Shown here one piece after another: positions 1 through 35,306 of a stretch of DNA of 35,306 nucleotides (its first letter is position 1; every line of letters starts with the position of its first letter). The translations under genes were made by a program, and so were the position numbers. Origin of the DNA: Sphingomonadaceae bacterium (GTDB lineage: Bacteria > Chloroflexota > UBA6077); NCBI GenBank assembly GCA_050261575.1, contig JBLNDL010000026.1, forward strand, positions 1-35,306. The letters run 5' to 3'. Under the pieces are notes generated by a model, which saw nothing but the letters and a program-made list of their open reading frames with translations, was not told the origin of the DNA and did not search any database.

Positions 1-122
1 ACCCTGATCCTCGCCTCCTTGGGATTGAACTGTCCCGTCTTGACTGCGGAGCAGGCCAGCTCGCACAGCTTGCAGCCCGTGCACTGTTCCGTCTTGACCT
101 CGATGTGTCTCTCCACTGTCAT
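1..122 (-). CDS. 4Fe-4S dicluster (ferredoxin-like) protein, 5' part only; runs off the window
   Basis: Manual translation (not in ORF track): MTVERHIEVKTEQCTGCKLCELACSAVKTGQFNPKEARIR. Has a CxxCxxCxxxC motif and an 'FNP..ARI' segment typical of oxidoreductase Fe-S subunits. GGAG lies just upstream of the ATG. Confidence 0.9.
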   Translation of the reverse strand, partial: MTVERHIEVKTEQCTGCKLCELACSAVKTGQFNPKEARIR

Positions 123-231
123 ACTCCGTAGCTTCGGTTGGGTGGGATTGGGAGCGCGCCAGGGCGGAGCCGGAGGCGAGTCCGTGGGGAAGGAGGGCAA
201 GGGTGGTGCAGAGATGGCCCGCGTATCCGTG

Positions 232-322
232 CCCTGCTTCGTTGCCGGGACGCCGCTGGTGCCGACCTGGTCGCCGAAGGGAACCGTAGCTTCGCTGCCC
301 GGGTTCCCCCCAGCATGGAGAT
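232..322 (-). ncRNA. Candidate Moco/Tuco-like cis-regulatory RNA upstream of the Fe-S gene
   Basis: Minus strand reads CUCC-AU-GCUGGGGGGAACC-CGGG-CAGCGAAGC-UAC-GGUUCCCUUCGGC-GACCAGG-UCGGCACCAGCG-GCGUCCC. The 13-bp stem with an ACC.NGGG...UAC.GGU internal loop resembles the Moco RNA, but there is no clear GNRA loop. Confidence 0.35.
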
Positions 323-331
323 GGTACTGCT

Positions 332-349
332 TTGTGGCCAAACGCACAA
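332..349. promoter_or_regulatory. Rex-like operator palindrome TTGTG-N8-CACAA
   Basis: Sequence ttgtggccaaacgcacaa. The outer arms match the Rex consensus TTGTGAA-N4-TTCACAA and the inner positions deviate. It overlaps a possible minus-strand promoter TTGTGC-17-TACCAT. Confidence 0.4.
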
Positions 350-394
350 CAGCATGGACAATGCTTTCAGGCCTGCGCCGCCTTTAGCTAAAGC

Positions 395-423
395 TTGCCT
401 CCGTATGGTACCGGTGCTACAAT
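395..423 (+). promoter_or_regulatory. sigma70-type promoter for the GNAT/GT4/PIG-L operon
   Basis: TTGCCT (395-400), 17-nt spacer, TACAAT (418-423), with an extended -10 TG. A perfect palindrome CTTTAGCTAAAG (382-393) lies next to the -35. Confidence 0.7.
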
Positions 424-482
424 ACTTCAACTGTGCATGGGCACTCAATCGAATCCCGCGCACGACCGAAGATCGACGTAGG

Positions 483-509
483 ATCGCCGGCCCTTGAGCC
501 GGCGGTTTT
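483..509 (+). terminator. Terminator-like hairpin within the 5' leader (possible attenuator)
   Basis: CGCCGGC-ccttga-GCCGGCG followed by GTTTT, located between the promoter and the ATG at 551. Confidence 0.45.
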
Positions 510-550
510 GTCGTCCGCCGCTTCGATTGGCGCGATGCTGAAGATGAGGT

Positions 551-1621
551 ATGACGGCAGACTGCCTTCGCCCGGCCCCTGCGGTCCGGGTCTACGATAA
601 CCCCTCGGCCTTCCGCCTCCTCGAGCAGGAGTGGAAGGCACTATTCCGGCAGCACGGAGGCTGGAATCTCTTCCTTAGCTGGGAGTGGTTCGACAGTTGG
701 TGGGAGGCATTCGGGGCTGGCAACCACCTGCGGATTCTGGCTTTGAGCAGCGTGGATGGGCTGGTGGGCGTGGTGCCGATGATGATCGAGCCCGACGGTG
801 CCGGCGGACAACGGTTGGCGCTCGTCGGAAGCGATCGCACCACCGACTACGGCGACGTACTGGTGTCGCCGGAGTACAGTGACGAGCTGGCCGAGCGTCT
901 CGCGGACTTCGTCGTGGACGGCTTCGGCCACTGGGAACGGGTCGAGTTTCGCAGCCTGCCTTCCCGCTCGATGCTTCTGTCAGGCTTCAGGGAGGCCGCT
1001 CAGCGGCGGGGTTTGCGGAGCCGGTTGGTGCAGAGCAACACCTGCCCCGTGGCCCACCTGACCAACTCTTGGGAGTCGTACCTGGCCGGACTCAGCAAGA
1101 GCGACCGGCACGAGTTGAGGCGGAAGATCCGTCGATCCCAGGCCCCGGGGGTTCAGAGCCTTCGCCGACTGCAGACTCCCGATGAGGTGGCCGATGGGAT
1201 GGAGAGCTTCCTCAGACTGCACAGGATTTCACGGCCGGACAAGGCGGAGTTTCTGGACGAGCGCACCGCCTCCTTCTTCCGGAGGGTGGGGACCGCCTTC
1301 GCTGCCGAGGGCTGGATGCGGTTGAACTTTATGCAGATCGACGGTCGGGACGTGGCGGCCACCATGGCCTTCACCCGGGGGGAGCGAGTGCTACTCTACA
1401 ATTCGGGTCTGGATCCGGAGTACCGGGTTCACTCGGTGGGGATAGCCCTCCACGCGGCGGACCTCCAGCAGGCCATCGGGGAGGGCAAGGAGTGGTACGA
1501 CTTCCTGCGGGGTAACGAGCCCTACAAGTACGACCTGGGGGCGCGAGACAACCCGATATACACTCTCACGCTGTCGCCGGAAGGTGGTGACGCGGGAGTC
1601 GAAGGCGACGGCCGGGGTTAG
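551..1621 (+). CDS. GNAT family N-acetyltransferase, CelD/BcsL (Acetyltransf_6) type
   Basis: 356 aa with family-typical segments 'FLSWEWFDSWW', 'TDY.D', 'WESYLAGLSKSDRHELRRKIRR', 'YNSGLDP' and 'YDFLRGNEPYKYDLG'. Confidence 0.88.
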   Translation: MTADCLRPAPAVRVYDNPSAFRLLEQEWKALFRQHGGWNLFLSWEWFDSWWEAFGAGNHLRILALSSVDGLVGVVPMMIEPDGAGGQRLALVGSDRTTDYGDVLVSPEYSDELAERLADFVVDGFGHWERVEFRSLPSRSMLLSGFREAAQRRGLRSRLVQSNTCPVAHLTNSWESYLAGLSKSDRHELRRKIRRSQAPGVQSLRRLQTPDEVADGMESFLRLHRISRPDKAEFLDERTASFFRRVGTAFAAEGWMRLNFMQIDGRDVAATMAFTRGERVLLYNSGLDPEYRVHSVGIALHAADLQQAIGEGKEWYDFLRGNEPYKYDLGARDNPIYTLTLSPEGGDAGVEGDGRG

Positions 1622-2892
1622 TGATGCTGCACGTCGCTATGATCAGCGTTCACACCTGCCCGTTGGCCCGGCTGGGGAGTCGGGAAACCGGGGGCATGAA
1701 CGTCTACATCCGGGAGTTGAGCCGCCACCTGGGTCGCAGGGGCGTGAGGGTGGACGTGTTCACCCGGAGGCAGGACCACGAGGTCCCAAAGGTGGTGGAG
1801 TTCGGCGAGAACGCCCGGGTTATCCACCTGGACGCGGGGCCGGCCCGCCCCATGGACAAGTACCACGTCCTGCAGCACCTCGGCCAGTTCACCCAGGGCG
1901 TGGAAGCCTTCCGGAAGGAAACCAGCAGCGATTACGCGTTAATCCACAGCCACTACTGGCTCTCCAGCCCGGTCGCCACCTCGCTCGCGGTCCAGTGGCG
2001 AGTTCCTCTGGTGACTATGTTCCACACCTTGGGACGGCTGAAGAACCGTGTCTCTCGGGATGACAGCGAGAGGGAGAACTCGGAGCGGATCGAGATCGAG
2101 CGCCTGGCGATGATGGCTGCAGACCGGATCGTGGCCGTGAGCCCCGCCGACTTGCACCAGATGGTCGGCTACTACAGTGCGGTGCAGGACCGGATTCAGG
2201 TCGTGCATGGCGGCGTGGACACCGGGCAGTTCCGACCATTCCCTGCGGACGTTGCGAGGACTATCCTGGGGCTGGGGCGCGAGAGACTGGTGCTCTTCGT
2301 GGGAAGGATTCAGCGGCTGAAGGGCATCGACCTCCTGCTGCGCGCCTTCGCTAGAGTGGTGAAGGAGTGGCCTGAGGACCCCAAGCCGAGACTCGTCGTG
2401 GTGGGCGGACGCAACCCTGCGGATCCGAACGACCCGGAGGCCCTGGAGATGGGCAGGCTGAGGGCCCTCTCCCAGCGGCTAGGGGTGCTGGATAGGGTGA
2501 TCTTCCAGGGGGCGGTGCCCCACTCCGATCTGCCGCTCTACTACTCGGCCGTCGACCTGGTCGTCGTGCCGTCGTTGTACGAGTCCTTTGGGTTGGTGGC
2601 GTTGGAGGCGATGGCCTGTGGAGCGCCGGTGGTGGCTTCGCGGGTCGGTGGCCTCCAGTCGACGATCAAGGATGGGCGGACCGGTCTCCTGGTGGGTCGC
2701 CGGACCCCGGACGCCTTCGCCGAGGCCATGAGCGCCGTTCTCCGCGACGACGCGCTGCGCACCTCCCTCTCGGAAGCCGCCGTTGGGGTGGCCCAAGGCT
2801 TCTCCTGGAGTGTGGCCGCGGAGCGGACGTTGCGGCTGTATCGGGAGTTGGTGCCCGAGTCTGGAAGGCACATGGCACTGGCATGCAACTAG
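1621..2892 (+). CDS. GT4 glycosyltransferase, MshA (D-inositol-3-phosphate GlcNAc transferase)-like
   Basis: 'SVHTCPLARLG..ETGGMNVYI', 'IHSHYWLS', 'FHTLG..K', 'VGRIQRLKG' and 'PSLYESFGLVALEAMACG'. Start is GTG 1621 or ATG 1624, overlapping the upstream stop. Confidence 0.85.
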   Translation: MMLHVAMISVHTCPLARLGSRETGGMNVYIRELSRHLGRRGVRVDVFTRRQDHEVPKVVEFGENARVIHLDAGPARPMDKYHVLQHLGQFTQGVEAFRKETSSDYALIHSHYWLSSPVATSLAVQWRVPLVTMFHTLGRLKNRVSRDDSERENSERIEIERLAMMAADRIVAVSPADLHQMVGYYSAVQDRIQVVHGGVDTGQFRPFPADVARTILGLGRERLVLFVGRIQRLKGIDLLLRAFARVVKEWPEDPKPRLVVVGGRNPADPNDPEALEMGRLRALSQRLGVLDRVIFQGAVPHSDLPLYYSAVDLVVVPSLYESFGLVALEAMACGAPVVASRVGGLQSTIKDGRTGLLVGRRTPDAFAEAMSAVLRDDALRTSLSEAAVGVAQGFSWSVAAERTLRLYRELVPESGRHMALACN

Positions 2893-2899
2893 TGATGAC

Positions 2900-2977
2900 T
2901 GTAGGTCGGGGGGCTTATACCCCGCCGCCCGCAGACCGAGAGGTACCCGGCGGCAGGGGTCAAGCCCCTGCCCTACA
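2900..2977. repeat. REP doublet (REPIN-like): two GTAG-led GC-rich hairpins in inverted orientation
   Basis: Left arm GTAG-GTCGGGGGG-CTTATA-CCCCGCC. Right arm, as reverse complement, GTAG-GGCAGGGG-CTTGA-CCCCTGCC. Confidence 0.7.
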
Positions 2978-3007
2978 TTAGTCTGTTCTGGTTCTATCGA
3001 GGTCGAA

Positions 3008-3706
3008 GTGGAGATAGGAAAGGTCGAGACACCGAAGGTAATACTGGTGGTGGGGGCCCACCCGGACGATACGGAGTTCTCCTCGGGGGGAAGCCTGCTC
3101 CGATGGACCCAACAGGGGTGCACGGTTCACTACCTGGTCTGCACCAACGGAGATAAGGGCACCAAGGATCTGGACATGACCGCGGAGCAGCTAGTGCCGA
3201 TCCGCCAGGAGGAGCAGCGGGAAGCGGCGCGGCGCCTAGGGGTGGCGAGCGTCACCTTCCTGGGCGGGCCGGACGGCGAGTTCCTGGCCGATCTGTCCAA
3301 CCGGGAAAAGATCACTCGTATAATACGGAAGGTGCGCCCCGACGTCCTGATGGTTCACGATCCATGGCGCCGGTATCAGTTGCATCCGGATCACCGAGCG
3401 GTGGGGATCTGCACACTGGATGCGATGGTGGCTGCTCGAGACCACCTCTACTTCCCCCACCTGTTCCACGAGGGGCTGATGCCCCACACTGTGCCCGAGA
3501 TCCTGCTGTTCGGGACCGACGAGGCCAACGTGTGGGTGGACACGTCGAGCACCATCGAGGGAAAGCTGTACGCACTCAAAGCCCACGAGAGCCAGGTATC
3601 TCGGATCCCGGACCTGAAGGAGCGGATCTACGATTGGGCGCGCCGCGTCGGGCGGGCGCACGGTCTAGAGCTGGCCGAGGAGTTTCACCGTATCGAACAG
3701 AGGTGA
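3008..3706 (+). CDS. PIG-L/LmbE family deacetylase (MshB/BshB-like)
   Basis: Metal-binding motifs 'GAHPDD' and 'HPDH', plus 'TNGDKG' and 'H.SQ'. The probable start is GTG 3008 behind GAGG; the ORF-track start at 2783 overlaps the GT4 gene and the REP. Confidence 0.88.
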   Translation: MEIGKVETPKVILVVGAHPDDTEFSSGGSLLRWTQQGCTVHYLVCTNGDKGTKDLDMTAEQLVPIRQEEQREAARRLGVASVTFLGGPDGEFLADLSNREKITRIIRKVRPDVLMVHDPWRRYQLHPDHRAVGICTLDAMVAARDHLYFPHLFHEGLMPHTVPEILLFGTDEANVWVDTSSTIEGKLYALKAHESQVSRIPDLKERIYDWARRVGRAHGLELAEEFHRIEQR

Positions 3707-3715
3707 GGCGACGGG

Positions 3716-4822
3716 ATGGACACCGACAGCATTGGCCCCGTCCTTGAGGAGATGGTTCCCAACTCCCTGGCGGAGAGCTGGGACAACGTCGGCTGGCAGG
3801 TGAAGCTGCCTGGCAAACCGATCACCGGCATTCTGCTGACCCTGGACGTTACCGAGGGGGTGGTGGATGAAGCCGCGAGGTCGGGCTGCAATCTAGTGTT
3901 CGCCCATCACCCCCTTCTCTTCAGACCCCTCAAGTCGCTCGATCTGGGATCCCCTCTCGGCACCGTCATCTCACGTCTGCTTCATCACGAGATCTCCGTC
4001 TGGGTCGCCCACACGAACCTCGACCTCCTCCCCGCGTGGGGTACCAGCTTCGCCCTCGCGGAAGCCCTGGGGCTTTCCGACGTGCGCCTCCTGGCGAGGG
4101 TGGAGCGACCGGATTACAAGATCGTGGTGTATGTGCCGCCCAGCCACGTGGAGGCCGTGAAGAACGCCATGGCGGAGGCGGGTGCGGGACACATCGGCAA
4201 CTACAGCCACTGCTTCTGGCAGGTGTTGGGCACCGGCCAGTTCCGGCCGGAGGAGGGTTCCACCCCTTACCTAGGGGCGGTCGGCCAGGAGGAGCGGGTA
4301 GAGGAGCACCGGGTGGAGGGGGTGGTGCCGCAGTCGCGGCTGCGGGCCGTGCTCGATGCGATGCGAAGCGCCCATCCCTACGAGGAGATCGCCTACGATC
4401 TGCTGCCCCTGTCCAACAGCGTGACCCCCTACGGCTTCGGCGCCGTGGGGTCGCTGCCGTACCCGCGTCCCACGGCGGAGATCGCCCGGGATGCCGCCGC
4501 CAAGCTCTCCAGCGCCGTCTGCCAGGTGGGGGGCGACCCGAACAGGCTGCACCAGCGGGTGGCGGTGATGGGGGGCAGCGGGTCGTCTTTCCTGGGTGAG
4601 GCTGCGAGGAGCGGAGCCACCCTTTTCATAACGGCGGATGTGCGGTACCATGATTGTCAGGACGCGGTGGCTCGAGGACTGGATTTGGTGATCCTGGACC
4701 ACTACGCCACGGAGCGCCCGGTACTGGACTCCGTTCGGGAACGGCTCGAACGCAGGCTTGCAGGCGTTCCGGTGGCCATGTCGACCACACAGTCGACGCC
4801 GTACGTTAGGGTGTGGCCGTGA
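3716..4822 (+). CDS. Nif3-like dinuclear metal center hexameric protein (YqfO type, with PII-like insert)
   Basis: 'ESWDNVG', 'AHHPLLF', 'HTNLD', 'GAGHIGNYSHC', 'HPYEE.AYD' and 'DHYATE'. Confidence 0.93.
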   Translation: MDTDSIGPVLEEMVPNSLAESWDNVGWQVKLPGKPITGILLTLDVTEGVVDEAARSGCNLVFAHHPLLFRPLKSLDLGSPLGTVISRLLHHEISVWVAHTNLDLLPAWGTSFALAEALGLSDVRLLARVERPDYKIVVYVPPSHVEAVKNAMAEAGAGHIGNYSHCFWQVLGTGQFRPEEGSTPYLGAVGQEERVEEHRVEGVVPQSRLRAVLDAMRSAHPYEEIAYDLLPLSNSVTPYGFGAVGSLPYPRPTAEIARDAAAKLSSAVCQVGGDPNRLHQRVAVMGGSGSSFLGEAARSGATLFITADVRYHDCQDAVARGLDLVILDHYATERPVLDSVRERLERRLAGVPVAMSTTQSTPYVRVWP

Positions 4823-5523
4823 GGAAGATCGAACTGCTGAGGGAAATGCAGGAGCTGGACAGCGCTCTGGATCGGGCCAGGGAGGGGCTGGAGCAGAGGC
4901 GTGCCCGGTGCGGTGACGATTCGGCGCTCGTTCCTCTCCGGCAGGAGTTGGAGTCTGCCCGGCAGCGGCTGCACTCGCTACAGGCGAGGGGTCGGGAGTT
5001 GGACTCCGAGCTGGAATCGCAGATGGCGAAGCGAAAGGCTGAGGAGAAGAAGCTGTACGACGGCAGCGTGAAGAACCCCAAGGAGCTCGCGAGCCTCGCC
5101 CTGGATGTTGAAAGGCAGAAGGCGCAGATCAGCCAGTTGGAGACCCAGGCGCTGCTGAACATGGACGCCGTGGAGGCCGCCGTCTCCGCTGAGGAGCGGG
5201 CGCGTACGGCACTGGAGGACGCGGAGCGGGCCTGGAAGGCGGAGCAAGCCGCCCTCGAGGCCGAGTGCGCCTCCCTGAGCTCGGAGGTGGAGCGTCTCAC
5301 CTCGGACCGGAACCGGGTGGCCGCACAGCTCGATCCCGCGACGTTGCGCAACTACGAGGCGATCCGCCGCACGCGGGGCGGCATCGCAGTCGTGGCGATC
5401 GAGCAGCGCTCCTGCCGGGGTTGCCGGATCAGCCTGTCCTCGTCGGAGGTCCAGAGGGCTCGGACCAGCCCGGAGCCGATCACCTGCCAGAGCTGCGGCC
5501 GAATCCTCTACCTCCCCAGCTAG
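4813..5523 (+). CDS. C4-type zinc ribbon domain protein (coiled coil plus CxxC...CxxC; DUF164/CT398-like)
   Basis: Long coiled coil ending in 'CRGCRI...CQSCGRILY'. This is the usual partner downstream of Nif3. Confidence 0.9.
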   Translation: MAVRKIELLREMQELDSALDRAREGLEQRRARCGDDSALVPLRQELESARQRLHSLQARGRELDSELESQMAKRKAEEKKLYDGSVKNPKELASLALDVERQKAQISQLETQALLNMDAVEAAVSAEERARTALEDAERAWKAEQAALEAECASLSSEVERLTSDRNRVAAQLDPATLRNYEAIRRTRGGIAVVAIEQRSCRGCRISLSSSEVQRARTSPEPITCQSCGRILYLPS

Positions 5524-5745
5524 GCAGGTATCTCTAGGTAGGGTACACGTCTCCCGCCAGAAGAGTCGACATCGACTGGAGATACCTGCTTCGGAGGCCC
5601 AATCGACGAGTCAACCTCGCCGTGATGCCGCCCGCTCCGCCGTGCAACTGCGAACTGCCTCCCCGTCGTGGAAACCCATCGCGCAGTTCGGGGTGACGAA
5701 TCCGCTCCGCACAATCGGCCAGAGCGGCGAGGCAAGGAGTGCCAC

Positions 5746-6795
5746 ATGTCCGGTTTACCTGTTCCAAGACTCAACCCCGATCGTCTGGATCCGGCCTTCG
5801 ACTTGCTGAGAGGGGCGGTTTCCAGCGGTGAGTTTCCCGTCGCCCTTCTCGCCGTGGCCAACCGTCGAGAGACCGTCCGAATCGAGGCTTACGGTCCCGA
5901 CGGTCCAGCCGGTATCGACGGCATCTACCTCATCGCATCCATCACGAAGCCCATCGTGGCAACGGCGGTCATGCAGTTGGTGGAGCGTGGCAGGTTGCTG
6001 CTGGAGGACCCAGTCGTCCGGTACCTTCCGGAGTTCGGGACGTGCGGCAAGGAGCGGGTAACGGTATGGAACCTCCTGACCCACACCTCCGGCCTCGATC
6101 ACGACTACTGGCAGCAGGGGAACCTTCCCGGAACGCCCGAGGAGGATCTGAGGTCGGCCTGCGAAGCCGGGCTTCGCTTCGAGCCTGGTTCCCACTTCGA
6201 GTACTGCAACGCCGCATTCCGGGTCCTGGGTGAGATCGTTTGCCGCTGTGGCGGCCAGTCTTACCAGGAGTACATTCGTCGAGAGGTCTGCCTGCCTGCC
6301 GGCATGGTCGATACCTCCTTCGGCCTCGAACCGGAAAAGAGGTCCCGAGCGGTGCCGGTGATCGGCTTTCCCGAGATCCCTGGCGGGATAGACTCCTTTG
6401 CGACGCTGGCCTCGCCAGCGGGCGGGCTCTTCAGCACCGCCGCGGACCTCGTGGCCTTCGGGCAGGCGTTTCTGAACGGTGGCGCTGGCCGCTTCGGACG
6501 GGTGTTGGGGCCGGCAGCCCTCCGGGTGATGACCTGCCACCACATCCAGGGCCTCTGCTCCTACCAGGAAGGCAGGCCAGTGCCTCAGTACTGGGGCCTC
6601 TCCTGGGAGAAGGCAGCTCCGGCTGAGGGTCGCCTCGTGTCGCCCTCTGGGTACGGCCACGGGGGCATGACGGGCGGCTACCTTTGGATCGAGCCGGACG
6701 CCGACCTGGTGATCGTGCTGCTGACCAACCGCGTGGGGCTGGACGGCCGGACGCGAAAGCGGATCGTCAACGCCGTCCTGGGCGCCCTGGAGTAG
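5746..6795 (+). CDS. Serine hydrolase, beta-lactamase class C family
   Basis: SxxK (ASITK), 'LLTHTSG', YxN (YCN) and 'GHGG.TG'. ATG 5746 follows AAGGAG. No signal peptide is evident. Confidence 0.9.
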   Translation: MSGLPVPRLNPDRLDPAFDLLRGAVSSGEFPVALLAVANRRETVRIEAYGPDGPAGIDGIYLIASITKPIVATAVMQLVERGRLLLEDPVVRYLPEFGTCGKERVTVWNLLTHTSGLDHDYWQQGNLPGTPEEDLRSACEAGLRFEPGSHFEYCNAAFRVLGEIVCRCGGQSYQEYIRREVCLPAGMVDTSFGLEPEKRSRAVPVIGFPEIPGGIDSFATLASPAGGLFSTAADLVAFGQAFLNGGAGRFGRVLGPAALRVMTCHHIQGLCSYQEGRPVPQYWGLSWEKAAPAEGRLVSPSGYGHGGMTGGYLWIEPDADLVIVLLTNRVGLDGRTRKRIVNAVLGALE

Positions 6796-6833
6796 GCACC
6801 GGGGCATCCGTCTGCCGCCCGCCGCCCCGGTGC
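6796..6833 (+). terminator. Hairpin directly after the serine hydrolase stop
   Basis: 10-bp inverted repeat GCACCGGGGC...GCCCCGGTGC; no strong U tract. Confidence 0.4.
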
Positions 6834-6990
6834 TGTCGATCCTCTCCATCTCTCTCCCCCCCTTCGAGCAACATCCGCACACCGGTCCCCGGCACGGGAT
6901 CTGCCTGCTTCGGCCCCCAAGGAGGGGACCGCCCGTTTCAGAGGAAAGGGCACTCTTCCGGAATTGATCAAGAAAGTGGCTCGGAATCCC

Positions 6991-7019
6991 TTGAAATGGC
7001 GGGCAATGGTGGCTACAAT
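6991..7019 (+). promoter_or_regulatory. sigma70 promoter of the dcw cluster
   Basis: TTGAAA (6991-6996), 17-nt spacer, TACAAT (7014-7019). Confidence 0.8.
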
Positions 7020-7069
7020 GTGGCCCGCTGTGGAAAAAAGTGGGGATAAGTGGAGGGAAGTGGGGAAAA
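7020..7069 (+). promoter_or_regulatory. MraZ binding repeats (GTGG-N6 direct repeats)
   Basis: GTGG at 7020, 7030, 7040, 7050 and 7060, an exact 10-bp period, directly upstream of mraZ. Confidence 0.9.
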
Positions 7070-7105
7070 CCCCCGCCCTCGAGGCCCATCTTCCCGGAGC
7101 GAGTC

Positions 7106-7543
7106 TTGTTCCTCGGCGTTTTTCAGCACACCATCGACGACAAGGGTCGCTTGGCGATTCCCGCCAAGTTCCGCCCTTCCGTGGCCGGGGGTTTCGTGAT
7201 GACCTTCGGTCTGGATAGGTGTCTCTACATCTGGCCGAGGGACGAGTGGTCAGGCCTGGCGGAGAAGCTTGCCAAGCTGCCCATGATGAACCCGGACGCA
7301 CGCCGTGTGGCTCGGCACTTCTTTGCAGGTGCGGTGGAGACCGACATCGACAAGCTTGGCCGGGTCGTGATCCCCCAGCCCCTGCGGGACTACGCCGGTC
7401 TGAAAGGCGAGGTCGTCGTGGCGGGGATGCCCAATCGCCTCGAGGTGTGGAGCCAGGAGAGCTGGGATGCCGAGCGAGCGATGGTGGCCGAGAACAGTTC
7501 TGCCTTCGCGGAGCACCTGGCGAATGCCGGCATCAGCTTCTAG
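7106..7543 (+). CDS. mraZ: Transcriptional regulator MraZ
   Basis: A TTG start behind GGAG gives MFLGVFQHTIDDKGRLAIP; the second repeat is 'IDKLGRVVIP'. Confidence 0.96.
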   Translation: MFLGVFQHTIDDKGRLAIPAKFRPSVAGGFVMTFGLDRCLYIWPRDEWSGLAEKLAKLPMMNPDARRVARHFFAGAVETDIDKLGRVVIPQPLRDYAGLKGEVVVAGMPNRLEVWSQESWDAERAMVAENSSAFAEHLANAGISF

Positions 7544-7570
7544 CCCCGCTCTCTCCGCTGCGAGGGGGCG

Positions 7571-8509
7571 ATGACGATCGACAGCTTCCACGTCCCGGTG
7601 TTACACAGCGAGGTCATCAAGGCGCTGAAACCCAGGGACGGCGGTCGATACGTGGATTGCACCGTGGGGGCAGGTGGGCACGCCGAGGGCATCCTGGACG
7701 CGGCCGGACCATCGGCCCGTCTGCTGGGACTGGACGCGGACCCCGAGGCCCTGTCGATCGCCCGCGAGCGACTTGCCCGCTTCGGTGACCGGGTGACGCT
7801 GGTGAACGTCAACTTCCGCCACCTCGTCGAAGTCGCCAGGCAGACCGGCTTCGTGCCAGCGGACGGGGTGTTGATGGACCTGGGGCTGTCGTCCATGCAG
7901 CTCGAACGGTTCTCGAGGGGGTTCTCGTTCCAGAGGGCGGAGCCGCTGGACATGCGCTTCGATCCCACGCAGCCGCTCACCGCCGCAGACATCGTAAACC
8001 GGGCCAGCGAGGCGGAGTTGAGGAAGATGTTGTACGAGTACGGCGAAGAGAGCTACGCCCCTGCCATCGCTCGGGCCATCGTTCGGCGCCGGGCCATCGA
8101 GCCGATCGAGACCACGACCGAGCTTGCGGATCTGGTGGCGGGGGTGATGGGGCCGCGCCGGGGCGGCAGGCACTCGGCCACCAAGACATTCCAGGCGCTG
8201 CGCATCGCGGTCAATCGGGAGCTGGAGAACCTGCGGGAGGCCCTGCCCCAGGCTCTTGAGATTCTGGCCAAGGGTGGGCGGCTCGCCGTGATCTCCTTCC
8301 ACTCCCTGGAGGACAGGATCGTCAAGGAGTTCATGCGGCAGGAGGCCTCGCAGTGCATCTGCCCGCCAGGGCTGCCGGTCTGTGTGTGCGGCAAGCAGGC
8401 GACGGTTAGGCTGGTCACCCGCAAGCCCATCGTCCCCGGTCCGGAGGAGGTGGCCAGCAATCCCCGCGCGCGCAGCGCCAAGCTCAGGGTCGTGGAGAAG
8501 ATCGTCTAG
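7571..8509 (+). CDS. rsmH: 16S rRNA m4C1402 methyltransferase
   Basis: 'HVPVL', 'DCTVGAGGH', 'DLGLSSMQL', 'FQALRIAVN', 'FHSLEDRIVK' and 'NPRARSAKLR'. Confidence 0.97.
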   Translation: MTIDSFHVPVLHSEVIKALKPRDGGRYVDCTVGAGGHAEGILDAAGPSARLLGLDADPEALSIARERLARFGDRVTLVNVNFRHLVEVARQTGFVPADGVLMDLGLSSMQLERFSRGFSFQRAEPLDMRFDPTQPLTAADIVNRASEAELRKMLYEYGEESYAPAIARAIVRRRAIEPIETTTELADLVAGVMGPRRGGRHSATKTFQALRIAVNRELENLREALPQALEILAKGGRLAVISFHSLEDRIVKEFMRQEASQCICPPGLPVCVCGKQATVRLVTRKPIVPGPEEVASNPRARSAKLRVVEKIV

Positions 8510-8646
8510 GAACCCATCCGCCAACCACCGGGGTACGCGGACGGAACGGTTTGCCAAGGCCAATACCGCCTCGCCGCTTCGTGTCGTTCGCGTCTTCGTG
8601 GTTGGGGTCTCGGATGGGCTCTCAATAGGATGTCGGAGGTAGTCAG

Positions 8647-9138
8647 TTGGCATTGGCACAGGTCTCTCCCCAGTCGGTGGCGCTGCCGCGCCGGGAAGGG
8701 CGAGGTCCCGCACGGCTTTGCGCGCCGCGCCTTGCCCCCTGGCTCCCGCTGGCCAGTGTCCTCCTGGGCATCGTCAGCCTCTTCTACCTGGCGCAGACCA
8801 GCGATCTGACGACTACCGGCTACAGCATCCAGGAGTTGCGGCAGGAGGAGAGCGACTGGAAGCTCCGGAACGAGCAGTTGGCGCTGGAGGTGGCTAAGGC
8901 CAAGTCGCTCGCCACGGTGGAGGAGCAGGCTACCACCCGGCTGCTGATGGTTCGGCCCAAGGAAGTGGTCTATCTCCAGGTCCAGACCGACAACCGGATT
9001 GCTCGGGCAACACCGGCCAGCCGTGGAGAGACCCGAGCGGCTCCCGCGCTGGAAAAGACGGTTGCCCCGCCAGACGCAGACCGCCTGCAACCGGTACGGG
9101 ACTCCATCTTGGGTCTGTTGGCTCCCCGCAGGCAGTAG
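8647..9138 (+). CDS. ftsL: FtsL-like cell division protein
   Basis: Single TM helix followed by a coiled coil ending 'SLATVEEQATTRLLM'. Lies between rsmH and ftsI. TTG start behind GGAGGT. Confidence 0.75.
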   Translation: MALAQVSPQSVALPRREGRGPARLCAPRLAPWLPLASVLLGIVSLFYLAQTSDLTTTGYSIQELRQEESDWKLRNEQLALEVAKAKSLATVEEQATTRLLMVRPKEVVYLQVQTDNRIARATPASRGETRAAPALEKTVAPPDADRLQPVRDSILGLLAPRRQ

Positions 9139-9246
9139 GGTTCCCCAAGGGCCCGACCGGCACGCAGCGACAGGATAGCATCCCTGGGCGTCCCTCCTGC
9201 AAGCCAACCGCAGTGAAGGCGAGTAGCACACAGGACAGGAGAACGA

Positions 9247-9331
9247 AGGGGCGGGTGCAACCCGCCCCTAGCGGCCGTTCTGTTGCCGGTGTGCCGGTCC
9301 AGGAGACTCAAAGGGGGCGGCAAACCGCCCC
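9247..9331. repeat. Two REP-like GC hairpins
   Basis: AGGGGCGGGT-GCA-ACCCGCCCCT (9247-9269) and GGGGCGG-CAAA-CCGCCCC (9314-9331). Confidence 0.5.
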
Positions 9332-9346
9332 GATCCGAGGAGAAGG

Positions 9347-11077
9347 ATGGTCAGCCAGGTCCGAGATCAGCGATGGCGCCTGATGACGCTCTGCGTGTTG
9401 TTCGCGGGGTGCGCGGTGATGCTGCTGTATCGGACCTACTCGTACCAGGTGGTGGAGTACCAACGTTTCCGGGATCTGGCCAGCGAGGAGCACCGGATGA
9501 TTAAGGAGATCGTCCCCAGGCGTGGGGACATTCTCGATCGGAACGGTAACCCCCTGGCCATCAGCGTGATGTACGACAGTCTCTACGCCTATCCTCCCTC
9601 CGTCAAGGATCCGAACGGGGCGGCCTCGACGCTCTCTCGACTGATAGGGGAGCCCGTGGAATCGATCCTTTCCAAGCTGCAGTCCAGCGGAAACTCGACC
9701 GTCCTCATCAAGCGAAAGCTGTCTGCGGATGTTAGCACGAGAATTGCCAACCTCGACCTGCCAGGGTTCTTCCTCCAACGGGAGCCCTTCCGCGGCTACC
9801 CGGAGGGCAGCATCGCGGCTCAGTTGCTCGGCTTCGTGGGCACGGATTTCGATGGCCTGGCAAGCCTGGAGCTCAGCCTGGACAAGGAGTTGGGTGGAGA
9901 GCCCGGGCAGTTGGTAGCCGAGCGGGACACCGTCGGGGGGGAGATCGTCATCGGGCGCAGGGAGTTGGTGCCGCCCAGAGAGGGATCCGATGCCATTCTC
10001 ACCATCGATCGTGCCATTCAGCGGATGGTGGAGAGGGAGTTGGCGAACGCCATCAAGGAGTACAAGGGGCGTGGCGGATTCGTCATCGTTATGGAGCCAC
10101 GGACCGGAGCGATCCTCGCCATGGCGAATCAGCCCACCTACGATCTGACGGCAGAGAATGTCTACGATCCCAATCGCCAGGAGCTGTACAAACCCACGGC
10201 GGTGACCGACATCTACGAGCCTGGATCGGTGATGAAGGTGATCACCATGGCGGGTGGCCTGGAGGAGAAGCTGGTCAACCCGAATACCACCTTCAACGAC
10301 ACCGGCGTGGCGGATTTCGGCGGGGTGCGGATCCGTAACTGGGACCTGGGGGCCCACGGGCGGGAGACGATGACTCAGGTTCTGATAAACTCCTGTAACG
10401 TGGGTGCCCAGTACGTCTCCGGGCTGCTGGGCCCGGAGCGGTTCTACCGGTATCTGGACACCTTCGGGTTCGGCAAGCCCACCGGAATCGATCTGCCAGG
10501 CGAGGCCGCCGGCCACTACAGAACCCCGGGGGACCCTGCCTGGACCAGGGTGGACCTCGCGACCAACTCCTATGGGCAGGGCATAGCCGTCACGGCGATC
10601 CAGATGATCTCGGCGGTTGGGGCGATTGCCAACGACGGGGTTCTGATGAAGCCGATGCTGGTGAAGGCGTTCAGGCAGGGCGACTCAATCCGCGAGGTTC
10701 CTCCCGTGCAGGTTCGAAGGGTAGTGTCCTCACAGACTGCCAAGACCCTGACCGACATGATGATCCACGTTGTGGAGGACAACTCCCTCAAGCTGTCGGT
10801 GGTGCCGGGCTACAAGATCGCAGGCAAGACGGGCACAGCCGACCTGCCCACGGCGGCTGGCTACACCTCAGGCGCCACCTACGCGTCGCAAGTTGGCTTT
10901 GCGCCGGCCTACGACCCGAAGTTCGTCATGCTGGTTCGAATCGACGATCCGGAGAAGAAGTACGGCGGGCAGGTGGCCTCCCCGGTCTTCAAGCGGATAG
11001 CGGAACAGCTCTTTGCCTACTTGAAGATTCCCCCATCGGAGCCAGCCAAGGCGAGGGCCACGGCGGCGAGCAGGTGA
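9347..11077 (+). CDS. ftsI: Class B penicillin-binding protein (FtsI/PBP2 family)
   Basis: N-terminal TM, 'RGDILDRNG', SxxK (EPGSVMK), SxN (SCN) and KTG (AGKTGT). Confidence 0.93.
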   Translation: MVSQVRDQRWRLMTLCVLFAGCAVMLLYRTYSYQVVEYQRFRDLASEEHRMIKEIVPRRGDILDRNGNPLAISVMYDSLYAYPPSVKDPNGAASTLSRLIGEPVESILSKLQSSGNSTVLIKRKLSADVSTRIANLDLPGFFLQREPFRGYPEGSIAAQLLGFVGTDFDGLASLELSLDKELGGEPGQLVAERDTVGGEIVIGRRELVPPREGSDAILTIDRAIQRMVERELANAIKEYKGRGGFVIVMEPRTGAILAMANQPTYDLTAENVYDPNRQELYKPTAVTDIYEPGSVMKVITMAGGLEEKLVNPNTTFNDTGVADFGGVRIRNWDLGAHGRETMTQVLINSCNVGAQYVSGLLGPERFYRYLDTFGFGKPTGIDLPGEAAGHYRTPGDPAWTRVDLATNSYGQGIAVTAIQMISAVGAIANDGVLMKPMLVKAFRQGDSIREVPPVQVRRVVSSQTAKTLTDMMIHVVEDNSLKLSVVPGYKIAGKTGTADLPTAAGYTSGATYASQVGFAPAYDPKFVMLVRIDDPEKKYGGQVASPVFKRIAEQLFAYLKIPPSEPAKARATAASR

Positions 11078-11144
11078 CGAAGTGCGAATCCCGCGGCTGG
11101 GGCAGGGCTCGGGAGTGCCCCGCGGGTGAACCAAGGAAACGGGC

Positions 11145-12542
11145 GTGCAAGCCATGTTGACCGTTCAAGAGATTGCCAATGCAGTTGGAGGATCGATAGT
11201 CGGGGAACCGGTGGACGAGCGGCCCATCACCTCGGTCGTAGTGGACTCTCGCCACGTGGCTCCGGGTGCCCTCTTCGTGGCACTGAAGGGGCAAAAGCAC
11301 GATGGGCACGATTTCGTCTTCGATGCCTTCGTGAGGGGTGCAAGGGCTGCGCTAGTGGAGAGGATACCCAATGGCTCCCCGACGCCGATGGCGACGCGCC
11401 CGCTCCCGATGATTCGTGTGAGGGACAGCCTGGCAGCGCTGCAGGATCTGGCAACGTACTGGCGACAGCGGCTGGATCTGATCGTGGTCGCGGTGACGGG
11501 CAGCGTGGGGAAGACCACCACCAAGGAGGTGGTGGCGGAGCTTCTGCAGCATCGCTTCAAGGTCCTCAGGACCGAGGGGAATCTGAACACCGAGATCGGA
11601 CTACCGCTGACCCTATTGCAGGCCACCCCCCGGCACCAGGTGGCGGTGGTGGAGATGGGGATGTACGCCCAGGGGGAGATCCGATCGCTGGCTCGGGTCG
11701 CGAGGCCTGACATCGGGGTGGTGACCAACGTGGGCCCGACCCACCTCGAGCGGCTGGGCAGCATCGAGCGGATCGCCCAGGCCAAGGCGGAGCTGGTGGA
11801 AGAGCTACCGGAGAGGGGTCTCGCCGTGCTGAACCACGACGACGAACGCGTCAGGGCCATGAGCACCCAGACGCGGGCGGAGGTGCGCTTCTACGGGCTG
11901 GATCCGCTGTCCGACTTCTGGGCGGATTCCGTCCAAAGTCGGGGACTGCAGGGGATCGAGTTCGACCTGTGCCGAGGGGAGAAGTGGGTGCACGTTCGCA
12001 TGCCGCTCCTGGGGCTGCACAGCGTCCACGCGGCTCTGGCGGCGGCGGCCGTGGGCGATCACCTGGGCATGTCGCTGGAGGAGATTGCGGAGGGCCTTCA
12101 CGAGGTGTCGACCTCCCTGCGGCTGATCGTGGTGGCCGGGATCAACGGCTCCACGATCGTGGATGATAGCTACAATGCGAGTCCCGCATCCACGCTCGCT
12201 GCCCTGAACCTGCTAGCCGAGCTCGAGGGGCGCAGGGTGGCGGTGCTGGGTGACATGCTGGAGTTGGGCTCCTACGCCGAGGAAGGCCACCAGAGGGTCG
12301 GGCGCCGGGCTGCCGACGTCGCGGACGTGCTGGTCGCGGTGGGCAGCCTGGGTGCACTGGTGGGACGGGAGGCGCTGGCCGCCGGCAAGAGCGAGGACAG
12401 CGTGTTTCTTGCCTCCACTAACCGGGAGGCCATCCAGCACTTGAAGAGGATCCTTCAGCCAGGAGACTGCGTGCTGGTGAAGGGCTCCCGTGGTATGCGA
12501 ATGGAAGAGATAGTAGAGGCGATTCGATGTCCTACGCCCTGA
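11145..12542 (+). CDS. murF: UDP-MurNAc-tripeptide--D-Ala-D-Ala ligase
   Basis: 'DSR', 'TGSVGKTTTK', 'NLNTEIGLP', 'DDSYNASP', 'LGDMLELG' and 'VKGSRGMRME'. Confidence 0.95.
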   Translation: MQAMLTVQEIANAVGGSIVGEPVDERPITSVVVDSRHVAPGALFVALKGQKHDGHDFVFDAFVRGARAALVERIPNGSPTPMATRPLPMIRVRDSLAALQDLATYWRQRLDLIVVAVTGSVGKTTTKEVVAELLQHRFKVLRTEGNLNTEIGLPLTLLQATPRHQVAVVEMGMYAQGEIRSLARVARPDIGVVTNVGPTHLERLGSIERIAQAKAELVEELPERGLAVLNHDDERVRAMSTQTRAEVRFYGLDPLSDFWADSVQSRGLQGIEFDLCRGEKWVHVRMPLLGLHSVHAALAAAAVGDHLGMSLEEIAEGLHEVSTSLRLIVVAGINGSTIVDDSYNASPASTLAALNLLAELEGRRVAVLGDMLELGSYAEEGHQRVGRRAADVADVLVAVGSLGALVGREALAAGKSEDSVFLASTNREAIQHLKRILQPGDCVLVKGSRGMRMEEIVEAIRCPTP

Positions 12543-13483
12543 CCGTCGGAACACTTACCTTTCTGATCGCGGTCATCTGGGGTACCCCCCTCATCCGGTT
12601 ACTAAAGAGGCACCGGATCGGCAAGCAGATTCGGGTGGAGGGGCCAAGCTCCCACATCGTCAAGATGGGCACCCCCACCATGGGCGGGATCCTGATCGTG
12701 GTCTCGGTGGTGGCGATCACCGCCGTGGCCAACCTGGTGGACAAGTACTCCATCCTGCTGCCGTTGGGGGTGCTGGCGAGCTGTGCAGCAGTGGGCGCCG
12801 TGGACGACATGATGAACCTAGTCGGCGGCAACAAGACTGGGCTCTCCGTTCGTGTCAAGTTCGTGTTGATGGGCGCCATCGGCCTGGTGGCTGGCTGGGT
12901 GCTGTACTACCTGCTGGGGATGGACACCCTCTACTTCCCGCGGTTGGGGGAGTTGAAGGTCGGCTTCTGGTTTGCTCTGGTGGCCGCTGTTGCGGTGGCG
13001 GGTAGCGCCCACGCGGTGAACCTGACCGACGGGCTGGACGGGCTCGCAGGCGGCACTGTGGCAATCGCCTTTGCATGCTACGGCGTCATCGCCTACCTGC
13101 AGCATCAGGCATACCTGGTCACCTTCTCGTTCACAGTGGTGGGCGCGACCCTCGCCTTCCTCTGGTACAACGCCCACCCCGCGCAGGTCTTCATGGGAGA
13201 TATCGGCTCCCTCTCCCTCGGCGCAACCCTGGCGGTGGTGGCGCTGATGACTGGACACGTCCTGCTGCTGCCGATAATCGGGGCGATCTTCGTGGTCGAG
13301 GCCCTGTCGGTCACTGCCCAGGTCTCCTACTTCAAGCTGACCCACGGGAAGAGGCTCTTCAAGATGGCCCCGATCCACCATCACCTGGAGTTGTTGGGAT
13401 GGTCGGAGACTCAGATAACACAGAGATTCTGGTTGATCGCGATGCTGCTCGGGATGGTGGGTATCGCGCTGGCGTTGATCTAG
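12527..13483 (+). CDS. mraY: Phospho-N-acetylmuramoyl-pentapeptide transferase
   Basis: Multi-TM protein with 'KMGTPTMGG', 'VNLTDGLDGL', 'FMGDIGS' and 'MAPIHHH.E'. Confidence 0.97.
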   Translation: MSYALTVGTLTFLIAVIWGTPLIRLLKRHRIGKQIRVEGPSSHIVKMGTPTMGGILIVVSVVAITAVANLVDKYSILLPLGVLASCAAVGAVDDMMNLVGGNKTGLSVRVKFVLMGAIGLVAGWVLYYLLGMDTLYFPRLGELKVGFWFALVAAVAVAGSAHAVNLTDGLDGLAGGTVAIAFACYGVIAYLQHQAYLVTFSFTVVGATLAFLWYNAHPAQVFMGDIGSLSLGATLAVVALMTGHVLLLPIIGAIFVVEALSVTAQVSYFKLTHGKRLFKMAPIHHHLELLGWSETQITQRFWLIAMLLGMVGIALALI

Positions 13484-13484
13484 T

Positions 13485-14867
13485 ATGAAGACACCGACTG
13501 AGATCGCCCGGGAAAGGTTCGCTGGTAAGAAGGTCACCGTCGTGGGGCTCGCCCGCGAGGGTGTATCCCTGGTCCGGTTTCTGGCGGGGGTAGGCGCTCG
13601 GGTCACTGCGAACGACCGAGCCACCGCCGAACAGATGTCGGGCACTCTCGCGTCGCTGGAGCACCTTCCTGTGAGGTTCGTGCTGGGCGAGCACCCTTCC
13701 GAGGTGTTCCTGGATGCGGACAGCGTATTCGTCAGCCCTGGGGTCCCCCTGCAGATGGCCCCGCTGGTGGAGGCCAGGCGGCGTGGGGTCCCCCTGTCCA
13801 GCGAGACCCAGCTCTTCTTCGAGCTGTGCCGTGGCCGGCTGGTGGGAATCACCGGTAGCAGCGGCAAGACCACCACGACCACGTTGGTAGGGGAGATGGT
13901 CAGACAGGCGGGGATGCCTGTCCACGTGGGGGGGAACATCGGTCTACCACTCGTGGAGCGGCTCGATGAGATCGGCCTGCAGGACTGGGTGATACTGGAG
14001 ATGAGCAGCTTTCAGTTGGAGAGGCTTCCCTATAGCCCTCACGTGGCCACGGTTCTGAACGTCACCCCCAACCACCTGGACCGCCATGGCGACATGGAGA
14101 GCTACACGGAGGCCAAGTCGAACATCCTGCGCCACCAGCGGCCGGGAGACAGGGCGATCCTGAGCGCCGACGATGCGGTGGCCTCCTCGCTCCCAACCGT
14201 GGAGAAACCGATCTGGTTCAGCATCGAGCGGCCCGTGGAGGGAAGCTACCTCGACGGGGGATGGGTGGTGCTGGAGCGAGAGGGCCGCGTGGAGCCGGTG
14301 TGCCGGGTGGGGGACGTTCGGCTGCGAGGACGCCACAATCTCTCCAACGTTGTGGCTGCGGTGGCCGTGGCCTCGGCCCTCGGCGTGCCGGCCGCGGCGA
14401 TGCGGGCGGCGATCGCGGGCTTCCGGGGCGTCCCTCACCGACTGGAGGTGGTCGGCGTGGTGGATGGCGTGACCTACTGCAACGACTCCATAGCCACGGC
14501 TCCGGAGCGCTCCATCGCAAGCATTCGTTCCTTCCAGGAGCCGGTAGTGCTGATCGCCGGCGGCCGCGACAAGCACCTCCCCATGGAAGAGTGGGGGGAG
14601 TTGATCCGCCGGAGGGTGAAGGCCCTGGTGCTGATGGGGGAGGCGGCCGACATGATCGAGCGAGCGGTGTTGGAGGCCTCCGGTCCCGATCTGCTGCCGA
14701 TCCTGCGGGCGGACTCCATGGAGAGGGCGGTGGAGCTCGCCCACGGCGTAGCGAGGGCCGGAGACGTGGTTCTGCTGGCGCCGGGGTGCACCAGCTTCGA
14801 CATGTTCAAGGACTTCGAGGAGCGCGGGGAGCGCTTCCGCGAGTGTGTCCGCAACCTAGGTGACTGA
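13485..14867 (+). CDS. murD: UDP-MurNAc-L-Ala--D-glutamate ligase
   Basis: 'SPGVP', 'TGSSGKTTT', 'GGNIG', 'EMSSFQL', 'NHLDRH', 'NDSIAT' and 'PGCTSFDMF..FEERG'. Confidence 0.96.
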   Translation: MKTPTEIARERFAGKKVTVVGLAREGVSLVRFLAGVGARVTANDRATAEQMSGTLASLEHLPVRFVLGEHPSEVFLDADSVFVSPGVPLQMAPLVEARRRGVPLSSETQLFFELCRGRLVGITGSSGKTTTTTLVGEMVRQAGMPVHVGGNIGLPLVERLDEIGLQDWVILEMSSFQLERLPYSPHVATVLNVTPNHLDRHGDMESYTEAKSNILRHQRPGDRAILSADDAVASSLPTVEKPIWFSIERPVEGSYLDGGWVVLEREGRVEPVCRVGDVRLRGRHNLSNVVAAVAVASALGVPAAAMRAAIAGFRGVPHRLEVVGVVDGVTYCNDSIATAPERSIASIRSFQEPVVLIAGGRDKHLPMEEWGELIRRRVKALVLMGEAADMIERAVLEASGPDLLPILRADSMERAVELAHGVARAGDVVLLAPGCTSFDMFKDFEERGERFRECVRNLGD

Positions 14868-16149
14868 AAGGACACGGGTGAGCTATGGGAGCTACGGTCC
14901 GATGAGCGCCAGGGCTCATCCGAAACCGACACCCGACTTGGTGCTGCTGCTGGTCACCATAGTGCTGGTGGTGCTGGGCGTGGAGATGGTGTATAGCGCC
15001 AGTTTCGTGGTGGCCCAGTCCGAGTTCGGGGATGCCACCTACTTCCTGAGCAAGCAGGTGGTGTCGGTGCTGCTGGGTGCAGTCTTCATGGTGGGTGCCG
15101 CGATCATCGACTACCATCGCCTGGAAAGGATCTCCGTGCCGATCATGGTGGCCGTCGTGGTCGCCATGGTCCTGGTGCTGATCCCTGGGTTGGGGGTTGG
15201 CAACTACGGAGCCACCCGCTGGCTTCGGGTGGGGCCCCTGCCGCCGATCCAGCCGAGCGAGTTCGCCAAGATCGCCCTGATCATCTACATGTCCGCATGG
15301 TTGGCGAAGAAGGGGAACCGGGTGAGGGAGCTGACCTATGGATTCATCCCCTTCGCCCTCCTCCTGGTAGCGATGACGGCGTTGATCATGGCGCAGCCGG
15401 ATATGGGAACCTCCTTCATCGTCGTGGCCACCGCCGGGTGCCTGTTCTTCGTGGCGGGCGCCAACCTGCTCCATTTCCTCGTGGCGGCCGGAGGAGGGGC
15501 GCTGGGTTTCGCGTACCTGGTGGTCAACTCCGGCTATCGTAGCGATCGCCTGCAGGCTTTCCTCAACCCGTGGGCGGACCCCAAGGACACCGGCTGGCAC
15601 ACGATACAGACCCTGATCGCCCTGGGGTCGGGCGGAATCACCGGCTTGGGACTGGGGGCCAGCAGGCAGAAGTTCTACTACGTGCCGAACGCCCACACCG
15701 ATGCGATCTTCGCCATCATCGGCGAGGAGATGGGGTTGATCGGTGCCGCGGGAGTCATCCTGCTGTTCGCGGTCTTCGCCTGGAGAGGGTTCCGCATAGC
15801 CTTCCGCGCTCCCGATCCCTTCGGCAGGTTGCTCGCCACCGGCGTCACTTGCATGATCCTGATCCAGGCGGTCACGAACGTTGCCGTGGTCACCAACACG
15901 ATACCTTACACCGGCATCACTCTGCCATTCATCAGCTTTGGAGGCTCCTCTCTGCTGGTCTGCATGGTGGGGGTGGGGCTGCTGCTGGGGGTTTCTCGCC
16001 ACGACCGCAGAGGAGCGCCGGCCACCGGCGGGGAGCGGCGGGAGAACGTGGTGAAGGTGCTGTCGAGGAAGCCATCTCGTCCGCGTCTGGCCGCCGCGGG
16101 GTCCGATCTGGCTCTTGCTCGGACGAGTCGTTCGCGTCGGGGGACTTGA
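14860..16149 (+). CDS. ftsW: SEDS peptidoglycan polymerase FtsW
   Basis: Multi-TM protein with 'GATRW', 'QPSEFAK', 'QPDMGT', 'PNAHTD.IF..IGEE' and 'GITLPFISFGGSS'. Confidence 0.95.
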   Translation: MTERTRVSYGSYGPMSARAHPKPTPDLVLLLVTIVLVVLGVEMVYSASFVVAQSEFGDATYFLSKQVVSVLLGAVFMVGAAIIDYHRLERISVPIMVAVVVAMVLVLIPGLGVGNYGATRWLRVGPLPPIQPSEFAKIALIIYMSAWLAKKGNRVRELTYGFIPFALLLVAMTALIMAQPDMGTSFIVVATAGCLFFVAGANLLHFLVAAGGGALGFAYLVVNSGYRSDRLQAFLNPWADPKDTGWHTIQTLIALGSGGITGLGLGASRQKFYYVPNAHTDAIFAIIGEEMGLIGAAGVILLFAVFAWRGFRIAFRAPDPFGRLLATGVTCMILIQAVTNVAVVTNTIPYTGITLPFISFGGSSLLVCMVGVGLLLGVSRHDRRGAPATGGERRENVVKVLSRKPSRPRLAAAGSDLALARTSRSRRGT

Positions 16150-16152
16150 CAT

Positions 16153-17571
16153 ATGATGCAGAGACAGCCTACTCACGACTCAAGTGTGCTAGCAGCCGCC
16201 AAAGTGGTCCACTTCGTGGGGATCGGCGGCATCGGGATGAGCGCCCTGGCGGAGCTGATGCTCAGAAGGGGCAAGCGCGTGACGGGGTCGGACATCAAGT
16301 CCTCCCCTCTGGTGGAGCGGCTCACCGCGCTGGGGGCTCGTGTCAACGTGGGGCACTCCGCCGCAGCGGTGGCCGGCGCGGACCTTGTCGTGACCACTGC
16401 CGCTGCAAGGCCCGACAATCCCGAGCTGGTGGAGTCCCGGAGGCGGGGCATTCCAACGATCAAGCGCGCGGAGTTGCTCGGCTGGCTGATGGACGAGGGC
16501 TACGGTGTTGCCATAGCCGGTACCCATGGGAAGACCACCACCACAGCGATGGTGGCCTTTCTGCTGCATCGCGCCGGCCTTGACCCTACGGCCTTGATCG
16601 GGGGGGAGCCGCTGGACTTCGAGGCCCATGGGCTTTTGGGGCGAAGCTCCTACCTGGTGGCCGAGGCCGACGAGTTCGATCGATCCTTCCTGTGGCTGTG
16701 GCCGAAGGTGGCCATCGTCACCAGCGTGGAGGCGGACCATCTGGACTGCTACAGGGATCTGAGCGACATCGCCAGGGCCTTCACGGAGTTCGCCTCACGG
16801 GTGCCGCCGGACGGACTGCTGGTCACCCAGGCCGACGATCCAGTGTTGAGGAAGATGCAGGTGGCGGTTCCGCGGCAGAGCTACGGATACTCGTCCTCGG
16901 CAGATTGGCGGCTGCTGGAGGTGGAACCCGTGGTCCCGTTTGGCACTCGGTTCTGCTTCAGTGCGCCCTCGGGCTCAGTCCACGAGGTCACACTGCGGCT
17001 CTCGGGACAGCACTACGCCCTCGACGCTCTCGCCGCGATCGCGGCTGCTGCCCACGTCGGCGTGGAACCGGAAAGGGCTGCGGCGATCGTTGCGGACTTC
17101 AGCGGAACACGCCGCAGGTTCGAGATGCTGGGAGATGTCGCGGGAGTCACCATCGTCGACGATTACGCTCATCATCCCACCGCGGCTCGGGCGACGCTGA
17201 AGGCTGCCAGGGAGAGGCATCGGGGGCGCATCTGGTGTGTCTTCCAGCCGCACACCTCCAATCGGACCGAGAAGCTGCTGGGGGAGTTCGCCCGTGCCTT
17301 TGCCGACGCCGACCGGGTGCTGCTGCTGCCCGTCTACCACCCCGCCGGGCGAGAAGAGGGGGAGGGGACCAGCAGCGGTGACCTTCTATCCCGAATGCGT
17401 CATCCCGGCGCCCGCTGCGTGGCGGGTCTGGCCGAGGCTGCGGCGGTGCTGGAGAGCGAGGTGACCGGCGGCGACCTGGTGATCACCATGGGCGCGGGCG
17501 ACGTGTATAAGGTCGGTCACCACGTGTTGTGCCGGCTCCGTAAGAAGGTGGCGTCCTCGTCCGGAAAGTAG
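16153..17571 (+). CDS. murC: UDP-N-acetylmuramate--L-alanine ligase
   Basis: 'GIGGIGMS', 'GTHGKTTT', 'EADEFD', 'DHLD', 'RRFE', 'DDYAHHP', 'FQPH' and 'GAGD'. Confidence 0.95.
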   Translation: MMQRQPTHDSSVLAAAKVVHFVGIGGIGMSALAELMLRRGKRVTGSDIKSSPLVERLTALGARVNVGHSAAAVAGADLVVTTAAARPDNPELVESRRRGIPTIKRAELLGWLMDEGYGVAIAGTHGKTTTTAMVAFLLHRAGLDPTALIGGEPLDFEAHGLLGRSSYLVAEADEFDRSFLWLWPKVAIVTSVEADHLDCYRDLSDIARAFTEFASRVPPDGLLVTQADDPVLRKMQVAVPRQSYGYSSSADWRLLEVEPVVPFGTRFCFSAPSGSVHEVTLRLSGQHYALDALAAIAAAAHVGVEPERAAAIVADFSGTRRRFEMLGDVAGVTIVDDYAHHPTAARATLKAARERHRGRIWCVFQPHTSNRTEKLLGEFARAFADADRVLLLPVYHPAGREEGEGTSSGDLLSRMRHPGARCVAGLAEAAAVLESEVTGGDLVITMGAGDVYKVGHHVLCRLRKKVASSSGK

Positions 17572-17635
17572 GGACGAGGAGGGCCAGAACGAGCATCCAG
17601 AACCCGGTGCGGGGCACCTGACTGACGAAGGGGTC

Positions 17636-18484
17636 GTGGGATTGAGAGACCAGGCAGTCAACAATCGACGAAAGGCGCGCAGGCGGACCATTCGGTCGGC
17701 CTCTCCCGTCCGCCTGCGGAGGCGGCAACCCGTGTCCTTCCGGTGGGTTCTGGGCGTGATACCGCCGGCCATCTACCTCGCCGTATTGATTCTGGCTGCT
17801 TGGCTGCTATACTATTCCACTGCCTCCCCGTACTTTGCGGTTCGAGAGATCTCGGTGGCGGGGAACACGCTGCTCGATTCAGACCAGGCGAGGGACGTAA
17901 CCGGATCTCTCGGGCGAAACATCCTCCGTCTTCGAACCGAAGAGATCGAGCAATCGCTCGGAAACATCAGCGAGGTGAAGGGCGCTCGGGCGCGCCTGAC
18001 GTTGCCGGGCAAGATCGATATCGAGATCACCGAGCGAACCCCTCTCGTGCAGTGGCAGGCCCGGGAGGGGTCCTTTCTGGTGGATCGAGAGGGTGTAGTC
18101 TTCAGCCGGCAGCCCCCTCCGACACCCGTGCTCCTGGTCAAAGCGTGGGACGGGCCGCCAACTGAAGTGGGTAGCCGCCTTGACCCAGGCGTGCTCGCTG
18201 CCGTCGAGACACTGGCGGCATGGCTACCCGAGCGGGCTGGCATTCGGCCGGCATGGTTTGACTACTCTCGAGGAACGGGTCTGGCAGTGCCCGTCGAAGG
18301 TGGACCGAGGATCATCTTCGGCGATGCCGTCGACCTGGAGTCGAAGCTGGCCACCCTGGCGGCGATTCGAGACCACCTGGCGGCTTCCAAGGCCAAGGCC
18401 GAGGTCATCGATCTCCGTTTTCGGGGCCGGCCTGTATACGTTCTCGCCCCAAACACCCAGGCCAAGTCGGGCCAGGCCCGCTAG
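17636..18484 (+). CDS. ftsQ: Cell division protein FtsQ/DivIB (POTRA domain)
   Basis: Basic N-tail, one TM, POTRA-like 'FAVREISVAGN', 'ITERTP' and C-terminal 'IDLRF..RP'. Confidence 0.88.
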   Translation: MGLRDQAVNNRRKARRRTIRSASPVRLRRRQPVSFRWVLGVIPPAIYLAVLILAAWLLYYSTASPYFAVREISVAGNTLLDSDQARDVTGSLGRNILRLRTEEIEQSLGNISEVKGARARLTLPGKIDIEITERTPLVQWQAREGSFLVDREGVVFSRQPPPTPVLLVKAWDGPPTEVGSRLDPGVLAAVETLAAWLPERAGIRPAWFDYSRGTGLAVPVEGGPRIIFGDAVDLESKLATLAAIRDHLAASKAKAEVIDLRFRGRPVYVLAPNTQAKSGQAR

Positions 18485-18578
18485 GGAGCGGGCTCTGGGC
18501 GCTGCCTTGCCGGCGGCGGTTTTTGGCGAGGCAGGGCCGGTGAGTCGTGCCGGCACTAGTCCGGAGGGATGAGCTCCC

Positions 18579-18944
18579 ATGTGGCTTCCTCTGCTCGGTT
18601 TGCTGACCGGAGTGGTGATAGGCCTTTCCTTCTCGATCTCGGTACCCGCCGATTACGCCCGATACACCGGTATGGCCATCCTGGCGGCGATGGACTCCAT
18701 TCTGGGGGCCATCAGCGCTGAGGTGGACGGCCGGTACGAGAACGACATCTTCGTCGCTGGGCTGTTCACCAACATGCTGCTGGCTGGGACTCTGACCTTC
18801 CTGGGCGATCGGTTGGGCGTGGAGTTGTATTTCGCGGCTATCGTGGCTTTCGGCGCGCGGATGTTCAACAACCTCGCCATTATTCGAAGGCATTTCGTCG
18901 CCAAGCTTCGCCAGCGGCATAGGTTGAAAGCAGGCCAGGGGTAA
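18579..18944 (+). CDS. Small basic protein family (DUF1290/Sbp)
   Basis: 'Y..MAILAAMDSILG', 'F..GLF.N.LLA..L..LGD.LGV.LY.AAIVAFG.R.F.NLA.IRR'. Confidence 0.9.
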   Translation: MWLPLLGLLTGVVIGLSFSISVPADYARYTGMAILAAMDSILGAISAEVDGRYENDIFVAGLFTNMLLAGTLTFLGDRLGVELYFAAIVAFGARMFNNLAIIRRHFVAKLRQRHRLKAGQG

Positions 18945-18945
18945 C

Positions 18946-20175
18946 ATGGCGCAAGAACAGGTAGTCGTCGGCCTCGACGCCGGCACGACTAAGATCACTG
19001 CACTCATCGGAGAGGTGAAAGGCTCCCGTGTGGTGCAGGTGGTGGGCGTGGGCATCTCGCCCTCACGCGGGCTGAAGAAGGGCATCGTGGTAGATATGGA
19101 GGAGGCCGAAGGCGCAATCGCCACGGCGCTGAGAAAGGCCGAGGCCTTCTCTGGCTACAAGATCATCGGCGCGCACGTCTCCGTTTCCGGCGCCCACCTG
19201 GCTTCGGAGAGCGCTCGTGGCGCCATCTCCCTGTCGGGGGGTCGCCCGGTTTCGTCGCAGGACCTCTCCGATCTGTTGAGTGCTGCCAGGCTGGGGGATG
19301 TGCCCGAGGGGAGGAACGTCCTGCACGTCCTCCCAAAGGGCTATGTGGTGGATGGAGAGGACGGGGTTCGCAATCCGATCGGGATGCTCGCCACCCGACT
19401 CGAGTTGGAGGGCTTGGTGGTAAGCTCCGGCGCGGGACCGATGCAGAACCTGGCCAGGTGCGTAGAGCGGGCCGGCATCCAGATCGACAGCTTCGTGGCC
19501 GGCGGGCTCGCCTCGGCCAACGGGGTGCTGAGCGATCCGGAGAAGCAGTTGGGAGTGCTGCTTGTGGACGTGGGTGGCGGGACCACCGATCTCGTTTGGT
19601 ACCGGGAGGGGGAGGTCCAGTACGTGGGTGCCCTGCCGGTGGGCGGCAACCACCTGACCAACGATCTGTCCGTTGGGCTGGGGGTGCCATTCTCGGCAGC
19701 CGAGGAGATCAAGGTGCGTTTCGGCACCGCCGTCCCGGCCAACGTCGGAGAAGAGGATACCATCGACGCGGGCGCTTTCTCCGATGGGGAGGTGCGCCAG
19801 GTCTCCAAGCGCTTCATGGCCGAGATCGTAGAGGCCCGGCTGTCAGAGATCTTCGGCCTGGCCATGGACGAGTTGAGGAACATGGGGTTCGATGGCGTCC
19901 TACCTGCCGGGGTAGTGCTGACCGGCGGCACTGCCCAGCTTCGAGGAATTCGGGAGCTTGCGCAGCGGGCATTCGACGCGCCGGTTCGGATCGGGCTCCC
20001 CGAGGGGCTGGTGGGATCGACCGACTCCATCAGCAGCCCGGCCTACTCCGCAGGCGCCGGGCTGCTCAAGTGGGCGCTGGCCCAAACCGAGGAGCCACCC
20101 GGCGGCAGGTCGATGCGCCGCCGGGTGGGCTGGGGTTCCAGGGTGAAGGGACTGGCGAGGGCGTTCTTGCCCTAA
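18946..20175 (+). CDS. ftsA: Cell division protein FtsA
   Basis: 'GLDAGTTKI', 'GLKKG.VVD', 'DVGGGTTD', 'GGNHLTNDL' and 'VLTGGTA'. Confidence 0.96.
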   Translation: MAQEQVVVGLDAGTTKITALIGEVKGSRVVQVVGVGISPSRGLKKGIVVDMEEAEGAIATALRKAEAFSGYKIIGAHVSVSGAHLASESARGAISLSGGRPVSSQDLSDLLSAARLGDVPEGRNVLHVLPKGYVVDGEDGVRNPIGMLATRLELEGLVVSSGAGPMQNLARCVERAGIQIDSFVAGGLASANGVLSDPEKQLGVLLVDVGGGTTDLVWYREGEVQYVGALPVGGNHLTNDLSVGLGVPFSAAEEIKVRFGTAVPANVGEEDTIDAGAFSDGEVRQVSKRFMAEIVEARLSEIFGLAMDELRNMGFDGVLPAGVVLTGGTAQLRGIRELAQRAFDAPVRIGLPEGLVGSTDSISSPAYSAGAGLLKWALAQTEEPPGGRSMRRRVGWGSRVKGLARAFLP

Positions 20176-20187
20176 TAGTGATGGGGA

Positions 20188-20260
20188 GTGGGGCAGGGGC
20201 CGGTCCCCTGCCGACGTGTGATCGTTGGGACCGGGCGGCGGGTCTTGTGCCCCGCCCTAC
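20188..20260. repeat. REP doublet (REPIN-like) between ftsA and ftsZ
   Basis: Left arm GTGG-GGCAGGGG-CCGGT-CCCCTGCC. Right arm, as reverse complement, GTAG-GGCGGGGC-ACAAGA-CCCGCC. Same family as 2900-2977. Confidence 0.7.
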
Positions 20261-20288
20261 CTAGTCGGGGATAAACGGGGGGCGACAG

Positions 20289-21377
20289 TTGGAAAGGGAC
20301 GGGATACCTCGGATTGTGGTGGTCGGGGTTGGAGGCGGTGGTGGCAACGCCGTCAACCGAATGATCCAGGCGCAGGTGCGTGGCGTCGAGTTCGTGGCCG
20401 TCAACACGGACCAACAGGCCCTGGCCAGGACCGAGCGCGGGGCGTTGCGGTTGAGGGTGGGGGACAAGATCACCAGAGGGCTCGGATCCGGCGGAAATCC
20501 CACGATTGGGGCGAAGGCTGCTGAGGAGAGTGTCGAGGACATCTACCAGGTGCTGAATGGAGCCGACATGGTATTCATCACCGCCGGGATGGGTGGCGGC
20601 ACCGGCACCGGCGCTTCCCCGGTGGTCGCTCAGGTTTCTCGGGAGGTTGGGGCTCTCACCGTTGGGGTGGTCACGAAGCCGTTCGTCTTCGAGGGGGCAC
20701 GGCGCCGAAACGTGGCCGAGGAGGGCATCGCAGCGCTGAAGTCCAAGGTCGACACCCTGATCACCATTCCCAACGATCGTCTCCTCCAGGTGATCGAGAG
20801 GAACACTCCGGTGGAGTCGGCCCTCAAGGTTGTGGACGACGTCCTGCGCCAGGGCATCCAGGGTATCTCCGAGTTGATCACGGAGCCTGGCTTGATCAAC
20901 CTCGACTTCGCCGACGTGAGGACGGTCATGTCCAACGCTGGCTCTGCCCTGATGGCCATAGGTCGGGCTAAGGGCGAGAACCGCGCCGCCGAGGCCGCGA
21001 GGGCCGCCATCGCCAACCCCCTGCTGGATGTGTCGATGGCCGGAGCCAAGGGTGTGCTATTCAACGTCACCGGCGGCACCGACCTCACGCTGCTGGAGAT
21101 CAACGAGGCGGCCGAGGTGGTGTCCGCGGCGGCGGACTCCGATGCCAACATCATCTTCGGGGCGGTCGTCGACGAGCAGATCGAGGATGAGATCCGGATC
21201 ACGGTGATCGCCACCGGGTTCGATGGCAGCGCGATAGCCGCCGCAGCGGCAGACAGGGTGGACAAGATCGAGCGGCTGCGGCCGATCCCGACCCCGGTGC
21301 CGAGGCCGGCGGATAGGACCGTCGACCGCTCCGACTACGACGTGCCGGCCTTCCTGCGGAGAAGGCAGGGGCTGTAG
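20289..21377 (+). CDS. ftsZ: Cell division protein FtsZ
   Basis: '[13 protein letters not shown]', tubulin signature 'GGGTGTG', 'INLDFADV' and C-terminal peptide 'DVPAFLR'. TTG start. Confidence 0.98.
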
Positions 21378-21396
21378 CCGGCAAGGGCGGGCATAC

Positions 21397-21470
21397 GTGG
21401 GGCAGGGCGGAGCGCCCTGCCCCACGGCGCGTGGTGTGCGGGGGCGGTGGGGCAAAGGGCCTCGCCCTGC
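21397..21470. repeat. REP-like hairpins downstream of ftsZ
   Basis: GTGGGGCAGGGCG-GAG-CGCCCTGCCCCAC (13-bp stem, 21397-21425) plus a degenerate second copy GTGGGGCAAAGGGCCTCGCCCTGC. Confidence 0.6.
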
Positions 21471-21511
21471 ATTCTGTGTGGTAGGTGCGGGACTTGCTTT
21501 CGGATCAGGCG

Positions 21512-22306
21512 ATGAGAGTTCGTCACCACGGCGGGATCTCCGTATACTCCTTCGGTCATCTGGAGCGCTGGCCCGAGTTGACCCAAGCCGCCTTCGGGCG
21601 AGGCGGTGGGGTCAGTGCACCCCCCTACGACTCGCTGAACGCCAGCTTTGCGGTTAAGGACGACCCGGTGAGGGTGAGGGCCAACCGGGCGCTGATGGCG
21701 CGGACGCTGGGATGGGACCCCGAACGCATCGTATCTGCCAACCAGGTTCACGGCCGGAGGGTCGAGGCCGTGGGGCGTGACAGGATCGGCGGGCCCGACC
21801 TGCCGGAGACGGACGCTTTGGTTACGGACCAGCCCGGTGTGCTGCTGCTGCTGAAGTTCGCCGATTGCGTGCCCGTGGTGCTGTGGGACCCAGTCCGGCG
21901 TGTGGTGGGCGTCGCCCACGCGGGATGGCGGGGCACCGTGGCTGGGACTCCGGCGGCTGCGCTAGAGTGCATGAGGGAGCGCTACCACACGCGCGCATCC
22001 GACGTGATGGTGGGGATCGGCCCCTCCATTGGTCCCTGCTGCTACGAGGTGGGGCCTGAGGTTGCGGCTCAGGTGGGCCGGGCTTTCGTGGGGGCCAACG
22101 TACTGCAGACGGGGGCAGATGGCCGAATGCGCTTCGACCTCTGGAGCGCCAACGTCGAGACCCTCCTGCGGGCGGGGGTCGCGGAGGAGCACGTTGCCGT
22201 CGCCGGGATCTGCACGCGATGCCAGCACGATCTCTTCTTTTCTCACAGGGCGGCCGGCGGGCTCACCGGCCGGTTTGCCTTCGTCGCAGGGATACGAGAT
22301 GAGTAG
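21512..22306 (+). CDS. pgeF: Peptidoglycan editing factor PgeF / YfiH purine nucleoside phosphorylase-like
   Basis: 'GGVS.PPYDSLN', 'QVHG', 'ADCVP', 'HAGWRG', 'GPSIG.CCYEV' and 'CT.C...FFSHR'. Alternative start is GTG 21485. Confidence 0.93.
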   Translation: MRVRHHGGISVYSFGHLERWPELTQAAFGRGGGVSAPPYDSLNASFAVKDDPVRVRANRALMARTLGWDPERIVSANQVHGRRVEAVGRDRIGGPDLPETDALVTDQPGVLLLLKFADCVPVVLWDPVRRVVGVAHAGWRGTVAGTPAAALECMRERYHTRASDVMVGIGPSIGPCCYEVGPEVAAQVGRAFVGANVLQTGADGRMRFDLWSANVETLLRAGVAEEHVAVAGICTRCQHDLFFSHRAAGGLTGRFAFVAGIRDE

Positions 22307-23006
22307 TCTGCGTGAGAGGCTGGAGTCAGTGTACCACCGAGTAGCGCTGGCCGCGGAGCGCGCCGGCCGTCTACCCTCGGAGGTCCGGGTGGTTGCCGTT
22401 TCGAAGACGGTCAAGCCGGAGACGATTGCGGAGGCATACCGGCTGGGGCAGCGGGACTTCGGGGAGAACCGCGTGCAGGAGCTTCGCGAGAAACGGCGCC
22501 TGCTGGACGGGGTGGAGGGCATGGACGAGGTCCGCTGGCACATGATCGGCCACCTGCAGTCCAACAAGGCGAAGCTTGCCGTGCAGTTGTCTGATATAAT
22601 CCAATCGGTGGACAGCGTAAGACTGGCGGGGCTCCTGGATGCCGACGCGAAGGCGGCGGGCAGGCGAGTGCCGGTGCTGTTGCAGGTCGATTTCACCTCG
22701 CTACCTCAACGAGCCGGGTTCGCTCCCGACGAGTTGCGGACGGTGGTGGGAGAGTTGGCATCGCTGCATCACCTGCGGGTCCAGGGGCTAATGACGATCG
22801 CCCCACTCGGTTTGGACCGAGCAGGATTGCGGGCCGTGTTCCGCGGGCTGCGGCTGCTGCGTAACGAGTTGGCGGAGTGCTATCCCGACGTGGAATGGCG
22901 TGAGCTTTCCATGGGGATGAGCGACGACTTCGAGACGGCCATCGAGGAGGGATCCACCATCGTGAGAATCGGGCGGGCCATTTTCGGTGAGCGTCCTCAC
23001 CTGTAG
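22299..23006 (+). CDS. yggS: PLP homeostasis protein YggS/YlmE
   Basis: 'VAVSKT', 'FGENRVQE', '[11 protein letters not shown]', 'GLMT', 'LSMGMSDDF' and 'VRIGRAIFG'. ATG 22299 overlaps the pgeF end. Confidence 0.95.
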
Positions 23007-23036
23007 TCGGGGATGGCGCTCCAGGAGGAAGTAGAC

Positions 23037-23297
23037 TTGATCTTTCTGTACCGCTTCGTCGATCTGCTATTCAATATCCTCATCTTTGCCATCGTCGGAC
23101 GGGCGCTGCTGTCGTGGTTTAACGTCGGCCCTGGCAATCCCATCGGACGGATCCTGTACGAGATCACCGAGCCGATCCTGGGTCCTATGCGTCGAGTGAT
23201 CCCCATGATCGGCATGCTGGACATATCGCCCATCGTGGCGATCCTGCTGCTGAGCTTCATGCAGAGCCTCATACTGCAGGCGCTGATAGCCTATTAG
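23037..23297 (+). CDS. yggT: YggT/YlmG family membrane protein
   Basis: 'RALLSWF', 'ITEPILGP.RR.IP' and 'DISPIVA'. TTG 23037 follows AGGAGG; alternative start is ATG 23013. Confidence 0.92.
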   Translation: MIFLYRFVDLLFNILIFAIVGRALLSWFNVGPGNPIGRILYEITEPILGPMRRVIPMIGMLDISPIVAILLLSFMQSLILQALIAY

Positions 23298-23299
23298 CG

Positions 23300-23339
23300 A
23301 GTAGCTGTAGGGGGGCTCGGACCAACCCCTACAGCTACT
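23300..23339. terminator. Hairpin between convergent yggT and DUF167 genes (GTAG...CTAC REP-like)
   Basis: 14-bp perfect stem AGTAGCTGTAGGGG / CCCCTACAGCTACT. Confidence 0.65.
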
Positions 23340-23595
23340 TCCTCAACCTCGCCGCCACCTCCTCCAGGGATGGCAGTTCCACCTCGACCAGCTTTTCCCT
23401 CGACCTCTCACCTCTGATCAAAGTCACCTGTCTCGGGCGCAGCCCCAACGCCTCCGCAAGGAACTCCACCAGCCGCTTGTTGGCCTTGCCCTCGATGGCC
23501 CTCGCCCGCAGCCTCACCCGCAGCAGATCGCCCTCCTGGGCGCTGATCTCGTCTGTGGATGCCCCTGGTTGCACATGTATCCTGAGGGTAGTCAA
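23335..23595 (-). CDS. DUF167 (YggU/UPF0235) protein
   Basis: 'I.VQPGA', 'EGKAN..L..FLA..LG' and 'I.GE.SR.K'. Confidence 0.9.
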   Translation of the reverse strand: MTTLRIHVQPGASTDEISAQEGDLLRVRLRARAIEGKANKRLVEFLAEALGLRPRQVTLIRGERSREKLVEVELPSLEEVAARLRK

Positions 23596-23601
23596 GGTGG
23601 T

Positions 23602-24885
23602 CTACATCCTCGCCATGACCTCGGCGGCCGCAGCGACGGTCGCCTCGATGTCTTCCTCCGTATGAGCCAGTGAGACGAAGGTGGCCTCGAACTGGGAAGG
23701 CGCGAAGTAGAAGCCGCGCTCGAGCATGCCACGGAAGAAGCGCGCGTACATGGCTGTGTCGCTGGCCAGCGCGCTGGCATAGTCGACCACCGGCTTCGAG
23801 GTGAAGAAGGTGGTCGAGGCGGAGCCGACGCGGGTCTGGAACACGGCTATCCCTGCCTTCCGCGCGGCCTGCCCCAGCCCTTCGCAGAGGCGAGCGGACA
23901 ACCGCTCTAACCGCTCGTAGCTTCCCGGCTGTCGTAGCTGCCGGAGGGTCTCGATCCCCGCCGTCATGGCGAGGGGGTTTCCCGAGAGGGTGCCCGCCTG
24001 GTAGACTGGGCCGGCCGGAGACACCTTCTCCATCACCGCCCGAGGGCCGCCGTAGGCCCCGACTGGAAGCCCGCCCCCGATGATCTTGCCCATGGTGGTG
24101 AGGTCTGGCATCACTCCGTACAGGGTCTGCGCGCCGCCGTACGCCACCCGAAAGCCGGTGATGACCTCGTCGAAGATGAGCAGGGCGCCGTGGTTCCGGG
24201 TGATCCTTCGGAGAGCCTCGAGGAAGCCACTCTTCGGGGGAACGACACCCATGTTGCCGGCCACCGGCTCGACGATGACGGCTGCGATCTCGTCAGGGTA
24301 GCGGGAGAACGCCTCCTCGACGGCCCGCTCGTCGTTGTACGGGAGTGAGATCGTCGCCTGCGCGGCGGAGACAGGGACGCCGGGGCTGTCCGGAACGCCG
24401 AGGGTGGTGGCTCCGGAGCCGGCCTGGACCAGCAGCCCGTCGGCGTGGCCGTGGTAGCACCCCGCGAACTTTACGATCTTCTCGCGACCGGTGTATGCGC
24501 GGGCCAGCCGCAGGGCGCTCATCACCGCCTCTGTGCCCGAGTTGACGAATCGCACCATCTCGACCGATGGCATGGCCTCGACGACGACGCGGGCCAGCTC
24601 GCTCTCCAGCGGGGTGGGCGCGCCGTAGCTGGTGCCCCGCTCGGCCGCGCGCTGGACGGCCTGAACCACCGCCGGGTGAGCGTGGCCCAGGATCAGCGGT
24701 CCCCAGGATCCCACGTAGTCCACGAAGCTGTTGCCGTCTACGTCGAAGATGCGGGAGCCACTGGCTCGGTCGATGAACAGGGGCTGGCCCCCCACCGCTC
24801 GAAAGGCGCGAACGGGGCTGTCGACGCCGCCAGGGATCAACTCGCGAGCCTCAGCGAAGAGCTTCTGCGACCTCTCTGTCCTCAT
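23602..24885 (-). CDS. hemL: Glutamate-1-semialdehyde 2,1-aminomutase
   Basis: '[11 protein letters not shown]', 'SWGPLILGH', 'NSGTEA', 'GCYHGH', 'FDEVITGFR', PLP lysine in 'GKIIGGG', and '[10 protein letters not shown]'. Confidence 0.97.
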
Positions 24886-24941
24886 GTTCCCCCCCAAGCT
24901 GCAGGATTGCCGTTAGCGGAGCCGCCTCGTCATATTGCGAG

Positions 24942-24978
24942 AGTGTAGCGGAGTTTGGATACGAATGACAATGTGTCA
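24942..24978 (-). promoter_or_regulatory. Putative hemL promoter overlapping a TGACA-N3-TGTCA palindrome
   Basis: Minus strand TTGTCA-18-TACACT. The palindrome tgacaatgtgtca (24966-24978) covers the -35. Confidence 0.45.
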
Positions 24979-25016
24979 CTCTGCAACGAATTCCAGGATA
25001 TCTGATGGGCAACCCC

Positions 25017-25045
25017 TTTACTTTACAGCTACCACCCACTAAACT
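25017..25045 (+). promoter_or_regulatory. Putative sigma70 promoter of the BlaI-family gene
   Basis: TTTACT-17-TAAACT. Confidence 0.4.
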
Positions 25046-25121
25046 GCCGCATAAGGTTGCCACTGTACAGAACGCGACAGGCGCGGAGTCATCCCATTAC
25101 GCTGACAAGGAGGGCAGCAAG

Positions 25122-25538
25122 TTGGCAGCGGATGGTACTTTGGACCCGAAACCCATTAGCGCGACCTTGGCCAAGGGGCTTGGCCCACTGGAGATGGAGG
25201 TGCTGGACGTCATCTGGGAGATGGGCCAGGCAACCTCCCGCGAGATCTTCGAAAAGATGAGGGAGAGGAAGCGTCTGGGACAGTCGACTGTGCTGACGGT
25301 GCTCCGGCGGCTCAGCGACCGCGGTATCCTTCGCCGGGATTCCGGCGGCGACGTCTACGTCTACTCGCCGGTGATGGAGCGGGAAGAGTTAGGCGGCCGG
25401 ATGATCGACGACGTGGTGAACCGGATCTTCGGTGGCGCAGTCGAGCCCGTTCTGTTTCACCTCATCGATCGCAAGGGGCTGAAGGGCGGTGATCTGGAGC
25501 GTCTGATATCCCGGCGGAACCCAGTGGGCGAGAAGTAA
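25122..25538 (+). CDS. BlaI/MecI/CopY family transcriptional regulator
   Basis: 'LGPLEMEVLDVIW', 'STVLTVLRRL..RG.L.R' and 'YVYSP'. TTG 25122 follows AAGGAGG. Confidence 0.9.
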   Translation: MAADGTLDPKPISATLAKGLGPLEMEVLDVIWEMGQATSREIFEKMRERKRLGQSTVLTVLRRLSDRGILRRDSGGDVYVYSPVMEREELGGRMIDDVVNRIFGGAVEPVLFHLIDRKGLKGGDLERLISRRNPVGEK

Positions 25539-25638
25539 GGTCCGCTCTCACGGTATGCATCTTGCCGCAAGCTGCCATCCGGCCTCTTAGTCGGCCAAGG
25601 ACAGACCACAGGATGCTACACCGAGAGGGGACAGAGGC

Positions 25639-26085
25639 ATGAAGCTGCGAGAAGTGATGACCACTGAGTTCTGCTGCGCTAGCCCTTCCGACTCCTTGAG
25701 CAAGATTGCTGCGGAGATGAAGCGGCACAACGTGGGCGCGATGCCCGTCTGCGAGAACGGGAGGCTGATGGGGATAATCACCGATCGCGATATCGTGGTC
25801 GAGTGTGTCGCGTCTGGAACAGACCCCAACACATGCCAGGTAGGCCGTTTCATGACGACCAGTCTGGTCCAGGGCCACCCGGACATGGACGTGGGCGAGG
25901 CAGCGAAGCTGATGGGGCGTGAACAGGTGCACAGGCTGCCGGTGGTGGAAAACGGCAAGCTGGTGGGTATCGTCTCCATTGGGGACATTGCGGTGAACTG
26001 CAGGGACGACAAGATCGTGGCCGACATGGTTCGAGAGATCTCCCTGCCCGTCAGGTCCACCAGGCCTCAGGCGGTGGCCGCGTAG
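25639..26085 (+). CDS. CBS domain pair protein (YhcV/Hrp1-like)
   Basis: 'M..HNVGAMPV', 'GIITDRDIV' and 'RLPVVENG.LVGIVSIGDI'. Confidence 0.92.
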   Translation: MKLREVMTTEFCCASPSDSLSKIAAEMKRHNVGAMPVCENGRLMGIITDRDIVVECVASGTDPNTCQVGRFMTTSLVQGHPDMDVGEAAKLMGREQVHRLPVVENGKLVGIVSIGDIAVNCRDDKIVADMVREISLPVRSTRPQAVAA

Positions 26086-26286
26086 GTGGAGGAGAAGCGA
26101 ACCACCACCTCGCCAGTGGATGTGGCCGAAGCCCTGGAGGGAGCCCCATTTCCCTGCTCCAAGCAGAGACTGCTGGACTACGCGCGTGCCAAGGGGGCCT
26201 CGGAGGAGGCCCTTGAGACGCTCCTCTTTCTCCCGGAGGCGACCTACGAGGATGCCTCTGAGGTGATGAGGTGGGTCAGGGGTTAG
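26086..26286 (+). CDS. DUF2795 domain small protein
   Basis: 'AL.GA.FPCSK..LL.YA...GA..E.LE.L..LP...Y....EV'. Confidence 0.75.
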   Translation: MEEKRTTTSPVDVAEALEGAPFPCSKQRLLDYARAKGASEEALETLLFLPEATYEDASEVMRWVRG

Positions 26287-26290
26287 CGAC

Positions 26291-26336
26291 AAGCTCTGAG
26301 GGCCCGAGGATATCTTTCCTCGGGCCCTCAGAGCTT
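26291..26336. terminator. Perfect 20-bp inverted repeat between convergent genes (probable bidirectional terminator)
   Basis: AAGCTCTGAGGGCCCGAGGA-tatctt-TCCTCGGGCCCTCAGAGCTT. Confidence 0.75.
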
Positions 26337-27602
26337 TCACCTCACCGAGGCGGCGATCCTGACTGCCTCGTCCCGCGGAAGCATCGAGACGAGGGAGAGT
26401 GCGGTGTTGCCGCTCACCCAGTCCAGTGCAACCACTGTGTGGGTCTCCTGGATCCGACCGGTGAATCCCCCCTGAGCGATCTCCTTGCCGCGCGGAAGCG
26501 TCGGCCGAAGCCCGTCGGCTCTCCGTTGGACCAGGACCGTCGAGGCGGAATCAGCGTTGCCGTAGGAGATGGCTACTGCCACTGCGCCGTCTGTTTCTGC
26601 GAACTGCGTGTCCCTCTGCGTGATGCCCGGAGGGAGGGCCGCAGGCTGCAGGATCGAGTATCCGGCGCGGCCCTGGATGTCGGGCAGGGAGGCGGATTGG
26701 TAGCCTGCCAGACGCAGCATCTCCTCCATCGTGGGGCGGATCAGACTGGTATTGGCCGGGGGCCTGAACGAGAAGGCGTCGTCGCTCACCGGTGTAGCCC
26801 GCTCCAGGAGGAGGTACTCGATGGTCAGAAGGATCGCGCCATCGTCCCCTTTTGCCTCGACGTGGAGGGGCATCAGCGTCTGCCTGTCCAGCCATAGACG
26901 GACCTCCCGAAAGGGGCGGCCAGATGGCTGCGGGGCAAGCCTCACCACCCTCGCAGTCCGTCCCGCGATGGTGCCCACCCCTCCCAAAGTCACAGTGGAT
27001 CGAGCGCTCAAGCTGGAGATGAGAGCGTCAAGCTGGATGAGCTGCATGACCGGCGCGTACTTCTGCATGGGCAGGTGGAGGAAGAGCGCAAGCTGGCGTG
27101 GGTCGCCGATCTCGACGACCTGCGCGGAGGACGGATCGTAGATGGTCAGCCCTTTTCCGTTGTAGATCAAGACCGTACCGACCGGCAGCCCCGACGTGCC
27201 CGGCTTGATGACCTCGAGCTTCATGAGGTTCGGTTGCTTGAACCACTGGCGGAGTATAAGGGGGGGGGAACCGTCGGTGCCGGCGGTCAGCGCCACCTGC
27301 GCCTGGAACGACTCGACGTCGGCGTAGGCGTTGCGCAATGCCTGCTCGACGGTCTCGGGGATGGGGGTGCTGGTGGCCGCGGGCGTGGCGGTCCCCCCGG
27401 TCGAGGGCGTGGCGGTCTCGGCCACTGCGCTGGGAGTGGGCTGGTCGGGCATGGGAGTGGTAGCGGCGGGGGTCGGCTCGGGTCCGACCACTTCCCCTCG
27501 TTGGGCCGGCAGCACCTGGCACCCCGACGTGGCCGCCGCGAGGAGGGAGACGGTGACGGCCGTGGCGATGGCCTGGGGAATGCTCCAACCGGTGGTGATC
27601 AT
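26337..27602 (-). CDS. Putative lipoprotein with LolA-like domain and C-terminal DUF4367-like region
   Basis: Signal peptide ending 'AATSGC', Pro/Thr-rich linker, 'WFKQPN.MKLE', 'YNG....YDP', 'LWLD...LMP' and 'D.F.F.PP'. Confidence 0.7.
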   Translation of the reverse strand: MITTGWSIPQAIATAVTVSLLAAATSGCQVLPAQRGEVVGPEPTPAATTPMPDQPTPSAVAETATPSTGGTATPAATSTPIPETVEQALRNAYADVESFQAQVALTAGTDGSPPLILRQWFKQPNLMKLEVIKPGTSGLPVGTVLIYNGKGLTIYDPSSAQVVEIGDPRQLALFLHLPMQKYAPVMQLIQLDALISSLSARSTVTLGGVGTIAGRTARVVRLAPQPSGRPFREVRLWLDRQTLMPLHVEAKGDDGAILLTIEYLLLERATPVSDDAFSFRPPANTSLIRPTMEEMLRLAGYQSASLPDIQGRAGYSILQPAALPPGITQRDTQFAETDGAVAVAISYGNADSASTVLVQRRADGLRPTLPRGKEIAQGGFTGRIQETHTVVALDWVSGNTALSLVSMLPRDEAVRIAASVR

Positions 27603-27862
27603 GGGTTACCCTTTCCTCTTTCGGTGATCGGATCGGCGGCTGTGCACCTGGGGGCACGCGCTTCCGGGCGCAGGGGAAAAGCACTACGCGTGCCTCGAAA
27701 CCGTGAAAACGTGGTGAACGGTGGGATGGTATCGATATTGCAGAATGTTCACCGATACGCCGGCTCCGCCCTCCAGCCCACCGATCGAGTAGGGACTTGT
27801 GGACCCTGGTTGCCGTGCTGTGCCGGCCGAACTCGCGCCTGCATCGGGGAAGGTGGAAGAGC

Positions 27863-29737
27863 TTGAAAGACTCGGGTGACGGTAAGGGGACCTCACGGCG
27901 GTCCGTGGCGCTGTTTGCCGTGGGTGCACTGTTGGTGCTGACTATAGCGACGCTGCCGACCATGCAGATGCAGTCGTCGGGGGATGCTGCCTCGGAGATA
28001 GGGCTGAGCCAGGTGGCGGCCTATGCCAAGGCCGGGCAGATCACCGGCATCGTCGAGGATGGCGGCAATCTGGAGGTTACGCTCACCAACGGCGCCGTCG
28101 TCAAGTCACGGCGGGAGCCCGACCTGGGGTTGACTCAATCCCTGCGAAACTACGGCGTCACCGACGAGCAGCTTGCCAGGATCGACTTCCGTGTCCGCGG
28201 CCAGTCGGACTGGAGGTGGCTCGGCCCACTGTTCTGGATGCTGCCCTTGCTCTTCATAATCCTGATGATGGTGCTGTTCTCTCGACAGGGGAACTCCCAG
28301 ACGGGCGGAGGTAACGTCTTCTCCTTCAGCAAGAGCCGAGCGCGCCGGATAGCCGCAGACCAGCCCAGCATTCACTTCTCCGATGTGGCCGGCGTGGAGG
28401 AGGCGAAGGAGGAGCTCCAGGAGGTGGTGGAGTTCCTGAGGTCGCCTCAGAAGTTCAGCGCCGTGGGCGCCCGCATCCCCAAGGGTGTCCTCCTGGTGGG
28501 TCCTCCGGGGACGGGCAAGACGCTGATGGCCAGGGCCGTGGCCGGGGAGGCTTCCGTACCCTTCTTCCACATCAGTGGGTCGGAGTTCGTAGAGCTCTTT
28601 GTGGGCGTCGGGGCCTCTCGGGTTCGTGATCTCTTCGACGAGGCCAAGAAGAACGCTCCCTGCATCGTCTTCATCGACGAGATCGACGCGGTGGGCCGGC
28701 AGCGAGGTCGCGGGCTGGGCGGAGGCAACGACGAGCGTGAGCAGACCCTGAATCAGATCCTGGTGGAGATGGACGGGTTCGACAAGAACACCGGCATCGT
28801 GGTGATCGCGGCGACGAACCGGCCGGACATCCTGGATACCGCTCTGCTGCGGCCGGGTCGCTTCGACCGCCGAGTGGTGCTGGACAGCCCAGATCTGGCC
28901 GGGCGGCTGGACATCCTGAAGGTGCACGCGCGCGGCAAGCCCCTGGCGCCGGATGTGGAGCTGGATAAGATCGCGCGTCAGACCCCGGGCTTCTCTGGAG
29001 CCGACCTGGAGAACCTGCTCAACGAGGCGGCTATCCTGGCCGCCCGGCGGAACGAGACCATGGTCACCAGACTGGACTTGGAGGAGGCCATCGATCGGGT
29101 GATCGCGGGGCCTGAAAGGAAGGGGCGGCTGATCAGCGAGCAGGAGAAGGAGATCACGGCCTACCACGAGGTGGGCCACACGTTGGTCGCCTACTACATG
29201 CCCCACCTGGACCCCGTGCACAAGGTCACCGTCATCGCTCGAGGCCAGTCGGGCGGCTATACCCGGCTGTTGCCTATGGAGGATCGACACCTCTGGACCC
29301 GGTCCCAGATGTCCGAGATGCTGGCCTTCGCCATGGGAGGGCTTGCCGCCGAGGACCTCGTTTTCGGCGAGACCACCACCGGTCCCAGCAACGATCTCCA
29401 GCAGGCCACCGAGATCGCTCGGAAGATGGTCACCATGTACGGGATGAGCGAAAAGCTCGGCACGGTTAGCCTGGCCTCCAACGGCATCGTGGACTACATG
29501 GGCGCCGACCTGATGGAGCCACGCAACTACAGCGAGCACACCGCGGCGCTGGTCGATGCCGAGATCCGGAGGATGATCGACGAGGGTCGGGCGAAGGCCA
29601 GGGAGGTACTCGTCACACACAGGCAGCAGTTGGTGTCCCTGTCGGAACTGCTGAAGGAGAAGGAGACGCTCACAGGGGATGAGGTGGCTTTGCTCCTGGG
29701 GCCGCGACCCCAGGCGGAGTCCCACAAGGTAGCCTGA
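27863..29737 (+). CDS. ftsH: ATP-dependent zinc metalloprotease FtsH
   Basis: Two TMs, Walker A 'GPPGTGKT', Walker B 'FIDEID', SRH '[10 protein letters not shown]' and HExxH 'HEVGH'. Likely TTG start at 27863; the ORF opens at 27797. Confidence 0.96.
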
Positions 29738-29827
29738 TCCCCTGCCCTCCTCGCGTCAGGCACTCGAATCGGCACGCTTCCTGCTTCTTCTGCCTTGCAT
29801 CAGTTCGACGATAGGCAGTGTCCACCC

Positions 29828-32800
29828 ATGCAGGATGACCAACTGGATGCTCTCAAGTACGTTCCCCCGAGCCCTCCACGCGGCTTTCTCCCGCGTCCCA
29901 GGCTCGATCAAGCGATCGCCCGCGGACTGCGCGGCAGGTTGGTACTGATCCATGCCCCCTCCGGCTACGGCAAGACCTGCCTCCTGTCGTCCGTCGCCCG
30001 GGAGTGGACGCGCTTCGCGCAGCCCGATTCCGCCACGCGATTGGCCTGGTACCGACTCGATCCTCGCGACGACGATGCTGCGGCCTTCGTGGCCGGCCTG
30101 CTGGAATCGGTGGGGTCGGTGCTGCCGGGATTCGGAGGTCTCACCCGAGCCGCGCTGCATTCGGCCGCCGACGCTCGTGGCGAGATCCCCAGGCTGATTG
30201 AGCTGTTCCTAGACGAGCTTCGCGGGGCGGAGCCGGAGCGGCTGTTCATCGTGCTGGATGGGTTTCATCACATCACGGACAGGACGATAGTCGATGCCCT
30301 GGAACGGGCACTGTTGGACCCGGAGCGGCCCTTACGACTGATCCTCTCGACGGCCGAGGACCCTCGCCTTTTTCTCTCGCCCCTGAGGGCCCGCGACGAA
30401 CTGGTGGAGCTGCGAGCGGAGGATCTGCGGTTCACCGAGGAGGAGATGTGGGAGCTAGTGCGGCACCGGGCGAACCGGCAGGCTCCCCGGACCGCGCTCG
30501 ACAGTGTGGTGCGGGGTACCGGTGGGTGGCCAAGTGCTGCCAACCTGGCTTCCCTGATCGTGGCGCGGGATCTGGCTCCTCTGTCCTTCCCACGGCTGGC
30601 GCCCACCGAACACGGCTACGCTCTCCTGGTGCGCGAGATGCTGGCCGGCCTTCCCCCCGAGACCAGGGGCGACGTGCTCAAGAGCTCATTGCTGGCGCGG
30701 CTCGACCTGGACGGCTTCAGGGAGGGGGTGGGGATTGCCGATCCGGAGTCCACGTTGAGCGTGGTGGAGGAGGCGGGGCTCCCCGTGGTGAGATCTATGG
30801 GCCGCGATCTACCGCTCTACTACGAGCCCCTCTTCCGATCGGCACTGGAGCAGGAGCTCGGCCGGGTGTCGTTGGCTCACGAGTACCGCTCTCTTCAAGG
30901 GCGAGTGGCGTCCTATTACGCCTCCAGGGGTGAACTCCCCGAAGCCCTGGGGCGGTATCTCCGAATGGAGGCTCACGAGGATGCGGCTCGCCTGCTGGAA
31001 TCCGCGATCGATGCTGGGCGTTTGGAGGGGAGACCGGATCTCCTGCTTCGATGGCTGAGGAGACTGCCCGCCTCCGTTCGAAACGCCCACCCGCGGCTCA
31101 TGCTTCAGGAGGCCAGGCTGCATCTCTCACGGGAGAGGCCGGACGAGGCCAGGGTGTTGCTGTTGGCGGCCAGGCCGGCGTTGGATGGCTCGGAGGACCG
31201 CGCGACGCGGGGCCGGCAGGCGTGCGAGTGGGCCACCCTCCGTCTCCAGGAGAGACGGTACCCCGAGGCGGCGAGCCTCGCGCTGGAAGCACTGAAGGAG
31301 CTTCCTGAGGAGTGGTTCGCGGAGCGGGCGGAAGCATGGTGGCTACTCTCCCGGGCGCTGGAGCCGGTGGGAGACCTAGCGGCGGCTTTCTCCGCGGCGG
31401 GACAGGGGCTGCTGGAGGCCGAGCGGAGCGGGCGGCCACCGTTGGTGGAGAGGGCGCTACTGCAGGCGGGCGCCATCGCCCAGTGGAGGGGAGAGTACTA
31501 CGCCTCGCTAGCCCTCAGCGCGCGCGCTGTGCAGAGGGCTGCCTTGTGGGGAAGGGAAACCCTGGCGATCAACATCGCCGGGGGGAGCGCCTCGGCCGCC
31601 TACCTGGAGCGGGGCCTGTTGGGGAGCTCGCTGAAGGTGGCGAGGGGACTGCTGGCCACGAGCCAGCGGCTGCGCGACCTCGGCGGGCAGGTTCGTGCCC
31701 TGCTTGCCCTCTCGATGGCGATGGATCTGTCGGGCGAACGCGACCGCGGAAAGGAGATGCTCCACCGTGCTCGGGAGCTATCCGAGAGACTGGCGGCCGG
31801 ACGGCCGGAGCGGGCGCTCGTCCTTCGGTGGTCGGCGGCCTCCCTGCTGCGGATGGGGAAGAGGAAGGAAGGGTTGGAGCGGGCGCGAGCGGCGCTGCAG
31901 GCGGCGCGGGAATCCGATCACCGGCCGCTGACCGATCAGTGCCAGCTCGTTCTGGCTGCGGGCGAGATGGTGGGTGCCAGGGTACCCGTCGTGATGGCGC
32001 GGGTCCGGAGGTTGATCGGATCCCTGCAGGGGAGCGACAACCGGCGATGGCTCGCGGCCGGGCTTCGGCTCGTGGCCGAAGGCTACGATCGGTTGGGACT
32101 TCGGTGGCAAGCTCAAGCTCACCTGCGATGTTCCCTGGCACTCGCGGCAGAAGGGATGTGGATCGGGATGCCGCTCGGCCTGCCCTCTTCGGAAGGCAGG
32201 CTTCTGGCGCTGGCGGTGCGGAAGGGGATAGCCCACGAGACGGCGGCAACTATGCTTGGTGTGGATCCGACGGAGGCGGAAAGACGGCTGGCGCCCCTCC
32301 TGGGTCACCGCGACCCTCGGGTGAGATCCAGGGCGGAGCAGACGCTGAAGGGAATGCGGCAGGGGTTGGGCAGGGCGCCCGCGCCGCGTCTGACCTGGCC
32401 CGCTATCGATTCGGCCAGTGACGGGGAGAGGGCCGAAGTATCGTTGCACTCCCTCGGGCGGTTCGACGCCAGAGTGGGGGGCGTGCTAGTGGAATGGCCG
32501 TCGATGGATGCCCGGAACCTGTCGGCGTACCTGCTGGTGCGGTTGGGGGTGGCGGTTCCGAGGGAGGAGCTGCTGCGCGACGTGTGGCCCCAGGAGGAGC
32601 CATGGAAGGCCAACCTGCGTCTGCACGAGGCGCTGTTCCGGATCCGCGAGGCGCTGGGAGCGGGCTATCCGCCAGTGGACCCACGCCTCGACGGTGAGGG
32701 CGTGTACAGATGGGACGGAGACGGCTGCGCGATCGATGCGGAGCGCTTCCGCGGGCTCGTGGCTGAGGCGCGGGTGTTGGTGGGGGAAGCGAGCCCAACC

Positions 32801-33247
32801 GACCTGCCGGGCCGCGCGGTGGGGCTCCTAGAGGAAGCGGTGAGCCTCTACCGTGGGGAGTTCCTGGACGGGCTGGAGTTCGCCTGGTGCGAGGCGCCGC
32901 GAGAGGATTTGCGCCGGCAGCTCCTGTGGGCCACGCGGGTCCTGATGGACCACTACATCGCCTTGCAGCGGTGGCGGGACGCGATTCGGCACGGCCGGAA
33001 GTCGCTCGAGAGCGATCCGCTGCAGGAGGACGTAGTTCGAGACCTGATGGTGTGCCATGTCCGGCTGGGGGACCGGACGGCCGTCGACAGGCTGTACCGC
33101 GAGTCGAAGCGGCTGCTGGCGATGGAGTCGGCGAGGTGGCCGTCCGAGGAGACCCGGGAGCTTCGCCTCAGGTTGCTGGGGACGGGTGCGGGGTGGGCTC
33201 GCACGGAGTCCCGCCAGCCATCGGTCGTGGTTGTGGGCAAGAGGTAG
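29828..33247 (+). CDS. Large MalT-like regulator: STAND ATPase, TPR repeats and C-terminal SARP (wHTH + BTAD)
   Basis: 'PRPRL', P-loop 'APSGYGKT', 'WY.LD..D.D...F', 'DLRFT.EE', 'TGGWP', helical repeats, then 'LGRFD', 'REEL...WP', 'LYRGEFL', 'DPLQE...R.LM' and 'PSEET'. ATG 29828. Confidence 0.85.
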   Translation: MQDDQLDALKYVPPSPPRGFLPRPRLDQAIARGLRGRLVLIHAPSGYGKTCLLSSVAREWTRFAQPDSATRLAWYRLDPRDDDAAAFVAGLLESVGSVLPGFGGLTRAALHSAADARGEIPRLIELFLDELRGAEPERLFIVLDGFHHITDRTIVDALERALLDPERPLRLILSTAEDPRLFLSPLRARDELVELRAEDLRFTEEEMWELVRHRANRQAPRTALDSVVRGTGGWPSAANLASLIVARDLAPLSFPRLAPTEHGYALLVREMLAGLPPETRGDVLKSSLLARLDLDGFREGVGIADPESTLSVVEEAGLPVVRSMGRDLPLYYEPLFRSALEQELGRVSLAHEYRSLQGRVASYYASRGELPEALGRYLRMEAHEDAARLLESAIDAGRLEGRPDLLLRWLRRLPASVRNAHPRLMLQEARLHLSRERPDEARVLLLAARPALDGSEDRATRGRQACEWATLRLQERRYPEAASLALEALKELPEEWFAERAEAWWLLSRALEPVGDLAAAFSAAGQGLLEAERSGRPPLVERALLQAGAIAQWRGEYYASLALSARAVQRAALWGRETLAINIAGGSASAAYLERGLLGSSLKVARGLLATSQRLRDLGGQVRALLALSMAMDLSGERDRGKEMLHRARELSERLAAGRPERALVLRWSAASLLRMGKRKEGLERARAALQAARESDHRPLTDQCQLVLAAGEMVGARVPVVMARVRRLIGSLQGSDNRRWLAAGLRLVAEGYDRLGLRWQAQAHLRCSLALAAEGMWIGMPLGLPSSEGRLLALAVRKGIAHETAATMLGVDPTEAERRLAPLLGHRDPRVRSRAEQTLKGMRQGLGRAPAPRLTWPAIDSASDGERAEVSLHSLGRFDARVGGVLVEWPSMDARNLSAYLLVRLGVAVPREELLRDVWPQEEPWKANLRLHEALFRIREALGAGYPPVDPRLDGEGVYRWDGDGCAIDAERFRGLVAEARVLVGEASPTDLPGRAVGLLEEAVSLYRGEFLDGLEFAWCEAPREDLRRQLLWATRVLMDHYIALQRWRDAIRHGRKSLESDPLQEDVVRDLMVCHVRLGDRTAVDRLYRESKRLLAMESARWPSEETRELRLRLLGTGAGWARTESRQPSVVVVGKR

Positions 33248-33259
33248 AACGGCCGGTGC

Positions 33260-33281
33260 GGGCGGACGCATTCGTCCGCCC
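33260..33281. terminator. Hairpin between the convergent regulator and citrate synthase genes
   Basis: GGGCGGACG-catt-CGTCCGCCC. Confidence 0.5.
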
Positions 33282-33291
33282 ATACGACCGA

Positions 33292-34452
33292 CTACAGTAC
33301 GGAAACCTCGTTCTGGACCGCCGCCTGCTCTACCCTGTCGTCGATCGGCACGTAGGCCACGTTGTGGAGCCCCACGTACTCGGCGCGAGGGCGTATCAGC
33401 CGGTTGTTGGAGTACTGCTCCAGGATGTGAGCGGTCCAGCCTGCCATGCGGCTGATGGCGAACACCGGCGTGAACAGGTCGATAGGGATGCCGAGTCCGT
33501 AGTAGACCGAGGCGGAGTAGAAGTCGACGTTGGCGTTGATCCCCTTCTGCCGGATCATGTACTCCTCGATCTTGCGTGACATCTCGTACCAGCGGCTCTC
33601 CCCGGTCTCCCTGGCCATCTCCTCGGACATCCTTCGCAGATGGAAGGCCCGTGGGTCCTGCGTGCGGTACACCCGGTGGCCGAAACCCGGGACCTTCTTG
33701 CCCTGCTCCAGCAGCCCGGCGACGTAGTCCTCGGCCCTGCTGGGATCACCGATCCTGCGGAGCATCTGCATCACCTGCTCGTTGGCGCCGCCATGGAGCG
33801 GGCCCGCCAGGGTGCCGATGGCGGCGGTCACGGAGGAGTAGAGATCCGAGAGGGTGGCCGCCGCGACCCTGCCCGCGAAGGTGGAGGCGTTCAACTCGTG
33901 ATCCGCGTGCAGGATCAAGCAAGTATCCAGGATCTTGGCGGCCCTCTCGCTGGGGAGTTCCCCGGTCAGCATGTACAGGAAGTTGGCCGCCAAGCCGAGG
34001 TCCCGGCGCGGGGGGATCGGGTCCAGCTTCTGGCGGGACCTGTGGTGGGCGGCGACGATCACCGGCACCCGAGAGGTGAGCAAGATGGCGCGGCTGAGAT
34101 CCACGTCGTGGTGGTGTTCCGTTCCTCCGGGATCGTACATCGACATGGCTGAGACGGCGGTGCGCAGCACCATCATCGGCTCCGCCGTCTCTGGGAAGTC
34201 GACGATCATGCGCACGATCCCGTGTGGGAGATCCCTGCAGCAGGACAGCTTGTCATCCAGTTCGCGGCGTTGGTTGCGCGTGGGGAGGTGGCCGTACCAC
34301 AGCAGGTAGGACGTCTCCTCGAAGCTGGATTGGGCCACCAGATCGTTGATGTCGATGCCTCGGTAGCTGAGTTTCCCCGCGATGCCGTCCACCTCACAGA
34401 TGGCGGAGGTGCCGGCGATGACGCCTTCAAGACCGCCTTTGCTCGTTGACAT
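33292..34452 (-). CDS. Citrate synthase / 2-methylcitrate synthase (CitZ/PrpC type)
   Basis: 'GLEGV', 'L.YRG', 'LHADHELNASTF', 'GPLHGGANE', 'GFGHRVY..DPR', 'NVDFYS' and 'LIRP'. ATG 34452. Confidence 0.95.
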   Translation of the reverse strand: MSTSKGGLEGVIAGTSAICEVDGIAGKLSYRGIDINDLVAQSSFEETSYLLWYGHLPTRNQRRELDDKLSCCRDLPHGIVRMIVDFPETAEPMMVLRTAVSAMSMYDPGGTEHHHDVDLSRAILLTSRVPVIVAAHHRSRQKLDPIPPRRDLGLAANFLYMLTGELPSERAAKILDTCLILHADHELNASTFAGRVAAATLSDLYSSVTAAIGTLAGPLHGGANEQVMQMLRRIGDPSRAEDYVAGLLEQGKKVPGFGHRVYRTQDPRAFHLRRMSEEMARETGESRWYEMSRKIEEYMIRQKGINANVDFYSASVYYGLGIPIDLFTPVFAISRMAGWTAHILEQYSNNRLIRPRAEYVGLHNVAYVPIDDRVEQAAVQNEVSVL

Positions 34453-34702
34453 TCCTTCACCCCTTGCACGTACTACAAGCAGCGCGAGTGCAGCGGCGCA
34501 CGTCTTTCGGCATCGTCGCAGGAGCCGACTGTGGCCACACAATTCTATAATAAGTTGGTTCCAAATGTTAAGAAAGAGAACCGGTAACCCTTCTTCTGCA
34601 ATATGCGCACCACGAACGCCCTCCCGGCCGGCTTCGTGCGGCTGGCATGGAACTGGCTTCTGTGCTCACGTGTGATTCCACGGGTCGACCAGGGAGGATG
34701 GC

Positions 34703-34894
34703 ATGGACGTCGACTCCGCGGCCTTCGTGCTCGATCGGGTGGATGTGGCCCGAGAGGCCATCATGGAGGCTCAACAGATCGTCGCGAAGTTCTCTCAGCA
34801 GGAGGACGTCGAGGTGGCGCAACTGCTCCAGGAGCTGCTCGATCGCGCCGAGCATCTGGACGCGATGATCCGCAGCGGCAGCTATCCATCGTAG
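34703..34894 (+). CDS. Small acidic helical hypothetical protein (63 aa)
   Basis: Strong RBS (GGGAGG) before the ATG, GC3-rich codons, and a hairpin after the stop. Confidence 0.65.
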   Translation: MDVDSAAFVLDRVDVAREAIMEAQQIVAKFSQQEDVEVAQLLQELLDRAEHLDAMIRSGSYPS

Positions 34895-34902
34895 TGACGA
34901 AC

Positions 34903-34944
34903 AAGGTGGAGGCTCACGGTTCGGGAACCGCGAGCCTCCACCTT
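34903..34944. terminator. Long hairpin between convergent genes
   Basis: AAGGTGGAGGCTC-a-CGGTTC-gg-GAACCG-c-GAGCCTCCACCTT. Confidence 0.65.
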
Positions 34945-34987
34945 CGACCACAGAACGCACCTCGTTCCCAGGGCGACGCCCGGCGTG

Positions 34988-35306
34988 TTAGGCCGCCCGG
35001 GTTTCCCGGCCGCTCGCGGTGGGGTAGCCCGCCGCCTTCCAGGCGTTGAACCCACCACCGATGACGCTAATCCTGTCGTACCCCCCCTGGAACATCGTCA
35101 GCGCCGCACGGGCACTGGAGGCCTCGTGGGGTCAAGTTCAATACAGGATGATCTCCCTATCTCGAGGAAGGCGGAAGAAGCTCTTAGGCGGCTCCGATTT
35201 CGGGATGTTGATGGCCCCGGGGATGTGGGATGCCTCGTACTCCTGTGGGCTCCGGACGTCGACGAATAGGGCGGAGCCCTCGTCGTACTTCCTCTTTGCC
35301 TGATTC
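34988..35306 (-). CDS. Rhodanese-like domain selenoprotein with two in-frame UGA (UxU); 5' end lies outside the window
   Basis: Frame from 35305 reads NQAKRKYDEGSALFVDVRSPQEYEASHIPGAINIPKSEPPKSFFRLPRDREIILY-U-T-U-PHEASSARAALTMFQGGYDRISVIGGGFNAWKAAGYPTASGRETRAA*. TGA codons are at 35140-35138 and 35134-35132; the stop TAA is at 34990-34988. Confidence 0.88.
35099..35117 (-). promoter_or_regulatory. Candidate bacterial SECIS element
   Basis: mRNA CAGUGCC-CGUGC-GGCGCUG: 7-bp stem with one U-G pair and G at loop position 2. The stem starts 14 nt after the second UGA. Confidence 0.6.

Follow-up and report, generated by a model that had tools for sequence, protein, structure and literature searches.

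Several rhodanese-domain proteins that contain selenocysteine (Sec, U) have been described. A rhodanese-related sulfurtransferase with a U-x-U motif was noted in 2007 in deltaproteobacterial symbionts of Olavius algarvensis (Zhang and Gladyshev, Nucleic Acids Res, PMC1976440), and the available part of a 2026 review distinguishes five rhodanese selenoprotein forms, with the motifs UxxS, UxxG, CxU, UxxG again and, in TsoB, UxxxxU (PMC13188914). The third of these rhodanese-like forms corresponds to NF041203 and has a single Sec in its CxU motif (PMC13188914). The text and motif table of the same review, as far as available, do not contain 'UxU', and the motif listing of a 2022 review, again in its available part, gives CxU only, without UxU. 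The statement in a preliminary description of the present locus that single-Sec rhodaneses are known is thus correct, the C-x-U form being curated as NF041203. The novelty of the U-x-U form, which the same description had left to a later search, does not hold, since this form was already in print in 2007 (as read from the available part of PMC1976440) and its C-x-U parent form is the curated family NF041203.

The DNA analysed here (the window) comprises 35,306 nucleotides and is an entire contig (G000:C26), with a rhodanese gene on the minus strand that runs off the contig end. The 3′ 318 nt of this gene are located at 34988..35305 and consist of 105 codons and a TAA stop (34988..34990, minus strand). 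Read from 35305 on the minus strand, the frame is NQAKRKYDEGSALFVDVRSPQEYEASHIPGAINIPKSEPPKSFFRLPRDREIILY-TGA-ACT(Thr)-TGA-PHEASSARAALTMFQGGYDRISVIGGGFNAWKAAGYPTASGRETRAA-TAA. The first in-frame TGA (U1, 35138..35140, minus strand) is codon 56 of the window frame and approximately codon 71 of the full protein, and the second (U2, 35132..35134, minus strand) is codon 58 and approximately codon 73; 47 sense codons lie between the second TGA and the TAA. The motif region of the window protein reads EIILY-TGA-ACT-TGA-PHEASSARAA. Retranslation of 34988-35305 hence gives the same minus-strand rhodanese frame, with TGA-ACT-TGA and 47 codons to TAA, as had been reported in the preliminary description. 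In the open reading frame list under table 11 the gene is split into two fragments, one of 55 aa that is open at its 5′ side (35138-35305) and one of 35 aa (34988-35095), and was therefore missed by the ORF track, again as first described.

The 5′ end, whose recovery from adjacent sequence had been suggested, is probably located on contig C20. C20 begins with 104 bases that match window positions 35203-35306 without a difference, and it extends the frame by 15 codons as far as a TTG, with GGAGGTG 8 nt ahead of it. With the 15 added codons the protein has a length of ∼120 aa, and the TGAs are therefore at codons 71 and 73. Both the joining of C26 to C20 and the use of the TTG as start codon are inferred; in favour of the start, a database protein of 70 aa (P0005), which is 78% identical, has an equivalent start and ends at ...REIILY. 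On the other side of the gene, 44 nt past the stop codon, an inverted repeat is present (34903..34944, minus strand; 90% reverse-orientation self-match), which may form a transcript-end hairpin, though it is without a T-run; a terminator scan downstream of the rhodanese gene found none.

A Pfam profile search with the 105 window residues, with U written as C, yields a match to Rhodanese (PF00581) of 75.6 bits, against a cut-off of 22.2, which covers residues 2-92 and thus extends across both TGAs. Among curated NCBIfam families, NF041203 (rhodanese_LYCAU, 'rhodanese-related (seleno)protein') is the best match of the window protein and of all tested relatives. Every one of them stays below the 115-bit cut-off of this family: the window protein, of which the N-terminus is incomplete, scores 72.7 bits, four U-x-U relatives, translated from their predicted start or close to it, reach 70.3-89.8 bits, and domain-trimmed C-x-U relatives from the phylum score 58-109.5 bits. 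An AlphaFold2 model of the window protein, based on an alignment of 55 rows, has a pLDDT of 91.9 and contains a central strand at residues 51-55 (EIILY), followed by U56-T57-U58 and a helix at residues 59-73. A Foldseek search with this model retrieves single-domain rhodaneses, including 3nhv, 3gk5, 3ilm and 1gmx, at TM scores of 0.76-0.83. In the predicted model the two Sec residues are placed at the junction of the central strand and the helix, where rhodaneses have their catalytic Cys.

It is ambiguous from the sequence comparisons which of the two Sec residues is equivalent to the canonical catalytic residue. Alignment to domain 1 of the solved rhodanese 6mxv places the catalytic Cys on U2, whereas alignments to 3tp9 and to domain 2 of 6mxv, the latter with a two-residue gap, place it on U1. 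The earlier proposal that the catalytic Cys directly follows IILY agrees with the alignments to 3tp9 and 6mxv domain 2, and disagrees with that to 6mxv domain 1. Because the single-Sec relatives always have their Sec at the second position, U2 would be the primary nucleophile and U1 its partner. In sequence alignments to PDB chains, a C-x-C, C-x-U or U-x-U motif was absent from the solved structures. In the alignment of 55 sequences, with U written as C, positions 56 and 58 are at least 90% conserved as Cys, and so, at at least 90%, is the Glu three residues after the motif.

The same pair of TGAs is found in other genes. A paralog in the same genome (G000:C73:21935-22228, minus strand), which is 46% identical, reads ...RTIILY-TGA-GCT-TGA-PHEETSARAA. 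When the window protein was searched against 66 genomes of the class at E <= 1e-16, TGA-NNN-TGA was found at the motif site in 10 genes from nine genomes (G000, twice, and G001, G003, G039, G416, G202, G236, G313 and G344). Among 401 sampled genomes of the phylum, 13 matches were flagged as having two TGAs, nine of which are U-x-U on inspection; the remaining four (G185, G296, G372 and G080) are C-T-U, and their other TGA lies at a different place within the match. Y-C-[TAS]-U-P, with a single Sec, far outnumbers U-x-U in the phylum, and 26 of its genes were aligned. The second TGA is retained in all 36 aligned U-x-U and C-x-U genes, and the position of the first TGA is occupied by TGC or TGT in the C-x-U relatives and by Cys in C-x-C homologs. 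The Cys-only homologs in the database have C-[TS]-C-P at both TGA positions, as exemplified by P0003 with YCTCPHEASSARAA (45% identity). Both TGAs are therefore located on conserved Cys sites. TGA in place of a conserved Cys is the classical Sec/Cys signature. The comparison with homologs that the preliminary description had called for accordingly returns Cys in the C-[TS]-C-P proteins and TGA in the relatives, and the 'YCxCP.E..SAR.A' loop that it had ascribed to one subfamily is recognizable in the Cys-only homologs as YC[TS]CPxE..SA.

Loci L037, L093, L094, L098 and L099, which do not match the motif regular expression, lie outside the DNA and protein alignments; those of the unpublished genomes G037, G244 and G174 lie outside the alignments and counts, except for two control rows from L031. 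A protein tree of 55 sequences and 109 columns is poorly resolved; the origins of U-x-U on it need up to four changes, and the tree leaves room for a single origin of this form.

To describe the distribution of the form, the pattern TGA-NNN-TGA-N15-AGYGYCCGTGCGRCGY was scanned against one genome per species for 185,579 species, which gave 57 loci. Chance matches are expected at ∼0.5 by our own estimate for uniform base composition, and at a higher number in G+C-rich DNA. In-frame rhodaneses with Y-U-x-U account for 55 of the loci: 48 of the 57 fit a strict rhodanese pattern before and after the motif, and seven more are plainly rhodaneses as well, with altered GGxxxW or DxR motifs, truncation at a contig end, or divergence of the C-terminus past GG (L107). 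Two loci (L112 and L156) are spurious. The 55 loci belong, by their bin labels, to at least eight differently named groups, namely Chloroflexota (Anaerolineae, Chloroflexia and Dehalococcoidia), Planctomycetota (Pirellulales and Gemmatales), Nitrospirota, Deltaproteobacteria with Syntrophaceae, Armatimonadota, Methylomirabilota, Poribacteria and one cyanobacterium. Because the scan requires an exact match to the hairpin core, 55 is a lower bound; as the hairpin was itself a selection criterion, the scan informs on distribution and reading frame, and is not independent evidence of SECIS conservation. One locus from a bin labelled 'uncultured Enterobacteriaceae' (L121) has a U-x-U rhodanese nearly the same as that of a Methylomirabilota bin (L139), so that its label or binning is doubtful.

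P0005, from a Chloroflexota bin, is the closest database entry to the window protein; it is annotated as a 'rhodanese-like domain-containing protein' and stops exactly before the first TGA. Annotation truncates the gene to a 70-aa stub, and a widespread two-Sec protein is therefore largely invisible in protein databases. Rhodaneses with a single in-frame TGA at other sites were observed in two related genomes (L047, G017:C86, and L046, G014:C325), with the TGA contexts VVTY-TGA-NMRHRGSSRS, at the canonical Cys position, and YCHDSR-TGA-DLSPRAA. Judged from these sequences, several independent Sec forms of the rhodanese domain appear to coexist in the lineage.

A search for a SECIS element, proposed in the preliminary description, reveals a hairpin that fits the published bSECIS model and covaries among relatives. 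The hairpin is located at 35099..35117 (minus strand), over the codons for S-A-R-A-A-L, and consists of a 7-bp stem and the loop CGUGC (35106-35110). Folded in isolation it reaches -11.7 kcal/mol, with a z score of -3.54 relative to shuffled sequences, and its loop starts 21 nt past the second TGA and 27 nt past the first. The bSECIS model, as given in the available part of the 2026 review, comprises a loop of 3-9 nt with a G within its two leading positions, a stem of 4-16 bp, a UGA-loop spacing of 16-37 nt and an MFE <= -7.5 kcal/mol (PMC13188914). The window hairpin agrees with all four of these constraints for either UGA. The 49-nt stretch from the first UGA, which is G+C-rich, folds no better than its shuffles (z -1.03).

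No gaps are needed to align the 36 genes of the U-x-U and C-x-U forms from the motif onwards, and all 36 have the hairpin over the S-A-R-A-A codons. Pairing is retained in 86.9% of the cells of this alignment, and four of the seven base pairs have changed on both sides; none of 500 shuffles reached the observed values, and a control in which the pairing partner was slid by 1-3 columns gave a pairing of only 24-54%. Compensatory changes include GCGCC/GGCGC to GCGUC/GACGC, which replaces Ala by Val and Ala by Thr, and also GCACC/GGUGC. Part of the conservation of the hairpin is protein-driven, as the hairpin overlies a conserved peptide motif. The codons AGC GCC CGT GCG GCG are used in 23 of the 26 Sec-form genes that encode SARAA, A+T-richer genomes included, and by none of 14 SARAA pentapeptides elsewhere in the fetched loci (0 of 12 without the unpublished-genome locus L031); these 14 controls are mostly from non-coding frames, with three in Cys-rhodanese genes.

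The genome contains the complete machinery for Sec incorporation, with all four of the genes that had been named for inspection, selA, selB, selC and selD, scoring over the respective cut-offs. ARAGORN detects one tRNA-SeC(tca) on contig C12, where the Rfam tRNA-Sec model scores 73.5 bits, over its cut-off. The genes selA (595 bits, TIGR00474) and selB (331 bits, TIGR00475), both over the cut-offs, are adjacent on C14 and have no internal stops under table 11, and selD (353.7 bits, TIGR00476, over cut-off) is located at G000:C65:2949-3887 on the plus strand (L020), with one in-frame TGA inside. Since selD contains this TGA, the selenophosphate synthetase of the genome is probably a selenoprotein too. 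TGA is also the ordinary terminator of the paralog and of relatives, and the code is therefore not globally reassigned.

Soil-metagenome contigs from two studies (runs X1 and X5), which are 95-99% alike, contain both TGAs and the hairpin unchanged. Such contigs document presence alone, and X1 is possibly connected with the sample from which the window came. Seven of the ten differences in the coding region are synonymous; past the TGAs, six of seven are synonymous third-position changes and one is Ile to Leu. The pattern of these strain variants is that of a translated frame under purifying selection downstream of the TGAs. A loss of conservation past the TGAs, which would have marked the gene as a pseudogene, was not observed, since both the relatives and the strain variants remain conserved there.

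With the Sec machinery, the paralog, the relatives, the Cys homologs and the hairpin taken together, the proposal that both Cys positions are recoded as Sec is well supported, and the window gene very probably encodes a U-x-U rhodanese selenoprotein. A dead gene, in which two independent nonsense mutations have turned Cys codons into TGA, is hardly credible: a change of TGC or TGT to TGA takes one base only and the open reading frame is indeed broken under table 11, but both TGAs recur in many distant genomes and in the paralog of 46% identity, the downstream sequence is conserved, with six synonymous strain differences against one conservative, and the locus has a covarying hairpin in a genome with complete Sec machinery. 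This reading was rejected on the strength of the recurring TGAs, the downstream conservation, the hairpin and the machinery, and the recurrence of the TGA pair in the paralog and in distant genomes bears out the original argument that two random nonsense hits on exactly these codons are unlikely. The chance that TGA encodes one of the standard amino acids (codes 4 or 25 assign it to Trp or Gly), or that the TGAs result from a sequencing or assembly error, is likewise negligible. Nothing beyond the in-frame TGAs themselves speaks for it, whereas TGA terminates the paralog and relatives, selA and selB are free of internal stops under table 11, and the residue of homologs at both positions is Cys and neither Trp nor Gly; an error is further contradicted by the independent metagenome contigs of two studies, which show both TGAs. 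Altered code and sequencing error were rejected on the basis of the TGA terminators, the Cys homologs and these contigs.

A further alternative concerns only the first TGA. If U2 alone were efficiently decoded as Sec, with U1 mostly terminating translation or being read by a near-cognate tRNA, the first UGA would act as a selenium-dependent throttle and would not specify another catalytic Sec. The distance of the hairpin to U2, which is equal in all 26 aligned C-x-U genes, agrees with such a role, as does the position of the first UGA 6 nt further from the hairpin. However, the first UGA is kept as TGA in the 10 genes of the class and in 55 of the 57 loci of the pattern scan, the residue it stands in for is a Cys with at least 90% conservation across the family alignment, and its spacing of 27 nt is inside the 16-37 nt range given for bSECIS elements in the available part of PMC13188914. 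In addition, a leaky stop is not expected to fall solely on this Cys codon. We consider a throttle at U1 improbable, and decoding of both UGAs as Sec is the preferred reading.

Under double decoding, SelA, SelB, SelD and tRNA-Sec would together convert both TGAs into the active-site motif Y-Sec-Thr-Sec-Pro-x-Glu of a single-domain rhodanese of ∼120 aa. There is no space for a second hairpin between the UGAs, and one element therefore serves both, if both are decoded. The single hairpin would most likely recruit SelB-GTP-Sec-tRNA twice in succession: the complex bound to the hairpin loop would supply Sec at the first UGA and, two translocations later, the hairpin, now 6 nt closer, would recruit a second ternary complex for the second UGA. 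We infer both the use of a single SECIS for the two UGAs and the actual insertion of Sec at each of them.

The reaction chemistry and substrate are likewise a matter of proposal. The two selenols would flank one residue at the strand-helix junction, the site of the rhodanese persulfide, and form a vicinal pair, one member of which may accept sulfane sulfur or selenium as Se-S(H) or Se-Se(H). The second selenol could then resolve this intermediate by forming an intramolecular diselenide, or the pair might hold the chalcogen as a bridge. The U-x-U rhodanese would in that case be a low-potential chalcogen transferase or reductase and not a simple persulfide carrier. That a near-invariant SECIS at fixed register programs two SelB-dependent Sec insertions, and that the vicinal diselenol is a distinct catalytic device, is put forward tentatively, as a possibility with clearly less than an even chance of being right.

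The genomic context does not assist in narrowing these options: no conserved gene neighbourhood that points to a substrate was found among the window gene, its paralog and the relatives, and context therefore gives no functional lead. In the window, a 416-aa ORF that by eye resembles the citrate synthase family (33292-34542, minus strand) is near the rhodanese gene, and a 63-aa ORF is present on the opposite strand (34703-34894, plus strand). On C20 (L002), divergently upstream of the rhodanese gene, three plus-strand ORFs (563-1147, 1163-2218 and 2215-3564) are pyrR/pyrB/pyrC-like by eye, and a match to the PyrR site (RF00515), also divergent from the rhodanese gene, is located at 496-599 on the plus strand; its 48.9 bits fall short of the gathering score (54). 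The paralog adjoins a LacI-type regulator. In four loci (L103, L077, L082 and L106) the U-x-U rhodanese is flanked on one side by an FtsH-like gene (AAA + Peptidase_M41) and on the other by a gene for a Usp-domain protein of ∼385 aa. This FtsH - rhodanese - Usp order is confined to one family of relatives, represented by four genomes, and was not seen in the window's own family.

If the proposed chemistry is correct, the diselenol rhodanese could link its selenols in a strained diselenide within the molecule, or carry S or Se in an Se-X-Se bridge, and would function in the trafficking or reduction of selenium or sulfane, such as selenide supply or detoxification, and not in ordinary thiosulfate sulfurtransferase chemistry. 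It would also let processive double Sec insertion, and redox tuning from C-x-C to U-x-U, be studied in a natural model. With ∼120 aa and one hairpin, the gene is a compact test case for how a single bacterial SECIS could serve two adjacent UGAs, and for what is gained by a vicinal Sec pair relative to Cys-Sec or Cys-Cys. The U-x-U form has been a known kind since one sentence of 2007 and was little followed up; the present survey finds it to be common and strongly constrained.

Among the known systems, the sulfurtransferase of the Olavius symbionts shares with the window gene the domain and the two-Sec UxU motif, as described in the available part of PMC1976440. The symbiont form is from deltaproteobacteria, whereas the closest named protein to that of the window is from a Chloroflexota bin, and the two are likened by motif and domain only. 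Window-type U-x-U rhodaneses were also found by the pattern scan in bins labelled Deltaproteobacteria and Syntrophaceae (L119 and L146). NF041203 resembles the window protein in domain, length and the second-position Sec of x-Y-[C/U]-x-U, and differs at the first position, which is Cys in its single-Sec motif L-Y-C-A-U and TGA in the two-Sec motif L-Y-U-T-U of the window gene. The C-x-U relatives from the phylum have, in addition, the hairpin and its spacing in common with the window gene. The Cys-only C-[TS]-C-P rhodaneses (P0002-P0017), at 37-49% identity, share the fold and the YC[TS]CPxE..SA sequence; some of them have an N-terminal membrane segment, and as they are without TGA they have no need for a SECIS. 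TsoB (NF045694, UxxxxU) is, like the window protein, a rhodanese-domain selenoprotein with two closely spaced Sec residues, but is a rhodanese/DsbD fusion of 572 positions with another motif, whereas the window protein is single-domain and scores 35.5 bits against NF045694, far below the cut-off of 805. GlpE, PspE and other single-domain thiosulfate sulfurtransferases (1gmx, 3nhv, 3gk5 and 3ilm) have the same fold as the window protein. In GlpE/PspE-type sulfurtransferases the catalytic Cys is a single residue within a C-X4-R-[ST] loop. Unlike these enzymes, the window protein has a [C/U]-x-[C/U]-P-x-E motif that in the predicted model leads straight into the helix, with the Arg of the loop displaced from its canonical place.
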